A stretch of DNA of 64,000 bases. It comes from Bdellovibrionales bacterium. Lineage in GTDB: Bacteria; Bdellovibrionota; Bdellovibrionia; Bdellovibrionales; JAUICD01. The position numbers and the translations under genes were made by a program. The stretch's first letter is position 1. Each line of letters begins with the position of its first letter. The stretch spans positions 2,432,001 to 2,496,000 of the forward strand of contig OZ241865.1 of assembly GCA_965203275.1 (NCBI GenBank). The letters run 5' to 3'. Positions 1 through 64,000 of this stretch are shown piece after piece. The notes beneath the pieces are model-generated. The model was not told the DNA's origin. It saw nothing but the letters and a program-made list of their open reading frames with translations, and did no database searches.

Positions 1-342
1 AGACCAAGTAGCTACTTGGTCCTTTTTAGCTTGATAGGATTCTTGATCTACGATAGGAGGTAGGGTATTGGGCATATCAAAAACAGCTGTCACACCTCCC
101 TTTAAAGCTGCTTTAGAACCTGTTGCAAAGTCTTCTTTATATGTCATACCAGGTTGTCGAAAATGTACTTGAGTATCTATGACACCTGGTAAGACAGTTA
201 AACCTCTGAGGTTTCTTTCTTCTCTGGCAGAGGCATGGGGGGGATTAATAGCAACAATTTTGTTGTCTGATATGGCAAGGCTTCCCTGTTCTAACTTGCC
301 TCGCATATAAATATTTGCATTTTTGAGTAGTAAGTCCCACAT
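1..342 (-). CDS. pyrC: Dihydroorotase, N-terminal part (runs off window start)
   Basis: Manual translation from ATG at 342: [12 protein letters not shown]...[15 protein letters not shown]...[12 protein letters not shown] (amidohydrolase motifs); not in the ORF track. Confidence 0.85.
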
Positions 343-348
343 AAAACC

Positions 349-1284
349 TTAAGAAGTTAGTCCATAGCCAGCACGAAAGCCACCTCTCTCTAGACGTTGG
401 ATACGTTCCTTCAACGGTGGATGTGTACTCCAAAATCTTAATAAAGATCCTGATGAAGGTTTATTGGATATTTTTAAAGTGGCCAATGATTGATGGCTTA
501 CATCAACTTGATGGGTATAACTTTGTAGCTTTTTTAGGCTTTGTATCATTTTTTCTCGACCTGCTAAAGTAGCTCCCCCTGCATCAGCCCTGTATTCTCT
601 CATACGAGATACAAAAGCTACAAGTGGCATCGCTGCAAAGGCAAGCAGTGAATATATCAACTGATACACAATCATCCCCATAAAGAACCCTAAACCACTA
701 CGTCCACCATTTTCATCTCGTAAAGCATTTTCGATAATATTCATTATAATATGTGTAAAGAAAATCACAATAGCATTAACAACCCCTTGAACAAGAGCCA
801 TCGTGACCATATCACCATTGGCAACATGGGCTACCTCATGTCCTAGGACACCTTCTGCTTCACTTTTGTTCATGGAACGCAAGAGTCCCGTAGAAACTGC
901 TACTAAAGCATTATTCTTACTGGATCCTGTTGCAAAAGCATTTAGCTCAGGACTATCATAGACACCTACTTCTGGCATTTTGTTAAGTCCTGCCTTTTTA
1001 GCTAATCTGTGAGTTGTCTCCATAAGCCATCTATATTCTGGCGACCTTTCATTCTCAGAGATCATTTGAATATTTAAGGTTCTCTTTACAATAAATTTAG
1101 ATAACCACAAAGAAATAAAAGAACCACCAAAACCAAAAACTAAAGAAATTATGATGAAAGAACCATAAGTATTTGCAAAAATTTCTGGAAAGAATATTTG
1201 TGCTATAAACAACATAGCTATTAGAGAAGCCATAACTAAAAAGTTGACCATTAAAAAGAAAAATATACGCTTTGCTATAGTCAT
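349..1284 (-). CDS. htpX: Zinc metalloprotease HtpX (M48)
   Basis: NAFATG, HEVAH zinc motif, REYRAD, STHPP. Confidence 0.95.
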   Translation of the reverse strand: MTIAKRIFFFLMVNFLVMASLIAMLFIAQIFFPEIFANTYGSFIIISLVFGFGGSFISLWLSKFIVKRTLNIQMISENERSPEYRWLMETTHRLAKKAGLNKMPEVGVYDSPELNAFATGSSKNNALVAVSTGLLRSMNKSEAEGVLGHEVAHVANGDMVTMALVQGVVNAIVIFFTHIIMNIIENALRDENGGRSGLGFFMGMIVYQLIYSLLAFAAMPLVAFVSRMREYRADAGGATLAGREKMIQSLKKLQSYTHQVDVSHQSLATLKISNKPSSGSLLRFWSTHPPLKERIQRLERGGFRAGYGLTS

Positions 1285-1790
1285 TTTATCCTCCTTAATT
1301 GTTCAAGTTTAAATAATTGATTTAATTTATTATGTCCTTATATGTTTATTATACTAGTCTTTAGCATCGCAGTCTATACAAATAAAAGCTTAAAATACTA
1401 TTTATAAGCATAATATATACAAAAAACCACAAGTCAAGGCCTTATTTCGCTTTTTTATTTGAAATGTCAAAAAGATTGACTCATTTTGAGTGAGTAATAG
1501 TATCCCGGATAAGATAAAAGGATTTTTTGTATGATCATAACTATATTAAATAAAACTGCTATTTTTTATATCTTTTAACCTCAATGTATTAAAATTCTTC
1601 TAAAAAGATCATTTTTACTAAAAGCAATCAATTTTTAAGACAGGTCACTTTGAAAATAGCATAAGTCACCGGCGAGAGTTATTTTGAGTAAAAGGTAAAA
1701 CATTTTTTTGTTGATCTCTTGTAAAAATGATCTTAAATTTTATCTTAATACTACAATACACCATTAAACAAACATCAAAAGGCTTATTAA

Positions 1791-2285
1791 ATGAACAACT
1801 CAGAAGTACCTTCAAAACATGGTAAAAATATCTCTAGTAAAGCAGAAAGTGTTATTTTCGCTTCTATCTTTATCTTCATTATTTTATTTTTCCTCTTGAC
1901 CTTATGGATCAACAAGGGGCCTATTGATCAACCTGAACAAACACAAGTTGCAAGTTTTACAGAAGAAGAAAGACTACAAAGAAACCAACAATGGCAAACT
2001 TCCTCACCTCTTGCGATTAAAGAGGGACAAAAGCTTTTTGAAGTTCTTGTTTTTGGACAATTACAACCTATCTTTGATTTGATCCTACAGGGAGAATATG
2101 GCTCGACAGAGGTAGAGCTTTACAAAATACTGACCTACGGTCTTCCTGGCACAATTTTTAAAAGTTGGGATTACCTTCCACAATTTGCTAGGTGGCAGAT
2201 TGTTCATTATATCCGCTCTACAATGTCAGAACCTCCATCAGCGACTAAGGATGAATGGGATACTTTCAACAAAGAAAGGATTTAA
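1791..2285 (+). CDS. Membrane-anchored cytochrome c-like protein lacking CxxCH
   Basis: N-terminal TM helix; GQKLF and GLPGT...RWQIVHYIRS resemble cytochrome c; upstream of SCO/coxB. Confidence 0.5.
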   Translation: MNNSEVPSKHGKNISSKAESVIFASIFIFIILFFLLTLWINKGPIDQPEQTQVASFTEEERLQRNQQWQTSSPLAIKEGQKLFEVLVFGQLQPIFDLILQGEYGSTEVELYKILTYGLPGTIFKSWDYLPQFARWQIVHYIRSTMSEPPSATKDEWDTFNKERI

Positions 2286-2287
2286 AA

Positions 2288-3100
2288 ATGAAAGTTTTAT
2301 TAATACTTTTACTTTGTTTTGTACCTTATTCTACAAAAGCTGACAAAAATAAGTTACCTTGGAAAACCCATAAACCAGCCCATGAGAAAGTCGCAGCTTT
2401 AAAAAATGTCACTGTGAAAGAAAATTTAGGAAAGGAAATCAATCTTAATTTACCTTTTGTCAATGAACAAGGTGAAACTGTCACTCTCAAAGATTTTTTT
2501 AACCCTGATAAGCCTGTCCTTTTAACCCTTGTCTATTATACATGTCCTGGTCTGTGTAACTTTCATCTTCATGGAATCACAGATGCTCTTAAAAAGATGG
2601 ACCTGATAGCAAGTCAGGAGTTTGAGTTTGTAGCTATTAGCTTTGAGCCTAAAGATACCCCTCAAACAGCCTTAACTAAAAAAAATGAGTTTCAAAATAC
2701 TCCGCAAGCTCAAAAAGGAAAGTGGCATTTCCTTACAGGCTTACAAGAAAACACTAAAAATTTAGCAGATCAATTAGGTTTCTTTTATGAATGGGATGAA
2801 GAAAATAAACAATGGTCTCATCCTGCTGTGGCTTATGTTTTGACTCCTGAAGGGAAAATTTCACGTTATCTCTATGGTATTCAAGTATCAGATAAAACAC
2901 TTCGATTGTCATTGGTAGAAGCTAGTAACGGCAAAGTTGGGAATATACTAGACAGGTTTATTTTATATTGCTTTAATTATAATCCACAAGAACGTAAATA
3001 TAGCCTGATGGCTTTACGAGCCGTGCAAGCAGGTGCAGGCATTACATTAATTGTGTTGGGCTTTCTTTTAATCCCTTTTTGGATGCGAAAAGCTTTTTGA
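2288..3100 (+). CDS. SCO1/SenC family copper chaperone
   Basis: CPGLC (CxxxC) motif, WHFLTG, conserved His; precedes coxB; start placed at ATG 2288. Confidence 0.9.
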   Translation: MKVLLILLLCFVPYSTKADKNKLPWKTHKPAHEKVAALKNVTVKENLGKEINLNLPFVNEQGETVTLKDFFNPDKPVLLTLVYYTCPGLCNFHLHGITDALKKMDLIASQEFEFVAISFEPKDTPQTALTKKNEFQNTPQAQKGKWHFLTGLQENTKNLADQLGFFYEWDEENKQWSHPAVAYVLTPEGKISRYLYGIQVSDKTLRLSLVEASNGKVGNILDRFILYCFNYNPQERKYSLMALRAVQAGAGITLIVLGFLLIPFWMRKAF

Positions 3101-3286
3101 CTTTGATAGCTTATTGATTTGGATTTCAAATAAGATGAAGCTTTAATTTTTAATGAAGTAAAACCTAGTTAATATGACTTATTAAACTAAAGAAATCATA
3201 TTAAAGTCAGGTGAAACCATATATCACCTTATGATGTAGACAAAATAGGTAGACAAAATGGAGTGATGGATTTTTATAGAGGGGGT

Positions 3287-4276
3287 ATGACTATTAAGCT
3301 ATTTATTGGGTTTTGTTTTTTTATACTTGTAGCTTCTCAGATCAGCTTAGCTCAGAGCAATTATCTTCCTATACAAGCCTCTGAAGTCTCTCGGTCTGTG
3401 GATTCTCTGTATAATTTTTTAACTTATACAAGTCTTATTGTCTTTATAATTATGATGGGGGCTATTTTATTATTTGTCTTTAAATACCGTCGTCAATCAG
3501 AAGATCAAAAAACAGCTTACATTACAGGGAGTCACACCTTAGAGTTTATATGGAGCTTTGTACCTTTAGTGGTCTTTTTAGCTGTTTTTTATTGGGGATG
3601 GGTTGTTTATAAAAGCACCCGGTACTTTCCCGAAGATGCTATTACTATTCAAGTGACAGGCTTTCAGTGGGCTTGGAGCATGCAGTATGCCAATGGTAAA
3701 AAAACTTCAAATGAACTAACTGTCCCTGTAGGCAAAAGAGTTGTATTAAACATGCGGTCAACTGATGTGTTGCACAGTTTTTTTGTTCCTAGCTTTCGCA
3801 TCAAACAAGATGTTGTACCGGGATATATATCAAAACTTTCTTTTGTGCCTATTAAAACAGGTAGGTATCATATTTTTTGTGCAGAGTATTGTGGAACAGC
3901 CCATTCTGGTATGACAGGATGGGTGAATGTAGTAGAGCAGTATGAGTTTGAAGACTTTTTAAATAGGGATGACACAGAAGGTATACCACTGGCAGAGTTA
4001 GGTGAAAGAACTTATAAAAACCTTTGCATTGTTTGTCATTCAGTTGATGGTTCTCAAATAATAGGACCTTCTTTCAAAGGAATCTATGGGCGTACACAAA
4101 CACTTGTGGATGGTAGTACTGTGACCAGTGACGATAATTACCTTCGTAGCTCTATTTTAGATCCGAATACTCAAATTGTTAATGGTTATCCTCCTGGTCA
4201 AATGCCTATGTTCCAAGGACTACTAGATGAAGATCAAATTACACAATTGATTGAATATATGAAGACCTTGAAATGA
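3287..4276 (+). CDS. coxB: Cytochrome c oxidase subunit II with C-terminal cytochrome c domain
   Basis: DVLHSF, CuA motif CAEYCGTAHSGM, CIVCH heme motif; SD-like AGGGGG before ATG 3287. Confidence 0.95.
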   Translation: MTIKLFIGFCFFILVASQISLAQSNYLPIQASEVSRSVDSLYNFLTYTSLIVFIIMMGAILLFVFKYRRQSEDQKTAYITGSHTLEFIWSFVPLVVFLAVFYWGWVVYKSTRYFPEDAITIQVTGFQWAWSMQYANGKKTSNELTVPVGKRVVLNMRSTDVLHSFFVPSFRIKQDVVPGYISKLSFVPIKTGRYHIFCAEYCGTAHSGMTGWVNVVEQYEFEDFLNRDDTEGIPLAELGERTYKNLCIVCHSVDGSQIIGPSFKGIYGRTQTLVDGSTVTSDDNYLRSSILDPNTQIVNGYPPGQMPMFQGLLDEDQITQLIEYMKTLK

Positions 4277-4371
4277 CTATATGAAACTTAAGATTTTAAT
4301 TTCTTTCTTTCATTTCAATACCATCGACATGGAACTTTATAAAACTGATTAAGAAACAAAAAGACCTATCT

Positions 4372-5304
4372 ATGCAAAAAAGACTTTTTTGGAAAGCTTT
4401 ACAAAAAGGAGACTTAATTGATATAGTCGCTCCTGCATGGGCTTGCAAATCATCTGAAATACAAAAAGGCATAGCCTTTTTAAAACAAGAAGGTTTTGCT
4501 GTTCGACTCCAAAAAAATATTTTAAAAAAAGACTTTATTTATGCTAGTCATCTGAATAATAGACAAGCAGGATTAGAAAAAGCTTTACTAGCTACAGATT
4601 CCAAAGCTATTTTATGTTTGCGTGGAGGGTCTGGTAGTCTTCATCTTTTACCTCGATTGTTGAAATTAAAAAAACCTAAAAAGTGTAAACTACTCATAGG
4701 GTTGAGTGATATTTCTCTCCTACATTATTTTGTGAATCAAAAATGGAATTGGCCAAGCCTACATGCTCCTATGCTTGCTCGCTTAGGGGATAGGTGTAAG
4801 CCTGTAAAAGAGAAAAGAGAATTTATACAAGTTGTCACAGGGAAGGTCTCTCTTTTACATTATAAAAAGCTTAAAAAAATTAACAAAGCTACTGGTAAAC
4901 AACAGACTATAAAAGGTATTTTGGTAGGAGGTAATTTAGCTACTTTGCAAACAACATTAGGTACCTCTTTGTCTTTAAGTGGGAAGAATAAAATTTTATT
5001 CTTTGAAGAAATAGGTGAAAGGGCTTATCGTATAGATCGTATGTTACATCATCTACATTTAGCTGGCGTGTTTTCAGGGGTGAAAGCTATTGTTTTAGGT
5101 CATTTTTTATATCATTCAGAACGTTCACTTATAAGTTCTGTGCTGTCTCGTTTTTTTGCAGATTTTAAATGCCCTGTTTTTAAAGGGCTACCTTGCGGAC
5201 ATGGTCATCCTACTCAACACACACTTCCTTTAAATACCCCTTGTACTCTTTCTATCACTTCAAAAGGTCAAGAGATGTTTTGTCATACAGGAGTTCAAGC
5301 ATGA
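4372..5304 (+). CDS. ldcA: LD-carboxypeptidase (S66)
   Basis: RGGSG, GLSDIS, GGNL, FFEEIGE, GHG motifs. Confidence 0.9.
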   Translation: MQKRLFWKALQKGDLIDIVAPAWACKSSEIQKGIAFLKQEGFAVRLQKNILKKDFIYASHLNNRQAGLEKALLATDSKAILCLRGGSGSLHLLPRLLKLKKPKKCKLLIGLSDISLLHYFVNQKWNWPSLHAPMLARLGDRCKPVKEKREFIQVVTGKVSLLHYKKLKKINKATGKQQTIKGILVGGNLATLQTTLGTSLSLSGKNKILFFEEIGERAYRIDRMLHHLHLAGVFSGVKAIVLGHFLYHSERSLISSVLSRFFADFKCPVFKGLPCGHGHPTQHTLPLNTPCTLSITSKGQEMFCHTGVQA

Positions 5305-6377
5305 TGAATAAATTAGAAAAATCTATGCTAGAGTTTTTAAAACAAAATCAAGCAGAAGTAGCTACACCGGGATTGGTTTTAAGAGTTTATCGTAAAAGAA
5401 GAAAATGCATCGATATAGTATATGGAAAAACTTCTTGTTTTTATGATATTGCTTCTATTACAAAAGTCATGTTGACAATGACACGATTAATGATGCTTAG
5501 AAAAGATAAATTGTTTAATGAAACCAGTCAGATTCAAAAAGTCATACCTTGGTTTAAAGCAGGTTACTCTTTTGAGAGATTGTTAGCACATCAATCAGGA
5601 GCTATTGCATGGAAGCCTTATTTTAAAAAGATGTCCCTTAAGGCTTCGAGACAGGAGCGGTGGCTTTGGTTGCAAAAACAATTAAGAGCAGAGACTTCTT
5701 TTCAAAAATCTTTTTCAAAAGTAAGGACATCTATTTATAGTGATGTTGGGTTTTTGCTTTTAGGGGTTGCTCTGGAATACTTAGAAAGTCAAAGTTTATT
5801 GCACTCTTGGCAAAAAGTTCAAGAGGCATTCAAACTTCAAAAGACACATTTTAATATTGATCATACTCTAAAGTATAAGGTGTCAAAATATGCTCCTACT
5901 GAAAAATGTGCTTGGAGGAAAAAGCAATTACAAGGTCAAGTCAGTGATGAAAATGCTTATGCTTTAGGCGGTGTAGCACCTCATGCGGGGCTTTTTAGTA
6001 CGATAGACGATGTTTCCTCTTGGATATTGCAATTGAGGGATATATTTTATGGGAAGGTTTCTAAATTTATTGATCAAAGTACATTAAAAAAGTTTACTCA
6101 AACAAGCAGATCTGATGTAGATTTTGCTTTGGGTTTTATGAAGCCTTGTTTTCCAAGAGTAGTTAGTCAAAAAAAAGTCAATAGCTGTGGGCAGTATTTT
6201 TCTCGTCATTCGTTTGGACACACAGGTTTTTCAGGAACTTCTGTCTGGTTTGATCCTCGAAAAGACATTATTATAGTTTTATTATCTAACAGGATTTGCC
6301 CTAATAGAGATAATAAAAAATTTGTGACTTTACGCCCTTTGCTCCATGACTACATTGTCATGCAACTCACCTCTTAA
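5301..6377 (+). CDS. Serine hydrolase, beta-lactamase/AmpC-like
   Basis: SITK (SxxK), LLAHQSG, YSD, GHTGFSGT; ATG overlaps the ldcA stop. Confidence 0.88.
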   Translation: MMNKLEKSMLEFLKQNQAEVATPGLVLRVYRKRRKCIDIVYGKTSCFYDIASITKVMLTMTRLMMLRKDKLFNETSQIQKVIPWFKAGYSFERLLAHQSGAIAWKPYFKKMSLKASRQERWLWLQKQLRAETSFQKSFSKVRTSIYSDVGFLLLGVALEYLESQSLLHSWQKVQEAFKLQKTHFNIDHTLKYKVSKYAPTEKCAWRKKQLQGQVSDENAYALGGVAPHAGLFSTIDDVSSWILQLRDIFYGKVSKFIDQSTLKKFTQTSRSDVDFALGFMKPCFPRVVSQKKVNSCGQYFSRHSFGHTGFSGTSVWFDPRKDIIIVLLSNRICPNRDNKKFVTLRPLLHDYIVMQLTS

Positions 6378-6654
6378 AACCATTTTTATCTAAGATACTT
6401 TTTTCATAGGATTCATAGGATTATTTTTCTACAAAGCTGTAGTAGCTTTTAATTCATTGTAATATTAGCTATTTTATTGAAACGATCAAAAATCTTATAA
6501 TGAGAGGCCTTTTTTAAATAACTTATATTTGCTGTCTTAAGATATGTTTTATAGCATAGTTTGTCATAATTAATGCATATATCCTGGAATATCAAAAATA
6601 TTTTAATTTTTAAGCTTGAAAAGTTTTAAAATTAAATCTAAAGTAAGGGTTTAA

Positions 6655-9126
<2,472 letters not shown>

Positions 9127-9376
9127 AAATACCTTCAGATATCTTAAAAACTCTAATAGCCTCATATCAAAATAAGGATTTTTAAAAATAAAGTCAAGTG
9201 ATTTCAATATGTTATAAGAATAATGGACTGCGAAAATTTTGCCGTTGTATTTTTATCTTGCTTTGATATAAAAAATATGTAAGTATATAAGTGTTATATG
9301 TTTTGTATCAAAATAGCTATCATGTTATGAATATAAAATGTGTTAAACTATTTCACAGTAAATAAGGAGGTCTCAA

Positions 9377-9652
9377 ATGGATATGGATCAAGTATTAAAA
9401 GAAATGAGAGACATCAATAAAAAAGTCACTCAAAGTTTAGAAAACCAAAAAGAAATTCAAAAAAACCAGGCAGAGTTTAAGAAAGACCAAGCAGAGTTTA
9501 AAAAAGACCAAGTAGAGTTTAAGAAAAAACAAGACGAGATGGAAGCAAGGCTTGCAAATCAAGAAGAAACGACCAAGCACACAAATAAATTGGTATTAGC
9601 TATAAAAAAAAACTGGATTATACAAACCCTGATGGGTCAAAAGGCCGGCTAA
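9377..9652 (+). CDS. Coiled-coil repeat protein copy 1 (91 aa; -1 frame extension to 9723 gives 115 aa)
   Basis: TAAGGAGG RBS; three xxxQ(A/V)EF heptads; A9 run at 9604-9612. Confidence 0.8.
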   Translation: MDMDQVLKEMRDINKKVTQSLENQKEIQKNQAEFKKDQAEFKKDQVEFKKKQDEMEARLANQEETTKHTNKLVLAIKKNWIIQTLMGQKAG

Positions 9653-9746
9653 GCAATTTTATTTTTCAATTAATTCAGTGGCTTTTAAGACTTTTTATAG
9701 CAATAGGATTTAACCATAAATAAACTAACTTTTAAGGAGGTCTCAA

Positions 9747-10040
9747 ATGGATGATCAATTATTAAAAGAAATGAGAGACATCAGTAAAAAAGTCACTCAA
9801 AGTTTAGAAAACCAAAAAGAAATTCAAAAAAACCAGGTGGAATTTAAGGAAAACCAGGCGGAGTTTAAGAAAAACCAGGTGGAGTTAAAAGAAAGCCAGG
9901 CAGAGTTTAAGAAAAAACAAGACGAGATGGAATCAAGGCTTGCAGATCAAGAAGAAACGACCAAGCACACAAATAAATTGGTATTGGCTATAAAAAAAAA
10001 CTGGATTATACAAACCCTGATGGGTCAAAAGGCCGGCTAA
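9747..10040 (+). CDS. Coiled-coil repeat protein copy 2 (97 aa; extension to 10111 gives 121 aa)
   Basis: TAAGGAGG RBS; four heptads; A9 run. Confidence 0.8.
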   Translation: MDDQLLKEMRDISKKVTQSLENQKEIQKNQVEFKENQAEFKKNQVELKESQAEFKKKQDEMESRLADQEETTKHTNKLVLAIKKNWIIQTLMGQKAG

Positions 10041-10134
10041 GCAATTTTATTTTTCAATTAATTCAGTGGCTTTTAAGACTTTTTATAGCAATAGGATTTA
10101 ACCATAAATAGACTAACTTTTAAGGAGGCTTCAA

Positions 10135-10386
10135 ATGGATGATCAATTATTAAAAGAAATGAGAGACATCAATAAAAAAGTCACTCAGAGTTTAGAAAAT
10201 CAAAAAGAAATTCAAAAAAACCAGGCGGAGTTTAAAAAAGACCAAGTAGAATTTAAGAAAAAACAAGACGAGATGGAAGCAAGGCTTGCAGATCAAGAAG
10301 AAACGACCAAGCACACAAATAAATTGGTATTGGCTATAAAAAAAAACTGGATTATACAAACCCTGATGGGTCAAAAGGCCGGCTAA
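10135..10386 (+). CDS. Coiled-coil repeat protein copy 3 (83 aa; extension to 10457 gives 107 aa)
   Basis: TAAGGAGG RBS; two heptads; A9 run. Confidence 0.8.
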   Translation: MDDQLLKEMRDINKKVTQSLENQKEIQKNQAEFKKDQVEFKKKQDEMEARLADQEETTKHTNKLVLAIKKNWIIQTLMGQKAG

Positions 10387-10480
10387 GCAATTTTATTTTT
10401 CAATTAATTCAGTGGCTTTTAAGACTTTTTATAGCAATAGGATTTAACCATAAATAGACTAACTTTTAAGGAGGCTTCAA

Positions 10481-10711
10481 ATGGATGATCAATTATTAAA
10501 AGAAATGAGAGACATCAATAAAAAAGTCACTCAGAGTCTGGAAAATCAAAAAGAAATTCAAAAAAACCAGGTGGAATTTAAGAAAAAGCAAGACGAGATG
10601 GAATCAAGGCTTGCAGATCAAGAAGAAACGACCAAGCACACAAATAAATTGGTATTGGCTATAAAAAAAAACTGGATTATACAAACCCTGATGGGTCAAA
10701 AGGCCGGCTAA
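10481..10711 (+). CDS. Coiled-coil repeat protein copy 4 (76 aa; extension to 10782 gives 100 aa)
   Basis: TAAGGAGG RBS; one heptad; A9 run. Confidence 0.8.
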   Translation: MDDQLLKEMRDINKKVTQSLENQKEIQKNQVEFKKKQDEMESRLADQEETTKHTNKLVLAIKKNWIIQTLMGQKAG

Positions 10712-10841
10712 GCAATTTTATTTTTCAATTAATTCAGTGGCTTTTAAGACTTTTTATAGCAATAGGATTTAACCATAAATAAAATAAGGCATTTTGAATA
10801 AAAAAGCATGTCGCCGGCAAACAAATTATAATATTCCATCA

Positions 10842-12821
10842 TTAAATGTCATCTAAGTAAACCCAATATATGATTTGCCTGAATATATAATCACGTATTT
10901 TAGCTGTAGAAGCTGCTTGTAAATGACCATCTTTATCACGTGTCATAGCTCTTTGTGTTCCATCAGGTTGTTCTATCATTCGATAAGGCATACCATACAA
11001 ATTAATAGCAGAATCTATAAAATAAGTAAGAGTATCTTGATCTACATTATGTAGATAAGCTGAAAAACTCTTAATGATAGATGCCATCTGTGCTAAAGGC
11101 ATACCAACTACAAACCCTGAAGTAAACAACTTTACTCTATTTCTAAGAGATAAAGAAGATAAATGTTTACCATTAAAGAAAGATTTAATGAAGTGATATA
11201 AACCAATCAGATCATCTTGAGAAGATCCTACAAGAAGGCCTCTTAATAACATAAGAGTTATCTCTGGATTGTGTGTTTCTTGATTGATCATGAAAAAAGC
11301 ATCGATGAGTGTCTTTTCAGAAATATGCGGAGACATCTCAGCCATCATAAAAAGAATACCAGCATAATCATAACCACGATAGATCAGAGTATTAAAGAGA
11401 TCCCATCGTGTCCTCCAATATATATCTTGTAATTCAATAAAAACTTGACCTTGTATAAAGTTCTCCTTTTCTATCAAAGAATCAAAAATATCATCTGGAT
11501 GCCCTTCTGTAGGAGAGGAATCTAATAAACTGTCTTGGTCTGTTTGATCTTTGATCATCCTAATTAAATAAACATTTTGGAAGCTCCTCATGTAATTAAA
11601 TTTTACTTTTGTGTTTCTTCTTTTTGCTTTTTGATAAACGGAACTAGCTTTATTTAAAATACTATGAAATCTTTCTGATAAAGGGATGTTAAGATTTTGT
11701 TTGTAGGAATCTTTTTGCTGATCAGGAGGTTTTAAGCTCTCTATTTTATTCAATAAACCAGATATAACAAGCACCCTACGTAAAAAAGTTCCATAGAGAG
11801 AATGATGAAATAGTTCTTTAAAATCTTTTGATAAATCCATGAGCTGTTCCTCATTTAAACCAGTGAATTTAGTTAAAACGAATTTATGATATTGAGATTT
11901 AGATTTATTTTTGTCTTTGAATGGATGGTCTAGAAATATGGGGGTTTTTTGCTTTAGTGAGGGTATTATAGATGTGATTCTCATAAGGAAAGCTGTTAAT
12001 TGTATTGAACGTTTTAATACAGAGGCTTGTTGTGAAGGATCTGAATCTTGAGAATGATTTACTTTAGCATATCCCGATTTAAATTTCATCGTGTGTATAA
12101 ACCACTGTGAAATATCTATGTATGAAAAATTCTTCTCTATTTCTTTTAATAAGGATCGAGGTGTGGGCGACCGCACAGTAAGGGAGCTGTCATCTTGATT
12201 CATTGTTTTAACAATGTCATATAATATTATATTTTCTTCTCTGGATTTCTCTAATAAAGTAGGATTGACATGGTTTAAAGACCAGTCCAAATGATTTATC
12301 TTTTGTTCAAACCATTTGATGAGAATACCTGTTTTGGTAGGGCTGTCAACATAGCTAAGTACTTGGCCATACGGGGTATCCTGAACAAAATAAATGACAA
12401 ATGAGAGACGATTTATAGAGTGAATATAAAAAACTGTCTTTTGGTTGTTTTTGATTTGGATCACACGAGAGCTACTGTTTAGAAAATTAAATTTAGATCT
12501 ATCTATTCTGTCTATCCCATAAAAGATCAAATTATATTTTTGAGGGTCATTGTACATATCATATACCAACTCAGAAACAGTTAAAAATTTTATATCTTCC
12601 CAGTGAAAACTCCCCCATATTTGTTTTAGAGCTGAAATTAAATGATTGGTATTTGTATAAGGTAGTTGAATCTTATGAGAAGGTTGAGAGTATACTTCTT
12701 GAAATTGCATTAAAGCTTCATGACATGTTATACGTTTTTGATTTTTTTGATCTCCATAAGTTATGGTATGAAAATATATTATAAATAAACACAAAGTAAG
12801 AAAAAAAGATTTTATATGCAT
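10842..12821 (-). CDS. Hypothetical secreted protein (659 aa)
   Basis: Long ORF with signal-peptide-like N-terminus; no motif recognised. Confidence 0.75.
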   Translation of the reverse strand: MHIKSFFLTLCLFIIYFHTITYGDQKNQKRITCHEALMQFQEVYSQPSHKIQLPYTNTNHLISALKQIWGSFHWEDIKFLTVSELVYDMYNDPQKYNLIFYGIDRIDRSKFNFLNSSSRVIQIKNNQKTVFYIHSINRLSFVIYFVQDTPYGQVLSYVDSPTKTGILIKWFEQKINHLDWSLNHVNPTLLEKSREENIILYDIVKTMNQDDSSLTVRSPTPRSLLKEIEKNFSYIDISQWFIHTMKFKSGYAKVNHSQDSDPSQQASVLKRSIQLTAFLMRITSIIPSLKQKTPIFLDHPFKDKNKSKSQYHKFVLTKFTGLNEEQLMDLSKDFKELFHHSLYGTFLRRVLVISGLLNKIESLKPPDQQKDSYKQNLNIPLSERFHSILNKASSVYQKAKRRNTKVKFNYMRSFQNVYLIRMIKDQTDQDSLLDSSPTEGHPDDIFDSLIEKENFIQGQVFIELQDIYWRTRWDLFNTLIYRGYDYAGILFMMAEMSPHISEKTLIDAFFMINQETHNPEITLMLLRGLLVGSSQDDLIGLYHFIKSFFNGKHLSSLSLRNRVKLFTSGFVVGMPLAQMASIIKSFSAYLHNVDQDTLTYFIDSAINLYGMPYRMIEQPDGTQRAMTRDKDGHLQAASTAKIRDYIFRQIIYWVYLDDI

Positions 12822-12939
12822 ACCATCACCTTAAGGGTTAAAATATGCATAGCCTAAATGGTATTAGAAATCAAGCTTGATTTCTAAGAATGTAAATCAT
12901 TGAAATTTGCTATTTTTCATAAGCTTCTAGGATTTTATT

Positions 12940-13560
12940 TCAATTTTTGCTCTTATACAACCATCTGTAAAGTAGATAAACAGCAACAAGTCCTACAAAT
13001 ATGAAAAGATAAATATGAATTTGTGTGAGTATCTCAAAAGCTTTTTCTCTATGCTCATGGAATTTATAACCTAACCATACTAAGAGAGGTACACTGGCAA
13101 AGGCAGCCAGCCCATCTTGAAATATAAACACTTTAAATGGCACTTTGAGAGTACCAGCAGTCAAATAAATAGGGGCCCTCAAACCCGGGGCAAATCGAGC
13201 TGTAAAACAAATGAGCTTTGCATTTTGATTAATATGTTCTGTTGCCTTCTGAACCCTTTTAGGTGTAAAAACTTTTCTGAAAATAGGCCATTGAAAAACT
13301 TTTGGTCCAAAATAGCTCCCTATACTAAAGAGTAGCACATCACCGACTAAAACTCCTATAAAACATACCAATATAGCTCCTGTTAAAGAAATAGCTCCTT
13401 TTCCAGCTAAGTAACCTGCTGTGATCAGGGTGATATCTTCAGGGACTGGTAGTCCTATTCCACATAAAAACAATACCCCAAAGATAAGGGCATAAGCTTG
13501 GAAACCTGATATTCCAATGAATAAAGATAAAATTTTATGAGCAAATCCAGCTTCTTTCAT
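12940..13560 (-). CDS. DedA family membrane protein
   Basis: GLPVPED, GDVLLF, ARFAPGLR motifs. Confidence 0.92.
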   Translation of the reverse strand: MKEAGFAHKILSLFIGISGFQAYALIFGVLFLCGIGLPVPEDITLITAGYLAGKGAISLTGAILVCFIGVLVGDVLLFSIGSYFGPKVFQWPIFRKVFTPKRVQKATEHINQNAKLICFTARFAPGLRAPIYLTAGTLKVPFKVFIFQDGLAAFASVPLLVWLGYKFHEHREKAFEILTQIHIYLFIFVGLVAVYLLYRWLYKSKN

Positions 13561-13712
13561 GCTTGATAACCTTTTGTTATTATTATTGTATCGACATCTT
13601 TGATTTTATTCTGTATGATTATATTATGGTCAGGAAAAGTTAAAATAGTAAATGACTTTGATTTTTTGATTTACTTTGATTTATAGATGATATCTAGAAT
13701 AAGTGTTATTTT

Positions 13713-14069
13713 TTGAGGAAATGGAAAACTTCAAAAATGTTTTTTTATATAAGATGTATTTGCTTAGCATTGCTTATCTCTATTAGTTTATACTCTGTCA
13801 AAATAGAGAAGGTCAGGCTTTCTCATAAAATACATGGATACATCGAGCAAACACCTGTTGGTTTATATTTGAATCAAATGGCTCAATTTGGAATCCATTA
13901 CACTCAAAAAACTTTTAAAAAAATATACACTGATAACAAAAAAGAACTTATGGAACGTCTTTCTCATAAAGTAAAAAAAGCAATCCAAAGAACTCATCAA
14001 CACCTTGAACTTGAAAAAAAGGATCATCAAGAAGGAACAAAGCCCAATCCTAGCCCGGTGGCTCACTAA
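13713..14069 (+). CDS. Hypothetical protein with N-terminal TM segment
   Basis: ORF with hydrophobic N-terminus; start may be ATG 13738; 3' end runs into a repeat. Confidence 0.55.
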   Translation: MRKWKTSKMFFYIRCICLALLISISLYSVKIEKVRLSHKIHGYIEQTPVGLYLNQMAQFGIHYTQKTFKKIYTDNKKELMERLSHKVKKAIQRTHQHLELEKKDHQEGTKPNPSPVAH

Positions 14070-14281
14070 AAGTAGCCAGAGGCTAGACCACTTTTAGTGA
14101 GACAAAAGAAGCATATCTTGTTTCCCTAACATGGTGTCAGAAGCAAGGAGATCCGCCCTACTCAAAATGCATAGATTTTTGAGGCAATGACCATTTTGTC
14201 AATGGCGAAAGCCATTGCGGTCATTGCCCAAAAACATGCCAGAGGCATGATGCATTTTGAGTGAAATGTTAAGGAAACAGG
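14062..14281. repeat. Structured palindromic repeat cluster (family 1); includes a complete unit with TGTTTCCYTAACA/TGTTAAGGAAACA ends
   Basis: Nested inverted repeats shared with many other intergenic loci. Confidence 0.9.
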
Positions 14282-14291
14282 CAATTTGCTT

Positions 14292-16550
14292 TTAAAGATT
14301 ATCGAATTCTTCTTCTAACTCAAGTTCTATATCATCAATATCATTGCTATCAATACTGTTATTTGTAGAATTAACTTCTCCACTGAGTGTGCTAGAAGCA
14401 AAAATTTCATTGCGATTGAGGATACGAGGTGTAATAAAAATTAAAAGCTCTGCTTTATTAGAAGAATAAGTATTCCTTTTAAATAAAGAACCTAAAATAG
14501 GAATGTGCCTAAGAACAGGAACTCCACTATTATTTTTATCCATGCTGTCTTGATACATACCACCAATAACAGCCGTGTCTCCATTGTTGACTAAAACATT
14601 GGTACTAGCAGATCGACCAAAAATAGGTGGAGCTTCACCATCTGAAGCTGCTGCACCAGCAAATTGTCTTTGAATATTGATTTGTAAAATAATGCCTTTG
14701 CCCGAAGTCACTTGTGGAGTCACATTCAATGAAAATGTGATATTTTTATATTCTGTACTTTGTGAAATGCCACCTCCTGTAGAATCTGTTTTAGCCAGAG
14801 GGATTTGATCTGTTTGATTGATATTTGCTGACATATTATTAAGTGTAACTACACGCGGTGAAGATATGACTTTAACCACTTGATCTTCTTCTAGTAAATC
14901 TAATGTTGCTGTTAAAGCTCCTTGGCTTAACCCTACAATTGTACTTAGATCGAAGTCTAAAGGAATTCCACCTCCTCCGCGATCTAACACAAATCCTTTA
15001 ACTATTGAACCTAAGTTTTGTCCTTTGATAATCATTCCAAATCTTCGACTAAATACTTCAGTTGCTTCCACAATTTTAGCTTCAATAAGGATTTGTGGAA
15101 TTTGCACATCTAAGGTCCTAATAAGCCTCTTCATGCGATTAATGTTTTCAAGAGTATCTGTGATCATTAAACTATTGGTCCTAGGATCAGATTGGATTTG
15201 CCCTTTAGGACCTTTAAATATTTGTATGCGATTAACTAAATCATTGGCTTTCGCATAACTCACAGGGATAAATTGAATTTGTAGAGGACTTAAAGATTTT
15301 TTAGATTCAATAAGTTGTTGGCGGTTTTTCATTTCAGTTCGAATATTATCAATTGTATCTACAATTAAAATATTCTCACTGCGAATATAACCTAGCTTCT
15401 TCATTTGTAAAACAAGTAAGAACACTTGATCCCAAGGAATTTCTTTAAGTTCTAAAGAAACCTTTCCAGTGATATTTTCTGATAACACAATATTTAATCC
15501 GCTTTCCCTTGTGATGAATTTTAAAACATCTCGAATATTAGCATTATTAACTTCTATAGAAATAGGAACTCCAGTATAACGAACATTTTGAGATAAAAAA
15601 TCATCGGAAGACTCAGCATTTAAAGGGCTTTTAGAGGCCATATCATTAGCTTCTTGTAGTTCTGAATCCTCAAGTAATTGTTGTGTATCTGCTAAACTTC
15701 CTGTAGTTGTATTTGAATCTTGAGCTTCTACTAAAATAGAATTGCCATCAACTCTCACAATAGGTTCTATAGGATCTCTTATAGAAATTACAAATCGAGC
15801 TTTTGTGCTTTCATTATCTTGATAAGCTTGAAAGAATCCAATATTGCTAGGGAAATCTCTTGTCGCATAAGGCCTTTTAAATTGACTTGGTATCTTAAGG
15901 TTATCTATTTCTACTATGATTTGTCTTCCATCTTCAGATTTACGGATAAAGGGATTTTGAGGAATTCCTGTGGTTTGAATCACAATAGTACCTCCAGCTT
16001 GGTCATGCAGAAAATCAACACCTGTCACATTTAAGAGAGGACCATCTGTTGTCGTGGATGGTATTTGCTGAGTTAATTCAATGGGTTCTTCTATTGTACT
16101 CTCTGTATCTTCAATATCTACAAGAGTTTCATCCTCTGGTAAAGTTTCTGCTGGAGATGTGGACTCTATGTCTTCTAGTGGGGGTTCTGTTTTTTCTTCA
16201 GTTTCTGCTAATTGTTGCTCAAATTCTTCTTCAATAAGCTGTTCTGCCTTTTTCTCTGCATTTTCATCTAAATCAAAAGGTTCTTCATTAGGTATATCTG
16301 CAAAATCTTCTTCAAGTTCTCCTTCAAGTTCTGATTCTAAATTATCTTCAAATTCATCTGTAACTTCTTGGTCAACATCTCCCAACTCTAATGCAAGATC
16401 ATCTTCTCCATCTTGTTTTTCTTGATCAGCTTGTGCTATTAAAAAAGAATTATTTCTAGTAATGATTTTGTTTTCTTGAACAGTACTTCTTGCAACTGTT
16501 TGGATCACAAAAGAAATAATCAAAAAAATAATTAAAAAAAATTTTAGCAT
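14292..16550 (-). CDS. pilQ: Type IV pilus secretin PilQ with acidic N-terminal extension
   Basis: IPWDQ, DPRTNSL, PQILIEAKIVEA, VPVLRHIPILGSLF, ELLIFITPRI. Confidence 0.93.
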   Translation of the reverse strand: MLKFFLIIFLIISFVIQTVARSTVQENKIITRNNSFLIAQADQEKQDGEDDLALELGDVDQEVTDEFEDNLESELEGELEEDFADIPNEEPFDLDENAEKKAEQLIEEEFEQQLAETEEKTEPPLEDIESTSPAETLPEDETLVDIEDTESTIEEPIELTQQIPSTTTDGPLLNVTGVDFLHDQAGGTIVIQTTGIPQNPFIRKSEDGRQIIVEIDNLKIPSQFKRPYATRDFPSNIGFFQAYQDNESTKARFVISIRDPIEPIVRVDGNSILVEAQDSNTTTGSLADTQQLLEDSELQEANDMASKSPLNAESSDDFLSQNVRYTGVPISIEVNNANIRDVLKFITRESGLNIVLSENITGKVSLELKEIPWDQVFLLVLQMKKLGYIRSENILIVDTIDNIRTEMKNRQQLIESKKSLSPLQIQFIPVSYAKANDLVNRIQIFKGPKGQIQSDPRTNSLMITDTLENINRMKRLIRTLDVQIPQILIEAKIVEATEVFSRRFGMIIKGQNLGSIVKGFVLDRGGGGIPLDFDLSTIVGLSQGALTATLDLLEEDQVVKVISSPRVVTLNNMSANINQTDQIPLAKTDSTGGGISQSTEYKNITFSLNVTPQVTSGKGIILQINIQRQFAGAAASDGEAPPIFGRSASTNVLVNNGDTAVIGGMYQDSMDKNNSGVPVLRHIPILGSLFKRNTYSSNKAELLIFITPRILNRNEIFASSTLSGEVNSTNNSIDSNDIDDIELELEEEFDNL

Positions 16551-16654
16551 TATATGACCTCTTTATCCTACTAATTATTTAAGAGGTGTTTTTCTGTTTT
16601 GACAAGACTTTAGGTGAAAAAACCAGACCAATAGACTAGAGTGTATTTAAAAAT

Positions 16655-17401
16655 TTATCCCGTGTAAGGCAAATAAGTAAAATAAATATAATCTCTATAT
16701 TGTTTTAAAAATACAATATTTTGATCTTTATTGATTTTATTTGTTTTAAGTTTCTTAAGCCAACGTGACTCTTGATAAGCAATGCAACTTAAATGAGAAA
16801 AACTTAAATCTACCTTACTTTGTTGTCTACAAAGACTTTGCATTTGACGTAATTTTTCTAAATCAAAAACACTCTCCATAGCAATAAAAGATAAAATAGA
16901 AACACCTAAATCAAGCTCTAAAAGAGATACAAGACTTTGAGCGTTGGGATGAAAGACATCTTCCGGAGTAGCAATCATTAAAGTTTTTTTTAATTGTGTC
17001 TGTTGTTTTTTTAAAAGTCTTAAAATGTCTGTGTAGTTTTGAGTTAAATGCTCGACCCGCACATTTAATGAAGGAAAATGCTTTGCTTTATTTTCCCATT
17101 CTGACTTCATAGGACTTAAAATCAACACTGTATGAAAGTTTTTTTTATAACTTTGACTTGTGTGCAGTAAGCTTAAGATAATATCTAAATTAAAAGATTT
17201 GTTAATACCAAAAGCCACCACCTTAGATGAATGAATATCTTTATGTAATTGTTTAAAAATAGTTTGACCAATGACATGGAAATTAGAAAAATTAGAAGGC
17301 TTAATAACAGGTTTGGGCCTAGGGTTTAATCCAAATTGAAAAATTAAAATAACTAAGGCTAAAACAACAATAGCTAAAAAAGAAAAGTACCATTTTATCA
17401 T
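16655..17401 (-). CDS. Hypothetical membrane-anchored protein
   Basis: 248-aa ORF with N-terminal TM helix. Confidence 0.7.
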   Translation of the reverse strand: MIKWYFSFLAIVVLALVILIFQFGLNPRPKPVIKPSNFSNFHVIGQTIFKQLHKDIHSSKVVAFGINKSFNLDIILSLLHTSQSYKKNFHTVLILSPMKSEWENKAKHFPSLNVRVEHLTQNYTDILRLLKKQQTQLKKTLMIATPEDVFHPNAQSLVSLLELDLGVSILSFIAMESVFDLEKLRQMQSLCRQQSKVDLSFSHLSCIAYQESRWLKKLKTNKINKDQNIVFLKQYRDYIYFTYLPYTG

Positions 17402-17556
17402 TTTTTTTGAACCTATGATTATTGATCATCATCTAACTTCTATATCCAACGACTCTAACTTTTTTAAGAATGAGTTGTTCAGTGTTAAGAGCAGAGATTT
17501 AATTACAACAGCGTACTTTTATTTTTATTGTACATCACTCATATCATAATGCTTTT

Positions 17557-17868
17557 TTAAGAGGCGAGAACTTCTTTTAGCTTTCCTGATTCGTACATTT
17601 CTGTCATAATATCACAACCTCCTATAAGTTGTTTGTTGACATAAAGTTGTGGGATTGTTGGCCAATCACCATAAATTTTAATACCTTCTCGTATTTCAGG
17701 ATCTTCTAACACATCCACATCTTGAAACGAAACGTTCAACTCTTTAAGTATAGCCACAGCCCTGTGAGAAAAACCACAATGCGGAAAACTAGCCGTCCCT
17801 TTCATAAACAAGACAATACGATTTTTATTAAGTATATCTTCAATTTGACATTGCGTTGTTTTATTCAT
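17557..17868 (-). CDS. grxD: Monothiol glutaredoxin (Grx4)
   Basis: CGFS active site, WPTIPQLY, GGCD. Confidence 0.96.
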   Translation of the reverse strand: MNKTTQCQIEDILNKNRIVLFMKGTASFPHCGFSHRAVAILKELNVSFQDVDVLEDPEIREGIKIYGDWPTIPQLYVNKQLIGGCDIMTEMYESGKLKEVLAS

Positions 17869-17900
17869 TAATACAACCTCCTTTTAAATGGATTAAAGTT

Positions 17901-18128
17901 TTATTTAGAATGAAAGTGAATAGTCAAAGCATGGATTTCACCACTTGCAAATTGTTCTTTAAAAAGCCCCATGACTTTTCTATGAGCTGTCACCCTAGGC
18001 AAAGATTCTAACTCTTTACAAGATAAAGTCATTTGATAATGGTTATTGGTATGAGTTAAATCTACAACTTCTATTTGAGCATGAGGATAATGTTTTAAAA
18101 AATGTTGCTTAATTTCTATAGCTTGCAT
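17901..18128 (-). CDS. bolA: BolA family protein
   Basis: NHY, HRKVM, EIHAL; adjacent to grxD. Confidence 0.9.
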   Translation of the reverse strand: MQAIEIKQHFLKHYPHAQIEVVDLTHTNNHYQMTLSCKELESLPRVTAHRKVMGLFKEQFASGEIHALTIHFHSK

Positions 18129-18140
18129 TACGTCTCCTTT

Positions 18141-19453
18141 GTTTCACTAAAAGTAAACTGACCTCTGTTTCCCTAAAATTGAACTAGCCTCTGGCTACTT
18201 TTGGGCAGTTAGCCCGACGGCTATCGCCGTCGATCAAAGGCTAACTGCCTCAAAAGCTTGTTCAATTTTAGGAAGGAGGATCCTCTCGTCTCTTTACACG
18301 ATGTTAAGGAAAAAGTTCCTTCTTACATCTTTTGCCTGCAAAGGCTTTCGCCTTTGACAAAATAGGCAACACCTAAAAAATCCGCTCATTTTGAGTAGGG
18401 AAGGATCCTCTCGTTTCTTAACATGATGTTAGGGAAACAAGATATTCGCTTCATCCTTGCCTGTCTGTTTGATGCCGGGGTGCCAAATCCCGGATCCCGG
18501 AAAAGTATCCTTTCATTTCTTTATACCATGTTAAGGAAACAAAGCATTCGTTTTTTTGTTTTTTTTATTCTTTTTTAGATTCTGCGTAATTTTCAAAAAA
18601 GCATGAATATTATGAGTGGGAGGCGGAGGCAGGCTGTAGGAGTTGTTTCTACTCAAAGTGAACAGGCTTTTGAGGCAATGACCATTTTGTCAAAGGCGAA
18701 AGCCGTCGGGCTAAATGGTATTAGAAGGATGTTTTCCTTAACATGGTGTTAAGAAACGAAGAGATCCTCCCTACTCAAAGTGAACAGGCTTTTGAGGCAA
18801 TGACCATTTTGTCAAAGGCGAAAGCCTTTGCGGTCATTGTCCAAAAGTGGCCAGAGGCCAGTTCACTTTGAGTGAAACAACTATCCCTAACCCCACCCGC
18901 CACCCTTCGATTCTGCTTTCTCATTTTGTTTTTACTGGAGGATGAGGGCAGAGGGAGCCTTCCGAAGTCCTCAATTGAGCTTGCTTTTAAGGAGCAAGCT
19001 CAATTTGCGGAAGATCTCCAGTCTCCCTCTGCCCCCATCCTCCCCTAAATGATTTTTTATTTGAGAGTTACGCAGAATCTGAGAAAAAATAAAAAAAAAG
19101 GAACTTTTTCCTTAACATGTAGTAAAAAGACAAGGAGATCCTCCTTCCTAAAAGTGAACAGGCTTTTGAGACAATGACCATTTTGTCAAAGGCGAAAGCC
19201 TTTGCGGTCATTGTCCAAAAGTGGCCAGAGGCCAGTTCACTTTGAGTGAAACAGCTTAGCCTTTGATCGACGACGATAAGCCGTCGAGCTAACTATTAGA
19301 AGGACATTTTCCTTAACATGGTGTTAAGAAACGAAGAGATCCTCCCTACTCAAAGTGAACAGGCTTTTGAGACAATGACCATTTTGTCAAAGGCGAAAGC
19401 CTTTGCGGTCATTGTCCAAAAGTGGCCAGAGGCCAGTTCATTTTGAGTGAAAC
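18141..19453. repeat. Large mosaic cluster of structured repeats (families 1 and 2, GGATCC module)
   Basis: Several family-1 units in both orientations; near-identical copies at ~18721-18880 and ~19295-19453; family-2 unit at 18909-19079. Confidence 0.93.
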
Positions 19454-19478
19454 AACAATGTAAATATGTTTTTATTTC

Positions 19479-19769
19479 TTACTTCTTTTGAATATGACAC
19501 AAGGCGACATCCACAGATGTTCTTGTACCTTTCTCTGTGTTGCATTTATGGCAAGCAACGACCACATTAGATTTTGAAGAAAGCCCTCCTTTTGCTAAAG
19601 GAACCTTATGATCCATTGTAAGATGTTTTGCAGTAAAATGTTTTCCACAATAATAACATTGGCCTTTTTTGAGTTTCCATTGCCACCACTTAGAAGCTTT
19701 TAATTGCTTAGCTTTGAGGCGTTCTTTTTGAAGTTGCCACTTTGGTTGTGGTGCATAAAACAAAGTCAT
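19479..19769 (-). CDS. Small HNH endonuclease
   Basis: CYYC...TMDHKVPLAKGG...NVVVACHKCN. Confidence 0.9.
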   Translation of the reverse strand: MTLFYAPQPKWQLQKERLKAKQLKASKWWQWKLKKGQCYYCGKHFTAKHLTMDHKVPLAKGGLSSKSNVVVACHKCNTEKGTRTSVDVALCHIQKK

Positions 19770-19836
19770 TATGATGATATCTCCTTTAGTGTTTGATTTT
19801 CAAATATTCAAAAGTTTGTCAATCAACAAAATTATT

Positions 19837-20475
19837 TTAAGATGGACTGATGTATTGGCAAAAAATAGTAGCCCACTTTTTTAATAGAAAAGCTGAAGGA
19901 GTTAATTTTGTGTAATAAGATACAGAATCTAAACTTTCAAAGTCAAGACCACAAGGACGAATAAGAGAAAATAAATCCAGATCATTATTTATGTTGATAG
20001 CCAGTCCATGACAAGCAATGCCTCTTTGTACCTGTACACCAAAAAAAGCAATTTTACCTCTCTGAGTATAAATGGCAGTCGTTTGATTTTTCTTCTCTTG
20101 AAGACAGATCACACCTAAGCTCTCCAAAAAGTCTCTTGTGACATTTTCTAATAAAGCAACATATTGCCTTACAGAAAGCTTCCATTTTTTTAAGGGTATA
20201 ATAGGGTAGATCACCAACTGACCAGGGGAGTGACAGGTGACCCCTCCTCCTCTTTTTGTCAACACAACTTCAATCTCTTTGCACTTGAGAAAATCATGGG
20301 AAACTAAAATATCTTGTTTTTGACTGTTAAGTCCTAAAGTGATCACAGAAGGGTGTTCTAATCCTAAGAGATAACTATACTGAGTCCTTTGACTTTGCAC
20401 TACAAAATCTTGTTGTAACTCAAGCCCCTTTGAATAAGGCAAACAAGAAAGCCATTTGATTTGTATATTTTTCAT
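19837..20475 (-). CDS. lipB: Lipoyl(octanoyl) transferase
   Basis: LEHPSVITLG, RGGGVTCHSPGQLVIYPI, HGLAIN, PCG. Confidence 0.93.
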   Translation of the reverse strand: MKNIQIKWLSCLPYSKGLELQQDFVVQSQRTQYSYLLGLEHPSVITLGLNSQKQDILVSHDFLKCKEIEVVLTKRGGGVTCHSPGQLVIYPIIPLKKWKLSVRQYVALLENVTRDFLESLGVICLQEKKNQTTAIYTQRGKIAFFGVQVQRGIACHGLAININNDLDLFSLIRPCGLDFESLDSVSYYTKLTPSAFLLKKWATIFCQYISPS

Positions 20476-20625
20476 AATGTAAACCTTGAAGAGTTAAAAA
20501 AATAAAAATAATGTACAGAGTTTATTGTCTAAAATCTTGTAAAATCAAATACTTTATTAAAGATAAATACAGATAATTGACATCTCACATTTTTTTATTT
20601 TATTCTTTATAGATTATAGAATGAA

Positions 20626-20671
20626 TAAGATGAAGCATCTATATAAATTAAGATGAAGCATCTATATAAAT
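20626..20671 (+). repeat. 23-bp perfect tandem duplication upstream of the aceE-like gene
   Basis: TAAGATGAAGCATCTATATAAAT x2. Confidence 0.9.
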
Positions 20672-20676
20672 AAGGA

Positions 20677-23376
20677 ATGAATATGGCTCAAACAAATAAA
20701 GCAAATAAACTAGATATGAACATATTAAATACTATTACAAAAAAAGCACATGCTTTTGCAACAGCCATGATCTACTTTGCTAACCACAGAGAGCATCAAG
20801 ATAAAACAGATCCAAAAGTAGGAGGTCATCCTACGGCTTCTGCCAGTAGCCTTCATATTTTAGGGAGTCTTCATCTTGTTGTTAAATCAGGCTTTGATCA
20901 TCAGGCTATCAAACCTCACACATCCCCTACAGACCATGCTTTTAATTATCTACTTAATCTTTTTTTAGATGCAGAAAAAAATAGACTTAATGACGATCTT
21001 TCTCAACAAGCTATGTATGGCTTGCGAGCTTTCTGTCAACAAGGTGAGCCGGTCTTTCAATCTTACCACTCTAAATACGATCCCGACCATGAAGGCTATC
21101 TCCCTTCAGGTACAGTAGGCATTCCTCCTGTCAATTTAGGCTATTTAGCTCTTGCTTACAAATATGCAGAAAACCAAGGTTTTAAAGTACCTCAGCCAGC
21201 TCATTTTTGGGCCCTTATCGGAGACTCTGAATTTAGAGAAGGTTCACTTTTTGAAGCTATGCCTGACTTTGCAGAAAGGCAAATAGGCCACTTGACTTGG
21301 ATTATTGATTATAACAGGCAAAGCCTTGATGGACAGCGAATTGTCAACTCTCAAGCTGTAGGCCATGATTGTCATAGAATAGCCCAAACAGCTATAGCTA
21401 ATGGATGGGAAGTTATAACAGTGCAACATGGTAGCTTTAGAAAAAAGCTTTTTCAAAAAAATGGCGGTGAAGTATTTCAAAATATATTAGAAAACAAACT
21501 TGAAGATTTATATTTTCAAGCTCTTTTGCTCAATAAAGATGCTCTGCTTGCAAGGCAAGCTCTTCTCAAAATAGACCCTCAGATCAATCATTTTTTAAAA
21601 GAGATCACTGATAAAGATTTATTAAAAGCTCTGCAAGATTTAGGTGGACATGATTATCAACAATTGATCCCTGCTTTAGAGAAAAGTAAAACTTTTCACA
21701 ATAAACCTTCTCTGATCATTGCTCATACTATTAAAGGATGGGGATTACAATCAGCAGCACAGTCTTCTAATCATAATGCTTTGCCTAGCAAACAAGAGAT
21801 CACAAGTTTGCTGGAAGCACAAGGGCTTTCTTTAAAAAAGCCTTTTGAAAAATTTCCTGTAAATTCCTTAGAAGGGAAATTTTTAAAAAAACGTGGAGAT
21901 GAGCTTTTAAAGCAGTTTCAAGAAAAATGGTCAATCAAAAAACACAATCAACAAAATTTTCAAAAAAAACTCTCTCGCGTACCACACACTTTAGATATTA
22001 ATTTAAAACTTGCTCCCTATAGTCACACACAATGGATGCTTGGACAACTGGTTGCAAAACTTATTCGTGTCGCTCAGACACCTCGTTGTGATTTAGAAAA
22101 AGCTTTTCAACCCTTAGCACAAATGATGACTTTGATGTCTCCTGATGTAGGGACTTCTACAAATTTACAATTTACAATGGATGAAAAAGTTTTTGGACAA
22201 ATCAAAACAACAGACTATGAAACCCAATTGAATGTGAGAGATAAAAAAGCTCCTATTTTGATTCCTAACTCTACAAATAAAAATCAATTTTTAAGATTTG
22301 AGATTGCAGAAGCTAGTAGCATGTCTTGTATGGGTTCTTTTGGTAAGATCAAAGAAATACTTGGCATTCCTTTAATACCTCTAATGACCATCTATGATTT
22401 TTTTATTAAAAGAGCCTTGGATCAGTACTTTTATAATTTGTATTGGGATTCGAGTTTTATATTGTTTGGAACCCCTTCAGGTGTGACTCTTTCTTCTGAA
22501 GGAGCTCAACATGGATGGAAGTCAGACTTTCAAATTCCTCATCAGATCACTTGGGAGCCTTGTTTTTGTCAGGAACTAGATTGGATTTTTGTAGATAGCC
22601 TTAAGAAACATTTTTCTGGTGAAAACCATACTCCACAAAGAACAGGTGTACTTATTCGTTGTTTTACAAGGGGTGTTTATCAAAAAGAATTTCTCACCCG
22701 CCTTAAAACACAGCAACGCTTTAAAGCATCAAAACCTCAAGTACCCTTACATCCCAGTAGCTTATCGACAAAAGGTGCTATAGATGAGTCTTCTGTGGAA
22801 ACCTTATCAGAAAATGACATTTTAAAATATGTGCGAGAGGATGTATTAAAAGGAGGATATTATTTAATAGATTATCGTGGATATGTAGGTTATGAGCCAG
22901 GGGATAATGTGGTACATATTTTTACTATGGGAAGTGTCACAACAGAAGCTATTGTTGCATCGGATGTTCTGTTGAAAAAAGGCATTTATGCTAACGTCAT
23001 TATTGTGACAAGTCCTGATTTGCTTGTAGGTCATCTGGGGTTTGCTGATGGTTACACTCATCTTAAGAAAAATTTAAACATCACTGCTGAGTTGCATTTA
23101 AAATCTAAGCAACTGACCAAAACAGATTTAATAACTTTGGCAGGTGGCCAAATACCTCTTGTCAGTGTGCATGATGGTGAACCAGGGTTGTTAGATAATA
23201 TAGGTTCTATTGTTGGAGTCAAACATAAAAGTCTTGCTGTAAGGAAGCATTCAAAATGCGGTTGTCCTCGTGATATTTACAAATACCATGGTATAGACAA
23301 AGATGCTATTGTCGTTGCTGTGGATGAAGTTTTATCTGATTTGGCTTTGACAGATCTCAATATGGTATCTTCCTAG
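20677..23376 (+). CDS. aceE: Pyruvate dehydrogenase E1, homodimeric/transketolase-like
   Basis: KVGGH, TPP motif GDSEFREG...NRQSLD, EGAQH; divergent from lipB. Confidence 0.85.
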   Translation: MNMAQTNKANKLDMNILNTITKKAHAFATAMIYFANHREHQDKTDPKVGGHPTASASSLHILGSLHLVVKSGFDHQAIKPHTSPTDHAFNYLLNLFLDAEKNRLNDDLSQQAMYGLRAFCQQGEPVFQSYHSKYDPDHEGYLPSGTVGIPPVNLGYLALAYKYAENQGFKVPQPAHFWALIGDSEFREGSLFEAMPDFAERQIGHLTWIIDYNRQSLDGQRIVNSQAVGHDCHRIAQTAIANGWEVITVQHGSFRKKLFQKNGGEVFQNILENKLEDLYFQALLLNKDALLARQALLKIDPQINHFLKEITDKDLLKALQDLGGHDYQQLIPALEKSKTFHNKPSLIIAHTIKGWGLQSAAQSSNHNALPSKQEITSLLEAQGLSLKKPFEKFPVNSLEGKFLKKRGDELLKQFQEKWSIKKHNQQNFQKKLSRVPHTLDINLKLAPYSHTQWMLGQLVAKLIRVAQTPRCDLEKAFQPLAQMMTLMSPDVGTSTNLQFTMDEKVFGQIKTTDYETQLNVRDKKAPILIPNSTNKNQFLRFEIAEASSMSCMGSFGKIKEILGIPLIPLMTIYDFFIKRALDQYFYNLYWDSSFILFGTPSGVTLSSEGAQHGWKSDFQIPHQITWEPCFCQELDWIFVDSLKKHFSGENHTPQRTGVLIRCFTRGVYQKEFLTRLKTQQRFKASKPQVPLHPSSLSTKGAIDESSVETLSENDILKYVREDVLKGGYYLIDYRGYVGYEPGDNVVHIFTMGSVTTEAIVASDVLLKKGIYANVIIVTSPDLLVGHLGFADGYTHLKKNLNITAELHLKSKQLTKTDLITLAGGQIPLVSVHDGEPGLLDNIGSIVGVKHKSLAVRKHSKCGCPRDIYKYHGIDKDAIVVAVDEVLSDLALTDLNMVSS

Positions 23377-23469
23377 TAATTTATTTTTCATACATTCTAA
23401 GCTTTTAGAGAATTCAATCTAGCTGAATAGCTTTCAAAAATAAATCCTGAGTTATTTCAAAGGACTAGA

Positions 23470-24582
23470 TCACTTTGAATGAGATAAAAGAAGTTGGTAG
23501 GCAAGAACAAGTCTGACTTGATCTCGCTGTGTCAATGTAAAGGGGCTTTCATAATAAATAGAGAACGTGCTTTGTTTGTGCTGGATCAAAGCACCTAAAG
23601 TTACTTTTTGTTGAGATGACATTGAAATAATATTATGATCTATATAAAGCTGATTCCATCTGACAAAAAGTGATGAAGAACCAATAAAAGGATACTCTAA
23701 GTCAACATGCCATGAAGATATAAATGCCTTATTTTGATCGATGAAAAGTTCTCCAAAATGAAATTCTGTTTTAATGACAAATTGAGGAATTTCAAGCTCC
23801 ATATAAATATTTCCAAGTTGAAGGGCATAGTTAGGCCAAATCTCTTGTTGAGTTCTAGATTTACCTATAATAGCAGATAGTCCTACATCTATAACATGGG
23901 ATCCCTTCCAACCCCCTTTAGCTCTCCACCAGAGTGTATCCAATGAGGTCGGTGTAGATAAGTTATGCCTTTGAAAATATCCATTATGCACAGCAGCCTC
24001 CACATAAAATCCATGATAGTTTATTAAATAAGATAATCCTAAATCATAGTGTGGGATCAGTGGAAATAAAAGAGAACGAGGTAGGCGAAGCTGAGAATCT
24101 CTCACCCCACCTTCTAAGCCATAAGATAAGGGGATTTGCCCTATCCTCAGCCGACCATAAGCAGACCAATCAGCCTGAATAAAAAAAGATTGCAATCCAT
24201 AATCTTTTTGAGAGAGATTTTTTGAAAGAATATTCTTTAAAAAAGGCCTATCTTCTGCAAATAAGATATGAGTAGAGTAGTTAGATTTTTCTAATGATAA
24301 ATAAGCAGAGGAAGGGAATAATTGGAACTGATTGAATTGACCTTCAAAAGCAAAACCTGGTTGTAAAAAGATTTCACCTGTTAAAATAGCTTTATCTTTT
24401 TGAGGCTTTTGTTCTGCTTTTAAGTCACCTGCTTTTAAGTCAATAGGTTGCTTGTCGAATTTAATACCTGCATATACGACTTGTGGAATAAGAAGCATTA
24501 TTGCTAAACTGCTTGAAATGGTTTTCAAATTTGTAGCTACATGATCATAAAAGCAAAGAATAAAATCACTTAGTTTCTCCAT
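23470..24582 (-). CDS. Hypothetical outer-membrane/porin-like protein
   Basis: Alternating aromatic/hydrophobic beta-strand pattern; G-rich SD before ATG 24582. Confidence 0.55.
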   Translation of the reverse strand: MEKLSDFILCFYDHVATNLKTISSSLAIMLLIPQVVYAGIKFDKQPIDLKAGDLKAEQKPQKDKAILTGEIFLQPGFAFEGQFNQFQLFPSSAYLSLEKSNYSTHILFAEDRPFLKNILSKNLSQKDYGLQSFFIQADWSAYGRLRIGQIPLSYGLEGGVRDSQLRLPRSLLFPLIPHYDLGLSYLINYHGFYVEAAVHNGYFQRHNLSTPTSLDTLWWRAKGGWKGSHVIDVGLSAIIGKSRTQQEIWPNYALQLGNIYMELEIPQFVIKTEFHFGELFIDQNKAFISSWHVDLEYPFIGSSSLFVRWNQLYIDHNIISMSSQQKVTLGALIQHKQSTFSIYYESPFTLTQRDQVRLVLAYQLLLSHSK

Positions 24583-24745
24583 ACTATAACACCCCCCTAT
24601 TGTTTCATAACAATAAAGGTCATTAGAGTCAAATATCTTTTTTAATACCATCAGTAGAAGAGTCTGTCAATTGAAAGACGCCACATCAAAGCTAAGATGA
24701 CAATACATAAAACTATTGCCTTGCAAAATAAAGTAATTGAAAAAA

Positions 24746-26269
24746 TTATTGTTTTTTTACATACATTAAAGGAGTAAAATCACCATTGAGAGAAGGCTTG
24801 TAATTTAAAATTCTTTTATGCACAATAGCCACATCTGTAGGATACCATAGAGGAATGATGGGTAAATCTTTCATAACAAGCTCTTGCACTTTATGATATA
24901 TTGACTTTCTTTTTTCAAGTGACTCTGTTTGAGCAGCTTGTTCTACAAGTCTATCAAGTTCTGTATTTTTATAAAAGCCTCTATTTCTTCCTTTAGGAGG
25001 TATTTCTAAGGAGTGCAGTGCCATTTTGTAGAGGTCAGGAGCCATCACACCCACCCATGTCATAATAGCCATCTGAAAGCGACCTGCTTGAATATCTCCA
25101 TAATAAGTAGCCCACTCAAAACTTTGCATTTGCACATTGAGTCCTGCCTTACGTAGCTGATTGACAATCACTTTTCCTACCTCTACTGAAGTAGGATTAT
25201 TAGAAGTTTTAAGCAGGAGAGGTTTAGGCAGTTCAACTTGACTTAAAACCTTTTGAGATGTTTTTAAGTTATATTCTAAAAGATGAAGCCTTTTATGAAA
25301 AAAAGGATGACTTGGAGTTAAAAGAGATGTGGCAAGGCTAGCTAACCCTGAAAGCTTAAATTGAATAATTTCTTTTCTATTAAAGCCACTTGCAATAGCT
25401 TTCCTCACAGATAGGTCAGATAAGAGAGGATCTTTTAAGTTTAAAAGAATATAGCTCATTTTTAGGCTAGGGTACTTAAAAACTTGAAATTTTTTATTGT
25501 TTTCAAATTGTTTTACTCTGTGAAAAGGTATTCCTGATGGGACAATGTCTAGTTCTTCTTTTAAAGTTTTAAAATAGAGTGTGTTGTCATTTTTAATAAT
25601 TTTGAAAACAACTTCCTTTATTTGAGGGGTGACAATAGGGTGTTGTTCCCTAGCTTTTAATATGATCTCATGGGTAGATTGTTTCTCTAATATAAAAGGC
25701 CCACTGCCTATAATATGTCTATGAAAATGATCTTTGTGCTGAGTGACAATAGCTTGAGGTAAGATCTTTACTACAGATAAATCGGCAAAAAAAGACAAAG
25801 GAGGACGATATTGAGAAAGCACTAACTGAACTTGCAGGCGGCCTTGAACAGTTTCTACTTTGAATTCCTTAATAAAACTTAAACTGCTCTTAAAAGGTCC
25901 TTGAGTGGTGTATTGTTTAAATGTAAAGAGTATATCTTCTTTTGTAATAGGGCGACCATTTGAAAAAGTCAAATTTTTATGTAAGTCAAATGTGTAAGTT
26001 AGATTATTGTAACTCCAACTTTGGGCAGCATCTCCTACAGCTTCTAAATTTGGGCCAATTTTTACTAGAGAATTAAAAATTAAATGAGATATATATTGTC
26101 CGTTTGCATCAGTGGCAAAACGTGGGTCAAGAGTTTGAGGTTGACTTGTAATAGCTACTTGCAGGCTATTTGATAAATTTTTTTGATTTGTGCAAGCTAC
26201 GGAACACACCCAGAAAACTGCACACTTCATTAAAACGAAATACAAATTTAGATTTTTAAAATACATCAC
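24746..26269 (-). CDS. ABC transporter peptide/nickel substrate-binding protein (family 5)
   Basis: TLDPR, IGSGPF, VRKAI, DLPIIPLW. Confidence 0.92.
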   Translation of the reverse strand: MMYFKNLNLYFVLMKCAVFWVCSVACTNQKNLSNSLQVAITSQPQTLDPRFATDANGQYISHLIFNSLVKIGPNLEAVGDAAQSWSYNNLTYTFDLHKNLTFSNGRPITKEDILFTFKQYTTQGPFKSSLSFIKEFKVETVQGRLQVQLVLSQYRPPLSFFADLSVVKILPQAIVTQHKDHFHRHIIGSGPFILEKQSTHEIILKAREQHPIVTPQIKEVVFKIIKNDNTLYFKTLKEELDIVPSGIPFHRVKQFENNKKFQVFKYPSLKMSYILLNLKDPLLSDLSVRKAIASGFNRKEIIQFKLSGLASLATSLLTPSHPFFHKRLHLLEYNLKTSQKVLSQVELPKPLLLKTSNNPTSVEVGKVIVNQLRKAGLNVQMQSFEWATYYGDIQAGRFQMAIMTWVGVMAPDLYKMALHSLEIPPKGRNRGFYKNTELDRLVEQAAQTESLEKRKSIYHKVQELVMKDLPIIPLWYPTDVAIVHKRILNYKPSLNGDFTPLMYVKKQ

Positions 26270-26272
26270 GGA

Positions 26273-26917
26273 TCAGTTGTTTATAATTTCTAAAGAGTTA
26301 TTATCATAAGCATTTGAAGGAAGATCAATAAACCAAGCAAGACCTAAAGTGATATAAGGGGCTTTGATTTTAAATGAATGTTCAAATGAGAAGACGGCAT
26401 ATCCTAATTCTGCCCTTACAGCAAGCTGAGATGAGAATTTATAGCCCAGGGCAGATCCTGCTTGAAAGCCTCCTAAAAATTGAGAGTCGTATAATTTTAA
26501 AACATTTTTAATGCGTTGATCAAAAACAACCACTTGTATAAGGTTGAGTCCTACCAAAATATCTGCAAAAAATCCTCTATAAGTGTCTGTCAGACGAGCA
26601 ATTCTTTGTTTGACTAAAAGAGATAATGCAGAAGCTTGTACCCATCTATTGCCAATTTTACTTACATAACCTTGAGATCTTAAGCCTATGCTAGTATGTC
26701 CAAAGCCTGTATCAATCAGATCATAAAGCATATTAATATGACTGACCCAGGGCAGAGATGTACTTTCATCTTTGTCTTCTCCTACATCTTTTATACTCTT
26801 TTTAAAAGCAGGCCCTAAATGAAATGAAAGCTCTACAGATGCATACGTTTTAGTTGCGTTAGTTACAGAATTTAAAATGAATAACATCATTATAAGATGA
26901 ATTAAATTTTTTATCAT
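26273..26917 (-). CDS. Hypothetical outer-membrane beta-barrel protein
   Basis: Signal peptide; amphipathic strands near the C-terminus (ITLGLAWF). Confidence 0.55.
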   Translation of the reverse strand: MIKNLIHLIMMLFILNSVTNATKTYASVELSFHLGPAFKKSIKDVGEDKDESTSLPWVSHINMLYDLIDTGFGHTSIGLRSQGYVSKIGNRWVQASALSLLVKQRIARLTDTYRGFFADILVGLNLIQVVVFDQRIKNVLKLYDSQFLGGFQAGSALGYKFSSQLAVRAELGYAVFSFEHSFKIKAPYITLGLAWFIDLPSNAYDNNSLEIINN

Positions 26918-26996
26918 AATACCCTTCTTATTTTTTGAAAAGATTTAGGGTGTACCTTTAATGGTGATTCATTTAAAAAATAAAAAATTAATGGAA

Positions 26997-28337
26997 CTAT
27001 ATCCAACTAAAAAACTTACCTAAAATAATGAGTATTATAGATATAGGAGCTACAATGCGCAAGATCCATAAAAAGACATCTCTTGCATAATAGCGGGGGG
27101 TGATCTGTTCTAAGAGTTCTTTAGAAGCAGATGCTCTCCATCCTATAAATAAAGCAATAACCAATCCACCTAATGGCAATAACCAGTTAGAGGTTGTATC
27201 AAAGAAATCAAAAAAAGTTAAACCAAATATTTTGAATTCTGAAAGATGGTTAAAGGATAAAGCACATAAAATGCCTGTAAGAAAGACCACTGCACTTGTC
27301 ATCAATGTAGCTTTTTGACGTGAGATATGATATTTTTCATTAAGAGCAGCTACAGGCACTTCTAAGAGAGAAACAGCTGAGGTGATAGCAGCAAATGCGA
27401 CCAATAAAAAGAAAGCTATTGAAAGTAAGCCTCCTCCAGTCATTTGTATAAACAATGAAGGCAAAGTACTAAAGATCAAAGATGGACCTGCTCCTGGTTC
27501 TAAACCAAAAGAAAACACCACAGAAAAAATCACAATACCAGCAATAATGGCTATTAGAGTATCTAAAATAGATATAGTGATTGCTAATTTAGGGAGAGTT
27601 TCTTTAGTAGAGAGGTAACTACCGTAAGTCATTATAGCTCCCATACCAAGACTCAATGTAAAAAAGGAATGTCCGATAGCACTTAAAACAGATGTCCAAG
27701 TGAGTTGCTCCCAATGAGGTACAAATAAAAAAGTCATAGTTTGACCAAACCCATCAAGAGTCAAAGCTTTAAATAAGAGTAACAATAAAAGACCCATTAG
27801 AGTAGGCATTAAAATTTTGTTCCATTTCTCTAAGCCCTTTTTAACACCTTTGTAGACAATGAAAGTGACTATCCCCATAAAAATAGCATGCCAAAAAATT
27901 TGTCTTGTACTACTTGCTAAAAGGTCACTTAAAAGCCCTTCAATTTCTGTAGTAGATAAGCCAGAAAAGCTCCCCATTAAGGATTTAAACTCAAAATCTA
28001 AAACCCAGCCACCGACAACACTATAGAAAGACAAAATAATTACAGATGTAAAACCCATCCATCCACACAATTGCCATGGGCTGTTTTTCCCTTCTACTTT
28101 ATTGAAAGCATTCAATACACTGGATTGAGATTTTTGACCTATGAAGAGTTCTGCCATAAAAATAGGAATAGCGATCACAGCGATGCAAGCTAGATAAACT
28201 AGTACAAAAGCTCCACCACCGCTTTCTCCTGCCATATATGGGAACTTCCATATATTACCCAATCCAATCGCAGAACCTGCTGCTGCTAAAACAAAACTAA
28301 CCCGACTAGACCAAGATTCTCTTTTTTTATATCCCAT
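26997..28337 (-). CDS. Sodium-dependent transporter (NSS/SNF family)
   Basis: GSAIGLGNIWKFPY, FFTLSLGMG; GGGAGG RBS before ATG 28337. Confidence 0.95.
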   Translation of the reverse strand: MGYKKRESWSSRVSFVLAAAGSAIGLGNIWKFPYMAGESGGGAFVLVYLACIAVIAIPIFMAELFIGQKSQSSVLNAFNKVEGKNSPWQLCGWMGFTSVIILSFYSVVGGWVLDFEFKSLMGSFSGLSTTEIEGLLSDLLASSTRQIFWHAIFMGIVTFIVYKGVKKGLEKWNKILMPTLMGLLLLLLFKALTLDGFGQTMTFLFVPHWEQLTWTSVLSAIGHSFFTLSLGMGAIMTYGSYLSTKETLPKLAITISILDTLIAIIAGIVIFSVVFSFGLEPGAGPSLIFSTLPSLFIQMTGGGLLSIAFFLLVAFAAITSAVSLLEVPVAALNEKYHISRQKATLMTSAVVFLTGILCALSFNHLSEFKIFGLTFFDFFDTTSNWLLPLGGLVIALFIGWRASASKELLEQITPRYYARDVFLWILRIVAPISIILIILGKFFSWI

Positions 28338-28480
28338 GATGACCTCCCTTTTAGTGTCTATAGTATTGTAATGATTATGTGATGATCTTATAACTATTGG
28401 TTTAAATAATATATAACACCTCGCATAAAGTCTGTATATTAGATAAATTTTATAATATATATAATTGTAATATATGCTTT

Positions 28481-29036
28481 TTTCACTCAAAATAAATCAT
28501 GCCTCTGGCATGTTTTCTGGCAGTTAGCCCGACGGCTACCGCCGTCATCAAAGGCTAACTGCCTAGAAAATCCATTTATTTTGAGTAGAGGAGGATCCTT
28601 TTATTCCTCTACACTATGTTAAGGAAAAAGTGTTTTTATTGTCTTAGGAGCAAGCGGGTTTACAAATGAGGAACTTTTTCCTTAACATTGTGTTTATCCG
28701 AGATCTGGGATCTGGGATCCGGCATCTAAATGAACTTTTTCCTTAACATGCAGTAAAAAAATGAAGAGATCCTTCTTCCTAAAATTGAACAAGCTTTTGA
28801 GGTAGCCAGCCTTTGATCGACGGCGATAGCCTTCGGGCTGGTTGTCCATTACCATTCGCATCCAGATTTTTTATTTGTAAGCACAGAATTTCAAAGCCAA
28901 ATGAGTAAAAAGTGATAAAAACTAATGATATAAATGGGAAAGAGTCTGGTCTCAGGGCAATGATTTTGAAATTTAAGAAATAAATTGAAGATCCAGCTCA
29001 AAAGTGACCAGAGGTCAGTTTACTTTTAGTGAAACA
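28481..29036. repeat. Structured repeat cluster; one unit contains a ~150-bp foreign insert
   Basis: Family-1 arms, CCTCTGG hairpin, TGTTAAGGAAA ends. Confidence 0.9.
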
Positions 29037-29287
29037 GATAAAAGGCTCAACAATATATACAACAAAAATTATATATTTAGGATGTTATGCAGTGAGTTTC
29101 TGACCGATCTCCTCAAAGTTGACCTTTCAATTCTCTGAAAGAGGCTTGATCTGGTGAATGCATGAAATTAGAGATCATAGATTCAAAGAAAGGAAACTTT
29201 GAGGGAAACAGTTCACGTATCTCTGAAAGAGGTACGTACGGGTAGATGAAGATCAACGAAGTTAGATAATAAAAGGCTCAAATATCA

Positions 29288-29821
29288 ATGATGGATTTTA
29301 AATTAGAAAAACTTTTTTGGATTGATCTTGAAATGACAGGTTTAGATCCTGAAAGAGAAGTGATCATTGAGGTGGCAGCTATTATTACAGATTTGCAATT
29401 TAAAGAGCTGGATCAATATCATACTGTTGTGAAACAGCCTCAGATATTTTTAGATCAAATGGACCATTGGAATAAAAAAACACATACAGATACAGGCTTA
29501 ATTGATAAAGTGGTGCAGGGCAGGCAACCTAATAAAGTCGAAGATGATCTTATTCAACTTTGCCGTAAGCATTTTAACCCTAAAGAGGTTATTATTGCAG
29601 GCAATTCCATTCATCAAGATAGATTGTTTTTAAATAAATACTTTCCTCAATTCAGTGATATGTTAAATTATCGTATGTTAGATGTTTCTGCTTGGAAGAT
29701 TGTCTTTTATAGTAAATTTAAACAGGCATTTGAAAAGCAAAATAAGCATCAAGCATTAGATGATATTAGAGAGAGCATCAAAGAACTGAAATTTTATACA
29801 GACTTCGTTTCAAAAACTTAA
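29288..29821 (+). CDS. orn: Oligoribonuclease
   Basis: WIDLEMTGLD, GNSIHQDRLFL, HQALDDIRESI. Confidence 0.96.
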   Translation: MMDFKLEKLFWIDLEMTGLDPEREVIIEVAAIITDLQFKELDQYHTVVKQPQIFLDQMDHWNKKTHTDTGLIDKVVQGRQPNKVEDDLIQLCRKHFNPKEVIIAGNSIHQDRLFLNKYFPQFSDMLNYRMLDVSAWKIVFYSKFKQAFEKQNKHQALDDIRESIKELKFYTDFVSKT

Positions 29822-29859
29822 ATTGTATTATAATACTGTCAGTCAAGAGGATATTTTAT

Positions 29860-30465
29860 TTTTCCCAGACCATCAAACAAGCGGATCAAACGGCAGTCGG
29901 GCAATCCAGCATCAGGTATCAGAAGGAACTCCCCAACCCCACCCGCCACCCTTTGATTCTGCTTTTCTATTTTGTTTTTATTTGAGGATAGGACAGTGGG
30001 AGCCTTCCGAAGTCCTCAATTGAGCTTGCTTTTAAGGAGCAAGCTCAATTTGCGGAAGATCTTCAGTCTCCCACTGCCCCATCCTTCTCCCTAATTACTT
30101 CTTTTTTGAAAGTTACGCAGAATCTAAAAAAGAATAAAAAAACAAAAAAACGAAATTCTTTTTCCTTAACATCGTGTCAAAAGAGGAAAGGATCCTCCCC
30201 TACTCAAAATAAATGGATTTTCTAGGCAGTTAGCCTTTGATCGACGACGATAGTCGTCGGGCTAACTGCCAGAAAACATGCCAGAGGCATGATGCATTTT
30301 GAGTGAAATGTTAAGGAAACAAGATATTTATATTTATATTTATATTTATATTTATTTCACTCCCGGGATCCGGGATCAGGCAATCTGGCATCCCGGGATC
30401 TGGGACCTGATGCCGGGTTGCCGGATCCCAGATCCCGGATAGATACAATGTTAGGGAAACAAGGT
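29860..30465. repeat. Structured repeat cluster with family-2 unit (29955-30124), family-1 unit, (TATTTA)5 microsatellite and GGATCC module
   Basis: Direct comparison with the other clusters. Confidence 0.9.
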
Positions 30466-30495
30466 ATTTGTTTCTCTGTATTTTTTAAAAAATGA

Positions 30496-30716
30496 GAGGA
30501 ATTGGGTTTGAAAATTGGTGCAAACACTTGTAGCAATACTGCACCAACAACTAATACGTGTACACCAAACCTTGGTGGAGTCAATAATAGCAATTTAACA
30601 TCGGTGACATTTACAATCGGTGCAATAGGCAATATTATATTGGTGGCAGTCGTTATGACGAATGGACCATGAGTGATGCCAAGGTATTAGCAAACGAGGC
30701 CAATGGTGTTGATTAA
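30496..30716 (+). pseudogene. Type IV pilin C-terminal remnant
   Basis: Translates as ...CTPNLGGVNNSNLTSVTFTIGAIGNI/GGSRYDEWTMSDAKVLANEANGVD* with a 5-bp duplication frameshift; matches the C-termini at 53423-53710 and 60289-61035. Confidence 0.8.
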
Positions 30717-30761
30717 TCACATAATCCTTAATTTTTTAAAGTTTAAGCATGATAGAGCATA

Positions 30762-30781
30762 AAGGCCGCTTGCTACGGCCC
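30762..30781. terminator. Hairpin between convergent pilin remnant and ankyrin gene
   Basis: GGCCG...CGGCC stem; the same hairpin in reverse orientation follows the ankyrin gene at ~40615-40635. Confidence 0.5.
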
Positions 30782-30865
30782 GTATATTCTTATTAAATAG
30801 ATAGTTATTGTGTCGCCTCTCTTAAGAGTCTTTTCACATCTTCTGAAAGTACTTCCTCTCATAGT

Positions 30866-31375
30866 CTAAGATACTCGATCCTTCAATGTCTTCATCAACA
30901 GCTCCGCCGCTAGCAATGCCCTTACAACCTCTATATGTCCTTCAAAACTAGCAATCATTAAAGCCGTGTAGCCAAAACCACTGTCTTGAGGATTGACGTC
31001 CGCACCATTTTCTAGCAATAACCTTACAATATCTATATGGCCTTCAGAACTAGCATAATATAAAGCCGTCTTGCCTATGTTGTTTTGAAGATTGACGTTA
31101 GCTCCGGCTACCAGCAATGCCCTTACAATCTCTATATGACCATATTGGCTTGCTAACATTAAAGCCGTATAGCCATTACTACTTTGATAATTGACGTTAG
31201 CACCACTTTCTAGCAAATTCCTTATATCCTCTATATCGCCCCCTTTAACAGCTTCTATTAAATCCGCATGGATATTTAGAGGTTCATATTGAGGATGAAA
31301 AAGTTGTGTTCCTTCAACATTTTGACATACAACCAGGGACAAAAATAAAAATATAGATAAAAATATATTTCTCAT
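30866..31375 (-). CDS. Secreted ankyrin-repeat protein; 3' end probably frameshifted (ancestral stop near 30805)
   Basis: GYTALMLAS..GH.EIV..LL..GANVN repeats; out-of-frame tail VKRLLREATQ* matches the paralogue's VRLLKEATE*. Confidence 0.85.
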   Translation of the reverse strand: MRNIFLSIFLFLSLVVCQNVEGTQLFHPQYEPLNIHADLIEAVKGGDIEDIRNLLESGANVNYQSSNGYTALMLASQYGHIEIVRALLVAGANVNLQNNIGKTALYYASSEGHIDIVRLLLENGADVNPQDSGFGYTALMIASFEGHIEVVRALLAAELLMKTLKDRVS

Positions 31376-31619
31376 TATTTGATACTCCTTTTAAATTGGT
31401 CTAAATTTCTTTTCTAATGTCATTATAATTAAATTCATTGAGACTCTTGTCCATTTGTTAAGTAGAACCAGAAATTTTCTATCTCTAATTTCGTACATCC
31501 AGTACATCCATCCAGATCAAGCCTCTTTCAGAGATATGCAAAGTCAATAAACTCAAAGCTAACAACGTCTTCAGAGGCAAGTTTCAATAATTAATCACTG
31601 AAACCTGCCCCTTGAGTTT

Positions 31620-31992
31620 GAGAGGCTAACTGTAAGCCGGATTCTGTCCATCAAAAGCCGACGTTATAACTCTTACTTTTGACTGTGTATTTATTCATCT
31701 AGGGGCTACATTACTACAACCCTCAAGTCACAGCATACTTAAGCAAGTGACAGGAGCGATCAACCCGAAAGCTTTATGCTGGCTACATTTTTTATGCTTT
31801 CCTATTTGATCTTGCTTCACACAGAGTTTAGCTGATTTCACTACAGCAACTGGCTTTAAACCAGATCTGTACATACTTTCTGTTCCACTTGTCCTCACCT
31901 TGCGGTGGAAGGGCGTTACCCCCTGTGTTGCCATACGAAGTCCGGACTTTCCTCTTGATTTCATGATCTTAAAACCACTCAACCGACCACTC
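31620..31992 (-). ncRNA. rnpB: RNase P RNA
   Basis: Minus strand has GAGGAAAGTCCGGAC near the 5' end and ACAGAATCCGGCTTAC near the 3' end; ends approximate. Confidence 0.92.
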
Positions 31993-32163
31993 AACCAAGC
32001 AAATACATATCAACCTCATTGTTTATCTTAACAAAAATTGACCTCTTTGACAAATCTTGCTTTACAAACTTGCCACTTTGTTTCATAATAAGACAATTTT
32101 GATGCACTATGACTTAATTTTTATGGTTTTTATATTCAATTCATTATAAAATATTTACTGAGA

Positions 32164-32240
32164 GCGGGAGTAGCTCAATTGGCTAGAGCATCAGCCTTCC
32201 AAGCTGAGGGTTGCGAGTTCAAGTCTCGTCTTCCGCTCCA
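32164..32240 (+). tRNA. tRNA-Gly(TCC)
   Basis: Cloverleaf, anticodon loop CTTCCAA, GTTCAAG T-loop, encoded CCA. Confidence 0.96.
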
Positions 32241-32345
32241 TTTTAACAATACATTTTTAATTTAATTAAGAAGCTATCTTATAAATATAAGTGATTTTAA
32301 TAACTTAAGGCAATGAAGTTAAAATATTTTGTGGCTTATATATAA

Positions 32346-32420
32346 GCCCGCGTAGCTCAGAGGTAGAGCGTACCCTTGGTAAGGGTGAGGTCACGGGTTC
32401 AATTCTCGTCGTGGGCTCCA
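32346..32420 (+). tRNA. tRNA-Thr(GGT)
   Basis: Cloverleaf, anticodon loop TTGGTAA, CCA end; typical position before tuf. Confidence 0.96.
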
Positions 32421-32572
32421 ATCACCTCACAAATAAAAAATAAAAAAATAACAATAAAGATTAAAAAATGTTAAAAAATCATTTATAGTAAATAAATATA
32501 AGGATATAATATTTTAATGACTTTTTGAATAAATTTAAATAAATACAAACAACAAACACAAAGGAGAAAAAC

Positions 32573-33763
32573 ATGGCTAAAGAAAAATTTGAACGCAATA
32601 AGCCTCATGTTAATGTGGGAACAATTGGACATGTGGATCATGGTAAAACAACTTTAACAGCAGCAATTACCAAAACGCTTGCTGAAAAAGGTGGTGCAAC
32701 AGCAATGGATTATGAGCAAATTGACAAAGCACCAGAAGAGAAAGAACGTGGCATTACTATTTCCACTACCCATGTTGAATATGAGACAGAAAAACGTCAC
32801 TACGCTCACGTGGACTGTCCTGGTCATGCTGACTATGTTAAAAACATGATCACAGGAGCAGCTCAAATGGATGGAGCTATTTTGGTGGTTTCTGCAACAG
32901 ATGGTCCTATGCCTCAAACACGAGAACATATCTTGCTTGCTAGACAAGTAGGGGTTCCTGCTATTGTCGTCTTTATGAATAAATGTGATCAAGTAGATGA
33001 CAAGGAGATGTTAGAGTTAGTAGAAGAAGAAATCAGGGAGCTACTTACAAAATATAAATTCCCTGGAAATGATATCCCTATTGTTCAAGGTTCTGCATTA
33101 AAAGCCCTTGAAGGGGATACTTCTGAAATGGGTAAGCCTGCTCTTCTTAAACTAATGGATGCGTGTGATTCTTATATTCCAGAACCAAAAAGAGATATTG
33201 ACAAGACCTTTTTAATGCCTATTGAAGATGTGTTTTCTATCTCTGGTCGAGGAACAGTGGTCACAGGCCGTGTTGAACGTGGCATTGTTAAAGTTAATGA
33301 AGAGGTAGAAATTGTAGGCATCCGGGCAACAACTAAAACCACTGTAACGGGTGTAGAGATGTTCCGTAAACTTTTAGATCAAGGGCAAGCTGGTGATAAC
33401 ATCGGAGCCTTGCTCAGAGGTACTAAAAAAGAAGATGTAGAAAGAGGCCAAGTGCTTGCTAAGCCTGGTACAATCACTCCACATAAAAAGTTCAAGGCAG
33501 AAGCCTACATCTTAACTAAGGAAGAAGGCGGAAGGCATACACCTTTCTTTAAAGGTTACAGACCTCAATTTTACTTTAGAACCACAGATGTGACTGGAGT
33601 CGTCACACTCAAAGAAGGTGTTGAAATGGTCATGCCAGGTGACAATGCAGAAATGTCTGTAGAGTTAATTGCTCCAATTGCTATGGAAAAAGGTGTGCGA
33701 TTTGCCATCCGTGAAGGAGGACGTACAGTGGGTGCAGGAGTGGTCTCTGAAATCACAGATTAA
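32573..33763 (+). CDS. tuf: Elongation factor Tu
   Basis: [31 protein letters not shown]. Confidence 0.99.
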
Positions 33764-34191
33764 CTTTTTGTTGATTGACTGTTTGCATGATATTTTCAAA
33801 AAAAGCAGAAGAAGGGGTAAAGGAGTAATATACATTATGTGGGGAGTGGGGAGCTATGAGAATAATTTTTGAAGATATCATGCCTTTTATTCCACTTAAA
33901 ACTTTAACTTAAAACTATTGAAGGTCAATAAATTATATTCCTACAGTATGAATGAGAGCAGTTAAATACACAATTTGTAAATTAAAACAAAGACTCAACA
34001 CAGAGAACAAAGAATTTTAAAAAATAATTCAAAAATTTGACTCATTTGATCAGAAATTTAAAACACACAAACAAAGACTCAGGTAAGATTATTGAAATCC
34101 CTGTTGAAAATAGATTAAAAAAGAAGTTAATAGTTAAAGTCTGTGGATCAAAAAAACCCAAATACATCCAAAAATATCTATTAGGTTAATT

Positions 34192-35664
34192 ATGTCTCTT
34201 AAAATTTATAACACATTAACTCAAAAAAAAGAAATATTTCAACCCTTAGAAAAAAACAAGGTTCGTATGTATGTTTGCGGGCCAACTGTGTACGGACTTT
34301 TACACATAGGGAATTTTAGAGGAGCTATTTTCTTTAATCTTGTCAGAAATTACTTTGAACATTTAAACTATGAAGTCACTTATGTTTATAACTACACAGA
34401 TATTGACGATAAAATTATTCATAAAGCAAAGCAAGAGTCTCTATCTACTCAAGAGGTTGCCCAAAAATATATCCATGAATTTGAAAAAGATTATAAAGCT
34501 CTAGGTTTAAGACCACATACTCATAATCCTAAAGCAACTGATCATATCTCTGACATGATTGCTATGATTCAAACTCTTATCGACAGTGGACATGCTTATG
34601 TGACAGAAAGCGGTGAAGTATTTTATTCTATAAAAACTTTTAAAAAATATGGACAGCTTTCTGGTAAAGATATTGCAGACTTACAAGCTGGAGCAAGAAT
34701 AGAGATCAATGATCAAAAAAAATATCCTCTTGATTTTACATTATGGAAACCAAGTAAAGAAGGAGAACCTGCATGGGATGCTCCTTGGTGCAAAGGTCGG
34801 CCAGGATGGCATATTGAATGTTCTGTGATGAATTGGAAACTCATAGGCGAGAGCATTGATATTCATGGAGGAGGGGTTGATTTGATTTTCCCACATCATG
34901 AAAATGAAACAGCACAAAGTGAAGGGGCATTTAATAAAAGATTTGCTCAATATTGGATGCACCATCACTTAATTCAATTTGGTTCAGAAAAAATGTCAAA
35001 ATCACTTGGCAATATTATTACCACTCGTAGCTTTTTAAAAGAACATCATCCTGAAATTTTAAAATACATGATGTTAATGAGTCATTATCGATCTGTTTCT
35101 GTTTTTTCAGAGGATCAAGTACAGCATGCTATTTTTGGATTGATGCGTATTTATTCTGCTCTATCTTTAGCTTCTCAAATACAAAAAACAACATCAGAGC
35201 CTCAGCCCTTACCTAAAGATTTCAAAGAGCTATTACAGACAACAGAAGAAAAAATAACTTTAGCCCTTAACGATGACTTTAACACTCCACAGATGTTTGC
35301 TTGTATCTTTGATGTTGTAAGAGCCTTTAATGAGATATGTCAAAACAAACCTCAAGTTACTCTTTCAAAGGTCGCAGACGCCTTTAAAAATTTTATCAAG
35401 AAACAAGGATACTTGTTAGCTCTTTTTCAAGAAGATACAGATGTTTTCATTCAACAAATAGAAGATATATTATTAGCAAAAAGACATCTTAAAAGAGAAG
35501 AAATCAATCAGCTCGTGAAAGAGAGGAATGAAGCCCGTTTGAAAAAAGATTACAAAAAAAGTGATCAGATCAGAAACATTTTATTAGAAAAAAATATAGA
35601 AATTCGTGATGTTAAAAATCAGCAAGGAGTTAAAACTTTATGGACGATCAAACAATACAAATAG
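34192..35664 (+). CDS. cysS: Cysteine--tRNA ligase
   Basis: YVCGPTVY, HIGN, GRPGWHIECS, KMSKS. Confidence 0.98.
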   Translation: MSLKIYNTLTQKKEIFQPLEKNKVRMYVCGPTVYGLLHIGNFRGAIFFNLVRNYFEHLNYEVTYVYNYTDIDDKIIHKAKQESLSTQEVAQKYIHEFEKDYKALGLRPHTHNPKATDHISDMIAMIQTLIDSGHAYVTESGEVFYSIKTFKKYGQLSGKDIADLQAGARIEINDQKKYPLDFTLWKPSKEGEPAWDAPWCKGRPGWHIECSVMNWKLIGESIDIHGGGVDLIFPHHENETAQSEGAFNKRFAQYWMHHHLIQFGSEKMSKSLGNIITTRSFLKEHHPEILKYMMLMSHYRSVSVFSEDQVQHAIFGLMRIYSALSLASQIQKTTSEPQPLPKDFKELLQTTEEKITLALNDDFNTPQMFACIFDVVRAFNEICQNKPQVTLSKVADAFKNFIKKQGYLLALFQEDTDVFIQQIEDILLAKRHLKREEINQLVKERNEARLKKDYKKSDQIRNILLEKNIEIRDVKNQQGVKTLWTIKQYK

Positions 35665-35672
35665 GTGAATAA

Positions 35673-36815
35673 ATGAAACCAACTATTTTGTGTGTAGATG
35701 ATGAGATAGATAACGTTGAAGCTTTAGAAAGAACTTTTCGTAGATCTTACAGTGTCTTAACAGCTACTTCTGGTATAAAAGCCCTTAAGTTATTAGAGAA
35801 GCATGAAGTGGCTGTGATCATTAGTGACCAACGTATGCCTCAAATGAAAGGTGTTGAATTTTTACAAAAGTCTATATTATCTCATCCTGACACTATTCGT
35901 ATACTCTTGACAGGTTATAGTGATATGGGTTCTGTCGTAGACGCTATTAATACAGGTGAAGTCTATCGTTATATTACTAAACCTTGGAATATACATGACC
36001 TGCAAGCTACTGTTGCAAGAGCTGTAGAACGCTATCAAATGAAAAAAGAACTTCAACAGAAAACAAAAGCCCTTGGAACAGCTTATAAAAAACTTCAACA
36101 ACTTGATGAAGCTAAGTCACAGTTTATGTTACTGATTCACCATGAACTGAAAACACCTCTCACGACAATTTCTAGTTTTTTACAGTTATTAACCCAATCA
36201 GATCTCAATCAAGATCAAAGTCTCTATTGCAAAAAGATTCAGGAGGGAACACATCGCTTAAATGAGCTTATTGTTTCTGTATTAGAAATTATGGAGGTAG
36301 AAACAGGTCACGTGCAACCACATTTTACCCAAACGCTCCTTAAACCTCTCATAGAAGATTTGACCACACAAGTAGCCCCTTTAGCTCACAAAAAAGAACA
36401 AACATTTGATCTTCACATTCCAGAAGTTTTTATTTATGCAGATAAGATCATGCTAGAAAAGGCATTGAAAAAATTACTTCAAAATGCCATTGCATTTGGA
36501 GATTCTAAAACAACTGTGATCGTGCAAGCCATTTTAAAAGAAAATCAAATGGTTGAGATCAGTGTGGTCAATCAAGGTCCAACACTCTCACAAAGTATCA
36601 TCGACCAAATATTACAACCATTTGTTCTCAACGAAGATAGTATGCATCACAGTAAGGGACTTGGACTTGGACTTAAGTTTTGTCAGGCTCTACTTAAATG
36701 TCATAACTGTCAACTCCAAATTTCTAGTCAAAATCACACTGTCAAAGCAAGCTTTACTCTGCCAATCTATGTATCTCAAAATGCTGTCAACACTCAAAAA
36801 AATATGTCACAATAG
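35673..36815 (+). CDS. Hybrid response regulator/sensor histidine kinase
   Basis: Receiver (VDDE, SDQRMP, KPW), HELKTPL H-box, GLGLGL. Confidence 0.93.
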   Translation: MKPTILCVDDEIDNVEALERTFRRSYSVLTATSGIKALKLLEKHEVAVIISDQRMPQMKGVEFLQKSILSHPDTIRILLTGYSDMGSVVDAINTGEVYRYITKPWNIHDLQATVARAVERYQMKKELQQKTKALGTAYKKLQQLDEAKSQFMLLIHHELKTPLTTISSFLQLLTQSDLNQDQSLYCKKIQEGTHRLNELIVSVLEIMEVETGHVQPHFTQTLLKPLIEDLTTQVAPLAHKKEQTFDLHIPEVFIYADKIMLEKALKKLLQNAIAFGDSKTTVIVQAILKENQMVEISVVNQGPTLSQSIIDQILQPFVLNEDSMHHSKGLGLGLKFCQALLKCHNCQLQISSQNHTVKASFTLPIYVSQNAVNTQKNMSQ

Positions 36816-36821
36816 GTATAT

Positions 36822-37847
36822 ATGATTAGAAAACTGCTTGCTTTTTTAGGTGTTGTTTTTTTCTTGGTTTTATTAGGAGCCTCTTATCAAATTTTTGTAT
36901 GGGTGACTCTGCCTCATAAGACACAAGCAGAAAGCCAAATTTTTCAAGTCATAAAAGGGCAATCTACTGATCAAATAGCCTTAGCATTAGAACAAAAAGA
37001 TCTTATCCATAATGCTTTATTTTTTAAGTTTTATAGTCAAGCCACTCGTCAGGGTAGAAAAATCAAAGCAGGAGAATATCGTCTTTCTGCTACTATGAAA
37101 ATACCAGAAATACTTGATATTCTCACATTAGGAAAAAGTATTTCTTATCCTGTCACTTTCCCTGAAGGGATCAATATTTATGAAATGGCAGAAATATTAG
37201 AAAATAAAAATATCGTTCAAAAAGATAAATTTTTAAAAGCTTGTAAGGATCAAGCCCTTATTCAAAGGTTATTAGGCCAAAAACTTTTAAGCCTAGAAGG
37301 TTATCTCTTCCCTGAAACATATCATTTTGAAAAGAACACTCAAGTTCAAATTGTGATTGAAACAATGGTAAAAAGATTTCTGAAGGTTTATAGAGAAGTT
37401 ATGTCTGAAGAAAATGCCAAGACCTCTCTGAGCCAACATGATGTTGTGCTATTAGCTAGTATTGTAGAAAAAGAAACAAGTATAGATTATGAAAGACCTC
37501 ATATTGCGTCTGTGTTTTTTAATAGATTAAATAAAAAGATGAGATTGCAATCTGACCCCACCATTATTTATGGTATTTTAGTTCAAACAGGTCAATTGAT
37601 AAAAAATATCAAAAAAAAACATATTACAACCTATAATCCATACAACACTTATACGATTCATGGATTGCCTTTAGAGCCTATTGCCAATCCTGGTCAGCAA
37701 TCTATCCATGCAGTGATTTTTCCAAAACAAACAGATGATCTTTATTTTGTAAGTCGTAATGATGGGACACATTACTTTTCTAAAACTTATGATGAGCATA
37801 AAAAGGCAGTTAGAAAATATCAAATACGTGGTATAAATAAAAAATGA
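36822..37847 (+). CDS. mltG: Endolytic transglycosylase MltG
   Basis: LEGYLFPETY, ASIVEKET, LQSDPT, YNTY, LYFV. Confidence 0.95.
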   Translation: MIRKLLAFLGVVFFLVLLGASYQIFVWVTLPHKTQAESQIFQVIKGQSTDQIALALEQKDLIHNALFFKFYSQATRQGRKIKAGEYRLSATMKIPEILDILTLGKSISYPVTFPEGINIYEMAEILENKNIVQKDKFLKACKDQALIQRLLGQKLLSLEGYLFPETYHFEKNTQVQIVIETMVKRFLKVYREVMSEENAKTSLSQHDVVLLASIVEKETSIDYERPHIASVFFNRLNKKMRLQSDPTIIYGILVQTGQLIKNIKKKHITTYNPYNTYTIHGLPLEPIANPGQQSIHAVIFPKQTDDLYFVSRNDGTHYFSKTYDEHKKAVRKYQIRGINKK

Positions 37848-38830
37848 GTTATTTAATAGAAGATTTATTAAAAAAATTTACAGAAAGTGCTTTTCAGGGG
37901 CCTATTCCTTACTCATTGCAACATGATTGGAAAGAAAGCCAATGTCATTTGCTAACAATTTGTGCAACCCATGGTGATGAAATAGGTTCTCTGCCATCGG
38001 CTCTTAAATTTTTTAAAAAATTCACAGAAAAAAATACAACATTTAAAGGAAAATGGACATTGATTTGGGGCAACCCTCAAGCAAGTCAAGTGCGACAACG
38101 ATTTATTGAAAAAGATCTCAATCGGCTTTATGGTAAACTTGATCACACTTCTTTAGAATCAAAACGAGCCTCTGAAATTGCTCCTATAATTAAGACTGCA
38201 CATTTTTTTGTAGATTTTCATCAAACAATTATTCCTACGCTTGTACCTTTTTATTGTGCAAGAGACTATAAAAAATCTTATCATCTTGCAAGGGCTTTAG
38301 GAGGTATTACAAATCTTTTTTTATCACCGAAGTTTTTGCAAGAAGATCAAAGAAATAATTTTAAAAATCATCCAGAGATCAAAACACAAAATGATTTTGC
38401 TACCTGGCATGGAATTCCTTCTCTTACAGTAGAAATTGGTATTAAAGGCTTTAATAGATCATCAGAATTAATGGCTTGTCATTTATTTGAAAAGCTTATA
38501 AATATTGCTTCTCATTGTTTTAATTTTTCAGAAGATAACACTCTTGAAAATTTTGCTATGCAAAATCCTTCTTTATCTATTTTTAAATGTGTCTACAAAC
38601 AAATTTTTGATGATCCTGAGATGTCATTAAATTCTGGTTTTAAAAACTTTTCTCCTATACAAGAAGGCGAAATCATAGGTTATAAAGATAGAAATAAAAA
38701 GTTTGCTTTATTAGCACCTCAAAATGGGGTGATTATTTTCCCAAAATATCCTCAAAGAGATGAACAAGGAATAGCAAAAAATCCCTTACCTGAATATTTG
38801 TATTGCCTTGCAAACGTCCTAATTCACTAA
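37844..38830 (+). CDS. Succinylglutamate desuccinylase/aspartoacylase (M14-like) family protein
   Basis: THGDE, GNP, DLNR, DFH, TVEIG. Confidence 0.85.
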   Translation: MSYLIEDLLKKFTESAFQGPIPYSLQHDWKESQCHLLTICATHGDEIGSLPSALKFFKKFTEKNTTFKGKWTLIWGNPQASQVRQRFIEKDLNRLYGKLDHTSLESKRASEIAPIIKTAHFFVDFHQTIIPTLVPFYCARDYKKSYHLARALGGITNLFLSPKFLQEDQRNNFKNHPEIKTQNDFATWHGIPSLTVEIGIKGFNRSSELMACHLFEKLINIASHCFNFSEDNTLENFAMQNPSLSIFKCVYKQIFDDPEMSLNSGFKNFSPIQEGEIIGYKDRNKKFALLAPQNGVIIFPKYPQRDEQGIAKNPLPEYLYCLANVLIH

Positions 38831-39331
38831 AGTCACTTTCTCTAAAAGTAAACCAGCCTCTGGCTGCTTTTGGACATTACTCTGACAGCTTACGCTGTCT
38901 AAAAAGAGCAATGTCTCAAAAGTCCGTTTACTTTTAGTAGGAAGGATATCTTCGTCTCTTGACCACATGTTAAGGAAAAAGAGTTTCAGTTTTTGTTTTT
39001 TTTTATTTTTTTAGATTCTGCGTAACCTCAAACAAGAAGTAATTAGATGGAGGATGGGGCAGAGGGAGACTGGAGGAGTTTGGTTCACTCAAAATGAGCC
39101 ACACCTCTGGTTCACTAAAAGTAAACCAGCCTCTGGCTACTTTTGGACATTGCTCTGACAGCTTACGCTGTCTAAAAAGAGCAATGTCTCAAAAGTCCGT
39201 TTACTTTTAGTAGGAAGGATCCCTTCTTTTTTTAATACCATGTTAGGGAAACAAGATATTTATTTCCCGTTGGCAAAATGGTCATTGTCTCATTTGATTT
39301 TCACTAAAAGTAAACCAACCTATGGTTGTTT
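38823..39331. repeat. Structured repeat cluster
   Basis: Two family-1 units with ACATTGCTCT-type inner stem, a partial family-2 unit, and a last unit cut off at 39331. Confidence 0.9.
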
Positions 39332-39696
39332 CCTGAGTTTGACAGTTGATTTGCAAATATGGATATCTTTTTTTTTAGAATGTTTTATTTATAGCTGTTA
39401 GAGGTTTGTAAGTTTTGATTTTTAAATTTTGGTAGAATTTCTAGTGAAGTATGTTTTTGTGAATTTTTATCAATAAAGTCTTGATATAGAAAGCTATACA
39501 TTATTGAGTAAAATGATGATGAAAAATAATGTAAAACATGAGAGGTCTAAAAATAAGGGGGAAAGATGAAGTGTCAGATGAATACATCAATGATCTCCTA
39601 GGTTAAAAAGTTCGCATTGTAGTGGCACAAAATCTTATTGCACTTATAGCCTACTGAAATCTCACAGCTTTATTTTTTCAGGCTGTCAAACTCAGG
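39332..39696. mobile_element. 365-bp non-autonomous IS derivative/MITE
   Basis: Perfect 14-bp terminal inverted repeats CCTGAGTTTGACAG / CTGTCAAACTCAGG; no intact ORF inside. Confidence 0.65.
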
Positions 39697-39908
39697 ACTT
39701 ACTTAAGGATGTTCCTATCCGCTTTTTCTTAATTCTTTAAAAGTGCTTGACTTCGCCCCTAAATAAGATATTTTTACAAAGATTATCAAGGTTTACGTTT
39801 ACTTCTAAAAAATAAGAAAAAGCCCTTTTAATCAAAGTTTTAATCTTGTATGTACTTTATTGTTATTTAACTTAAAAATTTAGACCAATTTAAAAGGAGT
39901 ACCAAACA

Positions 39909-40592
39909 ATGAGAAATATATTTTTTTCTTTATCTTTATTTTTGAGCACGATTGGATGTCAAAATTTAAAACCTACTCAAAATACACAAAATACACAAAA
40001 TACAAGCAACACGGATTTAACGCATGCTAGTCGTTACGGCCATATAGAGGTTGTAAAGGAATTGCTAGCGAAAAGGGCTAATGTCAATTATCAAGACGGC
40101 TATGGCTGGACGGCTTTAATGTATGCTAGTCGTTACCGCTATATAGAAATTGTAAAGGCATTGCTAGCGGCCGGAGCCAACGTCAATCTTCAAGACAAAG
40201 ATGGCTGGACGGCTTTAATGTATGCTAGTTATTACGGCCATATAGAGATTGCAAAGGAATTGCTAGCAAACGGAGCTAACGTCAATCTTCAAGATGAAAA
40301 GGGTGGTGATACGGCTTTAATATTGGCTAGTGAGAAAGGCCATATAGAAATTGTAAAGGCATTGCTAGCGGCCGGGGCTAACGTCAATTTTCAAAACAAA
40401 TATGGCGAAAAAGATGGCAAGACGGCTTTAATGGTTGCAAGCATGCATGGCCATATTGAGGTTGTAAAGTTATTGCTAGAAAAGGGTGCTAAAGTCGATC
40501 TTCAAGACAACAGAGGCAGTACGGCTTTAATGATGGCTAGAGATAAAGAACATACTGATATTGTAAGACTCTTAAAAGAGGCGACAGAATAA
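39909..40592 (+). CDS. Ankyrin-repeat lipoprotein
   Basis: Lipobox-like TIGC; about six ankyrin repeats; AAGGAG RBS. Confidence 0.92.
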   Translation: MRNIFFSLSLFLSTIGCQNLKPTQNTQNTQNTSNTDLTHASRYGHIEVVKELLAKRANVNYQDGYGWTALMYASRYRYIEIVKALLAAGANVNLQDKDGWTALMYASYYGHIEIAKELLANGANVNLQDEKGGDTALILASEKGHIEIVKALLAAGANVNFQNKYGEKDGKTALMVASMHGHIEVVKLLLEKGAKVDLQDNRGSTALMMARDKEHTDIVRLLKEATE

Positions 40593-40686
40593 TTATCTAT
40601 TTAATAAGAATATACGGGCCGTAGCAAACGGCCTTTATGCTCAATTCAAGTCGGGCTTTAGACTTACTTAAGGATAAAAAACATAT

Positions 40687-40812
40687 CTTATTTCCTTAAC
40701 ATTTCACTCAAAATAAACTGGCCTCTAGCCACTTTTGGATAGCCGTCGGGCTAACTGCCAGAAAACATGCCAGAGGCATGATGCATTTTGAGTGAAATGT
40801 TAAGGAAACAAT
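40687..40812. repeat. Chimeric family-1 repeat unit
   Basis: TTTCCTTAACATTTCACTC...GAGTGAAATGTTAAGGAAA inverted ends. Confidence 0.85.
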
Positions 40813-40954
40813 TCCTTCTAATACCTCCTAACCTGACTGTAAGATTTTCTTTTGCATTTAACAAAAACAATGGTTAAAATACAGTTTATAAAATAAAGTG
40901 AAGCAAATCACATCAAGATCAGAAATATCAAAACAACAAAATAAGGAGATAACA

Positions 40955-43036
40955 ATGCAAGTGTCCCCCCATCAAAACTCTAATACTAATACAAAGATTC
41001 AAAACCCTTTTTTAAAAAAGTTTGAAGGATTTGATGCAGCTATTCCTTTTGAAAAAATCCAAACAGAACACTATCAACCTGCACTAAAAGAAGCCATTAA
41101 AATAGCTAGCTTAAATATTTCAAAAATAAAAGAGGCTTCAACACCTCCTACATTTCAAAATACCATTGAAGCTTTAGAAACCTCTACAGAAGATATGCAA
41201 GCTGTTTGTAGTGTTTTCTTTAATCTTTTAAACTCAGATATGAGCGATCAGCTACAAGCTTTAGCTCCTCAAATATCTACCCTTAAAGCATCCTTTCAAA
41301 GTGATGTCTTGTTAGACGAAAAACTTTTTCATAAAGTAGAAAAGGTTTATAAAGAATCACTTCAGCAACTAGATACAGAACAAAAACGCCTTACAGAAAA
41401 TACTTATAAAAGTTTCGTACGTAATGGAGCTTTACTCTCTCCTGATCACAAAAAAAAAATCCGTGAAATAGATCAAAAACTGGCTACACTATTCCCACAA
41501 TTTTCAGAAAGAAACCTCAAAGCCATGGAGGCTTTTGAACTCCATATCAAAGATCAAAACATTGTGAAAGGCTTACCTAACTCTACTATTTACTCAGCTT
41601 TGGAAAAAGCAAAACAAAAAAAAGTGTCTGGTTATCTTTTTGGACTAGAGATGCCTAGTTATATTCCTTTTATGACTTACTGCACTCATCGTAATCTGCG
41701 AGAGAAAATGTGGAGGGCCTATAGCAGTCGATGTGTAGGAGGTCCATTTGATACTTCGGATATTATCAATCAAATTGTACAGCTTAAATATAAAAGGGCA
41801 AAACTTCTTGGATACCAAAATCATGCAGACTATGTATTAGAAGAGCGTATGGCTAAGTCTGTTGATCAAGTCAATGCCTTTCTTCAACAACTCATTGATG
41901 CAAGTTTTCCTGTTGCCCAAAAGGACCTAGAACGTCTTAAAAAATTATTTTTAAAGGATCACCCTGGTCAAAATATTAAAGCTTGGGATATTTTATATTA
42001 TCAAGAGAAATTAAAAGCTCAACAATTTGCCTTCCATCAAGAAGAACTAAGGCCTTATTTTCCACTTGATCAAGTATTGCAAGGGGCCTTTGACTTAGCA
42101 GGTCGGCTTTACAATTTAGATTTTAAAAAAAGAAACGACATTTCTAAATACCATCCCGAAGTAGAAGTTTACGAAGTTATAGAGAAAACAACAAGAGAAT
42201 ATAAAGCTTTGTTTTATACAGATTTTTTCCCTCGTTCTACAAAGAGAACAGGAGCATGGATGACCACCTTTAGAGAACAGGGATTGCACCAAGGCCAAGT
42301 GAAAAGACCTCACGTCAGTATTGTATGTAATTTCACAAGACCTACAGCAGATCAGCCATCTTTGCTAACCTTTGAAGAAAGTGAAACTCTTTTCCATGAG
42401 TTTGGACATGCTTTGCATGCCATATTATCTGATTGTCGATATGTCAGCCTAGCTAGTCCAAATGTGTACTGGGATTTTGTGGAACTACCTTCACAATTTA
42501 TGCAAAATTGGTTGATGGAAAAACCCGTCTTAGATGCTTTTGCTCAACATTATCAAAATAAACAATCTATCCCAGAAGATTTATTTCAAAAAATAAAAGC
42601 CAGTCGTCAATATATGGCAGGGTACCGTAGTCTACGGCAAATTAATTTTGCCATATTGGATATGGCTTGGCATGCTCAAAACCCTGGATATGTTAAGGAT
42701 ATTGAAGCGTTTGAGAGAAAGTACACACAAAAAACAACTCTCTTACCACCTGAGGCAGGCACAAGTATTTCACACGCATTTGCACATATCTTTGGTGGAG
42801 GTTATTCCGCAGGATATTATTCTTACAAATGGGCAGAAGTCTTAGATGCAGATGCTTTTGAGCATTTCAAGTCCAATGGTTTATTTAATAAAGATATTGC
42901 AAACTCCTTTTGCAATAATATCTTAGCAAAAGGTGATACAGAAGACCCTATGATACTTTATGAAAGATTCAGAGGTCAAAAACCTAACATCCAAGCTCTT
43001 CTTAGGCGAGATGGGTTAATTAGCTCATCTGCCTAA
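40955..43036 (+). CDS. M3 family metallopeptidase (peptidyl-dipeptidase Dcp/oligopeptidase A-like)
   Basis: HEFGHALH, DFVELPSQ, GYSAGYYSYKWAEVL; AAGGAG RBS before ATG 40955. Confidence 0.95.
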   Translation: MQVSPHQNSNTNTKIQNPFLKKFEGFDAAIPFEKIQTEHYQPALKEAIKIASLNISKIKEASTPPTFQNTIEALETSTEDMQAVCSVFFNLLNSDMSDQLQALAPQISTLKASFQSDVLLDEKLFHKVEKVYKESLQQLDTEQKRLTENTYKSFVRNGALLSPDHKKKIREIDQKLATLFPQFSERNLKAMEAFELHIKDQNIVKGLPNSTIYSALEKAKQKKVSGYLFGLEMPSYIPFMTYCTHRNLREKMWRAYSSRCVGGPFDTSDIINQIVQLKYKRAKLLGYQNHADYVLEERMAKSVDQVNAFLQQLIDASFPVAQKDLERLKKLFLKDHPGQNIKAWDILYYQEKLKAQQFAFHQEELRPYFPLDQVLQGAFDLAGRLYNLDFKKRNDISKYHPEVEVYEVIEKTTREYKALFYTDFFPRSTKRTGAWMTTFREQGLHQGQVKRPHVSIVCNFTRPTADQPSLLTFEESETLFHEFGHALHAILSDCRYVSLASPNVYWDFVELPSQFMQNWLMEKPVLDAFAQHYQNKQSIPEDLFQKIKASRQYMAGYRSLRQINFAILDMAWHAQNPGYVKDIEAFERKYTQKTTLLPPEAGTSISHAFAHIFGGGYSAGYYSYKWAEVLDADAFEHFKSNGLFNKDIANSFCNNILAKGDTEDPMILYERFRGQKPNIQALLRRDGLISSSA

Positions 43037-43199
43037 GCATATTAAGAAAAATAGCCTTAAGAATTTACTTGCATATCAACATAAACTCAGAAATTATAAA
43101 AGATATAATGCATTGATATAGTTGAAACTATCTTGAATAAAGATTTTAAAAAAGATATTTCTTTTGATTATATGTATTTAATTATGGGAAGGTATCATT

Positions 43200-43790
43200 A
43201 TGAATGTTGAAAATACTTATACACAAACTTCTACAAGAGCATCTAAAGGGCAAGGTCCTTATGGACTTTTTTATGCTTCCCAAGTTGAACAAATCAAAGA
43301 TCGATTAGGAGATCTTGAAGGTATACGTAAGAATCTAAAGATGAGTCGTAGACAAATTTGTCAAATTTTGCTTGTCAACCCTTCCGCTTGGACAAGATGG
43401 ACAAAATCTAAGAAGGGGGCACCTCCTCATTTTTATAGAGCTTTAGAATGGCTTATATCTATTTACAGTCAACAAACCCATCAAAATAAATCTTTAGATT
43501 CTTCTCATTCTACAGATCTTGCAAACCAAAATCCTCAGGAAAGCCAAGATAAAAAAGACATCCAAACAGAAACTCATCAGCCTATATATTGGAAACAAAA
43601 TAGATTCAACAATATAGACTTTATAGAAAATCATAAAACACCTCTTATATCTCACAGTACAAGCAAAAATTCCAATGAAATGAAAATACTTAAAAGACAA
43701 ATTTTTATATTAAAATGGCTTGTTATCGTTCTTTGTGGATTTTTAATCTTTTTATCCATGCGATTATTTACAAAAGGATTGCTTTTTTAA
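43200..43790 (+). CDS. Putative HTH protein with C-terminal TM helix
   Basis: IRKNLKMSRRQICQILLVNPSAWTRW is XRE-like; hydrophobic C-terminus. Confidence 0.6.
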   Translation: MNVENTYTQTSTRASKGQGPYGLFYASQVEQIKDRLGDLEGIRKNLKMSRRQICQILLVNPSAWTRWTKSKKGAPPHFYRALEWLISIYSQQTHQNKSLDSSHSTDLANQNPQESQDKKDIQTETHQPIYWKQNRFNNIDFIENHKTPLISHSTSKNSNEMKILKRQIFILKWLVIVLCGFLIFLSMRLFTKGLLF

Positions 43791-43792
43791 AT

Positions 43793-45672
43793 ACTTGACT
43801 TTTTTTTAACTTTATAAGTCAGGAGATCATACTTTATTTATAAACTACAACTCCGGGGAGTGGCACAGTCTGGTAGCGTATCTGGTTTGGGACCAGAGGG
43901 CCACTTGACTTTTTTTAACTTTATAAGCGGGATATTCATACTTTATTTATAAATAAGTATTTGATAAAATAAACACAATGGTTAAAGTTAAAAAAAGTCG
44001 GTTTTTTATTACAGAGATCAATTAAATGATCCTCGAAAAATACAGTATCCATAATTTATATTTGGAGCGATTATATTGTTGTTATATTCACAACTCCGGG
44101 GAGTGGCGCAGTCTGGTAGCGTATCTGGTTTGGGACCAGAGGGCCACTTGACTTTTTTTAACTTTATAAGCGGGATATTCATACTTTATTTATAAACTAC
44201 GGGGACGGGGAGTGGCGCAGTCTGGTAGCGTATCTGGTTTGGGACCAGAGGGCCACTTGACTTTTTTTAACTTTATAAGCCAGAAGATCATACTTTATTT
44301 ATAAATAAATATTTGTTAAAATAAACACAATAGCATATCTTGTTTCCTTAACATGTAGTTAAGAGACGAGAGGATCCTCCTTACTAAAAGTAAACGGACT
44401 TTTGAGACATTGCTCTTTTTAGACAGCGTAAGCTGTCAGAGCAATGTCCAAAAGTAGCCAGAGGCTAGTTTACTTTTAGTGAAAAAAAAGACGGCTAGTT
44501 TATTTTTAGTGAAATAAAACCCTTAACATGGCGTTTATCTGGGATCCGGGATCTGGCAATCGGGCAAACTGGCATCAGGCAGGGATAAAGCGAACTTCTT
44601 GTTTCCTTAACATGGTGTTAAGAGACGAGGGGATCCTTTCTACTAAAAGTAAACGGACTTTTGAGGCATTGCTCTTTTTAGACAGCGTAAGCTGTCAGAG
44701 CAATGTCCAAAAGTAGCCAGAGGCTAGTTTACTTTTAGTGAAATAAAACCCCTAACATGGTGTTTATCCGGGATCCGGGATCCGGCAACCCGGCATCAGG
44801 CGGGGATAAAGCGAACTTCTTGTTTCCTTAACATGGTGTAAAGAAGCAAGGAGATCCGCCCTACTCAAAGTGAACAGGCTTTTGAGGCAATGACCATTTT
44901 GTCAAAGGCGTAAGAAAGTGAAATAAATAGCTTGTTTCCTTAACATGGTGTAAAAAGACGAAGAGATCCTCCTTACTAAAAGTAAACGGACTTTTGAGAC
45001 ATTGCTCTTTTTAGACAGCGTAAGCTGTCAGAGCAATGTCCAAAAGTAGCCAGAGGCTAGTTTACTTTTAGTGAAAAAAAAGTCGGTTTTTAATATAGAG
45101 AAAAATTAAATAATCCTCGAAAAATACAGCATCCATAATTTATATTTGGAGCGATTACATTGTTGTTATATTCACAGCTCCGGGGAGTGGCACAGTCTGG
45201 TAGCGTATCTGGTTTGGGACCAGAGGGCCACTTGACTTTTTTTAACTTTATAAGCGGGATATTCATACTTTATTTATAAATAAGTATTTGATAAAATAAA
45301 CACAATGGTTAAAGTTAAAAAAAGTCGGTTTTTTATTACAGAGATCAATTAAATGATCCTCGAAAAATACAGTATCCATAATTTATATTTGGAGCGATTA
45401 TATTGTTGTTATATTCACAACTCCGGGGAGTGGCGCAGTCTGGTAGCGTATCTGGTTTGGGACCAGAGGGCCACTTGACTTTTTTTTAACTTTATAAGCG
45501 GGATATTCATACTTTATTTATAAATAAATATTTGATAAAATAAACACAATGGTTAAAGTTAAAAAAAAGTCGGTTTTTAATATAGGAAGCAATTAAATAA
45601 TCCTCGAAAAATAAAACCTCAATAATCTATATTGAGGGTATTATTTTAAATCTATATTTACATATCCGGGGA
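43793..45672 (+). repeat. Tandem array containing five 47-nt 5' fragments of tRNA-Pro
   Basis: Fragments at 43854, 44097, 44206, 45181 and 45424, all ending ...GACCAGAGGG|CCACTTGACT-T-run; basic period 243 bp. Confidence 0.95.
44332..45073. repeat. Structured repeat cluster inserted in the tRNA-fragment array
   Basis: Three full family-1 units, one partial unit and GGATCC modules; replaces GGTTAAAGTT seen in sister units. Confidence 0.92.
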
Positions 45673-45749
<77 letters not shown>

Positions 45750-45995
45750 TTTTTCCTTCCAATCCCAAATAATCTCAAAATATCAATGCCCACATAATCA
45801 TATTTGTTTGACTTGCCTTAAAGGTTATTCTATGGCATAGTAAAGGGCGTTAAAAATATGGAAATCTAAACTTATTTATTATAAACAATAATATCATGGT
45901 TTATATGAAACAAAAAAATAAAAAAATATAGAATATTTGACTTTTTAATTTGTCTGGCATAAAAGTAAAATCAGTGGGCAACGGGGGTATTCATT

Positions 45996-46502
45996 ATGGA
46001 CAAAATAGATTGGATTAAGGACCTTGTCAATGCCGAACGTAAGATTGAAGAAACTGGCATGGTGGATATGTCAATAGGTCTTGATGATGGCCATCTGAAA
46101 AAAGAAACTATAAAATTTCTACTAGATATAAAAAGTTTATTTATTGATTCTGCCTCTGTTTTTAATCAAATGAGAGGACTCAACGTAGGAGGTGTGAAAA
46201 TCTATGGTATATCTAACACAGAAGCCGATTTTATGCTTTTTCGTAACGGCTATAAATTGCTTTTTGCTATGAAACAACCAGGGAAAATTCAAATTCGCTT
46301 TGCCTACCAAGGAGCAAGTATTTTACCTAAAACCTCTCAAGAAGGTGAACCTAAGTTAGAAGATTCCAATAATGAAGATATTTTAGAGGCCCAATGGGGC
46401 TGTTTTGGTCAATTGCAATGGCTACACCGTAGCCACCCTATTGACATATCTTACTTGGTCAGATATTATCTTAGCCGGTTTATTAAAGAAAGCACAAAAT
46501 AA
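45996..46502 (+). CDS. Hypothetical protein
   Basis: 168-aa ORF with G-rich SD; no function recognised. Confidence 0.75.
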   Translation: MDKIDWIKDLVNAERKIEETGMVDMSIGLDDGHLKKETIKFLLDIKSLFIDSASVFNQMRGLNVGGVKIYGISNTEADFMLFRNGYKLLFAMKQPGKIQIRFAYQGASILPKTSQEGEPKLEDSNNEDILEAQWGCFGQLQWLHRSHPIDISYLVRYYLSRFIKESTK

Positions 46503-46609
46503 GAGCCATAATTGGCTTGACTTTTTAAAGTGAATAGTGTTAAAATTAAAATAAAGCACTGTTTATACACAAATATTGAATTTTTTAATAATGTAACAAG
46601 AAAAACAAT

Positions 46610-46686
<77 letters not shown>

Positions 46687-46729
46687 ACTTTAAATCTGTA
46701 AAAATCACATAAACATAAATCATCAAACA

Positions 46730-46795
46730 ATCCGGGATCTGGCAAGCCGGCGTCAGGCAGACAGGCAGAGATAAAGTGAAAATCTTATTTCCTTA
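46730..46795. repeat. GGATCC-type repeat module after tRNA-fMet
   Basis: CCGGGATCTGGCAAGCCGGC...CAGGCAGA matches modules at ~18460, ~44545 and ~44770. Confidence 0.7.
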
Positions 46796-46841
46796 TAAAT
46801 AAAAATCCAAATTAAAAACCAGAATGCAGTATGTCAAATTT

Positions 46842-47963
46842 TTATTTTAAAGAAGGGCCTTTGTAGATAGCTCTTGGACGATAAAGGCGATTATTGGTGT
46901 ACTGCTCTAAAATATGAGCTAACCAACCACTCATCCGAGCAAAAGCAAAAATAGGCGTGTACAAATCAAGTGGGATCTTCATATAATAATAAACAGAAGC
47001 AGAATAGAAATCTACGTTAGGTAATAGACCTTTCTCTTTTGAAACAATACTCTCAATAGTTTCAGAAATCTCAAACCAAGGAGGTTCACCATTAGACAAT
47101 ATCTCTTGTGATAACTTCTGGCTCATCTTTTTTAAAATTTTAGCCCTTGGATCTCCATTCTTATAAACTCTGTGTCCAAAACCCATAATTTTTTGCTTTT
47201 GAGATAAAGCATCTTTAATCCACTTCTTAGCTTCTTCTGATGACTCAATAGATTTGAGCATTCGCATAACTTGTTCATTGGCTCCACCATGCAAAGGCCC
47301 CTTTAATGTACCAATAGCTGTCACAATAGCAGAATATATATCACTTAAAGAGGAAGCTGTGACACGGGCAGCAAAACTTGAACAATTTAACTCATGGTCT
47401 GCATGCAAAATCAAACATTTGTCAAATATATCTACCATTGCTTGATCCGGCTCCTCACCTTTTAAAGTATACAAAAAATTCCAAGCAAGACTCTGATGAG
47501 GTTGAGCAGATATGACTTCATGACCATTTCTGATCCTTTCAAGAGCAGCTACCAATAAACCAATTTGAGCTACTAGCAAATAAGCTTTATTCCATAGGTG
47601 ATCCTCAGACCTGTTATCAGCATGGCTATCTGTTAAAGCTAAAAGAGACACAGCACTCCTTAACCAAGCCATAGGATGTACACCCTTATAGGGTAGCTGC
47701 TTTAAAAGAGTTACAAAATGAGGTGAGATCTGCATATAAGTAGATATTTTTTCTTTAAATTGCTTTTTCTCCTCAATAGAAGGCAATTGACTATACCAGA
47801 GTAAATAAATAACCTCTTCAAATGTGTAAGACTTTGCAAGGTCTTCTATCTTATGACCCCTATAGGCAAGCGTTGAATTTATAATAGAAGAAATATGTGT
47901 TGTGCAAGCTACGACCCCCTCTAATCCCCGATCCACTGCCTTGTCATAATATTGTATGGACAT
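46842..47963 (-). CDS. Citrate synthase (short type; 2-methylcitrate synthase not excluded)
   Basis: LHADHELN, GPLHGGAN, GFGHRVYK, PNVDFYS. Confidence 0.93.
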   Translation of the reverse strand: MSIQYYDKAVDRGLEGVVACTTHISSIINSTLAYRGHKIEDLAKSYTFEEVIYLLWYSQLPSIEEKKQFKEKISTYMQISPHFVTLLKQLPYKGVHPMAWLRSAVSLLALTDSHADNRSEDHLWNKAYLLVAQIGLLVAALERIRNGHEVISAQPHQSLAWNFLYTLKGEEPDQAMVDIFDKCLILHADHELNCSSFAARVTASSLSDIYSAIVTAIGTLKGPLHGGANEQVMRMLKSIESSEEAKKWIKDALSQKQKIMGFGHRVYKNGDPRAKILKKMSQKLSQEILSNGEPPWFEISETIESIVSKEKGLLPNVDFYSASVYYYMKIPLDLYTPIFAFARMSGWLAHILEQYTNNRLYRPRAIYKGPSLK

Positions 47964-48385
47964 TTTTTCTCCTTTATATGTTGAATATGAATAGACTTAA
48001 CCTATCTTAACACAGTATTTTCATCACAGTCTTAAAAGAAAACTTATCAAATAACCACCTCACTCTAACGTGCCATGGCATTTGTATTGTCGATCCTGAC
48101 TTTGATAGTTTGATTTTCAAAATTGTATGGATGATTTCTGTAAACTATGAGCTTTCTTATAAAAATATATTTTAATTGTGACAAATTGTCAAAGTGAAAT
48201 GTATCAAAATAAAACAAATTATACTCAAAATCTGGCATACAAATATTTTTTTAAAAAAAAATCAAATAAACTATTAAATCTTTGGTCGAGTCTGCCGTAA
48301 AGAAAGAAAGAAGGTAAAAGTATTTACATTTTTTTAATGAGTGCAAACAATGAGAACTATTTAACAAAAAACAAAGGAGCATATA

Positions 48386-48703
48386 ATGAATATTACATCA
48401 GTTAAGATTTTTCCAATAAACGAAGAGAAACTTAAAGCTTATGTCACCATTGTGATCGAAGACTCTTTGGTCATTCATGACATTAAAGTTATTGTGGGCA
48501 AAGCAGGAAGGTTCTTTGTAGCTATGCCTAGTAAAAAATGCAAAAATGGAACATTCCGAGATATTGCCCACCCTCTTAACCAAGATATCAGGGCTTATTT
48601 AGAACAAAAAATCCTTGAAACTTATAATTCAAAGGTGAAATACTTAAACAGCCATATAAGAGAAAAACAAACTTATTATGAATCTATGAAAAAATCAGGC
48701 TAA
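48386..48703 (+). CDS. spoVG: SpoVG family protein
   Basis: IHDIKVI, FVAMPSKK, FRDIAHP. Confidence 0.93.
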   Translation: MNITSVKIFPINEEKLKAYVTIVIEDSLVIHDIKVIVGKAGRFFVAMPSKKCKNGTFRDIAHPLNQDIRAYLEQKILETYNSKVKYLNSHIREKQTYYESMKKSG

Positions 48704-48760
48704 AGCTTAATATTTCTACTCGTTTAAATAATAGCAACTTGTAGTGTAGAAAGATAATAT

Positions 48761-49708
48761 ATGAACACATTAGAAAAGCACATAGCTTCTCAAATTTGCA
48801 ATGCTGGTTTAAAATCAGCAAAGCTTTTGTTAGCAGTCTCTGGTGGCCGAGATTCTATGACTCTGTTAAATAGTATGCTTCAAATAGCTCCCTTATTTAG
48901 ACTATCTCTTTACGTAGGGCATTTTCATCACGGTCGAAAAAATGAATCTACAAAAATACTCAAATTTAGAGATCAAGCTCTAAAACTTATCGAAAAAAAA
49001 TGCACAGACACACATCTTCCGCTTTATTTTGAAATACATCAAGGCCAACGCCTCAAGTCAGAAGATGAATCAAGGAAGCTTAGATGGGCATTTTTAAAAA
49101 AAATATATCAACAATTACATTGTCAAGCTATTGTAACTGCACACCATAGAGATGACCTTTTAGAAACTCGACTTTTAAGATTGATCAGAGGAGTTGGTCA
49201 GCAAGGTCTTCCATCTATGAGTGTTTTTCATCAAAGTAAAATAACTATTTTTCGTCCATTGCTTTGTATTCCTCAAAAAACCCTTTACCAAGCCTACATA
49301 GAACCTATTGAGTACATAGAGGATCCTAGCAATCAATCTGACGCTATTTTACGTAACTGGATACGACATCACTGGTTATCTGATTTAGAGAAGCAATCTC
49401 CTGGAGCTACTCAAGCTTTATCACGCTCTTTAGACTTATTAAGTCAGCAAGATAGCTTTACTCTGAAAATAGAAAATTATCTTGATTCCAAGGGTATAAA
49501 AAGAAAAGAGTTAGAAAGTCTATCACCCCAACAAAAACGCCAGGTGATTGCAACTTATCTTTGTCAGAAAAATATAGCTCATTACACCTCATCTCATATT
49601 TTTGAGATTCAAAAACGTCTTCAAACTCCTCAGAAAAAATTTGAGTTTTGGCTCCTCAAACATCGATGGATTGTCACTCCTTTTTATATTTCTCTGTTAG
49701 AAAAATAA
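48761..49708 (+). CDS. tilS: tRNA(Ile)-lysidine synthetase
   Basis: AVSGGRDSM, TAHHRDDLLET, RPLL, EDPSN, RNWIRH. Confidence 0.93.
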   Translation: MNTLEKHIASQICNAGLKSAKLLLAVSGGRDSMTLLNSMLQIAPLFRLSLYVGHFHHGRKNESTKILKFRDQALKLIEKKCTDTHLPLYFEIHQGQRLKSEDESRKLRWAFLKKIYQQLHCQAIVTAHHRDDLLETRLLRLIRGVGQQGLPSMSVFHQSKITIFRPLLCIPQKTLYQAYIEPIEYIEDPSNQSDAILRNWIRHHWLSDLEKQSPGATQALSRSLDLLSQQDSFTLKIENYLDSKGIKRKELESLSPQQKRQVIATYLCQKNIAHYTSSHIFEIQKRLQTPQKKFEFWLLKHRWIVTPFYISLLEK

Positions 49709-50856
49709 ACAAATAAGGCTGTTAGAGAGGTATTAGCTAATGCCCAGGGCAACATAGTTTTCCAACCAAAATCCATCAAACGATCATACCGGAAACGAGG
49801 TAATGTCCATCTGACTAGTATAAAAATCCATACTAAAAATGCTGTCTTTAAAAGTAAAATAATATGAAAAAATAATGCAGTGACAATATTTGTATATGTG
49901 ATATTTTCAATATTCATATTAGCTAAATGACCAGCAGCAAAAGTATGAAATGAATCTTCTGTCACAAAAGGAACATTCCAGCCACCTAAAAATAACAAAG
50001 TGAAAAGCAAGCTAGCTACCATGATGTGGCCATATTCTCCCATAAAAAATATCAACATTTTAAAACCACCATATTCTGTGTGAAAACCTGCTACAAGCTC
50101 TGCCTCTGTTTCTGGAAGATCAAATGGCAATCGATTTGATTCTGCAAAAGCTGCCACTAAAAATAAAATAGCTCCAAGAGGTTGAAAAAAAATACCCCAG
50201 TTAGGTAAAAGCCCAATAGTCGTTTGAAGTCCAAATATGTTGATCAAAAGAGGCCCTTGTTGGTAAGCAACCATTTCCAATAGATCAAAGGTAGCATAAA
50301 AAATTAAAGCCCCTACGATAGAAAGCCCAAGTGCTAATTCGTAACTGATCATTTGAGCTGAAGCCCTTAATGCCCCTAACAAAGAATACTTATTGCCAGA
50401 AGCAAAACCTGCAATTAAAAGTCCATAAGCCCCCAATGAGCTGACACCTAAAATATAAATAATGCCAATATCGATACTGATACCACGAAAATCAAAAATG
50501 TAAGGACCCCAAGATTGACCTAACCATTCGAAAGCATTAACTTGAACAGGAATAGATAAAGGTAAGGCAGTAAAGGCCAAAGCAGCAGGAATAAGAGCTA
50601 AAACAGGAGCCAATAAAAAAAGTGGTTTAATTGCATTTTTAGGCACAAAAGATTCTTTAAAAATGAATTTAACAGCATCAGCTAAAAGCTGTGTCAACCC
50701 TAAAGGTCCAACCCTGTTAGGTCCAAGTCGGTTTTGAATAAGAGCAGAACCACGTCTTTCTACCCATACCAAGATGGGTACAGCTTGAATCATCATCATA
50801 AAAATGACAAGCAACTTAAGTGTGTTAATTGTCACTTCAAATAGATCTTGTCCCAT
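49684..50856 (-). CDS. nuoH: NADH-quinone oxidoreductase subunit H
   Basis: RLGPNRVGP, AESNRLPFDLPE, LPRFRYD. Confidence 0.97.
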   Translation of the reverse strand: MGQDLFEVTINTLKLLVIFMMMIQAVPILVWVERRGSALIQNRLGPNRVGPLGLTQLLADAVKFIFKESFVPKNAIKPLFLLAPVLALIPAALAFTALPLSIPVQVNAFEWLGQSWGPYIFDFRGISIDIGIIYILGVSSLGAYGLLIAGFASGNKYSLLGALRASAQMISYELALGLSIVGALIFYATFDLLEMVAYQQGPLLINIFGLQTTIGLLPNWGIFFQPLGAILFLVAAFAESNRLPFDLPETEAELVAGFHTEYGGFKMLIFFMGEYGHIMVASLLFTLLFLGGWNVPFVTEDSFHTFAAGHLANMNIENITYTNIVTALFFHIILLLKTAFLVWIFILVRWTLPRFRYDRLMDFGWKTMLPWALANTSLTALFVYFSNREI

Positions 50857-50890
50857 GAAATGGTCCTTTTGACGTTTTAAGTTTTAAAAA

Positions 50891-51280
50891 TCAATCCCAT
50901 TCTAATCCACCTGTTTTCCATTCATAAATAAGTCCATAAACAAGGATACCTATAAAGAAGGCCATGGATAAGAGGAGAAAACCACCAAACTCCTTGATAT
51001 TTTCAATAAAGATGAGAGTCCATGGGTAGAGGAATACAATTTCAATATCAAAAAGAAGAAAAGAAATAGCTATTAAATAAAACTTGATAGGTGTTTTGGT
51101 TGTTTGAGAATCTTCTCCTACAATACCACATTCGTATGGTGTGTGTTTGACGTCTGTACGCTGGGGAGAGTCTTGAGGTTTCTCTCCGACAAGTGAAACA
51201 AAAAAAATCAATCCCCCAGCAAAAACAAAAGAAACAATTAGTAAAATAAAGATAGGTACAATTTGTTCAATCATACTCAT
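50891..51280 (-). CDS. nuoA: NADH-quinone oxidoreductase subunit A
   Basis: PYECG, FLLFDIEIVFLYPW, YEWKTGGLEW. Confidence 0.96.
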   Translation of the reverse strand: MSMIEQIVPIFILLIVSFVFAGGLIFFVSLVGEKPQDSPQRTDVKHTPYECGIVGEDSQTTKTPIKFYLIAISFLLFDIEIVFLYPWTLIFIENIKEFGGFLLLSMAFFIGILVYGLIYEWKTGGLEWD

Positions 51281-51325
51281 ATAATATGTAAAATAAACTC
51301 TATAAGCAAGCGGCTTTTTTCACTG

Positions 51326-52560
51326 TTTCACTAAAAGTAAACCAGCCTCTGGCTGTTTTTGGGCAATCAGCCCGACGGCTCTCGCCGTCGATCAAAGGCT
51401 GATTGCCTCAAAAATCCGTTTACTTTTAGTAAGGAGGATCCTCTCGTCTCTTTACACGATGTTAGGGAAAAAGAGTTCTTTCTGATGCCGGATTGCCCGA
51501 TCCCGGATCCCAGATCCCGGATTGTTTCACTAAAAATAAACCAGCCTCTGGCTGTTTTTGGGCAATCAGCCCGACGGCTACCGCCGTCGATCAAAGGCTG
51601 GCTATCTCAAAAGTCCGTTTACTTTTAGTAGGGAGGATCTCCTCTTTTCTTAACACCATGTTAAGGAAACAAGCTATTTATTGCATTTTCTTTCGCCATT
51701 GACAAAATAGTCATTGCCTCATTTGATTTTCACTCAAAGTAAACTGACCTCTGGTCACTTTTGGATAGCCAGCCCGACGGCTACCGCCGTCGATCAAAGG
51801 CTGGCTATCTCAAAAGTCCGTTTACTTTTAGTAGGGGAGGATCCTCTCGTCTCTTGACAACATGTTAAGGAAACAAGATGTTTATTCACTTTCTTTCGCC
51901 ATTGACAAAATAGTCATTGCCTCATTTGATTTTCACTCAAAGTGAACTGACCTCTGGCTACTTTTGGGCAATGACCGCAAAGGCTTTCGCCTTTGACAAA
52001 ATAGTCATTGCCTCAAAAGCCTGTTCACTTTTAGTAGGAAGGATCCATTCCTCTTTTAACACGATGTTAAGGAAACAAGATGTTCGTCGCTTTTTGTTTT
52101 TTTATTTTTCTTAGATTCTGCGTAACTTTCAAAAAAAATGAAGAATATTATGAGTGGGAGGCGGGGGCAGGCTGAAGATCTTCCGCAGACCCGCTTGCTC
52201 TCCAAGAGCAAGCGAAGGTTGAGGACTTCGGAAGCCTGACCCCGCATTCCACTCATACATAAATAAGATAAAAAAGCAGAATCGAAGGGCGGGGGGTGGG
52301 GTTAGGGATAATTCTTTTGTTTCCCTAAAATTGAACTGACCTCTGGTCACTTTCTGGCGATGACCACTAGTTTGTCTCACTAAAAGTAAACCAACCTCTG
52401 GTTGCTTTTGGACATTGCTCTGACAGCTATCGCTGTCTAAAAAGAGCAATGCCTCAAAAATCTATGCATTTTGAGTAGGGGAGGATCTCCTCGTCTCTTA
52501 ACTACATGTTAAGGAAAAAGATTTCCTTCTGATGCCGGTTTGCCGGATCCCGGATCCCAG
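51326..52560. repeat. Large mosaic cluster of structured repeats
   Basis: At least five family-1 units, a family-2 unit (52114-52283, reverse) and GGATCC modules. Confidence 0.93.
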
Positions 52561-52624
52561 ATAAACAACGTGTTGAAAAAAAGTAGGAATATATATTCCT
52601 AATAATGCAGTTATTAAAGTAAGT

Positions 52625-52822
52625 TTATTTACAGATTTGGTGAACTTCTTCTTCTGACAAGCCAGTGATTTCACAAACTTCTTGAATAGTCATGTTTTTC
52701 TCAATAAGTTTAAGAGCTACCTCCTGTCGGCCTTCCTGTCGCCCTTTTTGTAACCCTTCTTGCAAACCTTTTTGCAATCCTTCCTGTAATAATCTTTCTC
52801 TTGTGATCTGTAATGGTGGCAT
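52625..52822 (-). CDS. Rpn/YhgA-family C-terminal domain, stand-alone (65 aa from internal ATG)
   Basis: (E/K)G(L/R)Q repeats then IQEVCEITGLS tail typical of Rpn proteins; AAGGAGG 9 nt before ATG 52822; upstream coding sequence cut off by a repeat. Confidence 0.65.
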   Translation of the reverse strand: MPPLQITRERLLQEGLQKGLQEGLQKGRQEGRQEVALKLIEKNMTIQEVCEITGLSEEEVHQICK

Positions 52823-52905
52823 TGTTCTTTCCTCCTTTGATATGTGTTTTTCTTCTATTTTTTGCAATACTTCCAAGGTAAAACTAGGATCATAAATCCT
52901 GTCTC

Positions 52906-53012
52906 TTTCACTAAAAGTGGTCAAACTTTCTAGGTTGCCAGCACTTGAGAAGGCGAATAGCCTTCGGCTGGCAACCAGAAAGTGACCAGAGGTCAGACCA
53001 CTTTTAGTGAAA
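52906..53012. repeat. Family-1 repeat unit between Rpn remnant and pilin pseudogene
   Basis: TTTCACTAAAAGTGGTC...GACCACTTTTAGTGAAA. Confidence 0.9.
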
Positions 53013-53017
53013 AATGA

Positions 53018-53710
53018 ATTGAATTAATGGTCGTCGTGACTATTATTGGAATCTTAGTAGCTTTGGCTATTCCAAATTATAATAGGTTCAGGGCTTAGGG
53101 CTATGCAAAGTGAAGCAAAGGCTGTCTTAGGCGGTATATATGGAAATCAAGTCTCTTTTATTAATGAGTGGGGCCTTGGCACTGCTAATCTTGGGCAACT
53201 TAGTTTTGATCAAGAGGGAGAGGCAAGGTATATCGTGGGGTGGCATGAGACAGATCAAATTGCTCATCCGTCTGCTAGGAATATAAACATAGAAGCAGGG
53301 ACGAAGCCATCGGGTTATAGGGGGGCCTTATGCTAGCAATGCAAAAGCTGTGAATACTCAAGAATTGGGGGGGACAGTTTATCTCAGGTGCTACAGATGC
53401 TCTTAATGGTGCAACTCCTGAATTGCCAGTTCAGTCTACTTGTGAACTTGGTACTTCTGTAGGTACAGGTTGTGGTTGCACTATGAACCAGAACGCACAA
53501 GGCATCTCTACTGGCTGTACGGACGTAAACCCAGTTGCTTGTACAACTCATGGTGGCTGTACATTGGAAAGAGGCGGTATCAATAACGCTAACCTGCACA
53601 ATATAGAGTTTACTATTGGAGCAATTGGAAATATTGGCGGACAGGCATTTGATCAATGGACTATGGGGCAAAACAAAGAGTTAAGCAATACTATCAATGG
53701 CATTGAGTAA
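53018..53710 (+). pseudogene. Type IV pilin pseudogene/silent copy (no leader; three +1 frameshifts)
   Basis: IELMVVVTIIGILVALAIPNY...QSEAKA...FINEWG...FTIGAIG...DQWTM; shifts at ~53091-53096, G6 53320-53325 and G7 53367-53373. Confidence 0.88.
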
Positions 53711-53727
53711 GCCTATTAATTCAATCA

Positions 53728-53762
53728 GAGAGCTATGGGGTTATGAGGCTCATAGCTCTTTA
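53728..53762 (+). terminator. Hairpin after pilin pseudogene
   Basis: AGAGCTATG...CATAGCTCT stem followed by Ts. Confidence 0.55.
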
Positions 53763-53764
53763 CT

Positions 53765-54274
53765 TTGGAGTCTATGATCATGCCTAGAAGGATAATTAAG
53801 TATCTAGCAACACCAAGAAAGCTTCTCTACCTTTATGGGTTGTTAGCAGTGTCTTGGATTATTTCAGGATACTTTATTTTTGAGAATTTTTACCTTGATG
53901 CTAAAGCTAAGTCAGAGAGAGATATAGAAAAGAATGAGTTATCTCTTGATGAAAAATTGCAAGCAGATATTGAAGCCGGTCGATTGGTTTACGATGAGCT
54001 GTTTGATCCTAATGAGGTCGTCCGACAGCAAAGGATAGGTCAGACTGAGATCTTTATCAATATGTGTGATAGTGCTACTTGTAAGGTAGTCAGTGGCTTA
54101 GAACCCACACTTGATCTTTGCAATGGGGAGCTGTCAACATCAAGGAAGTTTTATAAGTATAGGGTTTATTCTTGCAGGTTAGAGGTAAGTGTAGCTAATG
54201 ATCAACCAATGGAATGTGACCCTGTGACTTGGAATGAGCTAAAAGGCTTTTGTGACAAGTTAAACAATACATAA
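53765..54274 (+). CDS. Hypothetical membrane-anchored Cys-rich protein
   Basis: TM helix followed by a domain with six Cys; start uncertain. Confidence 0.6.
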   Translation: MESMIMPRRIIKYLATPRKLLYLYGLLAVSWIISGYFIFENFYLDAKAKSERDIEKNELSLDEKLQADIEAGRLVYDELFDPNEVVRQQRIGQTEIFINMCDSATCKVVSGLEPTLDLCNGELSTSRKFYKYRVYSCRLEVSVANDQPMECDPVTWNELKGFCDKLNNT

Positions 54275-54289
54275 TCCATTAATTTAGTG

Positions 54290-54331
54290 GGGCTGTGGGA
54301 TTGACGTACCTCTCTCACAGCCCTTTATTTT
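54290..54331 (+). terminator. Intrinsic terminator
   Basis: GGGCTGTG...CACAGCCC stem followed by TTTATTTT. Confidence 0.7.
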
Positions 54332-54545
54332 AACTTTTAAACTTTCATTACTTAGCATAGATAGGAGCTTCACTACTCTTCACTTTTTATTTTAAGTTGA
54401 CTAAAGATATCTAAACTTTCTATCACAATTATTAAAAAAATAACTTGACATTAGCTTTATATTATGGTATTCTATATTTAACGAGTCAACAATTTTATGC
54501 AACTCTACTAAGGCTTATAGTTTTAGCAAAGGTGATTTAAAAAGT

Positions 54546-55547
54546 ATGAAAATAAATGAAATAAAAAAATGGGATGAGATAAAAGACTTATCGGACGAGA
54601 AATATCTTTTGCTAGGAAATGGTTTTAGTCAATGCTTTTCAGAAAAATTCGAACAAAATCTTTTTGAAAAACTAGGAACACAATCATGGCTTAAAGACTT
54701 ACGTGTCCTTTTTAAAGAAGAAAAAGTTCCACCTGAAGATATTTTCAATTCTCTATATAACCTATCTCTATATGCTGGCATTCTAAAAGTTTTAAACAAA
54801 GAATGTTCTGAAGCAATAGATGAAAAAATAAAGGATTATGAACAAAAAATAAAAACCTATTTGATAAAAGAACTTAAAGAGATACATCCACAAAGGGACA
54901 GTTTTTTAAAACATGTTCCAGATGCTTTTTTCAATGAAGTTGAAAAATTTGACAGCATATTTACAACTAATTATGATCTCCTGCTTTATTGGATAATCTT
55001 AAAGATAAATAAATTAAGAGGAAAGAACGTCTTTAAAGATTACTTTTGGACTCTTGATGGTTGTTATGATCCAAATGATAATAGGCTCATAGGAAAAGGT
55101 ATACATTATCTACATGGAGCATTTCACTTGAATAAGCTATCCCACTACAGAACCTATAAACAGAAGTATTCGGCCATATTAAAAATTGAAGAAATTATTG
55201 AAAGGTCCAGGGGGTTGACGTGTATCACTTTAGGAAATTATAGGGAAAAAAAAGAAAAAATCACCGAAGATCTTTACCTACACTTCTGTTTAGAAAAACT
55301 GAAAGAGGTAAAGGGAAGTCTTGTCATATTCGGCCATTCTTTAAATCCTAAATATGATCAACATATAATAGATGCTATTAAAGATGCCTATAGAAAAACT
55401 AAAGGTTTGAAATTATATATCTCTATTTTTGAAAATAAAGATTTGGATTCAATAAAAAATAGCCTCTCAGGAGTACAAATAGTAGAATTTTTTGATGCAA
55501 AGACGCATCCATTTTATCAATTAACTAATCAAAAGAAGGGATATTGA
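54546..55547 (+). CDS. DUF4917 / SIR2-like domain protein
   Basis: LLLGNGFS, FTTNYDLLLYW, YLHGAFHL, FGHSL motifs. Confidence 0.78.
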   Translation: MKINEIKKWDEIKDLSDEKYLLLGNGFSQCFSEKFEQNLFEKLGTQSWLKDLRVLFKEEKVPPEDIFNSLYNLSLYAGILKVLNKECSEAIDEKIKDYEQKIKTYLIKELKEIHPQRDSFLKHVPDAFFNEVEKFDSIFTTNYDLLLYWIILKINKLRGKNVFKDYFWTLDGCYDPNDNRLIGKGIHYLHGAFHLNKLSHYRTYKQKYSAILKIEEIIERSRGLTCITLGNYREKKEKITEDLYLHFCLEKLKEVKGSLVIFGHSLNPKYDQHIIDAIKDAYRKTKGLKLYISIFENKDLDSIKNSLSGVQIVEFFDAKTHPFYQLTNQKKGY

Positions 55548-55549
55548 AA

Positions 55550-56380
55550 ATGATTAAAATAACTGATGATAGAGCAATAATGAATATTTTGCATTTAGGT
55601 CGTCTAATAAAGTTTTTATTCAGCTATAGAAGGGGGATTAACAGACTAATAAATTCTGGATATATAGGAGAATCGAATCATAATACAAAACCTAAAAATC
55701 AATGCGTATTTCAGTTACTTAATCATGCTTATCATCAACTGATTATAAACCTTTCTGAGCTTTTGAAAGAAATACCACAGATTGAAAAAGATATAGGTAT
55801 CGATCTTTATACAAGACTAATGAAAAAACGCAACCACCTTGCCCACCCCTATGAAATAAAACCTAATATTTTCCTGTCTGAAGGTGAAGTGGAATTAGTA
55901 ATAAAAGCTCTACAAAAAATAAACTTTGAAGATAACAGAGAATTGAAGGAAAAATTAGGGCAAAAAATAAATAATATATACATGGACGAACCTCAAGAAG
56001 GTGAAATAGAGAATCTAATAAAGTTTATGACAAGAATTGATCCTCGACTAGTAGATAACCATCCACAATCACAAAAGCCTTCAATCAATATAGATGAAAT
56101 GACAATCTCTCAATTTTTAGAGATATGTAAAAAAGAGAAAATAAAAGACTATGAGTATCTCGAAATCACATTTGATGCTTTAAACTCAAATTTTATAAAA
56201 AAGGATCATATAAAATTATATGACTTTGTAATAAATACAGTGGATTATTTTAAATATCTTTTCTTATGCATAGCTCAAATTGAAAAAACCAAAAAGTATG
56301 AGGAGATTGAAGAAAAATCTTTAAGGCCTTTAATAAATAATGCAGAGGATTTTTTTCATATCTTGAAAATACACAAATAA
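55550..56380 (+). CDS. Hypothetical protein with HEPN-like RxxxxH motif
   Basis: KKRNHLAHPY; ATG 2 nt after the upstream stop, suggesting translational coupling. Confidence 0.55.
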   Translation: MIKITDDRAIMNILHLGRLIKFLFSYRRGINRLINSGYIGESNHNTKPKNQCVFQLLNHAYHQLIINLSELLKEIPQIEKDIGIDLYTRLMKKRNHLAHPYEIKPNIFLSEGEVELVIKALQKINFEDNRELKEKLGQKINNIYMDEPQEGEIENLIKFMTRIDPRLVDNHPQSQKPSINIDEMTISQFLEICKKEKIKDYEYLEITFDALNSNFIKKDHIKLYDFVINTVDYFKYLFLCIAQIEKTKKYEEIEEKSLRPLINNAEDFFHILKIHK

Positions 56381-56828
56381 AAACTCTACAAGCCAGCCTT
56401 TTTAAGAGCAAATTTGAGTCAGGAACAAAAAAGTGAAATTAAGAAATTTGAATAATCTATCAAATATCTATAATCAAAATCAACAGGGGCGATTGACTAA
56501 TATATTCAATTTACGTGATATCCTAATTATAAAGAGAAATCCCATTGGCTTGAAACAGAGACTTTTAGAGGTTTATTTGCAAAAAATTTTTTATTGAAAA
56601 AAACAAATAGTTCTATATCTAAAAAAATTTACCTATCCTCCTTTAAAAGCCACAAATTTCAACTAAAAACCATATCAAAAACATCAGCAAGTGGAAAAAA
56701 TCAACAAAATAATGGATCAAACTTGACAAATTTCAATCCGTCACCATATTTCAATTATAAATGAAAAAAATGACTTTAAACCTCAGTTAGATGATCGAAT
56801 TCAATGATATAAAAATAAAAGTGAATAA

Positions 56829-58412
56829 ATGAAAGAAAACAAAAAACAAAAATTATCTATTACTCTATTAAAGACAGAAACAGAACATGATTTTTCTACA
56901 TGTATAAAAGATGATTTCCGCTTTGAGCATAAACCACTTCCAAAAGAGAAAAAATGTGACAAAAATTGGAAGTTATTTATCAAAAAAGACATACCTTTAG
57001 AACCCTCATGGTCTAAATATCTTGGAATAGATATCAAAACATCAAATTCCAGTGCTGTTTTATTCATTCCCTATAATTCAGAGTATTTATTTGCTATTTG
57101 TTTTGGATATGGTAGCACAGCATTAGATAAAAATAAAATTGTGAAGGATTTTGGCTTAAAAACAGCTTTAAATTCTTTGGATAAAGAAAAAATAAAAAGT
57201 TCAGATGTATTTATTCCTTCTGATCATTCAAAACAAAAGAGAACTCAAACAACTCAAGATTCAAGCCTCGCAGGGCATGATATGGATAAATTTTCCAATA
57301 TTCTTAGGCGAATCACAGGCAAAACAAAAGAGGAATATAAAAATTTATTTTCAAGCATCAGTGCATCAGATTCCATCACAATAGATTCTGATAAACCCTT
57401 AGGGGAGTTAGATCAATTATGTAATGAACTTTATAAAATATATCAAAAAGAAGATTGTAAAAAAGAATTTCCAGAGGTTTTTTATATTCAAATAGTAAAA
57501 AATACGACTCTCATTACCAAACTTAATGATCAACTCATTGACTCTTTGAAAAACCAAGCTGATAATGTTTACTTAGACATACCAGATCCTATTGATTTTC
57601 AAAATGTAACCTCTTATCAAATCAGTTTTAAAAATAGAAAAAAGCACCTCTTAACAGAACTGAATATTAATGAGTTTTATAACGCACTTCAAAAAAATTC
57701 TAAAAATTATAATGTTAATGATTTAAAAAAATGGGAAGTCATTTTACTAGATAATAACGAACAAAAAGTAAAAGATTTTTCCATTTATAATTGTTTGATT
57801 TTTGACTGCTCTGAATCAGGAAAAAAATATCATTTATCTAATGCTATTTGGCATAAAATAGATACAAAGTTTGGTGAAGAGATAGAAAAAATAAATGGAT
57901 ATAAAAACAATCAACTGGATAATAAACAATTTATAGACTATAAGCACAATAATGAAGGAGAATATAACAAAGAATTGGCAAAAAAGCTAGGGAAAAACGC
58001 TTTTTGCTTAGATAAAAAGTTAATGCAAGTGGGTGGTTATGATAAAATAGAACCTTGTGATGTTCTTTTACATAGTACCTCTGGTGCTTCTGACAAAAAC
58101 TATTTTATACACATCAAAAGAAGGCACCATGGTTCATCAGGGTTAAGTCATTTATTTAATCAAGGAGATGTATCTTTATCTTTATTACTTGGAGAAAACG
58201 AAAGGTTTATAAAAGGCATTGAAAAAGAAACAAATCTATATAAAGAGAAATTTAAAAAGAATCCTCACGTACATTATTTAATCATTGACCAAATGAATAA
58301 CAATGAAAGACTTCCATTTTTTTCACAAATTAGTTTATTTAAAACTATTCAAAATATAAAGGCAAAAGGGACTGATGTATCTTGGTCCTTTGTAAAGAAT
58401 CTCAATGAATAA
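56829..58412 (+). CDS. TIGR04141/DUF6119-like sporadically distributed protein
   Basis: FAICFGYG, DFGLKTALN, IEPCD, HIKR..SSGLSHLFNQG (recognised from memory). Confidence 0.7.
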   Translation: MKENKKQKLSITLLKTETEHDFSTCIKDDFRFEHKPLPKEKKCDKNWKLFIKKDIPLEPSWSKYLGIDIKTSNSSAVLFIPYNSEYLFAICFGYGSTALDKNKIVKDFGLKTALNSLDKEKIKSSDVFIPSDHSKQKRTQTTQDSSLAGHDMDKFSNILRRITGKTKEEYKNLFSSISASDSITIDSDKPLGELDQLCNELYKIYQKEDCKKEFPEVFYIQIVKNTTLITKLNDQLIDSLKNQADNVYLDIPDPIDFQNVTSYQISFKNRKKHLLTELNINEFYNALQKNSKNYNVNDLKKWEVILLDNNEQKVKDFSIYNCLIFDCSESGKKYHLSNAIWHKIDTKFGEEIEKINGYKNNQLDNKQFIDYKHNNEGEYNKELAKKLGKNAFCLDKKLMQVGGYDKIEPCDVLLHSTSGASDKNYFIHIKRRHHGSSGLSHLFNQGDVSLSLLLGENERFIKGIEKETNLYKEKFKKNPHVHYLIIDQMNNNERLPFFSQISLFKTIQNIKAKGTDVSWSFVKNLNE

Positions 58413-58482
58413 TGATTTGTTATTGACAGACAACAATAAAAGATAATAGTTTACTTTTGTGAAGCTAACTAAATAGAAGGAC

Positions 58483-58671
58483 TTATGTTTTTTGAAGATC
58501 GAGTATTTCTTGTTTGGAAAGCCCTGTGGCCTTGCAAATAGTTTGAATATCTATGTTAGCTTTTAAAAGCTTAGATAGAATCTCTATTCGCTCTTCCTGC
58601 CGACCTTCTTGTCGACCCTTTTGCAAGCCTTCTTGTAATAATCTTTCTCTTGTGATTTGTAATGGTGGCAT
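58483..58671 (-). CDS. Rpn/YhgA-family C-terminal domain, stand-alone copy 2 (62 aa)
   Basis: Same AAGGAGG...ATG-MPPLQITRERLLQEG start as copy 1; divergent tail IQTICKATGLS. Confidence 0.65.
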   Translation of the reverse strand: MPPLQITRERLLQEGLQKGRQEGRQEERIEILSKLLKANIDIQTICKATGLSKQEILDLQKT

Positions 58672-58754
58672 TGTTCTTTCCTCCTTCATTATATGCTTTT
58701 CTTCTATCTTTTGCAATACTTTCCAGGTAAAACTAGGATCATAAATCCTGTCTC

Positions 58755-59460
58755 TTTCACTAAAAGTGGTCTAGCCTCTGGCTACTTTCTGTTTGCCAGC
58801 CGAAGGCTATTCGCCTTCTCAAATGCTGGCAACCTAGAAAGATTGACCACTTTTAGTAGGAAGGATCCTTTCCTCTTTTGACACGATGTTAAGGAAACAA
58901 AATGCCTTTAAAATTATATTAAAAGAGCAATGCCTCAAAAGTCCGTTTACTTTTAGTAGGAAGGATCCTCTCGTTTTTTAACATGATGTTAAGGGTTTGT
59001 TTCACTCAAAATGCATCATGCCTCTGGCATGTTTTCTGGCAGTTAGCCCGACGACTGTCGTCGTCGATCAAAGGCTTAGTTGTTTCACTAAAAGTAAACT
59101 AGCCTCTGGCTACTTTTGGGTTGCCAGCCGAAGGCTTCCGCCTTCTTAAATGCTGGCTACCTCAAAAGTCCGTTTACTTTTAGTAGGAAGGATCCTTTCC
59201 TCTTTTGACACGATGTTAAGGGTTTGTTTCACTCAAAATGCATCATGCCTCTGGCATGTTTTCTGGCAGTTAGCCCGACGACTGTCGTCGTCGATCAAAG
59301 GCTTAGTTGTTTCACTAAAAGTAAACTAGCCTCTGGCTACTTTCTGGTTGCCAGCCGAAGGCTATCGCCTTCTCAAATGCTGGCAACCTAGAAAGCTTGA
59401 CCACTTTTAGTAAGGAGGATCCCATCGTCTTCTTACACAATGTTAAGGAAACAAGATGTT
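58755..59460. repeat. Structured repeat cluster with internal ~227-bp tandem duplication
   Basis: Family-1 units; blocks starting ~58988 and ~59215 are near identical. Confidence 0.92.
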
Positions 59461-59517
59461 TGTTTTTTGGGATTTTTTGCTAAAAGGTAGGAAAAAAGTA
59501 TTTGAAAATTGGAAATC

Positions 59518-59932
59518 AAGTGATTTCAGCTATTTAATACTGTGACTTTTGTATAAAAGTCACAGTATTAAATAGTTGTAATTGTTAGACTTTTTTAGGT
59601 CGCTTTTAGAAATTTCTAATTTTTCGTCTAACACAATTCTTATCGTTTATTATGACATAAAACTTTATATTTTTGTTAAAAAAAATCAAAAAAAGTGACA
59701 TTTTGTATCAAAAAGAATCACTTTTTTAAATTTTTGTATCATCTTGAAACACTTTACCAATCTTAAAGACATAAGATTATCAAAACAAACAATAAATTTT
59801 CATTCGCGTTTTATAACTTCTGCCTTGTTTTATTTTTCAAAACAATTTTCTTGCAAAAAATTGCCTGTTTTTTGCTCTTTCAAATTGTGACTTTTATACA
59901 AAAGTTACAGTGCTAAGTCATTGAAATCACTA
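59518..59932. promoter_or_regulatory. Segment flanked by 47-bp imperfect inverted repeats upstream of pilin gene
   Basis: 59518-59564 vs reverse complement of 59886-59932: 39/47 identical, innermost 20 identical. Confidence 0.55.
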
Positions 59933-59943
59933 GGTCGTTTAGG

Positions 59944-60155
59944 TTTGTTTCACTAAAAGTGGCCTGACCTCTGGTCACTTTCTGGTTGCCAGCCGAAGGC
60001 TACCGCCTTCTTAAATGCTGGCAACCTAGAAAGCCTGACCACTTTTAGTAAGAAGGATCCCCTCGTTTCTTTACACGATGTTAAGGAAACAAGCTGTCCT
60101 TCTGATGATGCCGGGTTGCCGGTTTACCGGATCCCGGATGGACGTCATGTTAAGA
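59944..60155. repeat. Family-1 unit plus GGATCC module upstream of pilin
   Basis: TTTCACTAAAAGTGG...CCACTTTTAGTA...TGTTAAGGAAACA. Confidence 0.88.
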
Positions 60156-60288
60156 AAAGAAGGGAAGGAAATGTTAGGTGAAGTTGGGCATCTACAGAGA
60201 TACAAACAAGCTTAACTAAAAAGTAAAGAGGACAAGTAAAAGGTGCTTGTCCATTGAATTGAATTATTTTTAAACGTGGAGGTTTAAA

Positions 60289-61035
60289 ATGAAAAACTCA
60301 ATATTTTTTAAGAATCAAAAAGGTTTTAGTTTAATTGAATTAATGGTCGTCGTGGCTATTATTGGAATTCTGGCCGCTGTGGCTATTCCAAACTATCAAC
60401 AGTTTCAACGTAGAGCTATCCAAACAGAAGCAAAGGCTAAGTTAGGTGCTTTATATGTAGCTGAAACTACATTTATAAATGAGTGGGGATCCGGTACTAC
60501 GAATCTTCAATTATTAGGTTATGATCAAAAAGGAGATGCTAGTTATTATATTGTAGGATGGCATGCTAGTGATAATGTAGAAGGTGGCACAATAAAGCCG
60601 AATAACTCAACAAGCAGTAGACCTGCGGGTTATAGAGGGCCACTTCCAACCTCAACTACTACAGTAAATACTCATACTTTTGAACCTGGCAGTCATAACA
60701 GTATGGCTTATTCTGCACCTACCAATACCCAAATAACTGGAGTATTGGAAAGAATAGGTAGCTGTGCGAGTGTGAGGACTTCTGGTTCTGCTAACTGTTG
60801 TCAGTCTACACCTTATCCAAACTGTGCTGCGAAAGCAACTCTACCAGCTGGTTGTACTGGTTGTAACAATGCTAAACCGGTTGAAAATACCGGTGTTAGA
60901 AACGTAAGTTTCACTATAGGTGCAAGTGGAGTGATTAATGGTTCTACTGAGATAGGTGGAACAACCGGAACAAATTTAGATCGATGGACAATAGATAACG
61001 ATAAGACTTTAGTAAATTCACAGACAGGACTTTAA
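60289..61035 (+). CDS. pilA: Type IVa major pilin-like protein
   Basis: KG|FSLIELMVVVAIIGILAAVAIPNY prepilin motif, GGAGG RBS, Cys-rich variable region. Confidence 0.88.
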   Translation: MKNSIFFKNQKGFSLIELMVVVAIIGILAAVAIPNYQQFQRRAIQTEAKAKLGALYVAETTFINEWGSGTTNLQLLGYDQKGDASYYIVGWHASDNVEGGTIKPNNSTSSRPAGYRGPLPTSTTTVNTHTFEPGSHNSMAYSAPTNTQITGVLERIGSCASVRTSGSANCCQSTPYPNCAAKATLPAGCTGCNNAKPVENTGVRNVSFTIGASGVINGSTEIGGTTGTNLDRWTIDNDKTLVNSQTGL

Positions 61036-61070
61036 ACATAATCCTTTAATTTTAAAGTTTAAGCATTATG

Positions 61071-61109
61071 GAGCAGAGGGGCCGTTGCTAAGTCCCTCTG
61101 TTCTTTTTT
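61071..61109 (+). terminator. Intrinsic terminator after pilin
   Basis: CAGAGGG...CCCTCTG stem followed by a T-run. Confidence 0.7.
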
Positions 61110-61277
61110 AATAAGGATTGGAGAGAAAATCTTTTTCTGCTTTAGTTTTATCATTAATTTCTTTATTTTTTAATATGTGTAATAAAAAGGAAGTATCAAA
61201 AATACCTATAGATTCAATACAATCTGCATTAAAAATCCGAGTTATAGTTAAAGAATCAGCTTAAGCACATTTTTTCT

Positions 61278-61460
61278 CTATATTTTTTCTTTTTTGTCTT
61301 TATTAAGATTGGCCACTTGTTGTTTTATAAAATGAATCCATTGCTTCCAGTTGTGTTTTAAACTTTCTTCATCACCGCTGACTCTCCCTAATTCATATTT
61401 GAGCTTAGGTTCTTTGAGGTTGTCTGGTTTTGATTGATCAGTGTTACTTTCTTCTGTCAT
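61278..61460 (-). CDS. Small hypothetical protein
   Basis: 60 aa; strong AGAGGAGG RBS. Confidence 0.55.
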   Translation of the reverse strand: MTEESNTDQSKPDNLKEPKLKYELGRVSGDEESLKHNWKQWIHFIKQQVANLNKDKKEKI

Positions 61461-61738
61461 TATTAACCCTCCTCTAAATAAAAAATGGACTACTTTTATC
61501 AGTATACATGGTTTTGATTGAAAAATAAAGTTTATAATATCATTATTTTTAACTCAAGCTGTCTCAAAAGGAACATAAATATAATGCATCACATTGTCAA
61601 ACATTGTTTAGAGTCATATTTTTCAATAAATCTATCAGAATTTAAAGTCTTAAGTCTATAAAGATTACATACTAGTCCATCCGATTAAAACTTTATGGAT
61701 GCATCTTTACTCAATCGAACCTTTAAAAGGAGATCACA

Positions 61739-63085
61739 ATGGGACAAATAATTGAACTTCCAAAAAAGAAAAAAAGAATTATCGAAGCAAATCAAATTGT
61801 TTGGGGTGACTGCTTAGACTGGCTTGATTTTGTTGAAAAAGGGACAGTAGATGTTTGTTATATTGATCCACCTTTCTTTTCAAATAAAAAGTATGAAATT
61901 ATATGGGGTAATGGTTATGAATTGAGAAGTTTTGGTGATCGTTGGAAGGGTGGAATTGAAGTATATATCAAGTGGATGCAAGAACGTGTTATAAAAATAC
62001 ATGAGGCTTTAAAACCGACTGGTTCAATTTTTCTCCATTGTGATTGGCGGGCCAGTCATAGATTAAGGTTTATGCTTGATGAGGTTTTTGGTAAAGAAAA
62101 CTTCGTTAATGAAATAATATGGTCATATAAAACGGGTGGCGTTTCAAAAAATTGGTTTGGTAGAAAACACGATAATATTTATTTTTATTCAAAAAATGGA
62201 ACCCCCACTTTTAATTTACAAAAAGAAAAGAGCTATTTGCCTCATAAATACGGTTTTAAAAATATCAAGATTAAAAAAGATAACATAGGTTATTATCGCG
62301 ATGTTTATATGAGAGATGTTTTTGATATACCTGCATTGCGAGGAAATCAACCAGAAACAATAGAATACAACACTCAAAAACCAGAAAAGCTACTTGAGAG
62401 AATAATCAAAGCATCTACAAATGAAGGTGATCTTGTTTTAGACTGCTTTGGCGGTGGTGGTACAACAGCAGCTGTGGCAAGCAAATTAAACAGAGAATTT
62501 ATTATTGGTGATGTTAGTCCAGTAGCCTGTCGGGTGATAGCTTATCGTTTAAATCAACGAGTTGATCCTAAGCCGGATTATGATTTTTTCAATATCCCCA
62601 AAAGCAAAAAAGAATGGCTTGCTATTGATGGTCATACATTTGCTGAGCGTATTTGTGAATTTATGGGGTGGAAATGCAATCCTAAAAAATCAAACGATCA
62701 AGGTATTAAAGGATGGGCAGAAAACAAAAAAGGTCAAAAAATCCCTATTCAAATCAAGAATCAAGAGAAAGCAATATCCAGGGCAGATATTCAGAAATTT
62801 GTTGGAGCTATGAGCCATTCTAAAGAGGGTTTGTTTGTTTCATGGGATTTTTCAAAACCTGCTGAAGAATATCTAATCAAAGAAGCTGAAAAACAATACA
62901 AGAAAGAAATTCGGTTTATCAAAGTAGGTGATGAGATACTTCAAGATATTTTAGTCGAAGATACAAAAATTAATGAATGGGAAAACTCATGCCAAAAAAT
63001 CATCTCAAAACAATGGCAAAAAGAAGAACAAACACAGATTAAAAGAATCAAAAAGAAACATAGTAAAGATAAAAGTCAAAAATAA
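61739..63085 (+). CDS. N6/N4 DNA methyltransferase fused to Mrr-like endonuclease domain
   Basis: IDPPF, TQKPEKLL, LDCFGGGGTT; C-terminal NDQGIKG...IQIK...DIQKF. Confidence 0.85.
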   Translation: MGQIIELPKKKKRIIEANQIVWGDCLDWLDFVEKGTVDVCYIDPPFFSNKKYEIIWGNGYELRSFGDRWKGGIEVYIKWMQERVIKIHEALKPTGSIFLHCDWRASHRLRFMLDEVFGKENFVNEIIWSYKTGGVSKNWFGRKHDNIYFYSKNGTPTFNLQKEKSYLPHKYGFKNIKIKKDNIGYYRDVYMRDVFDIPALRGNQPETIEYNTQKPEKLLERIIKASTNEGDLVLDCFGGGGTTAAVASKLNREFIIGDVSPVACRVIAYRLNQRVDPKPDYDFFNIPKSKKEWLAIDGHTFAERICEFMGWKCNPKKSNDQGIKGWAENKKGQKIPIQIKNQEKAISRADIQKFVGAMSHSKEGLFVSWDFSKPAEEYLIKEAEKQYKKEIRFIKVGDEILQDILVEDTKINEWENSCQKIISKQWQKEEQTQIKRIKKKHSKDKSQK

Positions 63086-63089
63086 AAGC

Positions 63090-63320
63090 TTAGGAAGAAA
63101 TGAGTTTTAAATGATTTCTTTGATTTCTTTTAGTAGAAAATGTTCGAAGGTGATTGACTTGATGCTCAAGGAAATCAAGACGTTGCAAGAGCCTTCTTCT
63201 CTCTTGGCTTTCAATTGAGTTATCAGAAGAAAGTATATCCAGTCTTTGCTCAATATAATCAATTTCTTCAGATATTTCTTTCATTTCTTGTTCTGTGATC
63301 ATTATAAACCTCCGTGTCAT
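63090..63320 (-). CDS. Small coiled-coil hypothetical protein
   Basis: 76-aa ORF; GGAGG within the 5' end suggests a downstream start (MITEQ). Confidence 0.55.
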   Translation of the reverse strand: MTRRFIMITEQEMKEISEEIDYIEQRLDILSSDNSIESQERRRLLQRLDFLEHQVNHLRTFSTKRNQRNHLKLISS

Positions 63321-63609
63321 TATGACACTTAACCTAATCCCCCTGTATTTGTCAACACTTTTTATTTCAAAATATTAACAAATATTAACTTTGTATTGCT
63401 CCTTAAAACTTAATCCATTCTTTAGAATTTGACATTGAGCTTTTAAGGCATAGTTCCAAAAAGTTTAAAATTATTAGGCCACTATTGACTGATCAAGCCT
63501 AGTTCTCAAAGATTTTTTACATATTATTGACTGTCAAGATACAGGAGTTATTTGCATATCTTGACTAAAGTAAGATTGAGTCTTTCACTTAAAATGCCGA
63601 TAACCTTAT

Positions 63610-64000
63610 ATGTCATCACTCTCATCACATTTTTACATCTATACAATATTGTTTATCTTTATCTGGACTTGCTTGATCAGCTTTTCTGAAAAAAGCTTTG
63701 CTCAAAACAGTATTTCTTATGATTATTTTCAAAATGTGAGAGGAGTTTCTAAAGGAGAAAAACAAAAAAGGTATACAATATCACTTCGTAATGGAAAGGT
63801 AGATTTATCTGATTTTCTTAATGATGCAGAACAGATTCTTCAATCTTCTAACTATGAGAATGGGCGGTTTATTAATGATACATTGAATATAATCAAAGAG
63901 CAGTCTATTTCTGATTTGTGTCACCAAATGACAAATGAACAAATAAAAACAGCTTGTATAGAAGATGTAGAAAACTCTATTTTAGAAGCTCAAAATCAAT
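63610..64000 (+). CDS. Hypothetical secreted protein, truncated by window end
   Basis: Manual translation MSSLSSHFYIYTILFIFIWTCLISFSEKSFAQ... is open to the end of the window. Confidence 0.6.
   Translation, partial: MSSLSSHFYIYTILFIFIWTCLISFSEKSFAQNSISYDYFQNVRGVSKGEKQKRYTISLRNGKVDLSDFLNDAEQILQSSNYENGRFINDTLNIIKEQSISDLCHQMTNEQIKTACIEDVENSILEAQNQ

Follow-up and report, generated by a model that had tools for sequence, protein, structure and literature searches.

Few cases of useful recoding are known in cellular bacterial genes. Those most similar to the genes described here are dnaX of T. thermophilus and tssM1 of C. rodentium, which share a sense run of at least nine A's near a stop and yield a short and a long product with a common N-terminus (PMC1088944; PMC4256274). 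Slippage in dnaX is driven by nine A's, a length that the same source gives as the usual selection threshold (PMC1088944), while for tssM1 both TssM forms, made at an A11, are reported to be required, as is their ratio (PMC4256274). For both genes the functional C-terminal domain is described as the ancestral full-length part, known from orthologues. As to run length, the relevant sections report no detectable slippage of E. coli RNA polymerase on runs of fewer than eight A's (PMC6260861), 40% frameshifting from a nine-A cassette in E. coli (PMC3711429) and little ribosome sliding in vitro on A9-A10 (PMC4363877). There is also precedent for a single gene providing soluble and membrane isoforms, and the account in PMC5009743 includes Ebola GP editing, the arterivirus -2 frameshift, which gives access to an alternative transmembrane region, and E. 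coli copA. According to this account the first two are viral and the shifted product of copA is the short soluble one, unlike the case considered here, in which a cellular coiled coil would gain an anchor on shifting. Among open-access papers we found no shift by which a structural coiled coil acquires a membrane-binding tail, nor any report of slippage in Bdellovibrio relatives.

The window (the whole stretch of 64,000 nt that was analysed) lies within a single contig of 2.57 Mb with 35% G+C, from an uncultured relative of Bdellovibrio. For its GyrB, the top full-length matches among the best 80 loci are Bdellovibrionaceae/Bdellovibrio records with 62-63% identity. Located 3' of gyrB (6691..9126, plus strand) are four tandem coiled-coil ORFs on the same strand, of 91 (9377..9652), 97 (9747..10040), 83 (10135..10386) and 76 aa (10481..10711), that differ in length mainly by 21-nt heptad-coding repeats (9461..9533 in copy 1, and also 9828-9916 and 10206-10267). 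Copy 4 is predicted to fold as a single uninterrupted helix from residue 2 to residue 75 (mean pLDDT 92.8). A Shine-Dalgarno-like AAGGAGG can be read from the sequence at 9364..9370 (copy 1), 9734-9740, 10122-10128 and 10468-10474, and the array was found to contain no terminator, no plus-strand promoter and no CRISPR repeat handle. Placed 13 codons 5' of each stop is a run of nine A's (9604..9612, 9992..10000, 10338..10346 and 10663..10671), read in copy 1 as Ile-Lys-Lys-Asn. From there the -1 frame, devoid of ATG in copy 1, runs for 37 codons that give the same product in 4/4 copies (9610..9723, 9998..10111, 10344..10457 and 10669..10782, all on the plus strand), bringing the long forms to 115, 121, 107 and 100 aa, with an amphipathic helix at ca. 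9649-9702 in copy 1 and ca. 10037-10090 in copy 2. The +1 frame reaches a stop after 6 aa. A preliminary description of this DNA had noted the runs and proposed that slippage on them adds a hydrophobic anchor to all four proteins; our re-reading of the four copies confirmed its A9 runs, frames, lengths and coordinates, and the -1 stops are TAA, TAG, TAG and TAA as it claimed, with ends at 9723, 10111, 10457 and 10782.

The most trivial explanation would be an under-call, the true run being A10 or A7 and each gene a single ordinary tail-anchored ORF. The assembly is a single contig, probably derived from long reads, which would favour such an error. However, in Logan contigs from 4/4 runs examined, belonging to 3 studies, an A9 was bridged with 0 gaps and no indel was listed at a 5% threshold (these contigs drop rare variants, and one of the four runs may be the source sample), so that the run length, for which the preliminary description had recommended recourse to reads, is very probably A9 and not A10 or A7. 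Besides, 20 A/T10 runs (and 185 A/T9 runs) are called genome-wide, among them the A10 at 41450 previously invoked against systematic under-calling, which is indeed in frame, inside a 712-aa Peptidase_M3 gene, and the frame under purifying selection after the run is the 0 frame (see below). An assembly error is thus very unlikely, and we give the single-ORF reading hardly any weight. Another possibility, that replication slippage in the DNA toggles individual copies from a soluble A9 to an anchored A10 state and back, draws on the mutability of A-runs stated in PMC3711429 and on the single-base homopolymer indels that distinguish the leaders of two paralogues described below, but no indel variant was listed for contigs of the 4/4 runs at the 5% threshold, rare variants being dropped from them, and the protein-collection matches of 53-170 aa are short forms in 4/4 cases, P0003 being the same short form as copy 1. 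We consider phase variation improbable. A further record (P0006) represents copy 1 in an allele of 84 aa. The contigs of runs X6 and X7 suggest, by their shapes and depths, fewer array copies (about two in X6), depth being a poor measure of copy number.

The finding of the same A9 and tail in all four copies had been presented as support for their use. The identity stands, but the copies, being recent duplicates identical over A9 and tail, provide one observation and the four tails count once. The proposal of eight products is overstated, since a single tail is common to four bodies whose main difference is their number of heptads. Among the copies there were 0 variable sites in the 119 nt of A9 plus tail and 9 in the 155 nt of non-repeat body (Fisher p 0.006, rising to 0.047 when the synonymous stop site is included), a comparison weakened by gene conversion, which makes sites among copies non-independent. 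The uniformity of the A9 and tail would still be some evidence of constraint. It had also been noted that homology ends at the -1 stop of copy 4. The coincidence is there, but an 8-nt microhomology (10782..10789) with the copy 1 leader (9360-9367), likely the edge of the duplicated unit, can explain the end as well, so that it need not reflect the -1 stop.

More independent information comes from two dispersed paralogues in the same genome, L001 (134 aa) and L002 (190 aa). The A9-C is kept in both, so that all 6 genes of the family have the A9, while other codons for identical residues differ from the window at 9/25 (L001) and 14/27 (L002) positions; by hand arithmetic, the chance of retaining the three needed A9 codons is ca. 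0.11-0.26. In the 42-nt overlap of the two frames, 8/10 differences (L002) and 7/11 (L001) relative to the window fall at third positions of the 0 frame, whose stop is kept, and just 3/10 and 3/11 are synonymous if the same overlap is read in the -1 frame. This pattern of differences, together with the kept stop, shows that the short 0-frame form, with its C-terminal end, is the selected product, the overlap evolving as 0-frame coding only.

Such a pattern is also what would be found if these genes made soluble coiled coils only, with A9 as a frequent spelling of Ile-Lys-Lys-Asn in an AT-rich genome, the tail being T-rich 3' DNA that recent duplication brought to four copies and gene conversion kept uniform, and any slipped product unselected noise. 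The 0-frame selection with a stop kept in both paralogues fits this incidental origin, and so do the spelling of 5/25 IKKN peptides in long ORFs with A9, the microhomology at the array edge and the likeness, by eye, of the 0-frame end to the short amphipathic caps seen in anchored families (see below). On the other hand, it does not account for the retention of A9-C, nor for tail DNA that varies less from copy to copy than the coding body does. We regard it as a serious alternative, only a little less likely than the explanation that we prefer (below). For the DNA behind the stop, L001 is the only independent paralogue comparison (n=1).

The -1 frame of L001 has no stop over 41 codons and encodes a hydrophobic stretch (KD 2.3). 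The tails of the window and L001 align without gaps over ca. 56 nt, with 27 differences and no net indel, and 3' of the 0-frame stop the -1 frame is the sole one of six that is open in both. Each tail contains an 18-residue amphipathic helix, with moments of 0.50 (window) and 0.48 (L001) that differ in phase by -3 degrees. In permutations preserving composition or substitution type the in-phase moment gave p 0.000-0.057 on three scales and in both directions, and a weak result on a fourth scale (p 0.011-0.36), whereas 6/160 values were below 0.05 in the five other frames; this test was picked post hoc, after the pattern had been seen and after four other tests. These features, that the -1 frame alone is open in both lineages and that its helix is amphipathic in phase, speak for a tail in use and against an incidental one, as does a genuine A9 retained in L001 and L002. 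The classical signs of coding were, however, absent, in favour of the incidental origin: no third-position bias was seen in the -1 frame after the stop in the window-paralogue comparisons (7/6/6; 14/11/12), and the BLOSUM score of the tail between window and L001 was not above the null (p 0.13-0.36). The chance of a frame remaining open with KD of at least 1.6 was 7-36% in composition-fixed permutations and ca. 2% under uniform AT-biased change. Among 1128 genes with free downstream DNA, the -1 frame was equally long and hydrophobic in 7 (and the +1 frame in 6), with the threshold set at the observed value, and 20/1128 foreign 3' regions gave an open hydrophobic -1 frame, a frequency that again suits the incidental origin.

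L002 tells another story. A repeat element of ca. 150 nt directly behind its 0-frame stop removes the helix and leaves the ORF intact, a further point for the incidental origin, and the interrupted form is also present in Logan contigs of runs X3 and X6. The tail, whose conservation in homologues the preliminary description had made a test of its proposal, is open and amphipathic in phase in L001, and lost in L002. Beyond the inserted element the remaining L002 sequence carries an ATG, in place of the ATT of the window and L001, and is then open for 24 codons, which raises the alternative that the region is a separate gene for a membrane peptide of 20-24 residues, started after the 0-frame stop at the near-cognate ATT by translational coupling, the A9 being irrelevant. 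It would explain why conservation begins only past the 0-frame stop, with the linker in the -1 frame unconstrained, and why the window and L001 have their ATT at matching codons. However, ATT start codons are rare, no well-spaced Shine-Dalgarno can be read in the window, L001 or L002, and the kept A9-C would be left unexplained, so that we think a separate peptide unlikely.

We next consider the site itself. In the window the A9 contains two heptamers of the X_XXY_YYZ type in register, A_AAA_AAA and A_AAA_AAC, and the latter is the motif of IS1-type -1 ribosomal frameshifting, to which the preliminary description had assigned it. The heptamer in register is indeed the point of likeness, but no stimulator was found: simple folding revealed no 3' structure (z +0.71 and +0.46), a 4-bp hairpin 12 nt after the A9 had to be discarded as its folding was no better than that of shuffles, no SD-like sequence was seen by eye 5' of the run, and the stop is 13 codons off and not adjacent. 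Different from IS1-type frameshifting, then, the window site has no transposase, no 3' structure (z +0.46) and a distant stop. PMC5009743 confirms frameshifting in IS1 and, for E. coli, places A_AAA_AAC far below A_AAA_AAG in strength. Slippage of RNA polymerase is for this lack of a ribosomal stimulator the favoured mechanism. Sense A-runs are depleted in the ORFs of this genome (A9: 78 versus 128 expected; A10 and longer: 13 versus 86 expected), for which replication slippage could also be the cause. Given the reports of slippage on A9 and this depletion from A9 upwards, and yet with 91 in-frame sense runs of at least nine A's remaining in 1550 ordinary ORFs, some slipped product is likely at the window A9.

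A screen of all 99 sense runs of at least nine A's in the 1847 ORFs of the genome provided an internal control. A PEGA-domain lipoprotein gene (Pfam; C1:2087028, minus strand) has A9-C directly before its stop and an 83-codon -1 frame (L122:544-1229 = G000:C1:2086343-2087028, minus strand). Matches to this -1 frame were found in 8 of 384 genomes of the order, including the window genome (G000) and covering four families; the other loci are L139-L145 (in G185, G205, G235, G236, G119, G085 and G284). At 8/8 loci an upstream PEGA-type ORF has, in its -1 frame, a conserved domain of ca. 75-85 aa, and in no case are the two fused. An in-register heptamer stands directly before the stop at seven of them (A_AAA_AAC once, G_GGA_AAG three times, G_GGA_AAC twice and A_AAA_AAA once), and at the eighth there is A_AAG one codon earlier, while 11/1847 ORFs of the window genome end in such a stop-adjacent heptamer. 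Here third-position bias is present in the -1 frame (11/5/14; 14/8/27), and no start codon precedes its conserved part in the 6 loci checked. In the window genome a 3' hairpin of -22.6 kcal/mol follows the site (z -5.0); at the other sites the folds range from -6 to -23, most of them being less stable. These PEGA-lipoprotein genes, judged by comparative sequence data, likely undergo programmed -1 ribosomal frameshifting, a candidate new case that is firmer than the window finding and directly testable, with a -1 frame conserved at 8/8 loci behind a changing but always shifty site. We found no paper on it among open-access papers. For the array the PEGA site has a double significance. It lends plausibility to -1 decoding at A9-C in this organism, and such apparent use of the same motif elsewhere in the genome goes against an incidental A9; but it also shows what a clear site looks like, and the window site shares with it the run only.

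The explanation that we prefer, at a little short of even chances, is that the -1 tail is used in a minor, slippage-made membrane form; support for it from L001 and from the separate A9-C site in the genome is modest. The strengths that we attach to this and the other readings are judgements and not computed posteriors. The main product is the soluble 0-frame protein, as the substitution pattern shows. At A9-C a minority of transcripts would gain an A, or ribosomes would slip by -1, and the shift would swap the last 13 residues for a 37-residue tail made of a loose basic linker and the 18-residue amphipathic helix. This helix might bind to, or insert into, the inner membrane, and the long form could tether bundles in which the soluble form is present as well, perhaps achieving the membrane attachment that most similar proteins of this genome encode in frame. 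If true, this would be a compact means of determining in what ratio the subunits of a fibre are tethered or free, by a type of isoform that gene callers overlook. The window genes may then work like the known two-product slippage genes, of which they would be candidate members, with the difference from dnaX and tssM1 that here the 0-frame end is the conserved one and the slipped 37-aa tail has no known relative. A broader proposition, that the family keeps a selected soluble C-terminus while an A9-C slip adds the amphipathic tail at a set ratio (four variants, free and tethered), in a lineage that also uses stop-adjacent X_XXA_AAN frameshifting to provide an optional PEGA-lipoprotein domain, is one we entertain as possible, though rather less than probable.

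How good an anchor the tail would be can be judged from other coiled coils of the same genome. Its helix is hydrophobic (KD 1.6, versus a maximum of 0.55 in the 0 frame), which bears out part of the proposed hydrophobic anchor, but it is amphipathic, is not a clean transmembrane segment and is weaker than the anchors of other heptad-rich ORFs (55-451 aa), 39/57 of which have a hydrophobic segment with KD 1.8-3.1, mostly N-terminal. Unlike those 39, the window family has no anchor in frame. A reading in which the tail belongs to the following copy, as its displaced N-terminal anchor, was rejected, the frame being wrong and the tail occurring also after copy 4 and in the single-gene L001.

Borrelia Bdr and SNARE mimics are topology comparators for a coiled coil with a hydrophobic C-terminal end, and the preliminary description had compared the long forms to both as well as to DUF1640 proteins (PF07798), the CCDC90-like family, described in PMC4786415. 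The window long form would resemble all of these in joining a coiled coil of variable repeat number to a hydrophobic C-terminus, and differs in that the window family has no N-terminal head and its amphipathic tail is weaker than true anchors. By sequence the window family does not belong to PF07798, to which neither copies 1 and 2 nor the tail, L001 and L002 gave any match at E<=1, and the in-frame C-terminal transmembrane helix that is a feature of PF07798 is not found in the window family. For Bdr and SNARE mimics the likeness is one of topology only, neither being among the Pfam matches at E<=1, and no Pfam match for the window family was above cut-off. The genome does have one true PF07798 gene elsewhere, among its heptad-rich ORFs (score 46.7 versus a cut-off of 33.5). 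Foldseek gave no match to the single-helix model of copy 4, and in a protein atlas the body matched generic coiled coils, below the recognition level, while the tail had no match.

The genome contains a second tandem array (L107:539-3675, minus strand = G000:C1:209.3-212.5 kb) of 9 N-anchored coiled coils of 83-123 aa, with genes that differ in heptad number and spacers of ca. 29-31 nt. It resembles the window array in consisting of small coiled coils in tandem, variable in heptad number and with a short amphipathic C-cap, and differs in that its proteins have an in-frame N-terminal hydrophobic segment and the motif NH(I/L)P(T/S)QI, both missing in the window family. Genome-wide there are ca. 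35 small membrane-anchored heptad-repeat proteins, most with NH(I/L)P(T/S)QI after the N-terminal hydrophobic segment. They have just weak matches, in 2/4 genomes of the family, and the two that were tested gave no Pfam family above cut-off. The window family profile did not match them.

Homologues of the array itself appear confined to the species, so that the search suggested by the preliminary description yielded the two paralogues within the genome but nothing beyond the species in the collections covered. No homologue outside the species was found in 40 relatives (one weak coiled-coil match), by profile in 300 genomes of the order (0/300), in G001-G004 by DNA, profile and pattern, in metagenome, genome and viral contig collections, or in the protein collection at near and longer lengths. 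Among 1.84 billion 50% representatives 3 proteins matched at E<=0.001, two of them repeat look-alikes and none an outside homologue. The fused long form was sought with body-containing queries, the tail alone being too short for a large protein search. We take the array to have arisen by recent tandem duplication of one small gene for a heptad-repeat coiled coil, in an expansion specific to the species. A loose-end contig match from the read-contig survey was absent from this genome and was discarded.

Some other features of the surroundings deserve mention. A motif of ca. 20 nt (AAGTATA..TA..AGTGTTAT type), recognised by eye, is shared by the window at 9285-9300 and the leaders of L001 and L002, and may represent a regulatory site common to these and copy 1. 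Converging on the array there is a 659-aa ORF (10842-12821, minus strand) with no Pfam match at E<=1. An abundant palindromic intergenic repeat element of ca. 150-230 nt is found in the window (51525-52084 and 58933-59448), at L001:3320-3700 and at L002:2400-2800, one of its copies being the interruption of the L002 tail; one 17-nt end motif has 105 exact matches, and there are >900 overlapping BLAST hits. Finally, in the same-genus genome G001 unrelated genes are found behind gyrB, and the 3' end of gyrB is duplicated ca. 3.3 kb downstream (78% identity), flanking unrelated genes (L016, L020; G001:C1:2283436-2290031), an arrangement by which gyrB in G001 appears to be an integration hot spot.
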